Shown here: in pieces, positions 1 through 64,000 of the stretch
Layout of the letters: each line of letters starts with the position of its first letter
Numbering within the stretch: the first letter of the stretch is position 1
Assembly: GCA_963836755.1 (NCBI GenBank)
Contig: CAWIKF010000002.1
Coordinates: forward strand, 1,536,001-1,600,000
Source of the DNA: an uncultured Verrucomicrobiae bacterium
GTDB taxonomy: Bacteria; Verrucomicrobiota; Verrucomicrobiia; Chthoniobacterales; Chthoniobacteraceae
Length of the DNA stretch: 64,000 nt
Reading direction: 5' to 3'
Notes under the pieces: generated by a model
What the model saw: the letters and a program-made list of their open reading frames with translations, nothing else
Database searches by the model: none
Told to the model about the DNA's origin: nothing
Translations under genes and position numbers: made by a program

Positions 1-439
1 GACGTCCGCGCCAACTCCGAATGAACATGTGAAAAAAGTTCCGGCGCCGGTTAAAAAAGAAGCAACTGCGCCGACTCCCGCTCCGAGTCCGAAAAAAACA
101 AAGCCAAAAACAACGGAGGAATCTGAACAGGCCAACGGACTCAACGAACCTGTCCCGTTCGTCCCAAATACCCCATCCACGGAGTCAAAAACTTCCGTCA
201 AGCCGCTGCCGAATTCCGCGCAGGAAATGGCGCGCTTTCGCGAGGTCAAGGCAAAGGCGCTCGCCGATCCGCATGTGAAGGAATTGCAGGAAAAGTCCGA
301 CGGTGCCGCGGAAGGCGACGATCAGCAAAGTGCTTCGAAAGAATATTACCGCGCGTTGTTTAACAAGATGCGGAAGCTGGATCCGTCGCTGAAGGAGCGG
401 ATTGATCGCACCGAGGCGGCGACGCTGCGACGCTTGTAG
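1..439 (+). CDS. Hypothetical Pro/Thr-rich protein, 5'-truncated by the window edge
   Basis: Frame is open from position 2. Low-complexity N-terminal part and helical C-terminus (…YYRALFNKMRKLDPSLKERID…). Confidence 0.6.
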   Translation, partial: TSAPTPNEHVKKVPAPVKKEATAPTPAPSPKKTKPKTTEESEQANGLNEPVPFVPNTPSTESKTSVKPLPNSAQEMARFREVKAKALADPHVKELQEKSDGAAEGDDQQSASKEYYRALFNKMRKLDPSLKERIDRTEAATLRRL

Positions 440-441
440 AA

Positions 442-1068
442 CTACTGCAGTGCGCCCGCGGCGGTGCCGTAACGCTGCTCAATAATCGCGTCGGCGAGAT
501 GTTGCGCGATCGCCTCGTGGTATTGCGGCGTCGAGCATTGCGCGGCCTCACGCGGATTGCTCAGGAAGCCGCATTCCACCAGCACCGCGGGGAAATTGTT
601 CAGACGAAGCACGCGGAAATTTGCGTGCTCGATTCCGCGGTTTGGCGCAAGCGACGTGAGTTTTTTTTCAATGCAACGCGCAAATGATTCCGCGTAGGCC
701 GAATTGTAATACGTCTCGATTCCGCGGATGCGGCGGCGCGGCGAATCATTGAAATGAATGCTGATGAAAATCGCATCGTGCTGCGCATTGGAAATCTCGG
801 CGCGCTTGTTCAGCTCCACAAAATAATCGCCGTCGCGCGTGAGCACTGTGTTGAAGCCGGCCGCGCGCAGTTTCGGCGCGAGGCGCAGCGCGACATCGAG
901 CGTCTGCGTTTTTTCCATGCTGCCGCGTCGCGAGGTCGTGCCGCTGTCGCGCCCGCCGTGTCCGGGATCGATGACGACGGTGTGAAAACTGTGGCTCGTG
1001 TTCTTTACCGACGTCGCGCAACCGGCGAGCAACAAAACGAACGGCAGGAGAGCGCGAATGGTCTTCAT
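442..1068 (-). CDS. N-acetylmuramoyl-L-alanine amidase (Amidase_3), lipoprotein
   Basis: VVIDPGHGG, FISIHFN and PAVLVECGFLSN motifs; LAGC lipobox. Start taken at MKTIR. Confidence 0.92.
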   Translation of the reverse strand: MKTIRALLPFVLLLAGCATSVKNTSHSFHTVVIDPGHGGRDSGTTSRRGSMEKTQTLDVALRLAPKLRAAGFNTVLTRDGDYFVELNKRAEISNAQHDAIFISIHFNDSPRRRIRGIETYYNSAYAESFARCIEKKLTSLAPNRGIEHANFRVLRLNNFPAVLVECGFLSNPREAAQCSTPQYHEAIAQHLADAIIEQRYGTAAGALQ

Positions 1069-1136
1069 CGTGTGCAAAAGCCAGCCACTCTTGACGCCCC
1101 GCCGGTTCGCGTCAATGAACGTGTTCGATTCGCGCG

Positions 1137-3314
1137 ATGAAATTTCTTGTGTCGCTTTTATTCGGCAGTGTCACGGCGTTCTGCCAAATTCCTGTCGTGA
1201 AATACGTGCACGCAAACCGCCTCGTTCATGAAAAATCGCCCTACCTTTTGCAGCACGCGCACAACCCGGTGGACTGGTATCCGTGGGGCGAGGAGGCGTT
1301 CGCGAGGGCGCGGAAGGAGAACAAGCCGATCTTTCTCTCCGTCGGATATTCGACCTGCCATTGGTGCCATGTCATGGAGCGCGAATCGTTTGAAAACGAC
1401 GCCATCGCGAAAATTCTCAACGCCGATTTCGTCTCGATCAAAGTCGATCGCGAGGAGCGGCCGGACGTCGATCGTGTTTACATGACGTTCGTGCAGGCGA
1501 CCACCGGCGGAGGCGGCTGGCCGATGAGCGTGTGGCTCACGCCCGACCTGAAGCCGTTTGTCGGAGGCACATATTTTCCGCCGACCGATCGTTACGGGCA
1601 GCCGGGATTTGCGACGGTGCTGAAAAAAATCGCGGACGCGTGGCAAAACGATCGGCAACGCGTTGTTGAACAAGGAAATCAGATCATGGCGGCGCTGCAG
1701 GAGCATACTTCCTTCGCGTCGCGCGACACGCCGCTCGATCCCAAAATCTTCGACGGCGCATACGAGCAGCTCGCGCAAAACTTTGACGCCGAACAAGGCG
1801 GCTTCGGCAGCGCGCCAAAGTTTCCCCGGCCAGTCGCGCTGAACTTCCTTCTGCGAGTTTATGCGCGCGAACCGCAGTCGCCACGAGGCCGGCACGCGCT
1901 GGAAATGGTCACTTTCACTCTCCGCAAGATGGCCGCCGGCGGCATCCACGATCAGCTTGGCGGCGGCTTCCATCGCTACTCCGTCGACCGCTTTTGGCAT
2001 ATCCCGCATTTCGAAAAAATGCTCTACGATCAGGCGCAGCTGGCGAGTGCTTATTTAGACGCATTCCAAATAAAGCACGATCCACTTTTTGCACAAACCG
2101 CGCGCGACACTCTTGATTACGTCCGGCGCGAAATGACCGATGGACAGGGCGGATTTTATTCGGCCGAAGACGCCGACAGTCTCGCGCCGGATGGGCATGA
2201 AAAAAAAGAGGGCGCCTTTTATATTTGGACGAAAAAGGAACTGGATGAGCAGCTCGGTCAGGACGCAGAAATTTTTGACCGCGTCTATGGAGTCGAGCCG
2301 CACGGGAACGCGCCCGCAGGCAGTGATCCGCAAGGCGAGTTTGAAAACCAGAACACGCTTATCCGCCGTCTCACCGACGATGATGCGGTGGCGATTTTCA
2401 AAAAGTCAGCGCCGGAAATTCGCGACAGACTCAAAAAGGACCGCGACAAACTTTTAGAAATTCGCGCGAAACGTCCGCGGCCGCATCGGGACGACAAAAT
2501 TATCGCGGCGTGGAATGGCATGATGATCTCGGCTTTCGCGCGAGGCGCGCAGGTGCTTGACGATCCGGCGTATCTCGAGGCGGCGACGCACGCGGCAAAA
2601 TTTCTCCAGACGCAGCTTTATCGCGATGGCCAGCTCGTGCGGAGCTATCGCGATGGCGCGAGCGACGTGAGCGGCTTTGCAGATGATTACGCTTCTCTGA
2701 TTCAAGGTTTGCTCGACCTTTACGAGACCGGTTTTGACATCCATTGGCTCCGCTGGGCAGCTGATCTCCAGCAAAAGCAGGACGAACTTTTTGCCGACAC
2801 GTCCGGCGGTTATTTCAGCTCCGCCGCGAACGACCCGCACATCCTGCTGCGCATGAAGGAAGATTACGATGGCGCGGAACCGTCGCCCAATTCCACGGCA
2901 GCGCTGAACCTCCTGCGGCTTGGACAAATGACGGGCAATTGGTCGATGCGCGAGCGTGCAGAAAAGACGATCAAAACTTTCGCGCAGCAACTTTCGCGGC
3001 AACCAACGGCGATGCCGCAAATGCTCGTCGCGGCCGATTTTCTGGAATCAAAACCGAAGCAAATCGTGATTGCTGGAAAGGCCGGCGCACCTGATGTGAA
3101 GGCGCTTCTGCGCGAACTGCGCACGCATTTTCTTCCCAACAAAATCGTGCTGCTCGCGGACGGCGATGCCGATCACAGCTTGCTTGCGGGTAAACTTGAC
3201 TTCATGAAAACGATGGCGCCGATCGATGGCAGAGCTGCGGCGTTCGTGTGCGAGAATTACGTGTGCAAGCTGCCCGTGACGGGCCCGGCGGCGTTGCGTG
3301 AGGTTCTCAAATAG
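1137..3314 (+). CDS. YyaL/SSP411-family thioredoxin-domain protein
   Basis: [36 protein letters not shown] and [10 protein letters not shown] family motifs. Confidence 0.92.
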
Positions 3315-4116
3315 CGACTCCGCCCGACCGCGAAATTGCGAGTGAATAGCGGCCGCGCGTGGCGTGAACTTTGATCTCAGCGCCATATGCCTCGGTCAGG
3401 AACTTCGATTTCAGGACTGCCTTTTTTGGTCCAGACGCGAGCTCGCGGCCGTTTAGCAAAAGAAAAACATGTGAAAACACGGGAGTGATCTCCTCCACAT
3501 GATGCGTGACGAGGATGAGCGCCGGTGCGTTCGTCTCTCGGCCGAGTTTTTCGACGAATCGTAAAAAGTTTTCGCGCGCTACCGGATCAAGACCGGCGCA
3601 TGGCTCGTCGAGAATCAGCACGCGCGGCCGCGCCATCAGCGCTCGACCGATCAAAATCCGCTGCCGCTCGCCTTGTGAAAGCACGCGCCAAGGGCGTTCG
3701 ATGAGATGGGTGCATTCAATTTGTCGCAATATTTTCACTGCTCTCTCGCGATCCTTTTTTTCCACGCGTCCCCAGAAATCGATCATCGCATATTTGCCGC
3801 TGATGATGGTTTTCAGCGCCGGCTCGTCGTCGGCCATCATCTGCCGGACCGATGAACTGACGATGCCGATATTCTTTCGCAGTTCGCGCCAATCGCTTTC
3901 GCCATAACGTTTCCCGAGCACTTCGATTGAACCTCCGGTCGGTGCCATGTAAGCGGCAAGCGCGCTGAGCAGCGAAGTTTTGCCCGAGCCGTTCGCGCCG
4001 AGAATCGCCCAATGCTCGCCGCGACGCACGCACCACGAAATTCCATCGAGGATGAGAACGCCGCCCCGCTCGATGCTCAAGTCGCGCACAGCGAGAACGG
4101 GATTTTCCTTTCGCAT
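3307..4116 (-). CDS. ABC transporter ATP-binding protein (ModF/YlmA-like)
   Basis: Walker [14 protein letters not shown] signature, LILDEP, THH. Start at MRKENP. Confidence 0.88.
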
Positions 4117-4142
4117 GCGTCGGCGAAGTTTATTTTTGCGCG

Positions 4143-4748
4143 ATGGAGAAGCCAGCCGAAACAAAATATCCGATCCACGAATTGCTCGCCCGTCGCTGGA
4201 GCCCGCGCATCTTTGCAGAGCGCGCGGTCGAGGTGGAAAAGCTGCGCAGTCTGTTCGAAGCCGCACGCTGGGCGCCGTCGTCTTTCAACGCACAACCGTG
4301 GAGTTTCATCGTCGCGACACGTGACGATCCCGTGGAATTCGAGCGGCTGCTGCATTGCCTCGTGGAGTTCAATCAAGGCTGGGCGAAGTCTGCGTCGCTG
4401 CTGATGATTTCAGTCACGCATCTAGTTTTTGATCACAACGGAAAAGAGAATCGCCACGCGTTCCACGATGTCGGGCTGGCCACGGAAAATCTCGTGATTC
4501 AGGCGATGGCGCTTGGACTTTTCGCACACGGAATGGCCGGATTCGATGTGGAAAAAACTCGTGCGACTTATGCGATTCCAGATGCGTTCATGCCCGTCGC
4601 GGCGTGGGCAATCGGCTATCCCGGCGATCCGGCAAAACTTGATCCGCAGCTTCGTGAGCGCGAGCTCGAACCGCGTGTGCGCAAGCCAACGGACGCGTTT
4701 GTTTTCACTGGCGGCTGGCAAAAAACTGCGTCAGCAGTGCGCGGTTGA
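4143..4748 (+). CDS. Nitroreductase family protein
   Basis: RRWSPR and ARWAPSSFNAQPW motifs. Confidence 0.9.
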   Translation: MEKPAETKYPIHELLARRWSPRIFAERAVEVEKLRSLFEAARWAPSSFNAQPWSFIVATRDDPVEFERLLHCLVEFNQGWAKSASLLMISVTHLVFDHNGKENRHAFHDVGLATENLVIQAMALGLFAHGMAGFDVEKTRATYAIPDAFMPVAAWAIGYPGDPAKLDPQLRERELEPRVRKPTDAFVFTGGWQKTASAVRG

Positions 4749-4752
4749 ACTT

Positions 4753-6474
4753 TTAAACCACGCCTCTTCGCGCGAGCGCTTCGTCCATCGCGCGCTCCAC
4801 TAGCAAGGCCGCGAGTGGCTCCGTGCCTTGATCCAGCGCCGCATTCGCTTTTTTCAACCGCGGCACTTCATCGCTCGCGATAGCTTCTTCGACCTCGCGC
4901 ATCAGATGGGCGACACGCGACTTTTCTTCATCGCTGATTGCATCGCCGATCTGCGCCAGCGCGGCGCGCACTGCCGGCAGCATTTCATTCGCTTTCAATT
5001 TTGCCTCGGTCAGCATGCGCTCGCTCATGTCGTCGAATGCGTGCTCGACAGATTCCGCGATCATTTTTTCCACGGCTTCATCGGAAACATCCACGGCGCT
5101 TTTGATTTCGACAATGCGCTCGATGCCGGTTTTCACATCGCGCGCCAGCACGTGCAAAATGCCGTTCGCGTCGATGTCGAATTGCACGCCGACGCGCGCC
5201 TGGCCTTTCGTCACGGGTTCGAACGCGAGCTCGAATTGCCCGAGCGCCCAGTTGTCGCGCGCTATTTCGCGCTCGCCTTGCAGCACTTTGATTAACATCG
5301 ATCGCTGCCCCGCGAGCGCGTTCGTGAACATCTCGCCGGCCTTGAGCGGGATCGTCGAATTGCGCGGAATGAGGACGTTCATCAAGCCGCCAAACGTCTC
5401 GATCCCGAGTGACAGCGGTGTGACATCCAGCAGCACCATGTTTGAAACTGCGCCGCTCAAGATTCCGGCTTGGATTGTCGCGCCGAGCGCGACTGCTTCG
5501 TCAGGATTCTGTGAAATGTTTGGCTCGCGACCGAAGAATTCGCGGGCGAACTTTTGCACGAGTGGCATTCGCGTGACGCCGCCGACCAGAATGATTTCGT
5601 CGAGGTCGGATGCCGAAAGGTTTGCGTCGGCCAGCACGCGCTGACAATGGGCGCGCGTCCGCTCAACGATCGGCAGCGCCAACCGCTCAAGTTCGGCGCG
5701 AGTGAGTGGAAGTTTTACATGCGTCGCGCCGTCCGCGAAGGGCAGCGCGATTTCGACTTCCGTCTCCTTTGAAAGGCGATGCTTCGCCTCGATCGCGAGT
5801 TCGCGCAGACGCGGGTCTGTCCGTGGCAACTTTGACGCGAGGGCGTCGAGGAGGGCGTTGTCGATATCATCGCCGCCAAGCCGCGTGTTGCCATTGGTCG
5901 CGATGACGCGGAACACGCCGCTGTCGAATTCGAGAATGGAGATGTCAAACGTTCCGCCGCCGAGATCGTAAACGGCAAACTTCGATTTCTCGCGCAGCTT
6001 ATCCAGGCCGTAAGCAAGCGCAGCGGCGGTCGGTTCGTTCACGATCCGCTCGACCGTGAAACCCGCGAGCTCGCCAGCGGCTTTCGTCGCGTTGCGTTGC
6101 GTGTCGTTAAAATAAGCGGGCACGGTGATTACCGCTCGCGTCAAAGTTCGCTCCAGCGCGCGCTCCGCATCCGATTTCAACTTTTGCAAAATGAGCGATG
6201 AAATTTCCTCGGGCGAAAAGTTTCTGGAATGCATTGAGATCGATTCCGCCGCGCCCATTTTCCGTTTGATCGACGAAATTGTGTGCTCGGAATCGAGCGC
6301 GCGCATTCGCTGCGCTGCGCGACCGACGAGCGGTTCGCCGTCGGCTCGAAAGTGAACGACCGATGGCGTAAGCCGCTCCCCGTCTTGATCCGCGAGCAGG
6401 AGTGGAAAGCCGGCTTCCATCACGCCGATCAGGGAATTCGTGGTGCCTAGATCGATGCCGACGATGTCTGACAT
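4753..6474 (-). CDS. hscA: Hsp70-family chaperone, HscA-like
   Basis: GIDLGTTNS, TVPAYFND and DLGGGTFD motifs; adjacent to HscB and IscA genes. Confidence 0.85.
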   Translation of the reverse strand: MSDIVGIDLGTTNSLIGVMEAGFPLLLADQDGERLTPSVVHFRADGEPLVGRAAQRMRALDSEHTISSIKRKMGAAESISMHSRNFSPEEISSLILQKLKSDAERALERTLTRAVITVPAYFNDTQRNATKAAGELAGFTVERIVNEPTAAALAYGLDKLREKSKFAVYDLGGGTFDISILEFDSGVFRVIATNGNTRLGGDDIDNALLDALASKLPRTDPRLRELAIEAKHRLSKETEVEIALPFADGATHVKLPLTRAELERLALPIVERTRAHCQRVLADANLSASDLDEIILVGGVTRMPLVQKFAREFFGREPNISQNPDEAVALGATIQAGILSGAVSNMVLLDVTPLSLGIETFGGLMNVLIPRNSTIPLKAGEMFTNALAGQRSMLIKVLQGEREIARDNWALGQFELAFEPVTKGQARVGVQFDIDANGILHVLARDVKTGIERIVEIKSAVDVSDEAVEKMIAESVEHAFDDMSERMLTEAKLKANEMLPAVRAALAQIGDAISDEEKSRVAHLMREVEEAIASDEVPRLKKANAALDQGTEPLAALLVERAMDEALARRGVV

Positions 6475-6475
6475 A

Positions 6476-7033
6476 TCAAAAATTCAGCTGCACCACTCCT
6501 TCGCGCAACTGCGCGATCCATTTGTCGAGATACGCGAGGCGCTGCGACAAGGCCTCAAGTTGTTCGGCCATTACGTCCGGCCACGCTTCATCCGCGGCGC
6601 GCAAATCCGCGAGAGCGCGCTGGTTCAGTTCGTCGAGAAGAGCGAGCGATTTTTCGATCTCATCGAGCAGAGAAAAACTTTCACCCGCGAGCAATGCACG
6701 GCCGAGGGGACTCGCCGCGGAGCTTCGTCGCTCGAGGAAACGATCGAGCTTTGCACGAACCGCAGCGATTTTCATGAACGCGTCGCCGAGATCGGAAGGA
6801 ACGGCACGATCAGGCTTTCCGACGTGATTTGAGAGTTCCAACAGGTGCTTCAATCGAGATTGCGGCTCACGTAATGTGTTAAAGGCCTGGTTAATGTTTG
6901 CAAACGTTCCATCTTCCGCGCCTGCCACGTCTGGATGATATTTCGCGCTCAATTCGAAAAACTTCTGCTTTAGCGAATCCCCATCAAGCCACGGCCGGCG
7001 CGGTTCGCCGAGCAGCGCAAAATAATCGATCAC
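6476..7033 (-). CDS. hscB: J-domain co-chaperone HscB
   Basis: DYFALLG…YHPD…INQAFNTLREP J domain followed by a helical C-terminus. Confidence 0.8.
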   Translation of the reverse strand: MIDYFALLGEPRRPWLDGDSLKQKFFELSAKYHPDVAGAEDGTFANINQAFNTLREPQSRLKHLLELSNHVGKPDRAVPSDLGDAFMKIAAVRAKLDRFLERRSSAASPLGRALLAGESFSLLDEIEKSLALLDELNQRALADLRAADEAWPDVMAEQLEALSQRLAYLDKWIAQLREGVVQLNF

Positions 7034-7392
7034 GCCGCAAAACTTTCACCGCAGGAACAATGTGCGACGGCGTTCGGATTGGTCACCTTGAAGCCGCCTT
7101 TTTGGAGGTCATCGCTGAAATCGAGCAGCGATCCGCTGACGAAAAGGGCGCTTTTTGGATCGATCACCACACGCACATTTTTTGATTCAACGACGATGTC
7201 GCGATTGGCGGGACCATCGACGAGATCCATTTTGTATTGCAGTCCGGAGCAGCCGCCGCCGATGACGGCGACGCGGAGCGCGCCTTGCGGACGGCCTTGT
7301 TTCGCGAGCAGCGAGGAAAGTTTTGCGCCGGCGTTGTCGGTCAGCTTCACCAATTTTTCGTTGCCGATCTTGTATTTTATTTCGTCCGGCAT
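7030..7392 (-). CDS. iscA: A-type Fe-S carrier (IscA/ErpA/HesB family)
   Basis: GGCSGLQY and CSCGESF motifs. Confidence 0.9.
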   Translation of the reverse strand: MPDEIKYKIGNEKLVKLTDNAGAKLSSLLAKQGRPQGALRVAVIGGGCSGLQYKMDLVDGPANRDIVVESKNVRVVIDPKSALFVSGSLLDFSDDLQKGGFKVTNPNAVAHCSCGESFAA

Positions 7393-7398
7393 GGGCGG

Positions 7399-8400
7399 TC
7401 AGGCGTCGAGCCGCATTAACGGTCGTTGCTCATGCTGCAAATGCGCTGCAGCGATGTCCTCAAGTTCCGCGAGTGTGGAAACGTGCGCAATTTTGTTCCG
7501 CAGATTTCGGGCGTCAGGCATGCCGCGCGAGTAGGCCATGAGCCGCGCGCGAAGCGAATGCATTGTCGGAATCTCTGCGCCGCGGCGCGGGTGCGCGACG
7601 GCGAGTCGGCAGTGGCGCAGAATAAAATCCCATTGGCGGACGAGCGAAGGCGGCGGTGGAATTTCGCCGGTTGAGAGAAAAGTTTTGATCTCATGAAAAA
7701 TCCATGGCGCCGACATCGCGCCTCTTCCAATCATGATCCCAGCGACGCCGCTCTGCGCGCGCCGAAGTTTTACATCCGTGGCACATGTGATGTCGCCATT
7801 TCCGATCACGGGAATCGAGACGGCTTGTGCGACAGCAGCGATCACGTCCCAATCAGCCTCGCCGCTGTAGCCCTGCTCTTTGGTGCGGCCATGGACGGCG
7901 ATCGCCTGAACGCCTGCATTTTCCAGGATGCGCGCGGTGGTCGTGGCATTGATCGAGGCGCGGTCCCAGCCAATGCGGATCTTGGCGGTAACGGGCACAG
8001 GCGCGGCAGCGGTCACCACGGCGCGCGCTACTTTTTCCAAAAGCGGGCAATCGCGAAGCAGCGATGATCCGCCGTTTTTGCTGACGACTTTGTTGACCGG
8101 GCAGCCGAAATTCAGGTCGATGAAATCGGGCTGCTTCCAATCGATGACCATGCGCGCGGCCTCGCCGAGATGCGCGGGCTCCGCGCCGAAAAGCTGCACG
8201 CCAAGCGGGCGCTCGAGCTCGTCGAACTCGAGATAATCCATCGTGCGATGGTTGCGGCGAAAGATGCCCTCGGCGGAAACAAATTCCGTGACCACGACGT
8301 CCGCGCCTTGCTCCTTGCAGAGCTGGCGGAAAATCGTGTCCGTCACGCCGGCCATCGGCGCGAGATAGAGCGGAAACTTTTCCTGGAACCAAGTCAGCAT
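7399..8400 (-). CDS. dusB: tRNA-dihydrouridine synthase
   Basis: LAPMAGVTD, DLNFGCP, VHGRT and GNGDI motifs. Confidence 0.9.
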   Translation of the reverse strand: MLTWFQEKFPLYLAPMAGVTDTIFRQLCKEQGADVVVTEFVSAEGIFRRNHRTMDYLEFDELERPLGVQLFGAEPAHLGEAARMVIDWKQPDFIDLNFGCPVNKVVSKNGGSSLLRDCPLLEKVARAVVTAAAPVPVTAKIRIGWDRASINATTTARILENAGVQAIAVHGRTKEQGYSGEADWDVIAAVAQAVSIPVIGNGDITCATDVKLRRAQSGVAGIMIGRGAMSAPWIFHEIKTFLSTGEIPPPPSLVRQWDFILRHCRLAVAHPRRGAEIPTMHSLRARLMAYSRGMPDARNLRNKIAHVSTLAELEDIAAAHLQHEQRPLMRLDA

Positions 8401-8445
8401 GCGGCGCGGAACCTACTCCAGCCGCGTGCGGCATTCCAGCGGCGA

Positions 8446-9690
8446 TTACGGCGCCCACCAATCGCCCGAGACGACGAGCAGCGAGAGCAGCTTGAGCGTG
8501 CTGCCGAAATAATCGGCGGAATCGTCGTCAATCGGCGTGGCCAGGATTTGCGTCCAAAGTTTGTCGAGCCATTCCTGATTTCTCGCATCGATCATCGCGC
8601 TCACGGCGAGCGGCGCGGAGAAGGCGAGCGAATGTTCGTCGTCGTGAATGGCTCGGCCGCTCTTGATATAATAGCCGGCGCGGAGTTTGGCGGGATCGCC
8701 GCCGGTGGTTTGCTGGAGAAAATCATTCAACTTTTCGAGCACGAGCTTCGCGCGCGGATCGCCAGCGAGCAGGTAATCGACGCCGATGCGGAAGGGAAAG
8801 CGGCACGAGTTATAGGAATATTCACCGTCAAACTTTGACTCCAGAAAATCGGCGCGAGCGGGTTCCGGCGCAGGCGTGTTTAATTTGCGAGCAAAGTCCG
8901 GAACAAGTCCTGTGGCCGGCGCGGATGTGTTTTGCAAGTCACTTGCAGCGGAATAGCAGCGGCCGATCAGCGCGGGCCAAAGTTTGTCGCCAGTCGCACG
9001 ATAAAAGGCGCGAAAGTGATTCGTCAAAAAATCTGAGAGGCGCGTGTCGTTTGCATTCTTGCTCTTCCGGTCGACCCAGTCGCCGAGTTTGATCGACGGA
9101 TTTTTGACATTGATGTCGCCGCTTTTGATGCCGGCAATGACGCGCAGCGCCTCGACGCGGTAATGCACTTTGCCGGCGCTGCCCCATTGCGCATCGGCGA
9201 GCAGCAGCGCGTAGGCGATATCGAGATCGCCGTCGGTTGCGGAGTCGTCGTCTCCTTTGGGACTTTGGCAGCCGGCGACTTGCATCCACGCCATCAGCTC
9301 CGGCGTGAAGCTGCTCGGATGCGCGCGAAAGTAGGCGTAGAGCTCATCGAACTCCGTTTGCGCGGCGGGATCGTGGCCAGCCATGAGCGCTGTGATCAGC
9401 ATTCCGTAGCCGTGCGCTTCGGAGACAGTGATCGCCTCCGAATTTTCGAGACTGCTTTCGCGATTGGCGAAAATATAGAGCTGGCCGGCGACGCAGCCGG
9501 CGTGGAGATAGCGCGCTTTCCAGGCATCGTAAAAGTTTGCGACAGCGGCGTCGCGCTGCGATTGCGTGGCGACGGACGGGAGGATCGTTCCCGCAGTGTA
9601 AACAGTATGTTGTGGGAAGGGGTGGGCTGGATTTTGAGCGAACGCGGCAGCAGCGGCGAGCAACCAAAAAAGTGCGCCGGCGCGCATCAA
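8446..9690 (-). CDS. Secreted glycoside hydrolase family 8 (chitosanase/licheninase/endoglucanase-like)
   Basis: Signal peptide; TVSEAHGYGM, SATDGDLDIAYALLLA and YNSCR motifs. Confidence 0.9.
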   Translation of the reverse strand: MMRAGALFWLLAAAAAFAQNPAHPFPQHTVYTAGTILPSVATQSQRDAAVANFYDAWKARYLHAGCVAGQLYIFANRESSLENSEAITVSEAHGYGMLITALMAGHDPAAQTEFDELYAYFRAHPSSFTPELMAWMQVAGCQSPKGDDDSATDGDLDIAYALLLADAQWGSAGKVHYRVEALRVIAGIKSGDINVKNPSIKLGDWVDRKSKNANDTRLSDFLTNHFRAFYRATGDKLWPALIGRCYSAASDLQNTSAPATGLVPDFARKLNTPAPEPARADFLESKFDGEYSYNSCRFPFRIGVDYLLAGDPRAKLVLEKLNDFLQQTTGGDPAKLRAGYYIKSGRAIHDDEHSLAFSAPLAVSAMIDARNQEWLDKLWTQILATPIDDDSADYFGSTLKLLSLLVVSGDWWAP

Positions 9691-10178
9691 ATCAACTGCG
9701 CGGCGACTTCGTCCTGCACAGAGCCGAGCTGGTCGAGACGAAGTTGCGGATCGGGAATCACGAAAACTTCACCGCTTTTTGCGTGCTCATAAATTAGCAC
9801 GCGGCCTTCGTCGGTGAACTTTGTTTCCACTTGTTTCAGCGTCCGTTTGCGCTCGAGCATCAGCGCGAGGATGTAGCGGGCGTTTGCGTGGCGCGCGTCA
9901 TTTTCCTGCATGTAGCGCCGCAGTAAATCTTCGGCGGTTTCTTTTGCGAGCGCCTCGGGCGGCGCGGGCGGCGGGAGCTCGAAGCGGCTGCGCCAGAATG
10001 AAAACGGCGCAATGTTGTCGTTGCGCTGCAGCCACGCTTCCTCGCTCAAATCTTCGCGGCGGAATCCGTCGCGGCCATGAAAAAGCAGCGTGTAAAAGTA
10101 TTCGCCCTCGGCGAATTCGCGGCCGGTCGCGGAGCACTTTTCCGCGCGCCCCTGGATTGTCCATTCGTTCTGCATCAT
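9687..10178 (-). CDS. Conserved hypothetical protein
   Basis: MMQNEWTIQGRAEKC…; ATGA-type overlaps with both neighbours indicate a real operon gene. Confidence 0.75.
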   Translation of the reverse strand: MMQNEWTIQGRAEKCSATGREFAEGEYFYTLLFHGRDGFRREDLSEEAWLQRNDNIAPFSFWRSRFELPPPAPPEALAKETAEDLLRRYMQENDARHANARYILALMLERKRTLKQVETKFTDEGRVLIYEHAKSGEVFVIPDPQLRLDQLGSVQDEVAAQLI

Positions 10179-11311
10179 TTGTGTGCGCGCTTGGAACCGA
10201 GCTTCGGCAATTCGCGATTCGTCGAGCGCAGATAGAGGAGCAAAAATCCGATCGTGCCGAACAAAAGGTTGGGTGCCCACGCGGCGACAGCGGGCGGAAT
10301 GCGCGCGCCTTTGCCGAGCGCGAGAAAAAGATTGGTAAGAAAAATCATGGAAAAGAAAATGAAGAGCGAGCTCGCAACGCCGGCGAGCACGCCGCGGCGC
10401 GAGTAGACAATGCCGAGCGGCGCTGCGATGAACACGACGACGAAGCAGGACCACGGCAGCGCCCAGCGGTATTGCAGATGCGTGCGATACGGCGCGAGCA
10501 TTGCCTCGGGAAAATCGGAATTGTATTTCAAATAATCGCGAAGCTCCGGCACGGAGAGGCTCGCGGGCTCGAGGTTCGTGCTGGCGATGCGCCACGGCGT
10601 TTCCGACCAGTCGCTGACTCTGCGCGCGCCGGCGAGCCAGAGATCTTCGGTGGTGATGTTGCCGTCTTTGTCAAAGTGCACGGTCTTGCCGCGCTCGAAG
10701 CTCCACGTCTTTGTATCCGGGTCGAACAACGCGCGGCGAGCATACCATTTCGTCGTGATGTTCCCCTCCGGGTCCTGCTGGATGATGTGAATGCCGTGCA
10801 AATCATCGGCGCCTTTTTTCATCTCCTGTACATACCACATGCGATTGTCGGCGCGGTTGCGGAAGAGCTGCGCCTCGATGCCGGAGTTCTTGTCTTTGCC
10901 GTTGATTTGGTCGAGCACCGCTTTTTTCGTCTGGTCGGAGTGCGGCGCGAGTTTGTAGTTGAGCGCGAGGCTGGCGAGGCTGATGACGACGCCCATGCCC
11001 ATGAGCGGAAATAAAATGCGGACGACGCTGCGGCCCGCGGTGAGCATCGAGATGATTTCATTCGAGCGCGACATGCGGCTGAGCGAATAAAGCAACGCGA
11101 GCAAAAGACCGACCGGCAGACTGATCACCGCGATCTGCGGCAATTGCGTGGCGTAAAAGTAGGCGATGCGCAGCGGCGAAACTTTTGCCTGGATGAAATC
11201 GGGGCCGTTGTCGCTCAAGTCGAACACGAGCCAGATCGCGAGAAAGCCGAGAAAGCAGAGCAGAAACGGCACGAGAAAATTTTTCAGGACGTATCGGTCG
11301 AGGATTCTCAC
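10175..11311 (-). CDS. LptF/LptG-family LPS export permease
   Basis: RILDRYVL start, MSRSNEIISM, six TM segments, AAWAPNLLF. Confidence 0.9.
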   Translation of the reverse strand: MRILDRYVLKNFLVPFLLCFLGFLAIWLVFDLSDNGPDFIQAKVSPLRIAYFYATQLPQIAVISLPVGLLLALLYSLSRMSRSNEIISMLTAGRSVVRILFPLMGMGVVISLASLALNYKLAPHSDQTKKAVLDQINGKDKNSGIEAQLFRNRADNRMWYVQEMKKGADDLHGIHIIQQDPEGNITTKWYARRALFDPDTKTWSFERGKTVHFDKDGNITTEDLWLAGARRVSDWSETPWRIASTNLEPASLSVPELRDYLKYNSDFPEAMLAPYRTHLQYRWALPWSCFVVVFIAAPLGIVYSRRGVLAGVASSLFIFFSMIFLTNLFLALGKGARIPPAVAAWAPNLLFGTIGFLLLYLRSTNRELPKLGSKRAHK

Positions 11312-11371
11312 GGGCGAGGGAAGTTACTGAACTCGCGGCGCGATACCCAAGCAAATTTCATCGCGAACGGC

Positions 11372-12043
11372 ATGGCGTCCGCGCCAGCTTTCCGTAAGCT
11401 GTCGCGGATGAAAAACTCCGGCGCGTTCCTTTCGTTTTGCATCGCGGCATTGCTGCGGATGCTCGCGTGGACGTGGCGTCTGCGGATGGACGATCAGTGC
11501 GGACTCAGTGGCAGCGAGACTTTGCCGCCGACGATCTGGGTGCTCTGGCACAACCGGCTGCTCATCGTGCCGATTCTTTACACGCGATTTTTTCGGCATC
11601 GCAAAGGCGCGGCGCTCATCAGCCGCAGCAAGGATGGGGACTTGCTCGCGAGCTGCATCGAGCGCTTCGGCGGCGTGGCCGTGCGCGGCTCGAGCTCGCG
11701 CGGCGGCGCTTATGCGCTGGCGGATTTGAAGCAAAAAATGCGCGATGGCTTTGATGTTTACATCACGCCCGATGGCCCGCGCGGCCCGCGCTACAGCGTC
11801 GCCTCGGGTGCGGTCTGGCTCGCGCAGACGACGGGCGCGCCGCTCTTGCCGATGAGCATGGAATGCTCGAACTGCTGGCGGCTCGGGCGCTGGGACGGCT
11901 TCATCATTCCGAAGCCGTTTGCGTCGATCACCGTGACGCTGCACCCATTTTACTATGTGCGACAAACTGTGGGCGAGGCCGCGCTCACGCAGGAACGCGA
12001 GCGGCTGCGCATGACGATGATGACGCTCACGCGAATCCTCTAG
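11372..12043 (+). CDS. DUF374 lysophospholipid acyltransferase-family protein
   Basis: LWHNR, ISRSKDG, VRGSSSRGG and ITPDGPRGP motifs. Start may instead be 11408. Confidence 0.85.
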   Translation: MASAPAFRKLSRMKNSGAFLSFCIAALLRMLAWTWRLRMDDQCGLSGSETLPPTIWVLWHNRLLIVPILYTRFFRHRKGAALISRSKDGDLLASCIERFGGVAVRGSSSRGGAYALADLKQKMRDGFDVYITPDGPRGPRYSVASGAVWLAQTTGAPLLPMSMECSNCWRLGRWDGFIIPKPFASITVTLHPFYYVRQTVGEAALTQERERLRMTMMTLTRIL

Positions 12044-12079
12044 CGCCGCGCATCTTCCCGGAGCAAATTGCTCAGCGGC

Positions 12080-13126
12080 ATGAAAATCTGCTTCGTCGAA
12101 ACCGAACCGCTCGAGCAGGAATTTTTCTCCGCGCATCTCGACGGCGAAATCATCTTCGCGGACTGCACCGAGGAGATTCCCGCCGACGTGGAGATTCTTT
12201 CCACTTTCATCTACACGAAAATCGACAGCGAGTTTCTCGATGCGCATCCGCAATTGCAGCTCGTCACCACGCGCTCGAGCGGCACCGATCACGTCGATCT
12301 CGCCGAATGCCGGCGGCGTGGCGTCAAAGTCAGCTACGTGTCGAGCTACGGCGAAAACACTGTGGCCGAGCATACCTTCGCGCTCATCCTCGCCCTCTCG
12401 CGCCGCCTGCGCCCCGCGCTCGAGATGCAAAAGCAGGCGCACTTTTCCTTCGAGTCGATCCGCGCCTTTGACCTGCAAGGGAAGACCCTCGGCGTCATCG
12501 GCTCGGGCCGCGTCGGGCTGCGCGTCATCCGCACCGCCAGAACTTTCGAGATGGAAGTCATCGCGAACGACCCGCAGCCGCGCCCCGGGATGGCGGAGAA
12601 ATTCGGCTTCCGCTACGCGCCCCTGGACGAACTCCTCCGCGCCTCGCACATCATCACCCTCCATTGCCCGCTCTCACCCGCCACGCATCACCTGCTCGAC
12701 CGCGAAGCATTCTCAAAATGCAGGCCGGGCGTGCTCATCATCAACACCTCGCGCGGCGCAGTCATCGACACCGCAGCCTTCAATGAGGCGCTCGACAATG
12801 GCATCATCGGCGCCGCCGGGCTCGACGTGCTCGAAGACGAGCGCGTCCTCCAGCAGGAGCATTCAAAAATCATCGGCCAGCAGATCTTCGACAACCTGCA
12901 AAGCCGCAGCCCGCACGAGGCGCACCGGCGGAATCCAGAGCGCGTCCGGGAACTCCAAGTCTTGATGGAAAACAGCCGCCTCCTCGCGCGGCCAAACGTG
13001 GTTTTCACCCCGCACGCCGCCTTCAACAGCATCGAAGCCGTCGAGTGCATCAACCGGATCACATTAGAAAACATCACCAGTTTCCTCGCCGGCAAACCTG
13101 AGAACCTCGTGCCCGGGAGGGAGTAG
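12080..13126 (+). CDS. D-2-hydroxyacid (D-lactate-like) dehydrogenase
   Basis: VAEHT, GVIGSGRVG, INTSRG, GLDV and TPHAAF motifs. Confidence 0.9.
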   Translation: MKICFVETEPLEQEFFSAHLDGEIIFADCTEEIPADVEILSTFIYTKIDSEFLDAHPQLQLVTTRSSGTDHVDLAECRRRGVKVSYVSSYGENTVAEHTFALILALSRRLRPALEMQKQAHFSFESIRAFDLQGKTLGVIGSGRVGLRVIRTARTFEMEVIANDPQPRPGMAEKFGFRYAPLDELLRASHIITLHCPLSPATHHLLDREAFSKCRPGVLIINTSRGAVIDTAAFNEALDNGIIGAAGLDVLEDERVLQQEHSKIIGQQIFDNLQSRSPHEAHRRNPERVRELQVLMENSRLLARPNVVFTPHAAFNSIEAVECINRITLENITSFLAGKPENLVPGRE

Positions 13127-13294
13127 GGGCGAAAGGCGGTGGCGCGGGATGAAAACCGTGACTGGATAGAATCGCCTCGATGGAGAGAAAGTGGGCTCCG
13201 ATGGAGACAAAGTTGGCCGTTGGAAGGGCAAAACTGCCCTCAAACCCTGCCAGAAGGCGACTTTTCCCTGTTTTAGCCGGGCAAAGCTCGCTCG

Positions 13295-13588
13295 GGAGCG
13301 AACAAACCGCTCCCGGGAGCGGATTAACCGCTCCTCGGAGCGAACAAACCGCTCTCGGGAGCGGACGAACCGCTCCTCGGAGCGGACGAACCGCGCTTCG
13401 GAGCGAACAAACCGCTCTCGGGAGCGGATGAACCGCGCTTCGGAGTGGATGAGCCGCGCTTCGGAGTGGATGAGCCGGGCTTCGGAGTGGATGAGCCGCG
13501 CTTCGGAGTGGATGAACCGCGCTTCGGAGTGGATGAACCGCGCTTGAGAGTGGGCGAGCCGCGCTCGGGGGCGGATGAACCGCGCTTA
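13295..13588. repeat. Tandem array of 14 x 21-bp units, consensus ~GGAG(C/T)GGAYGAACCGCGCTTC, with weaker 21-periodic sequence upstream (~13160-13240)
   Basis: Units read directly, e.g. GGAGCGAACAAACCGCTCCCG / GGAGCGGATTAACCGCTCCTC / GGAGTGGATGAGCCGCGCTTC. Confidence 0.95.
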
Positions 13589-13662
13589 CCGTGATGGAGA
13601 GGTTAGTTTCTCGAAAACTCCCAATAGCGCGACGCAAAGCTGGCCGACGGCAGCATTATCCC

Positions 13663-13690
13663 TTGCCGCGCACAAGAAAGCTTGCATACT
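13663..13690 (+). promoter_or_regulatory. Possible sigma70 promoter for tRNA-Phe
   Basis: TTGCCG-N16-CATACT about 80 bp upstream of the tRNA. Confidence 0.3.
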
Positions 13691-13768
13691 GACACCCGCT
13701 GCTTAAGAAAAAAGTGGCAGTGGATGAAAAAGCTGTGTGGATCCTTTCGAGGAGCGGCTTTTGGCGAC

Positions 13769-13841
13769 GGCTGGGTAGCTCAGTTGGCAGAGCAGAGGAC
13801 TGAAAATCCTCGTGTCGGGAGTTCGATTCTCCCCCCAGCCA
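13769..13841 (+). tRNA. trnF: tRNA-Phe (GAA)
   Basis: GGCTGGG/CCCAGCC acceptor stem, AGCTCAGTTGG D arm, GAGGA-CTGAAAA-TCCTC anticodon arm, GTTCGATT T loop. Followed by ACCT, so CCA is not fully encoded. Confidence 0.97.
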
Positions 13842-13937
13842 CCTGTTGTTCGAGATGACTCCGCCGGCAGCTGATATTGCTGGCATTTGACGGTGTTTAA
13901 ATGCGCTGCATAGTGCTCCACTTCGTATTTCTTCTGG

Positions 13938-15530
13938 ATGCCCCCCGAGCTTGAAACTTTAACGGACGATACCGCTTATCCCACGCCCGATTTGCTGCTG
14001 TCCGCGATTGTGGATTCGTCGGACGACGCGATCATCAGCAAGAATCTAAACGGGATCGTCACGAGCTGGAACCGGAGCGCGCAGCGCGTCTTTGGCTACA
14101 CCGCGGAGGAGATGGTGGGGCAGCCGATCCTGCGGCTTTTGCCGCCGGAGAATCAAGAGGAGGAAACGCGAATCCTTGCCCGGCTTCGGCGGGGAGAGCG
14201 GGTCGATCATTACGAGACGGTGCGCGTTTGCAAAGATGGCCGCCGCATCGATGTCTCGCTGACGATTTCGCCGATAAGGAACGCCTCGGGTAAAATCATC
14301 GGCGCATCCAAGATCGCGCGCGACATCACCGAGCAGAAGCGCGCAGTCGCCAGGCTGGCGATCGCCAACGAGGAACTCGCCCGCGCGAACCGGTTGAAGG
14401 GGGAATTCATCTCGACGCTTTCCCACGAGCTGCGGACGCCGCTCAATGCGATCCTCGGCTGGATCCAACTTTTAAAAGAAAAACCATCCCCGGACGACGT
14501 GGAACAGGGGCTGATCGTCATCGAGCGCAACGTCCGCGCGCAATCGCAGCTCATCGAGGATCTGCTGGACATGAGCCGCATCGAATCGGGCAAGCTCGCG
14601 CTCGATGTCCAAAGGCTCGACCTGCCCGCAGTGGTGCATGCCGCAATTGAATCGGTGGAGCCGGCCGCACTCGCGAAGTGCATTCGCCTTTCATCCACGT
14701 TCGGCAGCCTCGATGGCAGTGTGATGGCGGACAAGAATCGCCTTCAGCAAATCGTCTGGAACCTGTTGATCAACGCGATCAAATTTACGCCGAAAGGTGG
14801 AAGCGTCCGGGTCACGATTGAACGCGTGCACTCACACGTCGAGATCGCCGTGGCAGACACGGGCGCCGGCATCGCGCCGGAGTTTATCCACCAGATTTTT
14901 GACCGCTTCAGCCAGGGCGATTCTTCGACCACGCGGCGGCACGGCGGGCTCGGTCTGGGGCTTTCGATTGTAAAACATCTCGTCGAGCTGCATGGCGGAA
15001 CCGTGCGTGCCAGCAGTCCCGGTCTTGATCAAGGCGCGACATTTGTCGTTTCGCTGCCGGTGCTGACAGTGGCGGAGTCTGCCGATCGCGGCACGATGCA
15101 GATGCGGAATCAGGCCGCCGATGAACCGGCGTGGAAACGGGAGTTGAACGGCGTCGATTTGCTGTTGGTGGATGATGATGTCGATTCGGCGGCCGTTCTC
15201 CGGCGCATCCTCGAGCGCCGCGGCGCGAAAGTGCGCACCGCCGCTTCCATGGAGGAGGCGCTCGCGTGTTTCAAGGAAGCGATGCCGGACGTGCTCGTCA
15301 GCGACATCGGCATGCCTGAGCACGACGGCTATGAATTGATCGAGCGGATTCGCGCGCTTCCGGATGGCCAGACCGTGCCTGCCGTCGCGCTGACTGCACT
15401 CGCTCGCAGCGAGGACAGGACGCGGGCCGTTCGCGCTGGTTTCCAAATGCACGTCGCGAAGCCGGTCGATGCGTTTGAGCTGATCGCGATCGTTGGGAAC
15501 TTGGCCAGCCTTCGCCCCACGTCGCGCTAG
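13938..15530 (+). CDS. Hybrid PAS histidine kinase/response regulator
   Basis: PAS (AIVDSSDDAIISK), SHELRTPL, HGGLGLGL and C-terminal REC (SDIGMP). Confidence 0.93.
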   Translation: MPPELETLTDDTAYPTPDLLLSAIVDSSDDAIISKNLNGIVTSWNRSAQRVFGYTAEEMVGQPILRLLPPENQEEETRILARLRRGERVDHYETVRVCKDGRRIDVSLTISPIRNASGKIIGASKIARDITEQKRAVARLAIANEELARANRLKGEFISTLSHELRTPLNAILGWIQLLKEKPSPDDVEQGLIVIERNVRAQSQLIEDLLDMSRIESGKLALDVQRLDLPAVVHAAIESVEPAALAKCIRLSSTFGSLDGSVMADKNRLQQIVWNLLINAIKFTPKGGSVRVTIERVHSHVEIAVADTGAGIAPEFIHQIFDRFSQGDSSTTRRHGGLGLGLSIVKHLVELHGGTVRASSPGLDQGATFVVSLPVLTVAESADRGTMQMRNQAADEPAWKRELNGVDLLLVDDDVDSAAVLRRILERRGAKVRTAASMEEALACFKEAMPDVLVSDIGMPEHDGYELIERIRALPDGQTVPAVALTALARSEDRTRAVRAGFQMHVAKPVDAFELIAIVGNLASLRPTSR

Positions 15531-15679
15531 CGGTGGATGTTGGCGCGAGGCACTCATCGCGCAACGCTCTTCGCAAAGGTTGAATCAAAACTCGCGAGCA
15601 AGCGAGTTCCGCTGTCTTAATCTCTAACTTTTAAGTTTTAACTTTTAACGTCCACCTCCTAACGTTCCCACGTCTTCCC

Positions 15680-18600
15680 ATGAATCATCGTCAAACTCCG
15701 TCCCGCCGTTTTCCCTTCGTTCTCCTTTGCCTTATATCAATGGCTGCGTCCGCGATTGGCGCGCCCGCGGTTTCAACGCTCTCCTCGGGATGGAAATTGC
15801 AAGATGCGGCAAAAGTTACCGCGACCGCGGAACAAATCTCGCAAGCGACCTTCCAGCCGACCGACTGGCATCCGGCCACCGTTCCGGGCACAATCCTCAC
15901 GTCACTGGTTGACGACAAAGTCTATCCGGAACCGCTTTACGGCGAGAACAACCGGCCCGACAAAATCCCGGAGAGCCTTTGCCGGACTTCGTATTGGTAT
16001 CGCACGACTTTCAACGTGCCAGCGGATTACAAGGGGCGATCGACGTGGCTGAACTTTGCCGGGATCAACTACGCGGCCGAGGTCTGGGTGAATGGCACCA
16101 GCGTCGGCGCGATCAAGGGGGCGTTCGCGCGCGGGATGTTTGACATTACGGCACTCGTGAAGCCGGGCACCGAGGCGACGCTCGCGGTGCTCGTCCATCC
16201 GCAGCCGCATCCGGGCATCCCGATCGAGCACACCATCGCCAACGGGATGGGCAAAAACGGCGGCGCCACGGCGATCGACGGCCCGACGTTTCTCTGCACG
16301 CTCGGCTGGGATTGGATTCCCGGCATTCGCGACCGCGACACGGGCATCTGGCAGAAAGTTTTTCTTTCATCGACGGGGCCGGTGCGGATCGAGGAGCCGC
16401 GCGTGACTTCGGACATCCCATTGCCGCGCCTCGACACGGCGGATCTCACGGTGCAGGTGACTTTGAAGAACACGAGCGATCAGCCGCAGAAGGGAACTTT
16501 CAAGGGGACCATCGGCGAGAAAAGTTCGTCGCGCGATTCTCTTTCGTTTCAAGAGCAGGTCGAAATCCCGCCGCACGGCTCGAAGGTTGTGGTGCTCGAT
16601 CCTTCCACGACTCCGGCGTTGCGCATGAAAGACCCGAAGCTCTGGTGGCCGAATGGCTACGGGCCGCAGAATCTTTACCACGTGCGTCTGTCCTTCGAGA
16701 CCGGCGGCAGCGAATCGGATGAGGCGGCTTTGAAAATCGGCATCCGCAAGATCACTTACGTCGCGAAGGGGAGCGATGATTTGTGTCTCTCGGTGAATGG
16801 CGTGCGCGTCGTGGCGAAGGGCGGCGACTGGGGGCTCGACGAGGCGATGAAGCGCATCCCGCGCGAGCGGCTCGAGGCGCAGATTCGGTATCATCAGCAG
16901 GCGAATTACACGATCATCCGCAATTGGGTCGGCCAGAGCACGGGCGAGGACTTTTACGATCTTTGCGATGAATACGGCATCATGCTGTGGGATGAATTTT
17001 TTCAACCAAACCCCAGCGATGGCCCGAATCCGACCGACCTCGAGACCTATATGGCCAATGCGCGCGAAAAGATCGTCCGCTTTCGCAATCATCCCTCCAT
17101 CGCGATCTGGTGCGGTCGCAACGAGGGCCGTCCGCCGAAGGATATCAACGATGCCTTGACGAAATTGACGGCCGAGCTGGACCCGAACCGGCTGTATCAG
17201 CCGAGTTCGACCGACGGGCACGGCGTGCATTCCGGCGGGCCTTATCATTGGAGAGAGCCGGTGGAGTTTTACCACGTGGATGCGCCGTTCAAGACGGAGA
17301 TCGGCAGCGTGTCGGTGCCGACTTTGGAAGCGGTGCAGGCGATGATGCCGAAAGAAGATTGGGAAACCATCAACGACGATTGGGTCGAGCACGATTTCGG
17401 TAAGGGCGCGCAAAGCGGCGATGTCTATCCGGGCGAACTCAGCCGGCGCTACGGCAAAACCGCGAACCTCGCGGACTTTGTGCGCAAGGCGCAACTGGCA
17501 AATTACGAGGCGTTCCGCGCGATGTATGAAGGGCGCTTCGTGAAACTTTTCACGCCAGTCACAGGAGTCATCACCTGGATGAGCAACCCCGCGCAGCCGA
17601 GCTTTGTCTGGCAGCTTTACAGTTGGGACCTCGAGCCGAACTCGGCGCTGTTCGCGACTCGGAAAGCGTGCGAGCCGGTTCACGTGATGCTCAACGAAAG
17701 CAGCGGACATTTGGCCGTCATCAATAACGAGCCGCAGCCTTTCGACGGCACGGCGTTGGTCGCCCTATATAATATGGATGGCAAAGTGGCTTCGCAGCAC
17801 GACGTGAAAGTCCACGCGGACGGAAGCGCCGCGACCGATCTCGGCCCTGCGGAACCGGATGGCCTCGCGCAGCTGCATTTTGTAAAACTCGAGCTGCACG
17901 ACGCCGCGGGCAAAACTTTGTCGGATAACTTTTACTGGCGCGCCGGCACCGGCCCGGAGGAAAGTCTCGCGGCGCTGCAAAAACTTCCCGTCGTGAAGTT
18001 GGACGTTTCCATGAAACGCCACGACGCGGGCGGAAAAACTTTTCTCGAAGTCGCGCTCCACAATCCCACCGACTCGATCGCGCTGATGGCGCACCTGCAA
18101 TTGCGGCGTCAGGACGGCGAGCGGGTGCTGCCGGTTTATTACTCGGAGAATTACATCTCGATGGTGCCGAAGGAGTCAAAGTCGCTGACCATCGAGGCCG
18201 CGACCGCCGATCTCCGCGGTAAAAGTCCGCTGCTCGTCCTCGACGGCTGGAACATCGACGTCGCGCCGGTCGCATCCGGCGATGAGAATGTCGAGCAAAA
18301 CAAAAACGCGCTCGTCGCGAGCTGGCCCGTGACGGGGCTGCCGATCAAGTGGTTCGCCGGCCCGCTCGATCAGGTCAAAGTTTGCTGCGGCGTTCGCTCG
18401 CAGAGGCCCATGCACACTGGTTTTTCGCAGGATGCTGGCTACGATCTCGGCTCATCCTTGCGCGGGAGTGGCACCGTCACTGACGCAACTGGCGCGCCCG
18501 CGACTCCCCAGGATCTTTACCAGTCCGCTCGCGTCGGCGAATGCACCTACACGTTTCCGATGAAGCCCGCCGCTGCCGGCTACACCGTGCGTCTCGCTTT

Positions 18601-18913
18601 TGCCGAAATCAGCTTTGCTCCAAAGGCCGCCGCGAAGCCATCGTCCTCGCCTTCCGCTGCCGCCTCGCCGACTCCGAAACCGCCGGAACCCGACCTCACC
18701 GGAAAACGCGTCTTCAATGTGGACATCAACGGCCAGCGCGTCCTCACGAATTTCGACATCTTTGCCGCCGCCGGAGGCCGCAACAAAGCCGCGGTGAAAG
18801 AATTCAAGGGAATCCAGCCCGACAAGAACGGAAAGATCGCGATCGAATTTAAAAACGGCGCGAAAGATCAGCCGCTCATCAACGGCATCGAAATCCTGCC
18901 AGCGGGAGAATAG
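15680..18913 (+). CDS. Secreted GH2 glycoside hydrolase (exo-beta-D-glucosaminidase/beta-mannosidase-like) with C-terminal malectin domain
   Basis: Signal peptide; [24 protein letters not shown] and [14 protein letters not shown]; malectin LAFAEI…RVFNVDING…FDIFAAAGG…INGIEI. Confidence 0.9.
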
Positions 18914-19022
18914 CAAAAGCTCCGGCGACGTTTCCAACGTGCTGCGTCGTTTGCGCGCGAATGCGCAAAATGGCGAAAAACAAGTTTGCGAAAGATGGGC
19001 ATCTTCCGCATCAATGGACGGC

Positions 19023-19325
19023 ATGCACCTCACGCCGCGCGAGCAGGAAAAGTTGCTGGTCGTCGTGGCGGCCGACCTCGCGCGACGCCGGCAGGCGCGC
19101 GGGCTGAAGCTGAATTATCCCGAGGCCGTCGCGATCATCACGTTTGAAATTTTCGAAGGCGCGCGCGACGGAAAATCGGTGGCCGAGCTGATGAGCTTCG
19201 GCACGACTATTTTGAAAAAAGGCGACGTGATGGAAGGCGTCGCGGAGATGATTCACGAAGTCCAGGCCGAGGCGACTTTCCCCGACGGCACGAAACTCGT
19301 GACCGTTCACAATCCCATCCGATGA
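19023..19325 (+). CDS. ureA: Urease gamma subunit
   Basis: [12 protein letters not shown]…[17 protein letters not shown]. Confidence 0.97.
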
Positions 19326-19630
19326 TCCCCGGCGAAATCATTGTCGCGAGCGCGCCCGATCTCGAAGCGAATGCGGGATTGGAAACAAAGTCGCTCGTAG
19401 TTGCGAACACCGGCGACAGGCCGATTCAAATCGGCAGCCACTTTCATTTTCACGAAGTCAACACGGCGTTAAACTTTGATCGCAGCGCCGCGCGCGGCTT
19501 TCGGCTCAACATCCCCGCTGGCACAGCGGTGCGCTTCGAGCCCGGAGACACGAAGGAAGTCGAGCTCGTCGCGCTCGCGGGTGCGCGGGAAGTTTACGGA
19601 CTCAACAACAAAGTGGACGGCAAATTATGA
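19322..19630 (+). CDS. ureB: Urease beta subunit
   Basis: MIPGE…[15 protein letters not shown]…[12 protein letters not shown]. Confidence 0.97.
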
Positions 19631-21348
19631 AAATGACGCGTCGCCAGTATGCGGAGATGTTCGGCCCGACTGTCGGCGACCGCGTGCGGCTCGCAGACAC
19701 GGAACTTTTCATCGAGGTCGAGCGCGACTTGATCGCGGAAAATGGGGGCTACGGAAACGAAGTAAAATTCGGCGGCGGCAAAGTGATCCGCGATGGAATG
19801 GGTCAGTCGCCGCTCGCGACCGATGCCGAATCGCTCGACCTCGTCATCACGAACGCGCTGATTTTGGACGCAGTGCAAGGTGTTATCAAAGCGGATCTCG
19901 GTGTAAAACACGGGCGCATCGTCGGCATCGGCCATGCTGGAAATCCGCTGATCCAGAGCGGTATAACAATGACGATCGGAGCGGCAACGGAAGTCATCGC
20001 GGGCGAAGGTTGCATCGTCACTGCCGGCGGCATTGATTCGCACATCCATTTCATCTGCCCGCAACAAATCGAGCACGCGCTCGCGAGTGGCGTCACGACG
20101 ATGATTGGCGGCGGCACCGGCCCCGCGCACGGAACCTACGCCACGACTTGCACGCCCGGCATCTGGAACATGCACCGGATGCTCGAAGCCGCGGACGAGT
20201 ATCCGATGAACCTCGGATTTTTAGGCAAAGGAAACTGCTCGACGCACGAGCCTTTGCGCGAGCAGGTGCTCGCCGGGGCTGTTGGGCTCAAGCTTCACGA
20301 GGATTGGGGCACGACGCCTGCGGCGATTTCCACCTGTCTCGATGTCGCCGATGAACTCGACGTGCAGGTCGCGATTCACACCGACACTTTGAATGAAAGC
20401 GGCTTCGTCGAGGACACGATCCGCGCATTCAAAGGCCGCACGATTCACACGTATCACAGCGAAGGCGCGGGCGGCGGGCATGCGCCGGACATCATCAAAG
20501 TCTGCGGCGAGGCGAACGTGCTGCCGTCGTCCACGAACCCGACGCGACCTTTCACAGTGAACACAATTGATGAACATCTGGATATGCTCATGGTGTGCCA
20601 TCATCTCGACTCGAAAATTCCCGAGGATGTCGCCTTCGCGGAGTCGCGCATCCGCCCGGAAACCATCGCAGCGGAGGATTTGCTGCACGATCTCGGCGCG
20701 TTCTCGATGATGTCCAGCGACTCGCAGGCGATGGGCCGCATCGGCGAAGTCATCACGCGCACATGGCAGACCGCGCACAAGATGAAAACGCAGTTCGGCA
20801 CGCTGGAATCGAGTGTTCATGCGGCTTCCGACAACTTTCGCGCGCTGCGTTACATCGCGAAATACACGATCAATCCCGCGATCACGCACGGCATCGCGCA
20901 CGAAGTCGGCTCGCTGGAAGTGGGAAAGCTTGCCGATCTCGTCGTCTGGAAACCGGCGTTCTTCGGCGTGAAACCCGAAGTCATTTTGAAAGGCGGACTC
21001 ATCGCAATGGCGAACATGGGCGATCCAAACGCCAGCATCCCGACGCCGCAGCCGACATTCTACCGGCCGCAATTCGCGGCACACGGCCGCGCAAAGTTTT
21101 CCACATCCGTGACGTTCGTAAGCGCCGCATCGCTGCAACACGGATTGCTAAACAAAGTTCAATTTTCGAAACGCGCCGTCGCCGTGAAGAACACGCGCAA
21201 AATCTCGAAGCGCGATCTCCTCTGGAACGACGCGATGCCGCGCATCGACGTCGATCCCGAGACCTACACCGTGAAGGCGGACGGCCGAATCCTCACCTGC
21301 GAACCCGCGACCACGCTGCCGCTCGCGCAGCGTTACTTCCTTTTTTAA
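19627..21348 (+). CDS. ureC: Urease alpha subunit
   Basis: [28 protein letters not shown] and QRYFLF. Confidence 0.98.
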
Positions 21349-21351
21349 AAC

Positions 21352-21777
21352 GTGGAAATCATTCGCAAGGAATTGCACAAGCTCCGGCCCGGCTTCGGCG
21401 AAATCCGACTGCGCGCCGACCGGCAAACGCTCGCGAAGCGGCGCTGGCGCGGCGTCGCCGACGATGGGCGCGAGTTCGGGTTCGACCTCGACGAGGCGCT
21501 CGCGGACGGCGCAACTTTTTTCGAGACCGAGGAACATCGCTATCGGATCGCGCAAAATCCGGAGCCGGTGCTCGAGATCAAATTGCACGACCTCGCACAA
21601 GCCGCGCGCACCGGCTGGGCCGTCGGCAATCTCCACTTCGCCGTCGAAGTCGCGGGCGACAGGCTGCGCGTCGCCGACGACACCGCGCTGCGCCAGCTTT
21701 TCGCGCGGGAGGGGCTTGCGTTCGCCGAGACGACGCAGGTTTTTCACCCAACCGGCGCGCCGCCGCATGTTCATTGA
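21352..21777 (+). CDS. ureE: Urease accessory protein UreE
   Basis: KRRWRGVADDG and WAVGNLH motifs; operon position. No long His tail. Confidence 0.85.
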   Translation: MEIIRKELHKLRPGFGEIRLRADRQTLAKRRWRGVADDGREFGFDLDEALADGATFFETEEHRYRIAQNPEPVLEIKLHDLAQAARTGWAVGNLHFAVEVAGDRLRVADDTALRQLFAREGLAFAETTQVFHPTGAPPHVH

Positions 21778-22447
21778 CTGGCTGCCGTTTGTTTTACAAA
21801 CGAGCGACCCGCTCTTCCCGACCGGTGCGTATGCGCATTCGCTCGGCCTCGAGGAAATCGTCCGCCTCGGCATCGTGCGCGACGAAGCCACGCTCGCGGC
21901 TTTTTTAAAAAAACAGATCCTTCCCGCGCTCGCGCACCACGAACTCCCGTATCTCCGCTTCGCGCGGCATGCGGCGTCGGAAAGCATCGACGAACTTTGC
22001 GCGATCGACCGCGAAATCAGCGCGTGGAAGATCGCGCGCGAGCTCCGCGACGCCAGTGCGGCCCTCGGCGCGCGCCGATTGAAGATGCTCCTGCAAATCT
22101 CGCCGACAGACGCGATGCGCGCATTTGAAAAACGCCTCATCGCCGGCGAAGCGCGCGGCCATCACCTCGCAGTCTGCGGCCTGCAATTCGCCGCCGTCCC
22201 GCTCGAGGCCGCGCTCGCCGCCTATCTTTACCAAACGCTCGCCGCGCACGGCAGCGCCGCGCTCAAGCTCATCCGAATCGGCCAGGAAGCATGCCAGCGC
22301 GTGTTGAGCGATTGTTTGACAAACGCCAGCGACACCATCGCCCGCTCACTGCGCGTCGAGCGCGACGACGCCGGCTGGTTCAACCCGCTCCTCGACATCG
22401 CCGCCATGCGCCACGAGCGCGCCGGCGAGCGCCTTTTCATCTCCTGA
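21767..22447 (+). CDS. ureF: Urease accessory protein UreF
   Basis: LQTSDPLFPTGAYAHSLGLE…HERAGERLFIS. Confidence 0.93.
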   Translation: MFIDWLPFVLQTSDPLFPTGAYAHSLGLEEIVRLGIVRDEATLAAFLKKQILPALAHHELPYLRFARHAASESIDELCAIDREISAWKIARELRDASAALGARRLKMLLQISPTDAMRAFEKRLIAGEARGHHLAVCGLQFAAVPLEAALAAYLYQTLAAHGSAALKLIRIGQEACQRVLSDCLTNASDTIARSLRVERDDAGWFNPLLDIAAMRHERAGERLFIS

Positions 22448-22470
22448 AATCAAAAACCCCGCCGCGCGCG

Positions 22471-22866
22471 TCAGCTTTTCGGCGACTCGTGCAGCCCGAT
22501 GATCGCCCCCTGCGGATCGGCGATGATCGCGATGCGCCCCACCTGCGGAATCTCCTTCGGCGGCAGGCAAACCGTCGCTCCGAGCCGCGTCGCGTGCGCC
22601 ACAGTCGCCTCCACATTTTCCACCACCACGTAATTCGTCCACATCGTCGGCGCGCCCGGCTGCGGCGTCTTCATCACCCCGCCAAACGCGCTCCCGCCGT
22701 GCTTGAACATCGTGTAATCATGCTCCGGCATCGGGAACTTCTCCGTCTCCCAGCCGAAAAGCTCCGTATAAAAAGCGATCGCGCCCGCCGGGTCGCCCGT
22801 CACCAATTCATTCCAGCCGATCTCGCCCGGCTGCATGCAATTCCCGCTGCTCGATTCATTGCTCAT
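22471..22866 (-). CDS. VOC/glyoxalase family protein
   Basis: GEIGWNEL…FYTELFGW…GRIAIIADPQGA. Confidence 0.88.
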   Translation of the reverse strand: MSNESSSGNCMQPGEIGWNELVTGDPAGAIAFYTELFGWETEKFPMPEHDYTMFKHGGSAFGGVMKTPQPGAPTMWTNYVVVENVEATVAHATRLGATVCLPPKEIPQVGRIAIIADPQGAIIGLHESPKS

Positions 22867-22999
22867 AAAAGCGAAATGCCACAGGCCGGCGCGCGCGTCC
22901 AGCCCGTTCTCGGTGCGAAAAAATCGCGCCGCGCGAGATTGCCCATTGACGTGCAGCATGTGAAACAATAGACCACACGCCGTGATGTGGCATGGCGAG

Positions 23000-23335
23000 G
23001 TCGGCAGCATGATTTCCCGCATGGCGATTCAAACCCGCCCGCTCGCCGGCAAAACTTTTTCCATCGGAGCCGTCGCGGATGACGTTGCGCCCATCATTTT
23101 CAAAGTTGCCGCGCGAATGGGCTGCGTTGCCATCGAAACGGACGACGTTGCGGTCAAAACTTTTCACGTTGCCGCCATCATTTTCAAAGTTGCAGTCCTC
23201 ATGCGCAGCGTTGCCACCATGATGCGCAACGTTGCCGCCGTAACCGATGAAATTGCCGCCGAAATTGCCGCCATTGGAGCCGTAATTTTTGACATTGGAA
23301 CGCTAATTTTTGAAGTTGTGACTTTTTATCCAGTC
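23000..23335. repeat. Degenerate 21-bp-period array (~16 units) with a conserved RTTG(C/G) anchor and variable 16-nt remainder
   Basis: GTTGC recurs at 23084, 23105, 23126, 23147, 23168, 23189, 23210 and 23231; ATTG at 23252, 23273 and 23294; GTTG at 23315. Confidence 0.88.
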
Positions 23336-23336
23336 A

Positions 23337-23363
23337 ATAAATCGCTAATCGGTAGTGGTTTAC
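23337..23363. promoter_or_regulatory. Imperfect palindrome (protein-binding or tyrosine-recombinase-like core site)
   Basis: ATAAATCGCTA-ATCGG-TAGTGGTTTAC; TAAATCGCTA matches the reverse complement TAAACCACTA at 8/10. Confidence 0.45.
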
Positions 23364-23401
23364 ATTAAATCCGCGCCAAAAGCGCAAAAAACACCAAAAA
23401 T

Positions 23402-24210
23402 ATGCCAGATCCAACACCCACACCCGCCCCGAAATCGAAACCCGCCGCCCGCTCCATCGCCAACCGCGCCTTTCTAAACGAAATCGCCGACGCCCGCACC
23501 GTCGCCACCGCCGCGCTCGACCCTGCCAATACCGCCGCCCTCGCCGAGGCCGAGCTCGACCCGGCCATTCCCGGCCAGATCAACGCCCTCGCCACCAGCA
23601 TCGAGACCGCGATCAACGAAATCACCGGCGCGCGCGGAAACACCAGCATGACCGTCGCCCAGCAAGCCACCGCGCGCGAAGCCATCCTCACCGCGCTCTC
23701 GCCGATCCAGACCGCGGCGAAGCGGAAATTCACCGGCGACCAGGAAAGCCAGCGCACCGCCTACGGCATCGCCGAGCCGCTCGCCAGCATGGAGTTCGAC
23801 CTCTTCCTCACCCTCGCCACCGGCGCGCTCGAGCGCCTCACGCCGGACACCAGCACCACCCCGCCCACGCCGCCGGTGGATGTCCTCCCCGGCATCAACG
23901 CCGTCAAAATCACCGCCCTCAGCGACGCGATCGACCTCTGCGGCGGCAAGAAACAGGAGCGGACGAAAAACCAGGAAATCGCCGAGCAAAAACTCGAGAA
24001 AGTCAAAACCGACATCGCGCACCTGGCCGCCTTGCGCCGCGAAGTCAGCTCGCACGCCGAACAAGCCACCCCTGGCGCACCCCCGGCGTAGCCATCACCC
24101 GCAAAAGCTTCCTCCTCCCCGAAGACAGGCCGCTCCCGGACTGCTCACAAGTCCGGATCGTGTTTCGGAGACGCATTGAGACGACCTCTTACCTGTCTTT
24201 GATGATCTAA
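23402..24210 (+). CDS. Uncharacterised Ala-rich alpha-helical protein with an apparent -1 frameshift at ~24068
   Basis: 229-aa ORF to 24091. The -1 frame continues PWRTPGVAITRKSFLLPEDRPLPD in the same C-rich codon style until ~24141, with a stop at 24210. Confidence 0.7.
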
Positions 24211-24711
24211 GCGTGACATCCTCGCATTTGCTGAAAGCTTCTTCTAGTTCTGGGCAGTCCTCGATTCTACGAGCGCCTGTTCCCTCCTGAGGACGTCGCG
24301 ATGAGTTTCGGCCAGCGTATACAGCCGTTGACTTCTCCCGCTTCCACTGCGTTCGGTTCTGCCGATGCTTCGTTCAGACTTCGGATTGTGAGTGCCGGCG
24401 AAGACTTTCCTCGCCTTTACCAAGCGACTGGCTTTGTGGCTCAACCCAATTAACTATTTCGATCATCGCCTGCTACAGTCCCACATTCATTTGCTCGATA
24501 CCGTGGCACTCGTCAGCGACCTGCCTGAATTAAATCTACATTGCCGGTGAGGTTGGCGCTGTTGATCGAGGTTCTTTCCGACGACGCTTTCGACGGTCGA
24601 GTTTGTGGATCGAATCCGGCCACACATACGGTATTGCATAACGCTCCGGGCTAATCAGCATCATCGCGCTGCACATCAAGGGACACACGCTCAGAACGAT
24701 CGCTCAAAGTC

Positions 24712-24772
24712 GCCTAATCATTGCGACGCAACTGACTGGCTCCGTTCGTAGCTGAGCTTGTTCTCGTTAGGC
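24712..24772 (+). repeat. attC-like site 1
   Basis: R'' GCCTAAT…GCAACTGAC…GTAGCTGAGCTTGTTCTC then R' GTTAGGC (GTTRRRY); 61 bp. Confidence 0.75.
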
Positions 24773-24794
24773 GTCATTCGTGTATTCTGAAACT

Positions 24795-25172
24795 ATGAAA
24801 TGCTTTTACCATCAAGACCGTGATGCCATTGGCACCTGCAAATCGTGCCAGAAGGGACTTTGCCCGGAATGCGCCGTGGATTTGTCGCAGGGGCTTGCTT
24901 GCAAGTCGCGGTGCGAGGAAGACGTGCAGACGCTCATTCGCCTGATCCAGAACAATATCAAGTTATCGCCCACGAGTTCCCGCATCATCAGGGCCAGCCG
25001 GAGAGGTGGCATGATAACAGCGGGTTTTTACATGGTGCTTGGAGCCATGTTCATCGGATGGGGGCTGCACGATAGGATGTCGTTTATCGTAGCCATGGGA
25101 GCATGTTTCATCGTGTTCGGAGGCATTGCTTTGATCCGTGTGTTACGCATCACGTCACCTTCTGAAAGTTAA
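24795..25172 (+). CDS. Cassette ORF: N-terminal B-box-like zinc finger plus two TM helices
   Basis: MKCFYH…CKSCQKGLCPEC…C-x3-C; hydrophobic C-terminus; begins ~22 bp after the attC R' box. Confidence 0.75.
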   Translation: MKCFYHQDRDAIGTCKSCQKGLCPECAVDLSQGLACKSRCEEDVQTLIRLIQNNIKLSPTSSRIIRASRRGGMITAGFYMVLGAMFIGWGLHDRMSFIVAMGACFIVFGGIALIRVLRITSPSES

Positions 25173-25599
25173 GGTTCTGCGGAGCCTTGGATTTGCGAGT
25201 TTGCCGTTGCTCGCTTTTTCCGGCTGCGCATCATTGCCCTACACGGCTCCCGGTATTCAGTCTCAGGAGGCTGCGGTTCTCACAAAGTCGTATTACTGGA
25301 GGCGCGGAGTCGATCCCGAGCGCTTCTCAGACGAGCAGATTCTAGCTTTGTTTGCGGAAGCGCCGAAAGCGGGATTCTATGATGGCGAGAACGCAGAGTT
25401 ATATGACTCTCACCTGATCTGGGCCCTCGCCGCTGCGGGAGATAGTCACTTTGCGGAGTTACTTTCGCATCAGCCGCGCGCCATTCAGCTTCGGGTTCTC
25501 CAGCACATGCAGACGCTGTGGATCGATGATAAGCTGCACTACCCACTTACCGAAGCTCTAGTCAATGAACAATCCCGCACGCCATACCATGAAAAATAA
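25138..25599 (+). CDS. Putative lipoprotein (cassette-like); true start unclear or lost
   Basis: LPLLAFSGC lipobox; overlaps the end of the upstream ORF. Confidence 0.55.
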   Translation: MCYASRHLLKVKVLRSLGFASLPLLAFSGCASLPYTAPGIQSQEAAVLTKSYYWRRGVDPERFSDEQILALFAEAPKAGFYDGENAELYDSHLIWALAAAGDSHFAELLSHQPRAIQLRVLQHMQTLWIDDKLHYPLTEALVNEQSRTPYHEK

Positions 25600-25795
25600 G
25601 AACACGTTATTGACAACCGGTTTGATCGGACTTGCGATCAGCCTTGTTGTAAACCTACTCGGCATCTTCGCATTCCATAGAGCTTCAGCGATTTTCTTTT
25701 CTGAGCCGTGGTGGACGACCTGGTTCCCAGCATGGGTTGTCTGGATCATCTTTACCATTTTAGGACTGGGAACTCGTTCCAAGCCTGCTGGCTGA
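25589..25795 (+). CDS. Small two-TM membrane protein (cassette-like)
   Basis: MKNKNTLLTTGLIGLAISL…WWTTWFPAWVVWIIF. Confidence 0.55.
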   Translation: MKNKNTLLTTGLIGLAISLVVNLLGIFAFHRASAIFFSEPWWTTWFPAWVVWIIFTILGLGTRSKPAG

Positions 25796-25810
25796 AACAA
25801 GCGGTATCCC

Positions 25811-26239
25811 ATGAAACAGTTTTTTCTCATTGCGAGTCTCCTTTTTCATTTGCTGGCTAATACTGTTACAGCAGGGGAATCCGAGGTTCCGACTTTGTCG
25901 CCGACTCAGCGTGCAGCGATGGTCAAGGAAGCCAATCAAGCAATCAACCGGTATCTGCACTCAGACCCGGCGAAACGCGATGGCGACAACATCTCAAGAG
26001 CAATTTTGGGGAGCTACCATGCTCGCTCTTAAACCGTTGAAGGTGTTGTTCGACCGCGTCAACCTCAAGATGGTCTTCGTTGATACCAAGGACAGGAGGC
26101 CGGGTTATATGTCAGCATTCCCATTTCATCTTTCGCGCCTTCCGCTGGAGAGTTTGCCGAATTTGTGAAGTTAACGGAGCCTGAGGATAAGAGCTTCGGA
26201 GTGCTTTATCGGTATCGTATCCTCAAGAAGGCGCACTAG
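25811..26239 (+). pseudogene. Secreted hypothetical protein broken by two compensating frameshifts
   Basis: Signal peptide MKQFFLIASLL. The +1 frame from ~26000 reads QFWGATMLALKPLKVLFDRVNL. It returns to frame 0 at ~26096 with EAGLYVSIPISSFAP…YRILKKAH*. Confidence 0.55.
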
Positions 26240-26263
26240 AACATCGAACTAGGACAAGCTTCC

Positions 26264-26537
26264 ATGACATCCAAGCGCGCTATTTTGCTTCTGCTCATTC
26301 CGATCAGCGCCTTTGCGCAAACGCCAGATTACGATGCTGCGATTCGCGATGCGACGGAGCGTTATCGCGGCGACGTCCCGACGAAGCGGGATCTTTCTTC
26401 TAAGCCGCTTGTTGTTCCGACAGTCGAATTCGATAGCACCAATACTGAAGTTTTTGGCGCAAGGCAGTTTTCTTTGGAAAACACGGTTCCAGATCATCCA
26501 ATTCCCAGCCGATGAGCTTTCTCGCTGCATTGCCTGA
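26264..26537 (+). pseudogene. Secreted hypothetical cassette ORF, probably frameshifted or truncated
   Basis: Signal peptide MTSKRAILLLLIPISAFA. Frame 0 stops at 26515, while the +1 frame stops at TGA 26535-26537 inside the attC R'' box, as cassette ORFs often do. Confidence 0.45.
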
Positions 26538-26598
26538 CCATGCGATGCAGCTAATCGGTTCTTCGTAACAAAGTTGGCTGAGTTTCTTCTCGTGAGGA
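26532..26598 (+). repeat. attC-like site 2 (degenerate)
   Basis: GCCTGACCATGCGATGCAGCTAA…GTTGGCTGAGTTTCTTCTCGTGAGG; end-to-end similar to site 1, with R boxes mutated. Confidence 0.65.
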
Positions 26599-26648
26599 AA
26601 CTTTTCGCGCGCTTGCCAATGCGAGGTTTTGCAAAGCATCCTTCGCCA

Positions 26649-27263
<615 letters not shown>

Positions 27264-27290
27264 CCCAACTTTGACGCTGAGGATTGGGCG

Positions 27291-28089
27291 ATGACGGGAC
27301 ATCTTTCGCTCGATTTGCGCGGCGGATGAAAACGGAAAGAGCTTCCTGCGCGAGCAATCGTTCAACGCGCCGATGCATATCAGCAAGCCGTTTATCGAAA
27401 GCGGGACGCTGGTGGTCAATGCGGTGAACCCGACGGCCGGATTCTTCGCCGGCGATGAGGTGACGTGGAATGTGCGGGTGGAAAGGGGCGGCCGGCTTTT
27501 GCTCACGAGCCCCAGCGCGCAACGCGTGCACAGGATGGAGAGTGGAATTGCAAGGCTGCGGCAGGATTTTCGCGTATCGGCGGGTGGATTTCTCGAGGTG
27601 CTGCCTGAGATTTTCATCCCGCAAGGCGGCGCGAGCTATGCGCAGAAGACAATGATCGAGGTAGAGGAGGGGGCAGAGATGATTTTTTTTGAAATGTTCG
27701 CCCCGGGACGTGTGGCGATGGGGGAACGGTTCGCGTTTACGAGGCTGGAGTTCGCGACGGACGTGATCTGGAACCAAATGCCGGCTCTGCGCGAGCGGTA
27801 TCTGCTTTCGCCGCATGATGGGAGCCTCGATGCGCTCCAAACGCGCGGCTATTACGCGAGCTGCTTCGCCTTTGGGAAAAACTTTGACGCCAACGCGGAT
27901 TGCTGGCGCGAGATTTCGGAGTTGCACAGCGAGGAAGCATTCGTGGGATGCAGCGCGGCGGCTGCGGGCGGCTGCGTCGTGAAGATTTTGGCGAAGGACA
28001 GCATCGCGCTGCGAAGGACGGTGATTGCGATTCGCGGCGCGCTGCACGCGGAGCTCGGGCGCGAACCTGCGGCGTTGCGGCGGATGTAG
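27291..28089 (+). CDS. ureD: Urease accessory protein UreD, with an apparent +1 frameshift at ~27312
   Basis: MTGHLSL then shifted ICAADENGKSFLREQSFNAPMHISKPF…NPTAGFFAGD…LTSPSAQRV…PGRVAMGE. Confidence 0.85.
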
Positions 28090-28137
28090 CAAAGCTTTTC
28101 CCTTTCGCACGCGGCGACCACCGTTCATCTTCCCAGC

Positions 28138-28938
28138 ATGCAAGGGCCATTCATGAACCAGCGGACTTTTACCCAGCGGGTGAGGCAAATGCTCGCGCCG
28201 GTGTTCGTAGCGATCATGGCAGGCTTCAAATGGATCCTGCCGGCGCTGAAGTTCGGTCTGCCGTTCCTAAAGACGTTCGGAACGATGGCGATTTCGATCT
28301 TTTTCTACGCCCGCATATGGGGCTGGCAGTTCGGCGTGGGTTTTGTGCTGCTGATTTTTGTCCACGAGTGCGGGCATTTGATCGCGGCGCGCGTGATGGG
28401 ATTAAAAGTGGGCTGGCCGGTGTTCATTCCGTTCATGGGCGCGTTGATCGCGCTCAAGGAAGCGCCGCGAAATGCGTGGATCGAGGCCGTAGTGGGCGCC
28501 GGCGGACCGCTGCTGGGCGGCATTGGCGCGCTGGCGGTCGGCGGATTGTATTTTATGACCGGGAATCAACTTTTCCTGGTGCTCGGCTACACGGGATTGT
28601 TCCTGAATGTGTTTAATTTGGTGCCAATCGTGCCGCTGGATGGCGGCCGCATTGTCTCGGCGATCTCCCCGTGGCTCTGGCTGATCGGGCTGGTGATCAT
28701 CGTGCCGTTCCTGCTGTGGCAAATGAGCGGCAGCGGGATTTTGATTTTGATCATCGTGGCCATGAGCCTGCCGCGCGTAATCCGACTTTTTCGCGGAAAA
28801 ACGCCGGAGACTGCCCGCTATTATGAATGCACCGCCCGCCAGCGCTGGACGATGGCGCTTTTATACTTTGGCCTGCTCGCGGGACTCGGCGGATCGATGG
28901 GTTTTCTTCACAAAATACTTGTTACATTCATGGAATGA
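28138..28938 (+). CDS. Site-2 protease (peptidase M50)
   Basis: HECGH, AGGP and FNLVPIVPLDGG motifs. Confidence 0.9.
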   Translation: MQGPFMNQRTFTQRVRQMLAPVFVAIMAGFKWILPALKFGLPFLKTFGTMAISIFFYARIWGWQFGVGFVLLIFVHECGHLIAARVMGLKVGWPVFIPFMGALIALKEAPRNAWIEAVVGAGGPLLGGIGALAVGGLYFMTGNQLFLVLGYTGLFLNVFNLVPIVPLDGGRIVSAISPWLWLIGLVIIVPFLLWQMSGSGILILIIVAMSLPRVIRLFRGKTPETARYYECTARQRWTMALLYFGLLAGLGGSMGFLHKILVTFME

Positions 28939-29019
28939 GACGCTGGCGTGGCATGTGCCCTGCTTTGAAAGGAATCCGTAACCGCAACCAAACACGAACT
29001 AAAAACCGAATCAAAAACT

Positions 29020-29397
29020 ATGAACTTCCTCGTCGTTGATGACAACCGCCTCCTGAACCGCTTCCTCGTCACCTATTTGCGCAGCAAAGGCCACGCCTGC
29101 TCGTCGCTGACCGATGGCTCGAAAGCCGAATCCTGGCTCGACCTTAACAAATGCGACGCGGTCATCCTCGACATTGGCATGCCGAAAATCGACGGACTGA
29201 CTTTGATCTCAATCATTCGCGCGCATTACCACGATTTGCCGATCATCATTTTCACCGGCCTCGGCTACGACGAGGAGATGATGCAGGCCGCGCGCTACGC
29301 TGGCGCAAATGGCTACGTGAGCAAAGGCCTCGGGCCGAGCGAAATTTATTCCGCGCTGATGCGGGTGCTAAACACACCGGCGCCCACAGCGAATTAA
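29020..29397 (+). CDS. Single-domain response regulator
   Basis: LVVDD, LDIGMPKIDG and GANGYVSK. Confidence 0.9.
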   Translation: MNFLVVDDNRLLNRFLVTYLRSKGHACSSLTDGSKAESWLDLNKCDAVILDIGMPKIDGLTLISIIRAHYHDLPIIIFTGLGYDEEMMQAARYAGANGYVSKGLGPSEIYSALMRVLNTPAPTAN

Positions 29398-30137
29398 CGG
29401 CTCTTTTTTTGTAGGTTGGGGGTTAATGCGATCGCGGAAGCTTCCACTTCCGCGATTTGCATTTTCAGCGACTGCGCGGGCCACTGTCCGCTCGCGTTCG
29501 CGGCGTCCAGAAAGCCGTAGTTCAACACCGAGCCGCAGGTCGCGGCGAGCAGTCGCGACATTTTTCCGAAAGGTCCCATCCCCATGACGCTCAACGGAAG
29601 AGGCGACTTCCCGATGAGAAACTCGAGCAGCGTTGCGAGATCCTTCGGCGTGTTCGCGCCGGCGGCGACTTTGAAAACATCCGCGCGAAGATGCGCCGCG
29701 CGTGCCGCTAGTTCGCGCATCTTTTTCACCGACGGCATGGCGTCAAAGTCGTGGTGCGATAAAATCAGCTGCGTGTGCGTCTCGCGCGCAAGAGTCAGCA
29801 CGTCAGCCAACTCGCGCGTGGAAGATAATTCCACGTCGATTGCCGCGGCGAGCGGCAGAAAGCGCTCGAAAAGTTTGCGGCGTTCACCCGCCGAAAGCTT
29901 CACGGCACCGCCTTCCTTTGCGCTGCGGACCGTCAGAATAAAAGGAATCTTCAGCTTTGCCGCAGCGTCCCGCAGTTCATCGACCGAGGATGAAAAAGCA
30001 TCAACGCGGAGCTCGAGCAAATCGATTTCGCGCGGCTTCAGGTGGAGTGCGGCCGCGAGACTTTGCCGCGAGTGGACAGTGCCTACGACGCGCCGGCCGA
30101 CGGAGAGAGCGACGCGATTTTTTTTAGTTTTTATCAT
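29394..30137 (-). CDS. aroD: Type I 3-dehydroquinate dehydratase
   Basis: LELRVD, TVRSAKEGG, SHHDF and MGPFGKMSR. Confidence 0.88.
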   Translation of the reverse strand: MIKTKKNRVALSVGRRVVGTVHSRQSLAAALHLKPREIDLLELRVDAFSSSVDELRDAAAKLKIPFILTVRSAKEGGAVKLSAGERRKLFERFLPLAAAIDVELSSTRELADVLTLARETHTQLILSHHDFDAMPSVKKMRELAARAAHLRADVFKVAAGANTPKDLATLLEFLIGKSPLPLSVMGMGPFGKMSRLLAATCGSVLNYGFLDAANASGQWPAQSLKMQIAEVEASAIALTPNLQKKSR

Positions 30138-30179
30138 GTCAGCAAGTCGTTCGGTGCGCTAGGTTGCCGCGCCCTCAGC

Positions 30180-31568
30180 ATGCTCGGTCGCAAACAAGAA
30201 CTCAATTTGCAATTCCACCAGATCGTGGACGGCGCGATCTTGGTGCTGGCGTTTTGGGCGGCGCATGTCGTGCGCTCTCTCGGCATCGAATGGTTCGGCT
30301 GGGAGCACATTGCGTCGTTCAACGAGTTCCGCTGGGTGCTTTTCCTCCTGATGCCGTTCGGCCCGATCATTTTGGAGATGCAGGATTTCTACACGCACGT
30401 CTTGCAGAAACAATTGTGGAAATCGCTCGCGCAGCTCGCGCGCGCCGCGATCGTGCTCGGGGCGTTGCTTTCGGTCTGCTGGTTTTTCTTCCGTCTTGAT
30501 GTGCCGAGTCGCGCCGTGATGGCGCTTTTCGTGATCATCTCCGCGATTCTGCTGCTGGTGCGCGAGCAGGTGACGATTTTATATTTGCGGAGAAAAGCGG
30601 CGAGCGGCCGCTTTCGCGAAAATGTTCTGCTCGCGGGATTGCACGGCGACACGGCGGAGCTCGAGAAAACTTTTTCGCACGAGCAACTGATGGAGATGAA
30701 CATCATCGACCACATCGACATCGAGGCGCAGCCGATCTCTGCGCTAGTCGAAGCGCTGCACGAGCACTCGATCAGCCGCGTGATTTTCGCCGGCGGTCAC
30801 GGCCAGCTGAATCGATTGCAGGAAGCGATCGCGGCGTGCGAGATCGAAGGAGTCGAGGCGTGGCTCGTCGCCGACTTCATCAAAACCGCAATCGCGCGGC
30901 CGGACTTTGACGTGTTTGGAAATCGCGCGATGCTCGTATTTCGAACGACGCCCGAGATTTCGTGGGCGCTGCTCATCAAAGGCGCCATCGACCGCGTCGG
31001 GGCATTCCTTCTGCTCATTCCCGTGTCGATCATCATGATCATCACCGCGCTCGCGATCAGGTTCACGTCGCCCGGGCCGATCATTTTTCGACAGACGCGG
31101 GCCGGTCGGCACGGGAAGCCATTCACGATGTATAAATTCCGCACGATGGTCACCGACGCCGAGATGCGGCGTGATGAATTGCTCGCGTTCAACCAGATGA
31201 GCGGACCGGTTTTCAAAGTCGAACGCGATCCCCGCGTGACGCCCGTTGGCAAGTTGCTGCGCAAGCTGAGCATCGACGAGACGCCGCAGCTCCTCAACGT
31301 TTTGCAAGGTCACATGAGTCTCGTCGGGCCGCGCCCGCTGCCGATTTACGAAGTGGAGAAATTTGAAAACGCGGCGCAGCGGCGACGACTGAGTGTTAAA
31401 CCGGGGTTAACGTGTCTTTGGCAGGTGAAAGGGCGCAACAAAGTCAGCGATTTCCGCGAATGGGTGAAACTCGACCTGGAATATATCGACAACTGGTCGA
31501 TCTGGCTCGACCTCGAAATTTTGCTGAAGACTGTGCCCGTCGTGCTGTTCGGCTGGGGCGCAAAATAG
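30180..31568 (+). CDS. Polyprenyl-phosphate glycosylphosphotransferase (priming sugar transferase)
   Basis: N-terminal TMs; KFRTM, DPRVT, GHMSLVGPRP and VKPGLTCLWQV. Confidence 0.93.
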   Translation: MLGRKQELNLQFHQIVDGAILVLAFWAAHVVRSLGIEWFGWEHIASFNEFRWVLFLLMPFGPIILEMQDFYTHVLQKQLWKSLAQLARAAIVLGALLSVCWFFFRLDVPSRAVMALFVIISAILLLVREQVTILYLRRKAASGRFRENVLLAGLHGDTAELEKTFSHEQLMEMNIIDHIDIEAQPISALVEALHEHSISRVIFAGGHGQLNRLQEAIAACEIEGVEAWLVADFIKTAIARPDFDVFGNRAMLVFRTTPEISWALLIKGAIDRVGAFLLLIPVSIIMIITALAIRFTSPGPIIFRQTRAGRHGKPFTMYKFRTMVTDAEMRRDELLAFNQMSGPVFKVERDPRVTPVGKLLRKLSIDETPQLLNVLQGHMSLVGPRPLPIYEVEKFENAAQRRRLSVKPGLTCLWQVKGRNKVSDFREWVKLDLEYIDNWSIWLDLEILLKTVPVVLFGWGAK

Positions 31569-31642
31569 CTTCAGAGTCTGCCATTTCGACGTCGCGAGAA
31601 GTTCTCGCCAAAACGAATTCGAGCCACTAGAAGACTCGCCGC

Positions 31643-32587
31643 ATGTCTTCCAAACGCACAGCAGTTGTCACCGGCGGCGCAGGCTTTCTCGGCTCGCATT
31701 TAACCGATCGACTTTTGGCCGAGGGGTTTCGCGTCATCGGCATCGACAATTTCATCACGGGAAATCCGCAGAACGTCGCGCACCTCGCCAGCAACGAGGA
31801 CTATCGCTTTATTAAACAAAATGTAACGGAATACATTTTGATCGATGAGGAAGTGGACAACGTTTTTCACTTCGCGTCGCCGGCGAGCCCGATCGATTAT
31901 CTCGAGCATCCGATTCCGACTTTGAAAGTCGGCGCGCACGGCACGCACAATTCACTCGGCCTCGCGAAGGCGAAGAAAGCAACTTTTTTACTCGCATCCA
32001 CCAGTGAATGCTACGGCGATCCGCTCGAGCATCCGCAGCGCGAGGAATATTGGGGAAATGTGAATCCGATCGGACCGCGCGGCGTTTATGATGAGGCGAA
32101 GCGTTTCGCGGAGGCGATGACGATGGCGTATCACAGGTATCACAAAGTCGATACAAAGATTGTCAGAATTTTTAACACCTACGGGCCGCGCATGCGCCTG
32201 CGCGACGGGCGCGTGGTTCCGGCGTTCATCGGTCAGGCTCTCACGAATACTCCGCTGACGATTTTTGGCGATGGGTCACAGACGCGTTCGTTTTGTTATT
32301 GCTCGGATTTGATCGACGGAATTTTCAAGCTCGCGATGAGCGATTTCCACGAGCCGGTGAACATCGGCAATCCGCGTGAAATGACGATCAAACAATTTGC
32401 CGAGGAAATCATCCGCATCACCGGCACGAGCTCGCAGATCGAGTATCGGCCTTTGCCGGTGGACGATCCGAAAGTGCGGCAGCCGGACATCACGCGCGCG
32501 AAGAAAGTGCTGAACTGGGAACCGAAAGTCGCCTTCGAGGAAGGCATTCGCACGACGATCGATTTTTTCCGAGATCGTTTGGATTGA
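31643..32587 (+). CDS. UDP-glucuronate decarboxylase-like SDR epimerase/dehydratase
   Basis: [22 protein letters not shown] and [10 protein letters not shown]. Confidence 0.92.
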
Positions 32588-32663
32588 TTTTGCGCTTTTT
32601 TGATTGCAGCGAGAATGCGCCCGCTGCAATTTGAGCGCCATGTCTCGCCCACTTCCCCCTTTC

Positions 32664-33221
32664 ATGAATCGACTTCCCATTTTTGCACTTTCGCTTTTCG
32701 CGCTCGCAGCCACCGGCTTGAGCCGCGATGACTACGCAATTACAAAAGTCCAGCCGGCGGTGGTGCAGACGCCTGAGATTCAATTCACCGGCACGCAGCA
32801 TCGTAGCGGACGCGCGGAGCAATGGCTCGAGGTCGAAGTGCAGTTTCAATCGAATGTCGATATGACCGACGAGCTGACTTTTAAATATTACATTTTGCTT
32901 GCTGGCAAATGTCTCACCGGCGAGGTCACACACGTAAACGTGCCGCGCGGCCGGGATCTTTACTCGGTCATGTATGTCAGCCCGCGCACCCTGGCGCGCG
33001 TGCTCGAGGGCCATTCGATGAACGCTCAGGCGATCGAGAATGCGGGCGTGCAGATTTTGTTTAAAGGGCAGCTCGTCGCGGAAAAAAGTTTCAAGGAAGC
33101 TGGCGGGGAATGGTGGCAGAAGATGCAGCAGATTCCCGGGCTCGTGTTAAACAAAAACCAAACACCTTTCTCACCTTTGTATTGGGACCGCTACGAGGCG
33201 ATCAAGGCTGATACGCACTGA
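32664..33221 (+). CDS. Amuc_1102-family pilus-associated secreted protein
   Basis: Signal peptide; WLEVEV…LTGEVTHVNVP…TPFSPLYWDRYE; first gene of the operon. Confidence 0.75.
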   Translation: MNRLPIFALSLFALAATGLSRDDYAITKVQPAVVQTPEIQFTGTQHRSGRAEQWLEVEVQFQSNVDMTDELTFKYYILLAGKCLTGEVTHVNVPRGRDLYSVMYVSPRTLARVLEGHSMNAQAIENAGVQILFKGQLVAEKSFKEAGGEWWQKMQQIPGLVLNKNQTPFSPLYWDRYEAIKADTH

Positions 33222-33257
33222 TTCGTTTTTCCCTGGGCTTTACTTTTCCGTCCTGAA

Positions 33258-34994
33258 GTGGCTGCTCCTCCGCGCATCATCAGCTTAAATCTCGGCATGC
33301 AGACCTTGGGTCTGGCCGAGTTCCGCACGAATTCCACCGGTGGTCTGGTGCTGAATAATTTCAAGCTCACCGAGCTGCTCGCCGACCCGGCCGCGGAGGG
33401 CTCGCGGCTCGCGCAGATGAAGCTGACGGTGACCGAGATGGTGCAGGGGATGAAAGTTGGCGGCGAGCGCGTCAATTATTCGATCCCGGCTCAATCGGTC
33501 TTCACGCGCTTCGTCAAACTTCCTTCCGTCGGCGTGGAAAAAGTTGACCAGATCATCACATTTGAGGCGCAGCAGAATGTTCCTTTTCCGATCGACGAAG
33601 TCGTGTGGGATTACCAGCTCGTCGGCGGTGAAGAAAATAAAATGGAGGTCGTGCTCGTCGCGATCAAAGCCGACTTGCTTGATGGGCTGAACGACACGGT
33701 CGAGGCGAGCGGGCTGAAAACAAACGTTGTCGATGTGGCGCCGATGGCGCTCTACAATGCGTTTCGCTACAACTACAGCGACATGAGCGGCTGCTCGCTT
33801 TTGATCGATATTGGCTCGCGCACGACGAACCTGATTTTTGTCGAGCCGAACAAAGTTTTCAGTCGCAGCATACCGATCGGCGGCAGCACGATCACCGCAG
33901 CCGTCGCGAAGGATTTCAACGAAGCGTTCGGCGCGTCCGAGGAAAAGAAAAAAGCAGTCGGATTCGTTTCACTCGGCGGAGCTTATGCCGAGCCGAGCGA
34001 TCCCGATGTAGCACGCGTTTCAAAAATGGTCCGCAACACGATGACGCGTTTGCACGCGGAGATTTCGCGCTCGATTTCGTTTTATCGCGCGCAGCAAGCG
34101 GGCAGTCAGCCCGCGCGGGTATTCCTGGCAGGCGGGAGCACGAGCCTGCCTTATATGCGCGAATTTTTTCACGAGAAACTGCAGTTGCCGATCGAGTTTT
34201 TCAATCCGCTGCGAAACGTGTCCGTCGGCAGTCAGGTCAATCTCGAGGAAGCCGGAAAGAGCGCGCACGTGCTGGGCGAATTGGTGGGATTGAGCCTGCG
34301 CTCGATCAGCGAATGCCCGATGGAGCTGAATCTCCAGCCGGCCAGCGTGGTGAAGGCGCACAAGCTCGCCGAGAAGAGACCTTACGTGGTGCTCGCGGGA
34401 TTGTGCGTGCTGCTTTCGCTCGCGGGCTGGTGGCTCTATTTTCAACGTGCGGCACAAGTGGAAACGATTGTGGATGCCCAGCTCGCGGAAAAAATCGCGC
34501 CGCTCAAGCAAAAGGAAACGCAGTTTGCAGCTCTGCGAAAAGAAATTGAGGCCGAGCAAGAGACTGCTGCGCCATATTTGCAGGCCGTGCAGGAGCGGGG
34601 CTATTGGGTGTCGGTGCTCAATGATTTCAACGCAAGGTTGCCGGAGCGCTTTATTTGGATCACGACGTTCGAGCCCGTGACGTTCACGGGCACAACAGCA
34701 ACGCCTTTAATGTCTGCGGAAGGGCCTGCAGTCAGGGTTGCGGAGCCAGCAGCGGCGAGACCCAATGCCCGTGGCGCTGCGGCTGGGAAACCTGTTTTCG
34801 GAGTGCGGCTGCACGGATTATATCTCGAGAATACGAACGAAGCTGGAGTGGTTGATTTATTCGAAAAAAATCTCCAGCAATCGCCTTTCGTGAGCAAAGT
34901 CACCGTCGCCGTGCGCGCGACGCCGACGCAAACGGAGTGGGCCTATGATTACGAGCTGCACGTGGAGTTGAAGGAAGGGATCAATCCGCAATGA
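33258..34994 (+). CDS. pilM: Amuc_1101-family PilM-like protein with PilN-like C-terminal extension
   Basis: FTRFVKLP, EAQQNVPFP, DIGSRTTN and EISRSISFY; TM plus coiled coil C-terminally. Confidence 0.85.
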   Translation: MAAPPRIISLNLGMQTLGLAEFRTNSTGGLVLNNFKLTELLADPAAEGSRLAQMKLTVTEMVQGMKVGGERVNYSIPAQSVFTRFVKLPSVGVEKVDQIITFEAQQNVPFPIDEVVWDYQLVGGEENKMEVVLVAIKADLLDGLNDTVEASGLKTNVVDVAPMALYNAFRYNYSDMSGCSLLIDIGSRTTNLIFVEPNKVFSRSIPIGGSTITAAVAKDFNEAFGASEEKKKAVGFVSLGGAYAEPSDPDVARVSKMVRNTMTRLHAEISRSISFYRAQQAGSQPARVFLAGGSTSLPYMREFFHEKLQLPIEFFNPLRNVSVGSQVNLEEAGKSAHVLGELVGLSLRSISECPMELNLQPASVVKAHKLAEKRPYVVLAGLCVLLSLAGWWLYFQRAAQVETIVDAQLAEKIAPLKQKETQFAALRKEIEAEQETAAPYLQAVQERGYWVSVLNDFNARLPERFIWITTFEPVTFTGTTATPLMSAEGPAVRVAEPAAARPNARGAAAGKPVFGVRLHGLYLENTNEAGVVDLFEKNLQQSPFVSKVTVAVRATPTQTEWAYDYELHVELKEGINPQ

Positions 34995-35968
34995 CCTGGA
35001 TTCGCGAAAACAAATTCCTCACCGTTTTCTTCGCGCTGCTTTTCGTTGGCATCGTCGCATTTGGCTATCTTCTTTACACCGCGTCCGGCAGTTACAGCGA
35101 CGTCTCCGACAAATACAATCAGCAGGCTGCGGAGCTGCGGCGGCTGCAAAATCTCGCGCCATATCCTGACCAGGAAAATCTGCGGAAGATGCGCGAGGAC
35201 AAAGATGCTTACGCGGCGAAGGTGACCCAATTGCAGAAGGGGCTAGCGGCGCAGGAATTTCCGCTGGAGCCGCTCACGCCGGAGCAGTTTCAGGATCGAT
35301 TGCGCTCGACCGTTTCGCAGGTGGTCGGAAGTGCGAATGCGAGCGGAGTCAAACTTCCGGAAAAATTCTACATGGGCTTCGATGTCTATCAAACCTCGCT
35401 GCCAAAAGCCGCCGCCGCTGCACCTCTCGGGCGACAATTGCGCGCGATCGAATTTGTGGTGCGCCAATTGTTTGAAGCAAAAGTTGGCTCGCTCGTTACC
35501 TTGTCGCGCACGCCGTTGCCCGAGGAGGGCGGCGCACCCGCGCCGGGTGCCGCGCCTGCGAGCGGCGGAGGCGGTCGCGGCGGTCGCGGCCGCGGACCAG
35601 TGGCAGCGGCTTCTGAAAAAAGTTTGGTGAGCAAGAGCACGTTCGAAATCGCATTCATCACCGAGCAGCCGCGTTTCCGGAAATGGATTAATGATATCTC
35701 GAGCGCGAAGGAACAGTTTTACATCGTCCGTTTATTCACGGTCAAAAACGAAAATCCAGCAGCGCCTTTGCGCGTGGACAACTCAGTCGTCGAGCCGACT
35801 CCAGCGGCCGCCGCACCGCAACCCGCTGCTGCTGCTGCTGCTCCAAACGGAAAGCCTTCGGAAGCCGGTGGAGGAATGCTGAAGTTCATAGTAGGCACGG
35901 AAAAAATCGCCGTGACCGCGAAAGTCGAAATCCTTGATTTCTCCGCGCCAGAGTCCGCGCAAAAATAA
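34991..35968 (+). CDS. Amuc_1100-family pilus-like protein
   Basis: MTWIRENKFL N-terminal TM, PEQFQDRL and FYMGFDVY; operon position. Confidence 0.8.
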   Translation: MTWIRENKFLTVFFALLFVGIVAFGYLLYTASGSYSDVSDKYNQQAAELRRLQNLAPYPDQENLRKMREDKDAYAAKVTQLQKGLAAQEFPLEPLTPEQFQDRLRSTVSQVVGSANASGVKLPEKFYMGFDVYQTSLPKAAAAAPLGRQLRAIEFVVRQLFEAKVGSLVTLSRTPLPEEGGAPAPGAAPASGGGGRGGRGRGPVAAASEKSLVSKSTFEIAFITEQPRFRKWINDISSAKEQFYIVRLFTVKNENPAAPLRVDNSVVEPTPAAAAPQPAAAAAAPNGKPSEAGGGMLKFIVGTEKIAVTAKVEILDFSAPESAQK

Positions 35969-35973
35969 CGCAC

Positions 35974-36936
35974 ATGGACTGGATCAAAAAAAATTACGAC
36001 CAGGCGGCGCTGTTGTTCGTCGCATTGATTTTGCTGGGGATGTCCGCATGGCTTTTTCTCGTCGCGCGGGATTTTGATCAGACCTTCGCGAGCATCAGCG
36101 GACAGGTGGGGCACAACAATAATATCCCGGCGATTCACAACGAAGCGATCGAGAGTGCCGATGCCTCGCTTGCGAAGCCCGCGGTCTGGAGTGGCCATCC
36201 CGGTTCCTTGTTTGTCTCTGACAAATATATCGTAAAGAATGGCCATCTGCTCGATCCGCGCAACAGCGCCGAAATGCTGCATCCGCCGGTCCCGAATGAA
36301 TGGTTCTTCGACCACGGTCTCGACATTCTGGACACAAAAGTTCTTGCCGACGATCCAGACGGCGACGGCTTCAGTAACCTCGATGAATTCAACGGCAAGA
36401 CCGATCCGCAAAACAAAACTTCGCATCCGCCATATTTGACGAAGTTGCGTCTCGCACGGGCGATCCAGCAGCCATTCCGACTGTTGTTTAACGCTTATGA
36501 TGGCGACCCGACAAAGCCCGATACGCTGACTTTTCAGATCAACACGGTCGATGTGAAACAGCCTTCGCAGTTTTTAAAGCTTAACGACCCGATTGCCGGA
36601 ACGAAATTTAAGATCATCAAATTTGAGGCGAAAAAAATGCTCAATTCCAGCACGGGCGTGAATCAGGACGTTTCCGAATTGACCGTGGAAAACAACGAAA
36701 CTCACGAGGACGTGGTCCTCGTGCTCGAGAAAATCGTCAACTCGCCCGACTCCTACGCGTTGTTTAAATATCTGTTCGACGGGACAGAGTTTGCCGTTAA
36801 AAAGAATAAAACATTCTCGCTGAAGCAGGAACCCGATGTCGTCTACAAATTAGTTGACATCAATGACAGCCAAGCGGTAATCGAGAACGTCAAAACGAAC
36901 GAGCAAATCAAGGTGCCGAAGCTCGAAAATCCTTGA
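35974..36936 (+). CDS. Amuc_1099-family pilus system protein
   Basis: MDWIKKNYD, HPPVPNEW and DPDGDGFSNLDEF…TDP Ca-binding-like motif. Confidence 0.78.
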   Translation: MDWIKKNYDQAALLFVALILLGMSAWLFLVARDFDQTFASISGQVGHNNNIPAIHNEAIESADASLAKPAVWSGHPGSLFVSDKYIVKNGHLLDPRNSAEMLHPPVPNEWFFDHGLDILDTKVLADDPDGDGFSNLDEFNGKTDPQNKTSHPPYLTKLRLARAIQQPFRLLFNAYDGDPTKPDTLTFQINTVDVKQPSQFLKLNDPIAGTKFKIIKFEAKKMLNSSTGVNQDVSELTVENNETHEDVVLVLEKIVNSPDSYALFKYLFDGTEFAVKKNKTFSLKQEPDVVYKLVDINDSQAVIENVKTNEQIKVPKLENP

Positions 36937-36979
36937 TGCGGCAGCGGAAAAAAGTTAGTTCACCAACCTCCTAAATTAC

Positions 36980-39667
36980 ATGAACAAAAAGTTCCCTCTC
37001 ATTCCCTGCCTTCTGGCAGCGGGCATTACGTCGCCTCTCCTGGCGGGCACTTACCAACAAACCACAACACGCACCGAAATAAGCGGTGGCGTCGAAGGCG
37101 TGGCAGAACGCGAGCTGGCCCGCAAACAGGAAGATGTCAATCGCGCGCGCGATTTGATCAAGGCGGGAGACAAGGCGATGAAGGAGCGCGATTTTGAGAC
37201 TGCGTTTGCTTCCTATAAAGCGGCGTGCGACCTGCTGACGGATTCCGCCGCGACTCATCGGATGCGCAGCGAGGCGCTCGATGGATTTTGCCAGGCGGCT
37301 TGCAACCTCGCGGAGCAGCGGATCAGCGAAGGCCGCTTTGCCGACGCACAAACGACCGCACAGGCAGTGCTCGATGAAAGATACGATCCGCATTGCCACC
37401 GCGCCATCGTCCTTCTCGCGCATCTGGAGGATCCCGATTACTACAACAGGACCGTCACTCCGAAGTTCCGCGGCGATGTCGAAGAAGTTAAGAAGTTGTT
37501 TAAAGAAGCGGACGGATTTTATGAAACAGGGCGCTACGACATGGCATACAAGCGCTACGAGCAGATCCTAAATTACGATCCTTACAATATCGCAGCGCGC
37601 AAAGGTCAGGAAAAAGTGAATAAGGCGCGCGACGATTACGCGGTCGAAGGTTACAACCACACGCGGTCTTACATGACCTGGCAGATCGACAAAGCGTGGG
37701 ATCGCCCCGTGCGGAAGTTTGGTCTGCGTGAAGGCACGGTCATTGAAAGTCAGCGAACTGATATTCGAGGCACGGAGGCCATCTCCAACAAGCTCAACAG
37801 AATTATCATTCCGAAAATTGAGTTCCGAGACGCGACAGTCCGCGAGGCGATCGATTTCTTGAAGCAGAAAAGCCGCGAACTGGACACAGATCCGGATCCC
37901 ACGAAGCGTGGCGTGAACATCGTGCTGAAGCTTGAAAGCGCCAGCACTGGCCCCGTCGCAGCTGCCGCTGCAGCGCCCGCTGCTCCTCAAGCTGCAGTCA
38001 TCCCCGGCCTCGAAGCCGCACCCGCGGCGGCGCCTGCCGCTGGGGCTGCTGCTGCCGCTCCCTCGATCAACCCGGGTGACGTGCGCATCACGCTTTCGCT
38101 GTCGAACATTCCTTTGATGGAAGCGCTGCGATACATCACGAATCTGGCAAATCTGAAGGTGAAAATTGATCCTTATGCGGTTGCCATTGTTCCGATCACG
38201 GAAAATACCGAAGCGCTGGTTACAAAGGAATACAAAGTTCCGCCGAGTCTCTTCACGAGTTCCCCGGGCGCGGCTACTTCCAGCGCCCTGAGCCAGGGGG
38301 CAACGCGTGTCGGTGGTGGTGGCGGCGGTGGTGGCGCAAGTGATACGACAAAAGGCGGCCAAAGCATCGCCACCCGCGCCAACGCGCGTGAAATTTTGGA
38401 AGCGCAAGGTGTGCAATTCCCGCAGGGCGCGAGCGCAAACTATCTGCCGAGCAGTAGCAAGCTGGTCGTGCGCAATACGCAGGAAAATCTCGACCTTGTC
38501 GATACGCTCGTGGATGCGCTGATCGGCGCGGCTCCGACGCAGGTGGAGATTGAGTCAAAGTTTGTCGAGATCACGCAGGATAATTTGAAGGAGCTTGGCT
38601 TCGATGTTCTTCTTGGCCAGCAAAACATTCCCGGCTCGAAAGTGTTCCTTGCTGGTGGAACCACCGGAACCGGCACGCCAGTAGATCAAGCGAATTTTCC
38701 GCTCCCGATAGGCAGCGGCGGGTTGATTGAGCAGCCTGTAACCAGCGGTATTCGCAGCGGCACCACAGCCATCAGTGCGAATGCAATTGACGCCTTGCTT
38801 TTCCCGAGCAGTGGAGCCAGCGCGCTCGCGCCCGGTATCTTGGGCATCGGCAGCACGTTGACCGACCCCACATTTCAGATCGTCATCCGTGCCCTGAATC
38901 AAAAGAAGGGCGTGGATCTGCTTTCGGCGCCGCGGGTCACGACTAAAAGTGGCCAACGTGCCGTCATCGAAATCATTCGCGAGTTCCGTTATCCCACCGA
39001 ATTTGATCCGCCGCAAATCCCGCAGAATTTCGGAAACGGCGGCATCACCACGGTCAGCGCCACCGGCGCGCTCACTGGAGGCGGCACGGGCGCATTCCCG
39101 GTCACGCCGACTACTCCCACCGCATTTGAAACCCGAAACACCGGCGTCACGCTCGAAGTTGAGCCGACCGTCGGCCCTGATGGCTACACGATCGATTTGA
39201 ATCTTGTGCCGCAGGTTGTCGAGTTTGAGGGCTTCATCAATTATGGCAGCCCGATCAAAACAATCAGCCCTGCCAGCGTGCTCCTCGGAGGAGGTTCTGC
39301 TTCGGTCACACTGACCGATAACGTTATCAATCAGCCGATTTTCAGCACCCGCAAAGTCACAACCAGCGTCAGCGTCTGGGATGGACAAACCGTCGTCTTG
39401 GGCGGACTCATGCGTGAGGATGTCCAAAAGGTTGAGGACAAAGTGCCGATTCTTGGTGACATCCCGCTGTTGGGGCGGTTTTTCCGTTCTAACGTCGATC
39501 AACATTTGAAGCGGAACCTCATCATTTTTGTCTCCGCTCGCTTGATTAATCCCGCGGGTGAAACCGTGCAGCAAGACGAGGAGAAGGAAGAAGTTGTCGA
39601 GCCGATTGGCTTGCCGCAGCCTCCCGCGAATCCGCCGATGCCGGAATCGCCACTCTTTCAAAAATAG
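36980..39667 (+). CDS. Amuc_1098-family secretin (PilQ/GspD-like) with N-terminal TPR
   Basis: QVEIESKFVE, LSAPRVTT, RNTGVTLEVEP and DKVPILGDIPLLGRFF. Confidence 0.92.
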   Translation: MNKKFPLIPCLLAAGITSPLLAGTYQQTTTRTEISGGVEGVAERELARKQEDVNRARDLIKAGDKAMKERDFETAFASYKAACDLLTDSAATHRMRSEALDGFCQAACNLAEQRISEGRFADAQTTAQAVLDERYDPHCHRAIVLLAHLEDPDYYNRTVTPKFRGDVEEVKKLFKEADGFYETGRYDMAYKRYEQILNYDPYNIAARKGQEKVNKARDDYAVEGYNHTRSYMTWQIDKAWDRPVRKFGLREGTVIESQRTDIRGTEAISNKLNRIIIPKIEFRDATVREAIDFLKQKSRELDTDPDPTKRGVNIVLKLESASTGPVAAAAAAPAAPQAAVIPGLEAAPAAAPAAGAAAAAPSINPGDVRITLSLSNIPLMEALRYITNLANLKVKIDPYAVAIVPITENTEALVTKEYKVPPSLFTSSPGAATSSALSQGATRVGGGGGGGGASDTTKGGQSIATRANAREILEAQGVQFPQGASANYLPSSSKLVVRNTQENLDLVDTLVDALIGAAPTQVEIESKFVEITQDNLKELGFDVLLGQQNIPGSKVFLAGGTTGTGTPVDQANFPLPIGSGGLIEQPVTSGIRSGTTAISANAIDALLFPSSGASALAPGILGIGSTLTDPTFQIVIRALNQKKGVDLLSAPRVTTKSGQRAVIEIIREFRYPTEFDPPQIPQNFGNGGITTVSATGALTGGGTGAFPVTPTTPTAFETRNTGVTLEVEPTVGPDGYTIDLNLVPQVVEFEGFINYGSPIKTISPASVLLGGGSASVTLTDNVINQPIFSTRKVTTSVSVWDGQTVVLGGLMREDVQKVEDKVPILGDIPLLGRFFRSNVDQHLKRNLIIFVSARLINPAGETVQQDEEKEEVVEPIGLPQPPANPPMPESPLFQK

Positions 39668-39675
39668 CGAATCGA

Positions 39676-40278
39676 GTGCCCGTTCTCGGAATAACGGGCG
39701 GAATCGCGACCGGCAAAACATCTTTTACCCAAGCGTTAACGCTGGCTCTGCACGGCGAAGTTTTCGACGCTGACGCCTGTGCGCATGATTTGCTGGCACG
39801 GGATGCGACCGTGCGGGAATCTGTGCGTGAGCATCTTGGAAATCGCATATTCGACGAGACAGGACAAATCAATCGCGCCACATTGCGGACAATCGTGTTT
39901 GAAGATGAAAGACAACGCAGCTGGCTCGAGGCGATTCTGCATCCGATGATCCGTGAGCGCTGGCTCAAATTGGCTGCAACTTTTTCCCAGAAGACGCAGT
40001 GGCTTTTTGTCGATATTCCGCTCTTGTTTGAGACCGCGGCGGAAAAATACTTCACGACAGTCGTCGTCGTGGCTTGTTCAGATGCGACTCAGCGGCAGCG
40101 CCTCGCGTGCGCGCGTCAAATTCCAGATCACCTCGCCGAGAAAATCATCGCTGTGCAAATGCCGCTCGCACAAAAGATCAACCGAGCAAATCATCTGATT
40201 TGGAACGAAGGCTCGGCTGGATCACTCGCCACACAAGCCGCACTATTTGGGAACTATCTGACTGCGCGATATGGATGA
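39676..40278 (+). CDS. coaE: Dephospho-CoA kinase
   Basis: GITGGIATGKT, LEAILHPMI and DIPLLFE. Confidence 0.92.
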   Translation: MPVLGITGGIATGKTSFTQALTLALHGEVFDADACAHDLLARDATVRESVREHLGNRIFDETGQINRATLRTIVFEDERQRSWLEAILHPMIRERWLKLAATFSQKTQWLFVDIPLLFETAAEKYFTTVVVVACSDATQRQRLACARQIPDHLAEKIIAVQMPLAQKINRANHLIWNEGSAGSLATQAALFGNYLTARYG

Positions 40279-41569
40279 GACTTCGGTAGCGGAAGTAATC
40301 ACTGCTGTGCCGGCGCGTCTTGAGGTTCGCGAATTGCACGCTGAGCCGCTCGCGCAATTGCTGGGGCGCGCGCAGGAAATCCGGCTGCGCCTGAATCCGG
40401 AGCGGACGCGGCACCAGATCATCCTGGATCTGCTGCGCGCGTATGCGGAGCGTGGCACAAACATTTTCGCCGAGGGAGTCGTCGAGATTAGCGAGCAAAA
40501 ATCTGTCCTGCGCTGGCCCGGACAGAATTTTCGTCCGGGACCGGAGGACCCGGTGGTTCCATTCAACCTGATGAAGCAGTTTGGATTGCAAAACGGTAAT
40601 TTGATCTCCGCGCGTCTCCATTCCTTGCAGGATCGCGAGAGGCTGATGGTCGTGGATGAAGTTTTGGAAATTGAAGGCATCCCAGCGGATGAATGGACGC
40701 CGCCGAAAAACTTCGAGCAATTGACGGCTCTTTTTCCCGACCAGCGCATCATTTTGGAAAATGACAAAACGCACTCGATCAGCGCGCGGGCAGTGGACTT
40801 GATCACGCCGCTCGGCCGCGGTCAGCGCGCGTTGATCGTGGCTCCGCCGCGGACTGGCAAAACCATTTTGCTCAAAGATATCGCGCAGGCCATTCGCGCG
40901 GGATCTCCGGAGACGCACTTGATTTTGCTGCTCGTCGACGAACGACCCGAGGAGGTCACCGATCTCAAGCGCAGCGTCGACGCGGATATTTTTTCATCGA
41001 CATTCGATGAAGCGCCGTCGCGTCACGTGCAAGTCGCGGAGCTGGTGAGCGAGCGCGCGAAGCGCCTGGTGGAGCAAAAAAAACACGTGGTTATTTTGCT
41101 CGACAGCATCACGCGGCTCGCGCGCGGTTACAACGCGCTGCAGCCGGGGCGCGGACGGACGATGTCCGGCGGCGTGGACGCGCAGGCTTTGACGAAGCCA
41201 AAAAAGTTTTTTAGCTCTGCGCGCAATGTTGAAGAAGGCGGCAGCCTCACGGTCATCGCCACAGCGCTCGTCGAGACGGAGAGCCGCATGGATGAAGTGA
41301 TTTTCGAAGAGTTCAAGGGCACGGGAAACATGGAGTTGCATCTCGATCGTGAGATGGTCGAGCGCCGGATTTTTCCGGCAATCCATGTTTTGAAATCCGG
41401 CACGCGCCGCGAAGAGTTGCTCTATCATCCCGACGAATTTGCGCGCATCCAGATCCTGCGCCGGCAATTGGCGGAATTGCCTTCCATCGAGGCGATGGAG
41501 CTTCTGGTCGAGAATATTCGGGCGACAAAATCGAACGCGGAACTTCTGCTGGCGGGGCTGCGCGGGTGA
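40271..41569 (+). CDS. rho: Transcription termination factor Rho (divergent N-terminal domain)
   Basis: [34 protein letters not shown] and FKGTGNMEL. Confidence 0.93.
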
Positions 41570-42621
41570 TTGCCACCGATGCGGCGCTGGCCGCTTTTCT
41601 TCCCAGACTCGCCACAAGCGATCCGGTCGCAATCGACACGGAAGCTGACAGCCTGCACTGCTATTTTGAAAAATTATGCCTGATCCAGCTGAGCATGCCG
41701 GGCGAGGATTTGCTGATCGATCCGCTCGCGCGCATGGACCTCACGCCGCTCTTCGCGGAGCTTGCGCAAAAGCAGTTGATCCTGCACGGCGCGGACTACG
41801 ATTTGCGGCTCTTGCGGCGTGTGGGATTCACCGCGTCGCTCACGATTTTTGACACCATGATTGCCGCGCGGCTCACTGGTCATGCGGAATTCAGCCTCGC
41901 CGCGCTCATCGTGAAACATTTTGGCATCACGCTGACGAAAGGTTCGCAAAAAGCGAATTGGGCGCGCCGTCCGCTCTCGCCGCAGATGGAGGAATACGCG
42001 AAGAACGACACGCGTTTTTTAATCGAACTCGCCGAAAAATTGACGCGCGAGCTGCACGCGCTGGGCCGCTGGGAGTGGTTTCTGCAATCATGCCTGCGCG
42101 CGGTGGAAACAGCGCAGACTGATCGTGTGCGCGATGTCGAAAATGCGTGGCGCATCAATGGCAGCAAGGATCTTCGCGGTCGCGCCGCCGCGGTGCTGCG
42201 CGCTCTTTGGCAGTGGCGCGACGAAGAAGCGCGGGCGGTGGACCGGCCGCCGTTTCATATTTTGCAAAATGAAAAACTGATCGAGGCCGCGCAGCAATTT
42301 GACGCGGGCTCGCATGTTTCGGTCCCGCAGTTGCCGCATGCTCGCGCGCGCCGTTTCTACGCGGCTGCCGAGGCGGGGTTGCGACTGCCGGAAGCGGAAT
42401 GGCCGCAACCGTTGCGCAAAGCTCGGTCGCGGCCGAGTGTGGAGCAGGAACGTTTATTTAACAAATTGAAAACGCAGCGCGACCAGGCTGCGGTGGCATT
42501 GAAGCTGGACGCTTCGCTCATCGCGCCGAAGGCAATGCTGGAAGCGGTGGCGGCAGACCCGGAGACGGCATTGCCGCGATTGATGACGTGGCAGCGGAGC
42601 TTGATTGAGACGGCGATATAG
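41566..42621 (+). CDS. rnd: Ribonuclease D-like 3'-5' exonuclease with HRDC domain
   Basis: IDTEAD, HGADYD, FDTMIAA, NWARRPL and YAKND. Confidence 0.88.
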   Translation: MIATDAALAAFLPRLATSDPVAIDTEADSLHCYFEKLCLIQLSMPGEDLLIDPLARMDLTPLFAELAQKQLILHGADYDLRLLRRVGFTASLTIFDTMIAARLTGHAEFSLAALIVKHFGITLTKGSQKANWARRPLSPQMEEYAKNDTRFLIELAEKLTRELHALGRWEWFLQSCLRAVETAQTDRVRDVENAWRINGSKDLRGRAAAVLRALWQWRDEEARAVDRPPFHILQNEKLIEAAQQFDAGSHVSVPQLPHARARRFYAAAEAGLRLPEAEWPQPLRKARSRPSVEQERLFNKLKTQRDQAAVALKLDASLIAPKAMLEAVAADPETALPRLMTWQRSLIETAI

Positions 42622-42662
42622 TCTGCGACGTCGTTTTTCCGACGGGGTTTCACAGCACACTC

Positions 42663-43283
42663 ATGAACACTAAAAATGCTCTCCTCGCGGCGTCGCTTTC
42701 CTTTGCGTGTGCGACGCCGCTCTTCGCGCAGAACGAGCCGACTCTGTCGCCGTCTCCTCAGCAAAGTCCCGCGCATCAATGGGGCAGCGGGATGGATCAG
42801 GCGGACCGTGAGAAACTGAAGGCCGCGTTCACCAAAGCAATGCAAGACCCAAAAGTTCAAGCGGCGCAAGAGAAACAACAAGGGGCTGGGAAGGAGTTTC
42901 GCGACACCGTTCGTCCTTTGTTGATCACGGAAGATTCTTCGCTCGCGCCAATCCTCGAGAAAATGGAAAAGGCGGCGAGTGACGAGTCAGGCGCGAAAGA
43001 GCGCGGCGCTCAGGCCGGCGGATTCGCAGGCCGCGGCGGGATCATGCGGGCGATGGCAACTTTGACGCCGGACGAGCGACAGAAGCTCATGGCCGCGCAG
43101 CAAAAAATTAAGGAAAAGCCGGAAGTGAAGGCAGCGGAAGAAAAGCGGCGCGTGGCCTTGCAGCAATTTACCAAAACGCTACGCGAGGCAATGCTCGCAG
43201 CGGATCCGTCCGTCGCCCCGTTGCTCGATCAGATGGAGCAGGCTCGCGTCCAAGGCAACCATCGCGGCGGCGGCAACCAATAG
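42663..43283 (+). CDS. Secreted helical hypothetical protein with internal duplication
   Basis: Signal peptide; two similar segments, DREKLKAAFTKAMQDPKVQAA…APILEKM and ERQKLMAAQQKIKEKPEVKAA…APLLDQM. Confidence 0.75.
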   Translation: MNTKNALLAASLSFACATPLFAQNEPTLSPSPQQSPAHQWGSGMDQADREKLKAAFTKAMQDPKVQAAQEKQQGAGKEFRDTVRPLLITEDSSLAPILEKMEKAASDESGAKERGAQAGGFAGRGGIMRAMATLTPDERQKLMAAQQKIKEKPEVKAAEEKRRVALQQFTKTLREAMLAADPSVAPLLDQMEQARVQGNHRGGGNQ

Positions 43284-43302
43284 ATTGGGAAGTCTCAAAC
43301 GC

Positions 43303-43339
43303 AAGCGCACCGCTTTTTGCCGGCGGCGCGCTTCGTTTT
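43303..43339. terminator. Hairpin between convergent genes
   Basis: AAGCGCACCGC…GCGGCGCGCTT inverted repeat followed by CGTTTT. Confidence 0.4.
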
Positions 43340-43592
43340 ACAAAGCGGGCGGCGCGGCCGGCAGTGGCTGCGGCTGGAGCGTTGGCGCAGCAGGAGATGC
43401 TGGAGGTTCCTTCACTACTCGATACGTAGTGGAGCGGTGATCGTCTCGACCGAGGAGCGTGAGATTGTGTTCCCGTGTCGTCCATGGGCCGCTCGCTTTG
43501 TCCGGCGCATAAAGGTCGCGCTTGTTCGAGGTCGTCGTGCAGGCCGCGAATGAAAACACGGTGGCGAGGGCGAGGGAGGAAGCAAATTTCAC
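43338..43592 (-). CDS. Small putative lipoprotein
   Basis: GTG start; [17 protein letters not shown] lipobox; Pro-rich tail. Confidence 0.55.
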
Positions 43593-43691
43593 GGCGCTGA
43601 TGGCAGCAAATTCCTCCCGAACTGTCAACGAGGCTCGCGCAGAAAAACTGTTGCTCAAACATTTCCGCTCGCTACTTTCACACCCCTTCGC

Positions 43692-44705
43692 ATGATCATT
43701 GTTACAAAACCAGACGCGACCGAGGCGCAGATCGCTCACATCGTCGATCGCATCAAAGAATGGGGATTAAAGGCGGAAGTCAGCCGCGGCGCCGTGCGCG
43801 TGGTGATCGGCGTGATCGGCCCGGAAGACGTCATCAGCGAAAAACCGCTCGCCGCGATGCCCGGCGTCGAGTCCGTCACGCCCGTGCTGAAACCCTACAA
43901 GCTCGTCGCGCATGAGTTTCGTCAAACGCCTTCGCACGTCAAAGTAGGCGGCGTCACCGTCGGCGCGAACGAGCTCGTCATCATGTCCGGCCCGTGCTCG
44001 GTGGAAACGCGCGATCAAATCATTTCCATCGCGCGCGAAGTCAAAAATGCCGGCGCGAAAATATTGCGCGGCGGCGCATTCAAGCCGCGCACTTCGCCCT
44101 ACGCATTCCAGGGACTCGGCGTCGACGGATTGAAAATGCTCGCCGAGGCGCGCGAAGCCACGGGTTTGCCAGTCATCACCGAGATCATGGATACGAAAGA
44201 TCTCGAGGTGATCGAGAAATACGCGGACTGCCTTCAAATCGGCGCGCGCAACATGCAGAACTTTTCGCTCTTGAAAGAAGTCGGGCGCAGCAAGCTGCCC
44301 GTGATGCTCAAGCGCGGCATGAGCGCGACGATCAAAGATTTGCTGATGAGCGCGGAATACATTTTGAGCGAAGGAAATTTCAACGTGCTCCTTTGCGAGC
44401 GCGGCATCCGCACCTTTGAAACTTTTACGCGCAACACACTCGATCTGAACGCCGTTCCGGTCTTGAAAAGCGAGACGCACCTGCCAGTCGTCGTCGATCC
44501 CACGCACGGCATCGGCCTGCGCGAGCACATCCCGCAAATGGCGCTTGCCGCCGTCGCCGCGGGCGCGGACGCGCTGATGATCGAAGTGCACAACTCGCCG
44601 GAATTTGCGAAAAGCGACGGCGAGCAGGCACTGATGCCCGCTGAATTCAACGACCTCGTCGCGCGCGTGCGTGCGGTTGCGGAAGCCGTCGGGCGGTCGG
44701 TATGA
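43692..44705 (+). CDS. aroF: DAHP synthase, type I-beta, with N-terminal regulatory domain
   Basis: [26 protein letters not shown] and DPTH. Confidence 0.94.
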
Positions 44706-44755
44706 AAACAGAGCTTGCCGGGCTCGAACAGGTTGCTGTAAAACGTGGGTTAAAT

Positions 44756-45208
44756 ATGTGGAAAGAATTCAAAGCCTTTGCCATCAAGGGCAACATGATC
44801 GATCTCGCGATCGGTGTCGTGATCGGCGCAGCCTTCGGCAAAGTGGTCGAATCGCTCGTTCGCGACATCATCATGCCGCCGATCAGCCTCCTGACGGGCG
44901 GCATCAATTTCGACAACAAGTTCTTCGTCCTGAAAGCTGCGAAGGATGGCACCACGGTTTTCAACACGCTCGATGCCGCACAGAAAGCCGGTGCGACTAC
45001 GCTCGCTTACGGAAATTTCATCACGCTGCTGATCAATTTTGTCATCATCGCCTTCGCCGTTTTCATGGTCGTCAAAGCGTTAAACAAAATGAAACGCCCC
45101 GAAGCTTCCGCCGCTCCAACGTCGAAGGATTGTCCGTTTTGCCTGATGACGATTCCTGTCAAGGCGACGCGCTGCCCGCATTGCACGTCGGAACTTGCGA
45201 CGGCTTGA
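44756..45208 (+). CDS. mscL: Large-conductance mechanosensitive channel with C-terminal zinc ribbon
   Basis: [29 protein letters not shown]…CPHC tail. Confidence 0.93.
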
Positions 45209-45253
45209 TCAGCGCATTTGCGCTTTCTCCACGCGAGGTAAATTGCCTGCTCC

Positions 45254-47830
45254 ATGCAGGCCGCGATTGAATCCCGAGTCTTTGATTGGTTTGAAGCGCG
45301 CTACGGCCAGCCGACGCCCGCGCAGCGCGACGCATGGCCGAAAATCGCCGGGGGCAAAAATGTTCTCATTGCCTCGCCGACCGGCACTGGCAAAACGTTC
45401 GCGGCTTTTCTCAGCGTGCTCGATGAACTTTCGCGCGCCGAACTGAGCGACGCGATTTACTGCGTTTACGTTTCGCCGCTGCGTGCGCTGGCTTACGACC
45501 TCGAAAAGAATCTGCGCGAGCCGTTGCGGGAAATTTTTGGCGACGAAAAAAGTTCGCCGATTCGCGTCGGCTTGCGCAGCGGAGACACGAGCGGCCACCT
45601 CCGCGCGAAACAATTTTCGCGGCCGCCGCACATTCTGCTGACCACGCCCGAAAGCTTATGCCTGCTGCTGTCGCAGCCGCGCTGGCTGCCGCATTTCGCG
45701 CGCGTGCGCTGGCTCGTCGTGGATGAAATTCACGCGCTCGCGGAAAATAAACGCGGTGCGCATTTGAGTCTCAGTGTCGAGCGGCTCGCAGAATGGTGCG
45801 CGCCAAAAGACATCCAGCGCATCGGCCTTTCCGCGACCGTCGCGCCGCTCGATGAAGTCGGGAAATTTCTCACCGGCACCAATGGCGAATGCGAGATCGT
45901 CGATGTCTCCGCGGCAAAGAAAATCCAGCTGAGCGTGCATACGCCGCTGCGAAGAAATCCGTATCCTGAAGCGGGTTACACGGGCCAGCGGTTGATTCGC
46001 GAACTCGGCCAACTCATTAAAAAAAATCGGACGACGCTCGTTTTCACGAACACGCGATCGGGCGCGGAGGCCGCTACTTTCTGGCTGCGCGAGGTTTTGC
46101 CTGAAATTGCCGAGGAGATCGAATGCCATCACGCGTCGCTCGATCGCGATGTGCGGCTGACGGTTGAGGATCGTTTAAAACGCGGCGAACTTCGCGCGGT
46201 CGTTTGTTCGACCAGCCTTGAGCTCGGCATCGACATCGGATCGATCGATCTCGTTGTCATGCTTTCAACGCCGAAGGGCGTGAGCCGCGCGCTGCAAAGA
46301 ACGGGCCGCAGCGGGCATAATATTCACACGACAAGTCGCGGGATTTTGATGGCAACAAACGTTAACGACCTGGTCGAAGCGTGCGCGACCGTTCTGCTCG
46401 CGCGCGCGCGGCATCTCGACTTCGTGCGACTGCCGGATGCGCCGCTCGACATTCTCGCGCAGCATCTCGTGAGCATGGGTTGCGCTCGTCGCTGGTTGCG
46501 GGACGAAGCTTTCGCGCTTGTCAAACAAGCGTATCCGTATCGCGATTTGCAGCGGGCGGAGTTTGACGACGTGCTCGATTACCTCGCCGGCGGCGGGCAG
46601 GCGCTGCGGCTGCAATATGCCGAGGTCTTTGGAAAAATTGAGCTGGATGACCAAAGTTTCCTGACGCGGCCGGGCGCTGTGCAGCGCGATTTTTTGCAAA
46701 ATGTTGGCGTGATTCCAAACGTTGGCGTCGTGAACGTCCGCTTAAAGAATCGAACGCTTGGGTCGGTCGAGGAAATGTTCATCCGCCAGCTTAAACCGGG
46801 CGATGTCTTCGTGATGGCAGGCCGACCGGTGCGGGTCGAGCGCGTGAGTCAAATGGAGGTTTTTGTGGAGCGTGCCGATCACGCGCTGCCCACGATCCCG
46901 CGGTGGAATGCAAACAAGATGCCGCTTTCCAATAACGTCGCGCGCGAGATCAGCGGTTTTCGCAGCGAGCTGCGGCAGCGACTGGAATCGGCGAAGCCCG
47001 AGAATGAAAAGTGGATTGCGAAGCGACTCGATTGCGGCGCGGCAAATGCAGAGATTATCTGCAAAATGTATGCGGCGCAGCATGCGCTTTCGGAAATTCC
47101 GACGGATGATTTTTTGCTCGTCGAGGAGTTCAATGCGAGCGCGGCGGAGATGGCGTCAAAGTTGCCGGGCTCGAAATTGAGACACGGCCAAATGCGCGAT
47201 GTTTGGTCGGGACCGGCGCGGCATTATTTTTTCCATTCGCTGATCGGCCGCGCGTGCAACGACGCACTCTCGCGCGTGTTCACGGCGCGGCTGAGCAAGC
47301 TGCGCGGCGGCAACGCGATTGCGACGCCGCACGATTATGGTTTTGTGCTGACGGTTGCGCAGGGGCAATTTTTTACGGCGGAGGAAATTCCGATGTTGCT
47401 CTCGGCGGAAAATTTCATCGCGGATTTTCATGCGGCGCTTGCCAATTCCGACATGTTGAAATTTCATTTTCGCAATGCCGCGCAGACCGGCCTGATGGTT
47501 TACCGAAATTTTTTCGCGCAGCGAAAATCGGTGCGCAAACTGCAATGGTCGGCGGAAGTGATTTTTAATGTGCTGCAGCAATACGAGCCCGACCACGTCT
47601 TGATGCGTGCGGCGCGGCGCGACTCGATGCACCACTTTCTCGACGCCGATGGCGCGCTCGATTTTTTGCAGCAAAAAAAGCCGGTGCGGCTGCGGCCGAT
47701 CGATCGCGTGCCGCCGCTTTCCTTCGCGATGTATGCCACGAAAATCAAGGAGGCGCTGCTCGTCGAGGATCCGGCGGAGACGATGGAACGGTTGTTTCAC
47801 ATCTGGTGGAGCGAGCTGGAAAATGGATAG
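45254..47830 (+). CDS. lhr: Lhr-family SF2 helicase (Lhr-core)
   Basis: SPTGTGKT, SPLRALAYD, TTPESL, DEIH, LELGID and QRTGRSGH. Confidence 0.92.
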   Translation: MQAAIESRVFDWFEARYGQPTPAQRDAWPKIAGGKNVLIASPTGTGKTFAAFLSVLDELSRAELSDAIYCVYVSPLRALAYDLEKNLREPLREIFGDEKSSPIRVGLRSGDTSGHLRAKQFSRPPHILLTTPESLCLLLSQPRWLPHFARVRWLVVDEIHALAENKRGAHLSLSVERLAEWCAPKDIQRIGLSATVAPLDEVGKFLTGTNGECEIVDVSAAKKIQLSVHTPLRRNPYPEAGYTGQRLIRELGQLIKKNRTTLVFTNTRSGAEAATFWLREVLPEIAEEIECHHASLDRDVRLTVEDRLKRGELRAVVCSTSLELGIDIGSIDLVVMLSTPKGVSRALQRTGRSGHNIHTTSRGILMATNVNDLVEACATVLLARARHLDFVRLPDAPLDILAQHLVSMGCARRWLRDEAFALVKQAYPYRDLQRAEFDDVLDYLAGGGQALRLQYAEVFGKIELDDQSFLTRPGAVQRDFLQNVGVIPNVGVVNVRLKNRTLGSVEEMFIRQLKPGDVFVMAGRPVRVERVSQMEVFVERADHALPTIPRWNANKMPLSNNVAREISGFRSELRQRLESAKPENEKWIAKRLDCGAANAEIICKMYAAQHALSEIPTDDFLLVEEFNASAAEMASKLPGSKLRHGQMRDVWSGPARHYFFHSLIGRACNDALSRVFTARLSKLRGGNAIATPHDYGFVLTVAQGQFFTAEEIPMLLSAENFIADFHAALANSDMLKFHFRNAAQTGLMVYRNFFAQRKSVRKLQWSAEVIFNVLQQYEPDHVLMRAARRDSMHHFLDADGALDFLQQKKPVRLRPIDRVPPLSFAMYATKIKEALLVEDPAETMERLFHIWWSELENG

Positions 47831-48557
47831 GTCGCGGCTCGAGATCGCGCCGGAGATTTGCCTCGATGCGCGGCGCGCGGTTTTTTTGCGCGAAACGCGG
47901 ACGTTGATCGTCGCGGATTTGCACCTGGGCTATGCGTGGGCGCACCGGCACGGCGGACAATTGCTGCCAATTTCCGCGCGCGAGGATTCGCTGGCGCGGT
48001 TGATGGAAATGGTCGCGGATTACGCGCCGCGCGAACTGGTTTTGCTCGGGGACATTGTGCATCGCGCGGTGCCGGTCGCCGCGTTGAAAGAGGAGTTGTG
48101 CGGCATTTTTCACGCGTTAAACAATCAGCTTCAACTCGTATTGATCGCGGGGAATCACGATCGGAATCTCGCGCGCCTGCTCGACGAATGCGGATTGCCC
48201 GCGAACGTGAGAACGGAGTTTCAGTCGGGCAAAAATTTGCTCGTCCATGGCGATGCGCGCCTCAATGTTTGCAGCCGCCGTGCGGAGATCAATGCGAACG
48301 GCGGGCGCGTTTTCATCGGCCACGAGCATCCCGCGATCACGCTTTCCGGAGGCGTCGGCACGAGCGCGAAGTGTCCCTGTTTTTTAATCAGTCCCGAAGT
48401 CATCGTGCTGCCTGCGTTCTCGCGCTGGGCCGCGGGAACCAATGTTCAGAGCCATCCGCGCATGTCGCCATGGGCGGCGGGCATCGTCTTTTCACACGCC
48501 GTCGCGGCCGTGGGTGGAAAGTTGCTCTCGGTTCCGCTGCACGCGCCCTGCGGCTGA
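47823..48557 (+). CDS. Lhr-associated metallophosphoesterase (MPE/PdeM-like)
   Basis: ADLHLG, GDIVH, GNHD, HGD, GHEHP and LPAFS. Confidence 0.88.
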   Translation: MDRSRLEIAPEICLDARRAVFLRETRTLIVADLHLGYAWAHRHGGQLLPISAREDSLARLMEMVADYAPRELVLLGDIVHRAVPVAALKEELCGIFHALNNQLQLVLIAGNHDRNLARLLDECGLPANVRTEFQSGKNLLVHGDARLNVCSRRAEINANGGRVFIGHEHPAITLSGGVGTSAKCPCFLISPEVIVLPAFSRWAAGTNVQSHPRMSPWAAGIVFSHAVAAVGGKLLSVPLHAPCG

Positions 48558-48574
48558 GTTGCGAATATAATGTG

Positions 48575-49078
48575 ATGCCCACCAAAAAGGTCGCACCGTC
48601 CGAGCGAGCAGACGAAAAGCAGGGTCTGCGTTGCAAATTGCGCGAAGGGTTTCGCATCTTTTCAAGCACGACCTCGCGGCTCGTCGGCACAGCATGGGCT
48701 TTCGCGGCCGCGATCCTCATCATTGTCGTCTGGGGTTTGAGCGGCCCCGCATTTCACTATTCGGACACGTGGCAACTCGTCATCAACACCGGCACGACCA
48801 TTGTCACGTTCCTTATGGTGTTTCTCATTCAGAACACGCAGAACCGTGATGCAAAGGCGATTCATCTGAAGCTCGATGAGTTGATCCATGCGATGAAAGG
48901 CGCGCGCAATGAGTTGGTGGATCTGGAAAAACTTTCGGACGACGATTTGAAGAAACTCGAGGATCAGTTCGAGGCGATCCACGACCGCGCGAACGGGCAT
49001 CAGTCGAAGCGCGCTGAAGCGGCTGAAAACATGACGAAGAAGATCAGCTCGAAGCTGAAGGAGCGCTCCGGCGACTAA
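48575..49078 (+). CDS. Low-affinity iron permease (Fet4-like) family protein
   Basis: [30 protein letters not shown]…KLDELI. Confidence 0.88.
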
Positions 49079-49857
49079 GCTGACAAAAGGCGGACCGGCA
49101 CATCGCGCTCGGCGAGGAACTTTTTCACATCGTCCACAGTGAACTCGCCGAAGTGAAAAATACTTGCAGCTAGCACGGCGTCGGCCTTGCCGAGCTGCAG
49201 CACCTCGGCAAGATGCTCGAGTCGACCCGCGCCGCCGCTCGCGACCACTGGCACGCCGACCGATTCGCTGACTTGCCGCGTGATTTCGATGTCGAATCCG
49301 GCTTTCGTTCCATCGGCGTCGATGCTGTTGAGCACGATCTCGCCGGCACCGAGTTTTTCGGCCTTTTGTGCCCAAGCGACAGCCTCGAGGCCGGTGGACT
49401 TGCGTCCGCCGTGGGAAAAAACTTCCCATCGGTTTGGCGCGACTTTTTTGCAATCGATTGACACGACGATGCATTGACTGCCGAAGCGCGCGGCTCCGCG
49501 CGTGATCAGTTCCGGCGTCGCGAGCGCGCTTGAGTTGATGCTCGTTTTATCCGCGCCGGCCTTCAGCATCACGCTCATGTCCTCGACTGTGCGGATGCCT
49601 CCGCCGACGGTCAGCGGCATGAAACATTGATCCGCTGTCCGCTCGATCACCTCGATCATCGAGGCGCGGCCGTGCGCAGTCGCCGTGATGTCGAAAAACA
49701 CCATTTCGTCCGCTCCCTGCCGGTCGTAGCGCAACGCCAGCTCCACCGGATCGCCGACGTTTCGTAGCTCACCCGCCTCCGCTTTGCCAAATTGGACGCC
49801 GCGGGTGACCTGGCCGTTGTGGACGTCGAGGCAGGGGATGACACGTTTGATCAACAT
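49075..49857 (-). CDS. hisF: Imidazole glycerol phosphate synthase cyclase subunit
   Basis: [22 protein letters not shown] and AASIFH. Confidence 0.96.
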
Positions 49858-50010
49858 AACCGTTTTGTGCGCAAAAATTTGTGATTCTGAGAAATTTGCC
49901 CGCAGATCAAGGCTTTACGCCGAATGATGAAAAATTTGGTTGACTAGTGACCGCGAGTTTCCAATATCGCGACTTTTTACGGGCGATCACAACCTTCGTT
50001 TTAACGAAAT

Positions 50011-51294
50011 ATGGGCAAGACCAATTCACCAAAGACCAGCAAAGCCGACAACGGCGAGCTAGACAACGGCAAACCCGCGGCCGGCAAGGCTGCAGGCACC
50101 AAAGCAAAACGCGCCGGCGCGTTCAGCATCGGCAAGGAGCCCATCTCCGGTCCGACCGAAGAGAACGTCCACAAATACGAGGCCACCCGCGAGCCCGCGC
50201 CCACTCCGGCGTTTGAAAACTTGGGCGAGCTCCCAAAGACCTACGGAACCTCCACCGTTTACCTCGTCGCGCGCGATCCGCACTGGCTCTTTTCGTATTG
50301 GGACATTGATGCGGCCGCCTTTCCTGCCGCCACCTGGTTCTTAAAAATCAGCACGGGCGACGGCGCCGACGAATCGTCCATCGAGATCAATCTCGAGGCG
50401 AGAAACTGGTATATTCCCGTCTCCAAACCCGGCACCGCCTACCGCGCCGAGATCGGTTTTTTCAAAGGCGACACATGGAATCCTGTGGCGAAGTCCGACC
50501 TCGCCACCGCTCCCGCCGACAAGCTCGCCGAGGAAACGCAGGCGACGTTCGCGACCGTTCCGCTCCATCTCACATTTCAGCGCCTGCTGGAAATGGTCCG
50601 CAGCAGCATGCAGAAGGGCGAAACCCTCGTTCAGGCGCTCGCTCGGCTTCAGGGTGAAGGCAGGCGCGCCGCCTTTGGCAGCAGCAGCGCCGGGTGGAGC
50701 GACGAGCAGCGGCAGGTTCTTGCTGCCCTCTTCGGCAAAGAGCTCGTCGACCGCATCGGCATGAGCTCTGGAGAAATCGACCAAGTGCTTCGCAAGGAGC
50801 TCCTGGAAAATCTCAACACCGAAAGCGCCAGCGGCCTCGTCAGCAAATCGCGCCTCATCGAACTGGCCGCTCCCGGCGAAAGCAGCCTCTTCAGCGGCAT
50901 CTTCGGCAAGCTCGCCGAGACTGCGTGGGGCTCCGAAGTCAGCAGTTGGTTCAGCGCCCTCGGCGCGAGCTGGAGCGCCCAGCCATTCAGCCAGGAAAAG
51001 CCGCGCGAATTCTTCATGCACGTCAACGCCGAAGTCATCTTCTACGGCGGCACGCACCCCGACGCGCAAGTTTGGATCGACGGCAAAAAAATCGCGCTCA
51101 GCCCCGACGGCTCGTTCCGTTACCACTTCAAATTCCCCGACGGCGATTATCAAATCCCGATCGTTGCGAAATCGCCCGACGGCGTCGAGGAACGCTCCGC
51201 GTCGCTCGGCTTTCAACGCGCCACGGCGCGCAAAGGCGAAGTCGGCCACACCGAGCAGCCCGCGCACCTCGGGCACCCGATGGGGCAAAAGTAG
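50011..51294 (+). CDS. DUF4912-domain protein
   Basis: ELPKTYG…LVARDPHWLFSYWD; C-terminal VNAEVIFYGGTHPDA…DGSFRYHFKFPDG. Confidence 0.8.
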   Translation: MGKTNSPKTSKADNGELDNGKPAAGKAAGTKAKRAGAFSIGKEPISGPTEENVHKYEATREPAPTPAFENLGELPKTYGTSTVYLVARDPHWLFSYWDIDAAAFPAATWFLKISTGDGADESSIEINLEARNWYIPVSKPGTAYRAEIGFFKGDTWNPVAKSDLATAPADKLAEETQATFATVPLHLTFQRLLEMVRSSMQKGETLVQALARLQGEGRRAAFGSSSAGWSDEQRQVLAALFGKELVDRIGMSSGEIDQVLRKELLENLNTESASGLVSKSRLIELAAPGESSLFSGIFGKLAETAWGSEVSSWFSALGASWSAQPFSQEKPREFFMHVNAEVIFYGGTHPDAQVWIDGKKIALSPDGSFRYHFKFPDGDYQIPIVAKSPDGVEERSASLGFQRATARKGEVGHTEQPAHLGHPMGQK

Positions 51295-51420
51295 GCCTCC
51301 TTTTCGCTTCGTATCAGGCCAAAGGCGGGAAGAGCCCGGAGGCCGGCAAAAAGAGCAGCATCGGCCGCGCAACGACGAGGTCGGACCTCAATTTACACTA
51401 GTGAGCTCGCGAAAATCGGA

Positions 51421-51630
51421 GGATTTTTGCCACCAAGCCTGGGATTTTCGCCGTCCAACGTGGGATTTTTGTCGCCAATCCTAGGATTCTCGGCTCCAAG
51501 CGTAGGATTTTCGCCTCCAATCCTAGGATTTTTCCAATCCATCCTAGGATTTTTGTCGCCAATCCTAGGATTTTTCCAATCCAGCGTAGGATTATTGACG
51601 CCAGTCCTGGGATTTTGCCATCTGCGCGGG
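51421..51630. repeat. Tandem array of 10 x 21-bp units, consensus ~GGATTTTTGTCGCCAATCCTA
   Basis: GGATT every 21 bp from 51421; several junctions form the palindrome (A)ATCCTAGGAT(T). Confidence 0.93.
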
Positions 51631-51717
51631 AGTTTTTACTGTTCCAGCGGAACGCACGCGCGCTAAAACTAGGCGCTAGACAAAGAAATCAACATTCAGA
51701 ATCACTGAACTGCAGCC

Positions 51718-52029
51718 ATGACCAGTGCCACCCAACGAAAAATTCTTCGCGTCGTTCACCTTGTCCTAAGCATCCCAGCGCTCGGCTATATTTACGGCAA
51801 GCCTGCGGAGATGGCGCAATACGCGGACGCGGTGCGCTTCGTTTTCGTGCCGATCATCATTCTTTCCGGCTTTTGGATGTATGCCGGCATCGTCTTCGCC
51901 CTGCTGGGCGTGGCGCTGTGGCTCGGTGGTTATTACTTTTTCGGCGTGGGCACGGCGATTCTTTGCCAGGTGGCGCTCTTCATCGCCCGGCAGATTTGGC
52001 TCGCGGTCCGTGCGCGCCGCGCGACGTGA
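51718..52029 (+). CDS. Small membrane protein
   Basis: RKILRVVHLVLSIP…; several TM segments. Confidence 0.7.
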   Translation: MTSATQRKILRVVHLVLSIPALGYIYGKPAEMAQYADAVRFVFVPIIILSGFWMYAGIVFALLGVALWLGGYYFFGVGTAILCQVALFIARQIWLAVRARRAT

Positions 52030-52096
52030 TTTTTTCCAAGGCCCTCGCGGGAAATTTCGATTCACACCATCGCGTCGGCGCAGGCATAGTCGGCGC

Positions 52097-53440
52097 GTGC
52101 TGAATTACATCTGGCTCGGATTCATGCTCGCTGCCGTGCTGATCGGCGGCTTCACCGGCCGGATGAAGGAGCTCACGGATGCGACTTTTGATTCGTCGAA
52201 AACGGCGGTCACTCTCGCGATCGGGCTCGTCGGCATGATGGCGCTCTGGCTTGGAATCATGCGGCTCGCGGAGCGATCGGGGCTCATCAGGATCATCGCG
52301 GCGGCGCTGCGTCCGCTGACGCGATTGCTCTTTCCCGATGTGCCCCCGGAGCACCCGGCGAACGGCGCGATCGTGATGACGATTGCGGCGAATATGCTCG
52401 GTCTCTCAAATGCTGCGACGCCACTCGGCCTGCGCGCGATGGGCTATCTCGAGGCGCTCAACCCGCGACCCGGCACGGCGACGAACGCGATGTGCACCTT
52501 CCTCGCGATCAGCACCAGCTCGGTGCAATTAATCCCGGCGACCGCGGTGGCCATTCTCGCTTCGGCAGGTTCGGCTAATCCGACGGCGATCATCGGCACG
52601 GCGCTGATCGCGACGAGCTGCGCCGCACTTGCGGGCGTGGTCTCGGTGAAATGGCTGGAAAAATTACCGATGTTTCGTCTGTCAAACATTCCGGAGACAG
52701 ACGCCAACGTCCGCGAAAAAGTTCTTTCGGATCAAAGTGCGTTCACCGAGCCAGAGCCGATGGAAGTAGTCGCGCCGTTGACGAACGCCGGCAAAGTCGC
52801 GCTGCTTTTTTTTCTCGCGATTTTCGCGACTTGGTTCGCGCTCGATGCCTTTTTTCCCGGTGCATGGGGACGCCCGGTTCAGCCTGGCGCGGCGGATCAA
52901 AGTGCATTCGGCCGCGTGGTCGGCACGGTGTCGCTGATGGCGATTCCGTTTTTGCTCACGTTCTTTCCGCTCTACGCCGCGCTGCGGCGCGTCAAAGTTT
53001 ATGAAGAATTCACGAGCGGCGCGAAGGAAGGTTTTGAAGTTGCCGTGCGAATCATTCCATTCCTCGTCGCAATCCTCGTCGCCGTCGGGATGTTTCGCGC
53101 GGCGGGCGGGATTGACCTCGTCGCGCGCGCGCTTTCGCCCGTGCTCGGCCTTGTCGCGTTTCCGACCGATCTGCTGCCGATCGTGCTGGTGCGGCCATTG
53201 AGCGGGAGCGCGACGACTGGATTGTTTGCGGAGCTGGTGAAGGCGCATGGGCCGGACAGCCTCATCGCACGCACCGCGGGGACGATTCTCGGAAGCACCG
53301 AAACAACGTTTTATGTGCTCGCCGTTTACTTCGGCTCCGTCGCGATCCGTCGGACACGGCACGCGGTTTTGGCGGGGCTGACGGCGGACTTTACCGGCGT
53401 GGTTGTGTCGCTGATCGTCTGCCGATGGATGTTTAAATAA
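52097..53440 (+). CDS. SpmA/SpmB-like nucleoside-recognition (gate) membrane protein, fused
   Basis: LWLGIMRLAE, ANMLGLSNAATPLG, RPLSGS and GSTETTFYVLAVYFG. Confidence 0.88.
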   Translation: MLNYIWLGFMLAAVLIGGFTGRMKELTDATFDSSKTAVTLAIGLVGMMALWLGIMRLAERSGLIRIIAAALRPLTRLLFPDVPPEHPANGAIVMTIAANMLGLSNAATPLGLRAMGYLEALNPRPGTATNAMCTFLAISTSSVQLIPATAVAILASAGSANPTAIIGTALIATSCAALAGVVSVKWLEKLPMFRLSNIPETDANVREKVLSDQSAFTEPEPMEVVAPLTNAGKVALLFFLAIFATWFALDAFFPGAWGRPVQPGAADQSAFGRVVGTVSLMAIPFLLTFFPLYAALRRVKVYEEFTSGAKEGFEVAVRIIPFLVAILVAVGMFRAAGGIDLVARALSPVLGLVAFPTDLLPIVLVRPLSGSATTGLFAELVKAHGPDSLIARTAGTILGSTETTFYVLAVYFGSVAIRRTRHAVLAGLTADFTGVVVSLIVCRWMFK

Positions 53441-53457
53441 GCGGCGACGGCTCGAAG

Positions 53458-54648
53458 CTACTGCTTTTCGATCCAATCGAGCACCGCATCGACCTGCGCG
53501 CGGCCTTGCCGCAGGAAGAAGTTTGACGCGCGTCCGAAACTTTTCATGCCGAGCGTGAAGTAACCCGGCTCGGGATGCAGGAGAGTTTCCGCGCCGCAGC
53601 GGCCGGTTTCAAAGCAATCGTCGGTGCTGTTCGTCTCCATCACCGCCGCCAACCGATTCGCACCCTCCGTCGCGTATGATGTGTGCGTTTGCAACTCGCG
53701 CGTCATATCGAGTTCGGGACGAAAACCGACGGCAGCGATGATCCGATCAACGACGATCTTTGCCGGCCCGCCAAAAGCACGGAGCGTCACCGTTAATCCC
53801 TCCTCGCCCGGATGCAGCGCAAGCACCGTGCTCTCGCGGCGAAAATCAATGCCGTCCGAATCGACGAGGTCATTCACGAGCGCGGCCAGCTGATCGCGCT
53901 CGGGCAGGGGATCATCTTCCACGCGCGGGCACGGCGGAATGACGTCGCGGCGCGCAGCCCAAATAATCTTCGTTTCGGGAGCGGTTTTGCGCAGCTCCGC
54001 AAGGTCGCGCACGGCGGTCGCGGCGGAATAGCCCGAGCCGACAACGAGCACGCGTCGGTTTTCATAGAGCCGCCGTTGACGCCCGAGCAGATCGACCGGC
54101 CCGTAGGAAATGAAGGACTTCGCCGCGCTCTCGCCGACCGCCGGAATGCCGCCATCGCCGAGCGGATTCGGTGTTTGAAAAGTTCCGGTGCAGTCAAAAA
54201 CGATCTCCGCGTCCTCGGCCCATTCGCGTGCGCCGCGGCGCAGCAGCAGGCGAAAACCGCTCTCCATGCGCGACGGCTCGCCGACTTGATCCTTTTTCAA
54301 AATCTCGCCTCGGCCTACGGCGACGACTTCGACATTCGTGTGAAGGATTTCCTCGCCGAGGCTCTCAGCCAGCGGCGCGAGATATTGCGCGACAAATTCG
54401 GTGCCGGTCAAAAGTTCGTCGGGGTCCGGCAACGGCTGTTGTCGCTTTTTTAAACGTTCGATGCCGCGCAGCGAGACGTTCATGCCGAAAGGCGAAAACA
54501 TCCGCACGTGTCCCCAGCGGCGCACCGATTCGCCAGGCTCGCCAAGCTCGAAAACATTGACGCGATGTCCATAACTCATCGCGGCCACGGCGGCCTCGAG
54601 CCCGATTGGGCCAGCTCCGAGAATCGCGATGCGCTGCCGAATTTTCAT
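53458..54648 (-). CDS. FAD-dependent oxidoreductase (flavoprotein monooxygenase-like)
   Basis: GAGPIG, WGHVRMFSP, VVGSGYSA and GMKSFGR. Confidence 0.85.
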   Translation of the reverse strand: MKIRQRIAILGAGPIGLEAAVAAMSYGHRVNVFELGEPGESVRRWGHVRMFSPFGMNVSLRGIERLKKRQQPLPDPDELLTGTEFVAQYLAPLAESLGEEILHTNVEVVAVGRGEILKKDQVGEPSRMESGFRLLLRRGAREWAEDAEIVFDCTGTFQTPNPLGDGGIPAVGESAAKSFISYGPVDLLGRQRRLYENRRVLVVGSGYSAATAVRDLAELRKTAPETKIIWAARRDVIPPCPRVEDDPLPERDQLAALVNDLVDSDGIDFRRESTVLALHPGEEGLTVTLRAFGGPAKIVVDRIIAAVGFRPELDMTRELQTHTSYATEGANRLAAVMETNSTDDCFETGRCGAETLLHPEPGYFTLGMKSFGRASNFFLRQGRAQVDAVLDWIEKQ

Positions 54649-54802
54649 GATTGAATTTGGTTCACCTTTCTTTTTTCATTCGGACTCGCATTTCATCTTG
54701 CGCGTCGTTCGGAGAAGGTTGGAGCGGCGGGCGCCGATCGCAATGTTTCACAATTGAGAGAGCGAAGAGCATGCCGGATACGAAAATTTCTGCGAAGTGC
54801 GA

Positions 54803-54832
54803 TTGACAGTGATTATAAAAACCGTAATTATC
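54803..54832 (+). promoter_or_regulatory. Probable promoter in an AT-rich tract, possibly overlapping a repressor box
   Basis: Perfect TTGACA with AATTAT 17 bp downstream; overlapping TGATTAT…TAATTATCA. Confidence 0.35.
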
Positions 54833-54885
54833 AAACAAATCAAGCGCCGCCTCGGCGTGCAGCGCATCAGCGGAAAAACTTCATC

Positions 54886-55107
54886 ATGAATCAAAAGTAT
54901 AAGGCTGTTTGCTGGCTCTGCCTGACGATTTTGATCACGGCCGGTTTGAAATATGTGCCGACGTATCTCGTGCAGGAGCGCGCGCTGGACCAGCAGGATC
55001 GGGTCATTGATCTAAAGGAGCGCGCTTATCTCCAGGCCACCGGCACAGCGCCGACGATCTCGATTCCCGCACCAGTCAAAGCTGCTGCACCTTCACAGCT
55101 TCTCTAA
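54886..55107 (+). CDS. Small single-TM hypothetical protein
   Basis: MNQKYKAVCWLCLTILITAG…; preceded by the promoter-like sequence. Confidence 0.55.
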   Translation: MNQKYKAVCWLCLTILITAGLKYVPTYLVQERALDQQDRVIDLKERAYLQATGTAPTISIPAPVKAAAPSQLL

Positions 55108-55135
55108 ATTTCCGCGGCAACTCTGTCGCTTCGGA

Positions 55136-55408
55136 TCAAAATTCCGACTCGCCGTCGTCGGAACTAAGGCCGTTTTCGCGCATCGCTTCGCGGATCTGCT
55201 CCAGCAACCGCAGCTTCGTCCCGGGATGCGGCGCGTGCGGACGCAGGCTTAACGCGAAAATCGCGTTGAGTTTGCGACATTCGTTGATGAACTCCTCGGC
55301 CGGGTCGCCGAATTCCCGACGCGCATCCACAAACTCGTCCATCTCCTCCGCCTCGAGCGCGCCGACGACATACAGGCGCGCTTTGTTTTCAAACTCATCA
55401 AAATTCAT
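55136..55408 (-). CDS. Short anti-sigma-factor-like protein (RskA N-terminal-like)
   Basis: ARLYVVGALEAEEMDEF…P-x-P-x-TKLRLL; overlaps the sigma-factor stop. Confidence 0.65.
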   Translation of the reverse strand: MNFDEFENKARLYVVGALEAEEMDEFVDARREFGDPAEEFINECRKLNAIFALSLRPHAPHPGTKLRLLEQIREAMRENGLSSDDGESEF

Positions 55409-55991
55409 TTTCGAGACCTTTGAGAGCTTCGGAGATTTTTTTAAGTCCAAGTTCGAGACGGGTTTTAATGGTTCCCAAAGGAATATTCGTATGTGCGGCG
55501 ATTTCGCGCTGACTCATTCCCTTAAAATATGAAAGCTCGATCGCCTGCATCTGCAGCGGCGGCAGCGCGCTCATGACTTTGTAGAGCAAATGCCGCGTGT
55601 CCGAGCTCTCGATATCACCGTCAGAAGTATTGTGCACCCACGCCTCCGGTTGCTGCTCAGGCTCCTGCTGGAGCCGTTCTTCGGCCCGCGCGTAAGCCTG
55701 GCGTTTGCGCAGCCGATCGATCGAGCGACGCCGCGCGAGCGTGACGATCCAGCCAAGCGGCTTTCCTTTTTTCGCGGAAAAGTTCTGCGCGTGATTCCAG
55801 ATCTCCATGAAAATTTCCTGCAGCAAATCATCCGCCTCCGACTCGTTGTGAATGATCCGCATGATCAGCGCTTTCAAAATTCCGCTGTAGCGATCGTAGA
55901 GCGATGTCAGCGCCTCCGCTCGCCGCTGCTGGATTCCAAGCATCAAATCCTCGTCGCTTGCCTCACCGGGCTTCAAATCAGGATGCGTCAT
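55398..55991 (-). CDS. ECF sigma-70 factor (SigK-like)
   Basis: LYDRY, DDLLQEIF, ARRRSIDRLR and SQREIA…PLGTIKTR. Confidence 0.93.
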   Translation of the reverse strand: MTHPDLKPGEASDEDLMLGIQQRRAEALTSLYDRYSGILKALIMRIIHNESEADDLLQEIFMEIWNHAQNFSAKKGKPLGWIVTLARRRSIDRLRKRQAYARAEERLQQEPEQQPEAWVHNTSDGDIESSDTRHLLYKVMSALPPLQMQAIELSYFKGMSQREIAAHTNIPLGTIKTRLELGLKKISEALKGLENEF

Positions 55992-56073
55992 TTTTTTCAG
56001 TCGGGAAAAAGGTTTAGTGGTTGCGGGAGCATTCGTTTAATGAAAAAAGTCCCGCTTCTCAATCACGACAGCC

Positions 56074-57249
56074 ATGTTGAACAAAAAATTTCCGCGCCTT
56101 CTTCCTGAGCCGATTCGCAAAAACATGCGCGTTGACGCGCTCATCGACACTGCTTTTAAAGCCTACAACGGCGGGCGTCTCGCGGAAGCGTGCCGGCTTT
56201 TCACGCAAAAAATGCTCCCGCGCAACGGTGCCGTCGGCCTCTCCATCACCGGCGCGCTCACGCCCGCGGGGCTCGGCAAGGCCGCGATCATCCCGCTGAT
56301 GAAAGCCGGCTTCGTCGATTGGATCGTCTCGACCGGCGCGAACCTTTACCACGATCTCCACTTCGGCCTCGGCATGGAGTTATACGCAGGCTCACCTTTT
56401 TTAAACGATGTGGAACTGCGCCACGACGGCGTCATCCGCATCTACGACGTGCTTTTCAGCTACGACGTGCTGCTCGATACCGATGCATTTGTGCGACAGG
56501 TCATCCAGGAACCGGAGTTCAAAAAAACGATGGCGACCGACGAGTTTCATCATCGCCTCGGGCGTTACGTTTATGAGCGCGAGCGCAAACTTGGCTTGAA
56601 AGAAACCAGCGTCCTCAGCGCCGCGTATCAGTTTGGAGTTCCGATATTTACTAGCTCGCCGGGCGATTCCTCCATCGGCATGAATGTCGCCGCGATGGCT
56701 TTGCGCGGAAGCGGCCTTCAATTCGATGTGAATCGCGATGTTAATCAAACGGCAGCGATTGTTTATGATGCGAAATCGCGCGGCCTCACCAGCAGCGTTT
56801 TCATCTTGGGCGGCGGCTCGCCGAAAAATTTCATCCTGCAAACCGAGCCGCAAATCCAGGAAGTGATGGGTATCGAAGAGCGCGGGCACGATTACTTTTT
56901 GCAATGCACGGACGCGCGTCCGGACACTGGCGGTCTCAGCGGCGCGACGCCCGCCGAAGCGGTGAGCTGGGGCAAAATTGATCCCGATACGCTCCCGGAC
57001 TGTGTCGTCTGCTATCTCGACAGCACGGTGGCGCTGCCGCTCATCACCGCTTACGCGCTCAGCAAAGTCGCCCCGCGTTCGCGCAAAAAACTCTACGATT
57101 CCCGCGATGCAATCTACGAAAAACTTTGCACGCAATACTTCAAGCATGGCCGCGTCGAAAAAATCGAGCACCGCACCGACGTCAAACAACCGAGAGCAAA
57201 GCGCAACTCCACCGGCCGCGCGGTTCTCACTCAGCGCGCCGCGAAGTAA
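56074..57249 (+). CDS. Deoxyhypusine synthase-like protein (homospermidine synthesis, SpeY-like)
   Basis: [22 protein letters not shown] and [16 protein letters not shown]. Confidence 0.9.
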
Positions 57250-57252
57250 TTC

Positions 57253-58273
57253 TCAGCACCAACTTTTTCCCAATCGCTTCCTTTTTCCAAAAAGCAGCAC
57301 TCCGCCGCCGAGAAACAAACTCCAAACGCCCGGTTCCGGCACGACGCTGTAAACAGTGGTGTCGTAGTTGAAATCGGTCACGCCGACGACGATTTGCGTG
57401 CCGTCAGTGGCGACGCCGCTGAGGTATCCGCCGCTATCGATACTGCCGATCTGCTGCCCGGCGCCGGTGGTGAGATTGTAGAGGCTGATCGTGTTGCCGG
57501 CGGTCTCGGCTTGCAGGAGGGTGTTCGCCGTCCTTGAGAGCAAAAAACGAGTTGCTCGCGTCGGTGATGAACGGCGTATAGTTTTGCAGACTCAATTGCG
57601 TTTGCGTGGCGACTGCGCTGGCGAGCTCGGCTGCGGGAATGCGGTAGATGCCGATTTTGTTCGCAGGGAGGCTGCCGAAGGAGGTCGAGCCGTAGAGAAG
57701 ATTGCCTGCGGCGTCAAACGCGATGGGGCCGGAGGCGTCGCCGCCGGTGTCGAGCACTGCCGTGGCCACGCCGCCAGAGAGCTTGAAGATCTGCGCGTCG
57801 CCCGTGAAGGTGCTGGAATTGTAGTTCGGGTTGGCGGAGAGATAAACGCCGGATGCGGTAGCTGCGAGCGAGTAGTTGTTAGCGACCGAGGCGACTGGAG
57901 TGACGCTCTTAGTCTGCATGTCGTAAGCCTTGATGGCGTCGTTGGCGCCGTAATAAACCGTCTGCCCGACCGGCACGACGAAAGCTCCGTAGTTGACAGT
58001 GCCGTCGCCAGTTACCGTCGAAGGGCTTTGCGTGGCGGCGCTGAATTCCCGGATAACGGTCTGGACGCTGCCGTTGAAGCTGTTCGTTTCAATGTAGTAA
58101 ATGTTGCCGGACGGGTCAGCGTTGAGCGCAGAGAGTCCGAGGACGTAGGATCCGTTGCCGTTGACGGTAAACAACGGCGTAGCCGAATAGCCGTTGGCGA
58201 GGGTCAGTGTTTGCGCGAGGGCGCAGTGGAGCGCTGCAAGGCCGAGGCCGAGCGCGAGGAGTATCTTTTTCAT
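57253..58273 (-). CDS. PEP-CTERM surface protein (beta-propeller-like), frameshifted at ~57530-57547
   Basis: Signal peptide MKKILLALGLG. After a +1 shift the frame ends VVPEPGVWSLFLGGGVLLFGKRKR (PEP, TM, basic cluster). Confidence 0.8.
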
Positions 58274-58415
58274 TTTTCCAGTCTCTATGTTTGGAGAGAC
58301 CAGAACGCGGGCGCGCAGAAGGCGATTGCCCGCGCTTTGCTGATCCCTCATTGCTTCTTTTTGCGAAGAAGGTGCGCCGGCCCGCACACGCGGCGGCGCG
58401 AATGAGAGTGGGCTG

Positions 58416-58595
58416 GGCAAATGTTCTGACTCCTGGCTTGCGGCGAACTTTTTCTGAAAAAGCTCGCGCACCTTTTTCCCGCCTTCACCACGTTTGTTTG
58501 GACAAACGCAATTGGCCTTTGGGAAATCGTATCCAGTCACAGCAGCGCAACTGCTCCCGATTCTCACGGGATTTCTTGCTTCAGCTCACTAATTC
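58416..58595 (-). ncRNA. Cobalamin riboswitch
   Basis: Minus strand reads AAGAAATCCCGTGAGAATCGGGAGCAGTTGCGCTGCTGTGA…GCCAATTG…GAAGGC…CCAGGAGTCAGAACATTTGCC (B12-box-like), ~140 nt upstream of the PEP-CTERM start. Confidence 0.82.
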
Positions 58596-58667
58596 TTGAA
58601 ATCGCAAAGAACTGCGGCCGTCTTAATCGCGCCAAATTTGCGGTGCAAGAATTTTTTTCCGCGCGCT

Positions 58668-61600
58668 CTACGCGAGCTGGCTTTGCACGAAATCGTGGTA
58701 GATGAGCGTGTCGTTATTTTTCGCCTCGAGCACATCGTGCACGACGTGCCCAAGGTCGGTGATTTCATACGGCTTCGCGATGCAGGCGCAGAAGCCATAT
58801 TCCTTGTAGCGGCTCATGACCGGATCAGTCGCGTAGCCGCTGGAGACGATTGCTTTCACGGTTGGATCGATCTCGATCAATTTTTTCACCGCTTCCGCGC
58901 CGCCCATGCCGCCGGGAATGGTGAGGTCACTGATGACGGCGTCAAATTTTTCGCCACGTTCCTGCGATTCCTTGTAAAGGCGGATGGCCGTCAGCGCGTC
59001 GTTCGCCGAAGTGACCTGATAGCCGAGCGGCGTGAGCGCGCTGGTGACGATGTCGCAGATCGCCTCCTCATCATCGAGGACAAGGAGCCTGCCTTTGCCC
59101 ATCATCGGCTCAGCCTTTTGTGGTTTGGAGAACGAAATTTCCTTGTCCGTCGCCGGCAGATAAATCGCGAATGTCGAGCCGACGCCGACCTTGGACTCGA
59201 CCGTGATCTGCCCCTCATGATTTTTTACGATCGAATATGAAGTCGCGAGTCCGAGGCCGCTTCCTTTTGGCTTCGTGGTAAAATACGGATCAAAAATCTT
59301 TTTGAGATATTCCTCGGGAATGCCGATGCCTTCATCGGCAATCGTGATTTTCACATACTTGCCGGGGCGCAGCGGCGAGAGTGCGGCAGTCTCCTCGAGT
59401 AGTTGGAAATTTTCGCAATGGACGCGCAACGTGCCGCCGGCCGGCATCGCTTGTTCCGCGTTGATCGTCAAATTATTGACGACCTGGCTGATCTGCCCGG
59501 CATCAATTTCGACCGGCCAAAGATTGTCGGGCAGCGTGAAATCGTGACGGATATTGCTGCCGCGCAGCGAAAACGAAACCGTGTCGTCGATGAGCTGACC
59601 GATGGACGCCGTCTTCTTGATCGGCGCGCCACCCTTTGCAAACGTGAGCAATTGCTGTGCAAGTTCCTGCGCGCGCAACGAAGCTTTTTTCGCGGTGGTG
59701 AGACGATCGTGCGTTTCCTCGCCCGCCGGAATGTGGATGAGGCAGAGTGAAAGATTGCCGATAATCGCCGTTAATAGGTTGTTAAAATCGTGTGCGATGC
59801 CGCCGGCGGCGACGCCAAGCGACTCGAGCTTCTCCGCCTTGCGCCGCTCGGATTCGAGATGCTCTTTTTCGGTGATGTCGCGGAAGACTAGCACGACGCC
59901 GAGCTTGGAATTTTTCCGATCGCGAATGGGCGATGCGCTGATCTCGACGAGCCGCTCGGTTCCGTCGCGCGAGACAATGATTCCGTGCGACGCGGAGCCG
60001 ACGACCGAGCCGGTCTCGATGATCCGCTCGACCACAGCTTGCGACGGCTTGCGCGTCCGTTCGTTGAGGATGTGAAAAATTTCCACGAGCGGGCGCCCGA
60101 TGACCGACTCTTGCTTACAGCCGGTGAGGCGCTCGGCGACGTTGTTGATCATCACGGCATTGCCCTCGACATCGGTCGCGATGAAACCGTCCCCGATCGA
60201 TCGCAGCGTGACCGCGAGCCGCTCTTTTTCCGCGTTCAAATCTTCCTCGAAACGTTTCCGCTCAATCTCGGCGGCGGCGCGCGCAGCGAAAATCTGCAGC
60301 GTGGATTCCGCGATCTGCATGTTCTCCATTGGCTTCGTGTCGATGACGCCCATCAGCCCGACCGTCTTGCCCTTGTGATCGACGAGCGGCATCGCGATGA
60401 AGCTTGCTGCGTCGAGTTCCTTGAGGACGTCGTCTTTTGGAAATGCCTCGCGCACGTCGCGCGGGTAAGCGCGAAAACCTTTTTTGAGCGCCTCGTCGCA
60501 CGCGGTGTTTGCGAGTTTGTAATTCGTCTTGCTCCGGATCGTGCCGTGCTCGGCGATGACCAGCGTGCACGCGTTGTCGTCGCTGCTTTTGTTGATCGTC
60601 TCAACCACGAATGCGAAGTCGCTCTGCAGTGCCTTCGACAATTGTTTGACAAGTGAGCGGACGAACTCCTCACCGGTCGACGAGGAAACGCCGAGGCCGA
60701 TGTGCTTGAGCGTTTCCTCCGAACGCTTCCGCTCAGTCACATCGCGGATGAGCGCGACAAAATTCCGCTTCGTATCCACCTTCATTTCGCTCAGCGAAAT
60801 TTCGATCGGGAACGGATAGTAACCCTGGCGATGGCCCATCGCCATCATCGTGCCGCGTCCGAGTTGCGCCATGTCGTGCAGAAAAAGTCGCTGCGGGATG
60901 ATCCTCGAAATGGTCTGGCCGACCATCTCTTTGGCGACGTAGCCGAACATTCTTTCCGCCGCCGGATTCATCGATTTTACGAGGCCTTGCTCGTTCATCG
61001 TGATCACGCCGTCGAGCGTCGTCTCGATGATGGACCGCGTTTGCGCCTCAGCGCTTTCAATCTTTTTCAAATGCCGCGCGTAGGCGATGAAACTATACCA
61101 ACTCGATGCGATCAAAACTCCAATCGCCAAAAGGCAAACGACCGCGAAGCCGCATGTCTTAAGGGCTCGCGCTAGCTCAGCGTGCGTCTCTGTCTTTTCA
61201 TAAATAGACATTTCATCGCGCTCAAACTCGTTCACGAGGGTCCGGATGCCGTCCATGATTTGCTTGCCGTTGTCATGCGTGACGAGGGCGGTGACATTGC
61301 GCTTTGACTGCTTCGCGGTCATCGCCGGCAGAGCCGCGTCGCGCTGCCACGAATCAAGGTCAGTGCGGATCTTTGAAAGTTTTGCCAGCGCGGCAGGCGA
61401 TTCGCTCAGCAGCACCGTGAGGTGTCCGTGATACGCGTAAAAGTCGGCGGACGCGCGCTTGTAAATATCGAGACAACTTTGATCGCCGGTGAGGAGATAA
61501 TCCCATTCAGCCTTTTCCATTTCGGAGACGACGCTTTCGAGTTTCGGCGCATAAACGAGCACCTGGAATCCTCTGTCCGCGCTGGTTTGTTCTCTATTGG

Positions 61601-62165
61601 GGCTGTTCAGCGTGTTCTGCGCGATGCGCTCGATCGTTTCCAATGTGCTCCTCGAAAGGTCGAGGAGTGAACGGCCGCGCCCGTTGGCCGGCTCCGCCAC
61701 GAAGCTCACCGGATCCTGGCGGCGCTTTTCGACAGCCGGAGTCGCAACGGTCTTCGTCCACTTGTCGATCGTTCGTTTTACCTCCAGCACGCGTTCACGC
61801 TGCGCGGCGTCATCAATGAAAACTCGCGCGAGCTCGTCGAGCCGCGTCCGGATCAGAGCGGATCTGCGGTCAAAAGTTTCGAGATACGAAGGCTGACCCG
61901 TGAGCAGAAACGCGCGGTTGTTGGTTTCGAGATTTGCGACGTCGTTCTCGATTTTGTTGGTGTCGCGCAGGATGCCAAGCGTCCGCGCGCGCTCGAGTTC
62001 CACATTGTGATCGCGCACAGCGACGGCGAGGAAAGTGGCGGCGAGCATCGTGATGGCGAAGACGCCAACGAGCGAGGAGCCGAGCAACTTTGCGTAGAAA
62101 CAATCTTCCGCCATCACGAGGGAGCGGAATTTTTTGAGGACAGCGATCTTATCGGAAAAGCCCAT
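58668..62165 (-). CDS. Hybrid sensor kinase (2x CHASE3, PAS, GAF, PAS, HisKA/HATPase, REC)
   Basis: ETNNRAFLLTG and WDYLLTG CHASE3 repeats; AHDFNNLL, FTTKPKGSGLGL and SDLTIPG. Confidence 0.92.
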   Translation of the reverse strand: MGFSDKIAVLKKFRSLVMAEDCFYAKLLGSSLVGVFAITMLAATFLAVAVRDHNVELERARTLGILRDTNKIENDVANLETNNRAFLLTGQPSYLETFDRRSALIRTRLDELARVFIDDAAQRERVLEVKRTIDKWTKTVATPAVEKRRQDPVSFVAEPANGRGRSLLDLSRSTLETIERIAQNTLNSPNREQTSADRGFQVLVYAPKLESVVSEMEKAEWDYLLTGDQSCLDIYKRASADFYAYHGHLTVLLSESPAALAKLSKIRTDLDSWQRDAALPAMTAKQSKRNVTALVTHDNGKQIMDGIRTLVNEFERDEMSIYEKTETHAELARALKTCGFAVVCLLAIGVLIASSWYSFIAYARHLKKIESAEAQTRSIIETTLDGVITMNEQGLVKSMNPAAERMFGYVAKEMVGQTISRIIPQRLFLHDMAQLGRGTMMAMGHRQGYYPFPIEISLSEMKVDTKRNFVALIRDVTERKRSEETLKHIGLGVSSSTGEEFVRSLVKQLSKALQSDFAFVVETINKSSDDNACTLVIAEHGTIRSKTNYKLANTACDEALKKGFRAYPRDVREAFPKDDVLKELDAASFIAMPLVDHKGKTVGLMGVIDTKPMENMQIAESTLQIFAARAAAEIERKRFEEDLNAEKERLAVTLRSIGDGFIATDVEGNAVMINNVAERLTGCKQESVIGRPLVEIFHILNERTRKPSQAVVERIIETGSVVGSASHGIIVSRDGTERLVEISASPIRDRKNSKLGVVLVFRDITEKEHLESERRKAEKLESLGVAAGGIAHDFNNLLTAIIGNLSLCLIHIPAGEETHDRLTTAKKASLRAQELAQQLLTFAKGGAPIKKTASIGQLIDDTVSFSLRGSNIRHDFTLPDNLWPVEIDAGQISQVVNNLTINAEQAMPAGGTLRVHCENFQLLEETAALSPLRPGKYVKITIADEGIGIPEEYLKKIFDPYFTTKPKGSGLGLATSYSIVKNHEGQITVESKVGVGSTFAIYLPATDKEISFSKPQKAEPMMGKGRLLVLDDEEAICDIVTSALTPLGYQVTSANDALTAIRLYKESQERGEKFDAVISDLTIPGGMGGAEAVKKLIEIDPTVKAIVSSGYATDPVMSRYKEYGFCACIAKPYEITDLGHVVHDVLEAKNNDTLIYHDFVQSQLA

Positions 62166-62237
62166 GGTTGCAGCTTTCCTAAGCTAATCCCGTGCCCGGG
62201 CGCTGCGCCGTTTTCGCCCCTTTAACGGACTGCAGAT

Positions 62238-62768
62238 TTAGTATTTCAGGAACGACCGCACCGCGACTGATTCTAGGTTTTTGCGCCCGTGCAAAAACTC
62301 GAGCTCGATCAAGAATTGCGCCTCGAGCAGCTCGCCGCCCATTTTCTTGATCAATTTCACTGCGGCCGCCGAAGTGCCGCCGGTCGCGAGCAAATCGTCG
62401 ATGAGCACGACTTTCTCGCCGGGCGTGATGGCGTCAATGTGCATCTCGACGCACGATTCGCCGTATTCCAGCGTGTAGCTCGCCGCCTCGGTTCGGAACG
62501 GGAGCTTCCCTTTTTTCCGCACCGGCACGAAGCCTGCGCCGAGCTCATACGCGACCGCGGCGCCAAACAAAAATCCGCGAGCGTCAATGCCGACAATCTT
62601 GTCGATTTGTTTCTCGGCGCAAGCATCAACGAAAACCTCGATCGCATTCTTGAAAAGTTTTCCGCTCGCGAGAATCGGCGTGATGTCCTTGAACAAAACT
62701 CCCTGCTTCGGGAAATCGGGGACGTCGCGCACGGCTCGCGAAAGCTCGGAGATGCGGTCGTGATTCAT
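62238..62768 (-). CDS. apt: Adenine phosphoribosyltransferase
   Basis: PDFPKQGVLFKDIT, ARGF, RKKGKLP and IDDLLATGGT. Confidence 0.96.
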   Translation of the reverse strand: MNHDRISELSRAVRDVPDFPKQGVLFKDITPILASGKLFKNAIEVFVDACAEKQIDKIVGIDARGFLFGAAVAYELGAGFVPVRKKGKLPFRTEAASYTLEYGESCVEMHIDAITPGEKVVLIDDLLATGGTSAAAVKLIKKMGGELLEAQFLIELEFLHGRKNLESVAVRSFLKY

Positions 62769-62877
62769 GCGCGGCGGTTGTGGCAGAAAGCGCGGCGCGG
62801 CGCAAGTGCGCGAGAATTTCCGCGGGCTCATCGGCTGCCGTCTTGCGTCGCGCGAAGTGGCGTGTCAAAAGCTGCGC

Positions 62878-63618
62878 ATGTCTCCTGCCGTTTCGACGCG
62901 AAAATTTACGCCGCTCGACGAGCTCGTTCACGAGCAGATCGATGAGGAGGATTACAAGCACAAGCTCAAGCAGGAGCAGATCAAGCTGCTGGAACTCCAG
63001 CGCAGCCTGGAGCAGACGGAACGCTCGCTCGTCATCGTGCTCGAGGGTCCGGACGCGGCGGGGAAGGGCGGCGCGATCAAGCGCGTGGTCGAGCGGCTCG
63101 ATCCGCGCGTCGTGCGAGTTTATTCCATCATCAAGCCGACCGAGGAAGAGTTTCGTCATCATTATATGTGGCGCTTCTGGACAAAGTTGCCGGGCGATGG
63201 TGACGTCGCGATTTTCGACCGCTCGTGGTATGGCCGCGTGCTCGTGGAGCGCGTCGAGGGATTCGCGACCGAGGACGAATGGCGGCGCGCGTATCGCGAG
63301 ATTAACGAGTTTGAAAAAACGCTGACCGACGCCGGAACGGTGATCGTGAAATTCTATCTCCACATCACGAAAGACGAGCAGCTCGAGCGTTTCAAAAAGC
63401 GGGAGTCCGATCCGCTCAAGCATTGGAAAATCAGCGACGAAGATTGGCGCAATCGCAAAAAGTGGGACGAGCACAATCTGGCCGCGCAGGAAATGTTCGC
63501 GCGCACTTCGATGCCAAACGCGCGCTGGCATGTCTTCGGCGCAAATTACAAAAGGTGGGCGCGATTGAAAGTCGTGAAGACAGTGGTCAAGGCGCTGGAA
63601 AAAGCGGGGCTGCCGTGA
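62878..63618 (+). CDS. ppk2: Polyphosphate kinase 2 family protein
   Basis: EGPDAAGKGG, FDRSWYGRVLVERV and WKISDEDW. Confidence 0.93.
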   Translation: MSPAVSTRKFTPLDELVHEQIDEEDYKHKLKQEQIKLLELQRSLEQTERSLVIVLEGPDAAGKGGAIKRVVERLDPRVVRVYSIIKPTEEEFRHHYMWRFWTKLPGDGDVAIFDRSWYGRVLVERVEGFATEDEWRRAYREINEFEKTLTDAGTVIVKFYLHITKDEQLERFKKRESDPLKHWKISDEDWRNRKKWDEHNLAAQEMFARTSMPNARWHVFGANYKRWARLKVVKTVVKALEKAGLP

Positions 63619-64000
63619 TCCGAATCGCGGCGCGGATTTTTCTCGGCATCGCGCTGTTGATCGGCTGCGCGGGTTGCGATGAAGTGTTTCAAAATAAAGC
63701 TTCGCGCAGCGTTGAGCACGCGGAGGACAAGGAAAAAGCCGGCGATTACCAGGCGGCGATCGAGCTTTATGAAGCCTCGCTCGACGGCACGCCGAAATGC
63801 GCGGACGTCCATTACCGCCTCGCGATGATCTACGATGAAAAACTCGGAAATCCGCTTTCGGCGTCGCATCACTTTCAGCGATATCTGGAACTTTCGCCCC
63901 ATGGCACGCACGCGAAAGACGCGCACGCTTCCATCAAACAGGACGAGCAAAAAATCATCGCTGCGCTGAGCAAAGGCGCGCTGATGACGCAGAACGACGC
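63615..64000 (+). CDS. TPR-containing putative lipoprotein, 3'-truncated by the window edge (not in the ORF track)
   Basis: GTG overlaps the ppk2 stop; LLIGCAGC lipobox; GDYQAAIELY…VHYRLAMIY…FQRYLEL TPRs; open to the window end. Confidence 0.75.
   Translation, partial: MIRIAARIFLGIALLIGCAGCDEVFQNKASRSVEHAEDKEKAGDYQAAIELYEASLDGTPKCADVHYRLAMIYDEKLGNPLSASHHFQRYLELSPHGTHAKDAHASIKQDEQKIIAALSKGALMTQND

Follow-up and report, generated by a model that had tools for sequence, protein, structure and literature searches.

What does a row of degenerate 21-nt units do directly upstream of an orphan helical gene inside a urease operon? The module in question lies in the 64,000-nt window (the whole stretch of DNA analysed), within a ~4-kb block that separates ureF from ureG, two genes that are adjacent in two congeneric genomes; the operon sits on a contig of 2.25 Mb. 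A Glyoxalase/VOC-family gene (22471–22866, minus strand) is divergent from the module and belongs to the same inserted block.

The array and its flanking elements

The array occupies positions 23040–23333 on the plus strand. Across 23040–23330 the identity at a lag of 21 nt is 0.567, compared with a mean of 0.319 and a maximum of 0.430 in 10,000 codon shuffles, and autocorrelation peaks occur at lags 21, 42 and 63 only, confirming the 21-nt period that the initial annotation had proposed. Unit alignment places a core of 11 anchored units at 23082–23312, with decayed units at the ends. The RTTG(C/G) anchor and its phase are real, the anchor being present in 11 of 14 in-phase units (about three others have decayed) rather than in the approximately 16 first counted. 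Each unit had also been described as an anchor followed by some 16 freely varying nucleotides; this description does not hold, since the 11 core units agree with a single consensus at 12–19 of 21 positions and all 21 columns are partly conserved. Some parts of units do recur out of order, as had been noticed, at 23091/23175 and at 23050/23155, the former pair reflecting an 84-nt block match of 82% identity. The units are not palindromic (dyad z 0.4–0.9), and the array shares no more 9-mers with its own gene (1.9) than with other genes (2.2). The array is a degenerate tandem repeat, not a constant anchor plus spacer.

A promoter-like element at 22946–22974 on the plus strand, composed of TTGACG, a 17-nt spacer and a weak −10 hexamer (TAGACC), is directed into the array. 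The element is located where it had been reported, and TTGAC recurs on the sense strand 30–230 nt upstream of the array at 22 of 37 loci, many of them from one clade, compared with 2/37 on the antisense strand and 1/37 inside the gene; a strict sigma-70 scan nevertheless rejects the element at 22946–22974. The array keeps one orientation and lies downstream of this promoter-like site, ahead of the start codon. A 27-bp palindrome said to follow the array reduces to a 10-bp stem with two G–T pairs (23338–23362, −8.0 kcal/mol). This stem is not conserved: seven changes at 23337–23359 break it in a close variant, represented by one low-depth contig for which 10 of 14 differences are listed. The site (23338–23363, plus strand) is that of a linear post-array family motif (23345–23363), found at 24 of 40 loci with a pattern derived from the same loci, and the motif may resemble an IHF-type site.

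Other short repeats accompany the arrays of homologues. Loci L005, L013, L029, L062 and L078 carry 7-nt tandem repeats and REP-like hairpins after the array, just before the start codon. In loci L177, L180, L238, L240, L248 and L252, perfect microsatellites with units of 4 or 8 nt lie ahead of the array region; they follow TTGAC where one is visible and possibly constitute a phase-variation switch. Apparent 16-nt periods are in reality 4- or 8-nt microsatellites.

The helical rod family and its arrays

The gene at 23402–24091 (plus strand) encodes a protein predicted to be an all-helical rod with an internal duplication. Family members are about 240–250 residues long, and this copy ends early through a frameshift at ~24046–24069, the family C-terminal motif continuing in another frame (24046–24210, plus strand, with the stop at 24208–24210). 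Decay of this copy is plausible because none of 51 control gene segments is frameshifted and 5–6 of the 20 array-linked genes in the genome are, as judged by eye, broken or truncated; a local assembly error is possible.

The gene had been described as belonging to no assignable family, and it proved to be both real and without a family match. Scans of the rod protein against Pfam, NCBIfam and PHROGs gave no credible match (Pfam returned only fn3, in one sister protein), PADLOC gave nothing credible for the family (1 of 139 members at 4e-4), and nothing in fold searches with the rod model reached E ≤ 0.001, the matches being generic helical bundles with a Z of at most 9.3. Similarly elongated, bimodular helical rods are found in the McpS and TorS sensor domains and the trypanosome HpHb receptor (4e40: Z 9.3, rmsd 3.3, 180 aligned; 2yfa: Z 7.6, rmsd 3.9, 181 aligned), values that helical bundles give in general and from which no homology or function follows.

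The structure model of homologue P0002, built on a 139-sequence alignment, has a pLDDT of 94 and is all helical, with two helices of ~55 residues; no known DNA-binding motif was seen in the predicted fold. The N-terminal half matches the C-terminal half with 68% probability (E 4.7e-5). The rod family also aligns over 180 columns (probability 94%) with another two-module family linked to arrays, one that has a weak internal repeat (E 0.006). Among the conserved charged columns 12 are basic and 5 acidic, with Arg-237 invariant; the conserved residues of the 139-sequence consensus are M, A, L, G, R, Q, P and F. Tail variants occur in the set P0194, P0126, P0203 and P0051: two homologues have Lys-rich tails, one has an FN3-like tail, and in P0051 the array frame is fused to the gene. 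The family comprises 98 close matches and 612 clusters at 50% identity (E ≤ 0.001). Homologous loci are mostly from Verrucomicrobiota according to record titles, the distribution is patchy, with members in 5 of 41 related genomes and in 13 of 251 genomes of the class (own genome counted), and no relatives were found in viral contigs, phages or plasmids.

Flanking periodicity was examined in homologues. Among 93 loci fetched, 60 have a placeable start, 55 of these are distinct, and 49 have at least 500 nt of upstream DNA. A 21-nt array precedes the rod gene at 44 of the 49 loci, the remaining five having none, and follows it at 0 of 45. The link to the adjacent gene family suggested by the initial annotation is thereby supported, and the pairing of array and gene stands. 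The genome contains 63 arrays, 20 of which precede helical or helical+Ig genes, assigned by eye to a few families, and 43 of which are solo.

The window itself contains two solo arrays (13174–13586 and 51421–51616), the first of which stops ~180 nt before a tRNA-Phe gene; tRNA proximity of arrays shows no clear enrichment (6 versus a mean of 2.6 and a maximum of 8). Downstream of the 23402 gene, integron attC-like sites with small cassette-like ORFs are present at 24711–24773 and ~26530–26606. The genome has 84 attC-like sites and one integron integrase; a co-oriented attC lies within 2.5 kb downstream of 5 of the 20 gene-linked arrays, and 8 of the 63 arrays overall have one nearby, versus a mean of 4 and a maximum of 11 in random placements. 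The genome contains 31 copies of the 8-mer TTACTCTG. Of these, 18 are no more than 400 nt away from one of 17 arrays, on both sides of the arrays and in both orientations; the 8-mer is found at array ends of G000 (e.g., C1:29995, C1:630456 and C2:713759) and bounds the homology of some solo copies. At C1:273670 and C2:923924 of G000, an array has been duplicated with its leader and no more than the opening codons of a paralogue; one copy continues into an FN3-like remnant and the other into an attC site. Two congeners used for an empty-site comparison of four solo arrays are too distant to inform it.

Coding, RNA or duplex DNA

Whether the array is coding was the key test because seven codons, 21 nt and two DNA turns are the same length; it was applied to 40 non-redundant arrays. 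In the window, a heptad-reading frame is open through the array (22982–23368, plus strand), of which translation is doubtful. An unlikely reading, albeit the likeliest of the alternatives, is that such frames are translated as a heptad leader (L-x-x-N/D-V/P/A-D/G/E-A/T) and that the peptide, or translation of its rare Leu codons, pairs with or controls the downstream protein. With 8 in 2443 codons versus 18.7 expected, stops are rarest in the sense frame, but 8 of the 40 arrays contain an in-frame stop and a second frame is likewise depleted, making this null a lenient one. The sense-frame pN/pS of 0.66 is the lowest of the six frames, compared with 0.24 for genes of the same pairs, and no antisense coding signal was detected in the arrays. 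The synonymous excess over 11 pairs (58/159 versus a null of 0.289, p 0.0025) falls to p 0.07 in well-aligned units, and differences are distributed 78/78/88 over the codon positions. Codon-level conservation of the 22982–23368 frame, originally read as VAxxxxx heptads, thus amounts to a weak coding signal. The Leu slot is CTA or TTA in 215 units, codons used for 10 of 827 Leu residues in genes; Pro, the commonest residue in heptad slot 5, counts against a heptad peptide. In one clade, 17 of 18 sequences have an in-frame ATG and the 5′ part shows indels of 3 or 6 nt, P0051 is a database protein with array and gene in one frame, and all three listed array changes in the low-depth variant contig are third-position synonymous; on the other side, the rod family as a whole has no conserved start or stop of the array frame.

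Off-period steps between units in homologues (10 of 20 nt and one of 22 nt among 380) are ±1 in 11 of 11 cases, and those in this genome (33 of 20 nt, five of 22 nt, three of 19 nt and one of 24 nt among 644) are ±1 in 38 of 42; no 18-nt step occurs in either set, and 20-nt units form runs at more than one locus. Because the phase slips by ±1 rather than ±3 and the synonymous share is 0.37 in arrays versus 0.73 (139/191) in genes, the array is unlikely to be an ordinary gene. A translated leader is possible, against which stands also the fact that most arrays in the genome are solo.

It is improbable that the array works as a 5′ leader RNA that is bound by the protein or cut to 21-nt small RNAs or an antitoxin. 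Such an RNA would suit the fixed orientation of the array between promoter-like site and start codon, a position from which it would be transcribed and which counts against DNA docking sites; the palindromic units of a sister class could form hairpins, and the protein has conserved basic residues. Nevertheless, a consistent RNA structure is not borne out in the rod family (mean folding z −0.66 on the sense strand, with 4 of 21 folds below −2), Rfam has no match for the array, and no terminator-like site is found on the sense strand between array and gene. Nor do the units behave as anchor-plus-guide elements, their 16-mers matching host and phage DNA only at chance level: the mean match of 11 unit 16-mers to the host genome is 14.5 versus 14.25 for random genomic 16-mers, perfect host matches number 1 in 11 versus 1 in 60, and the best phage match has an E of 0.09 in a collection where Verrucomicrobial phages may be poorly sampled.

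Unit symmetry provides a further distinction. In this genome, dyad z is 1.7–4.8 for units before helical+Ig genes (9 arrays) and −1.1 to 2.3 for those before two-module genes (10 arrays). In outside genomes, arrays were found at 16 of 25 helical+Ig, 17 of 26 rod-family and 12 of 24 related two-module loci with enough upstream DNA, and dyad z exceeds 2 in 13/16, 0/17 and 0/12 of them, respectively; 2 of the first 40 rod homologues also exceed 2. The p value of this contrast overstates it because few families are contrasted. Profile comparison reveals no link between the helical+Ig and rod families. Dyad mismatches in 25 arrays are G–T in 108 cases and A–C in 118; mismatches with no G–U preference, and hence no RNA-strand bias, are expected of duplex DNA rather than RNA. 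The symmetry pattern points to reading of duplex DNA, by a pseudo-dimer in the two-module case and by a homodimer, itself an assumption, in the helical+Ig case.

We also doubt a reading in which the array is a minisatellite maintained by slippage, or else a small mobile repeat, that accompanies the gene but is unread by its product. Arrays diverge nearly as fast as synonymous sites, 43 of 63 are solo and many of these share units with gene-linked arrays, two copies carry only a gene start, and a shared motif marks 18 array ends, all of which speak for such a repeat. What it leaves unexplained is that the same period is held before proteins of ~25% identity and before unrelated families while the unit sequence is replaced, that the array is never downstream of the gene, and that symmetry tracks the protein class. 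The units of five rod-family paralogues are identical at 8–13 of 21 positions, about as alike as shuffles (9.2), and the early claim of a period kept despite sequence drift is supported.

Of the two functions first envisaged for the array, a phased protein-binding lattice fares better than processing into short RNAs. We give an even chance to the array being a self-binding, helically phased DNA lattice, that is, a row of predicted docking sites for the rod protein. The non-coding array would present duplex-DNA sites two helical turns apart, to be read by the rod protein encoded downstream. The rise per helical residue is 1.5 Å; one pseudo-dimeric rod with helices of ~55 residues (~8 nm) could thus cover one 21-bp unit (~7 nm). 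Loading would be cooperative and would occupy a single face of the DNA, and the loaded rods would dampen transcription of their own gene. Each unit would diverge together with its protein, which would keep the paralogues of a genome orthogonal; solo arrays would provide additional loading sites. The cellular role, the least supported step, may be guessed to be that of a patchily spread, birth-and-death DNA-coating module. More tentatively, we propose that these modules could form an undescribed class whose reader, a helical rod of fixed length, recognises a single two-turn unit, homodimers having palindromic units and fused pseudo-dimers asymmetric ones, and in which dozens of orthogonal pairs and solo arrays per genome would make up a self-encoded, re-specifiable DNA-coating code.

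Relation to known repeat systems and significance

In plasmid centromere/operator arrays such as parC–ParR, a downstream gene encodes the protein that coats a tandem array over the promoter region, as proposed here for the rod array. The two differ in that no partition ATPase is found among the scanned ORFs neighbouring the rod gene and in that many orthogonal copies are present per genome. The resemblance to TIGR-Tas, type III toxin–antitoxin and CRISPR systems consists in a repeat array adjoining a protein gene. TIGR-Tas arrays have a 36-nt period and a Nop-domain protein; the period here is 21. A Nop-domain protein is not among the matches listed in the family or fold searches of the rod protein. 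Type III toxin–antitoxin loci have RNA repeats, a terminator before the toxin gene and an endoribonuclease toxin, to which the missing sense-strand terminator and the inconsistent RNA folds do not correspond; the family and fold searches of the rod protein gave no match to any family, such a toxin included. CRISPR repeats measure 24–48 bp (PMC3733652); the present array has no repeat/spacer split and its units have no targets above chance. The initial exclusion of CRISPR and of a 36-nt TIGR array was therefore sound.

Iteron arrays with their Rep proteins (P1, F, R6K and RK2) are phased direct repeats of ~17–22 bp, a range that includes the 21-bp period of the array; insertion of a half turn abolishes their cooperativity, and IHF sites occur in iteron origins (PMC4980987). 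In contrast to the iteron–Rep systems covered there, the array is chromosomal and multi-copy with degenerate units, and the rod has two long helices and no beta-wing. The P0002 model (pLDDT 94) contains no strand of at least three residues and thus no winged-helix initiator feature; instead of a plasmid origin, the setting is a urease operon on a 2.25-Mb contig with no plasmid match. REP/RAYT REPtrons, as documented in PMC3733652, are dispersed intergenic repeats of which some copies lie beside a dedicated gene, a distribution shared by the present arrays. They differ in that the rod consensus has no conserved His and represents neither the HUH motif nor the catalytic Tyr of these enzymes, and in that the 21-nt units are head-to-tail and non-palindromic.

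No description of such a module or of its intergenic repeats was found in the literature listings and abstracts covered, mostly from outside subscription journals, and the module, real and family-wide, is apparently undescribed. New here are the family of all-helical duplicated proteins, the test based on ±1 steps and the rule on unit symmetry. Even on the rival explanations, the module would be a widespread and uncatalogued one. If the preferred reading is true, the symmetry rule is testable and dozens of unannotated intergenic repeats per genome would be explained; if the protein reads its own array, its fold would be new among those that recognise DNA, and the 612 clusters of the family would amount to natural libraries of orthogonal protein–site pairs.
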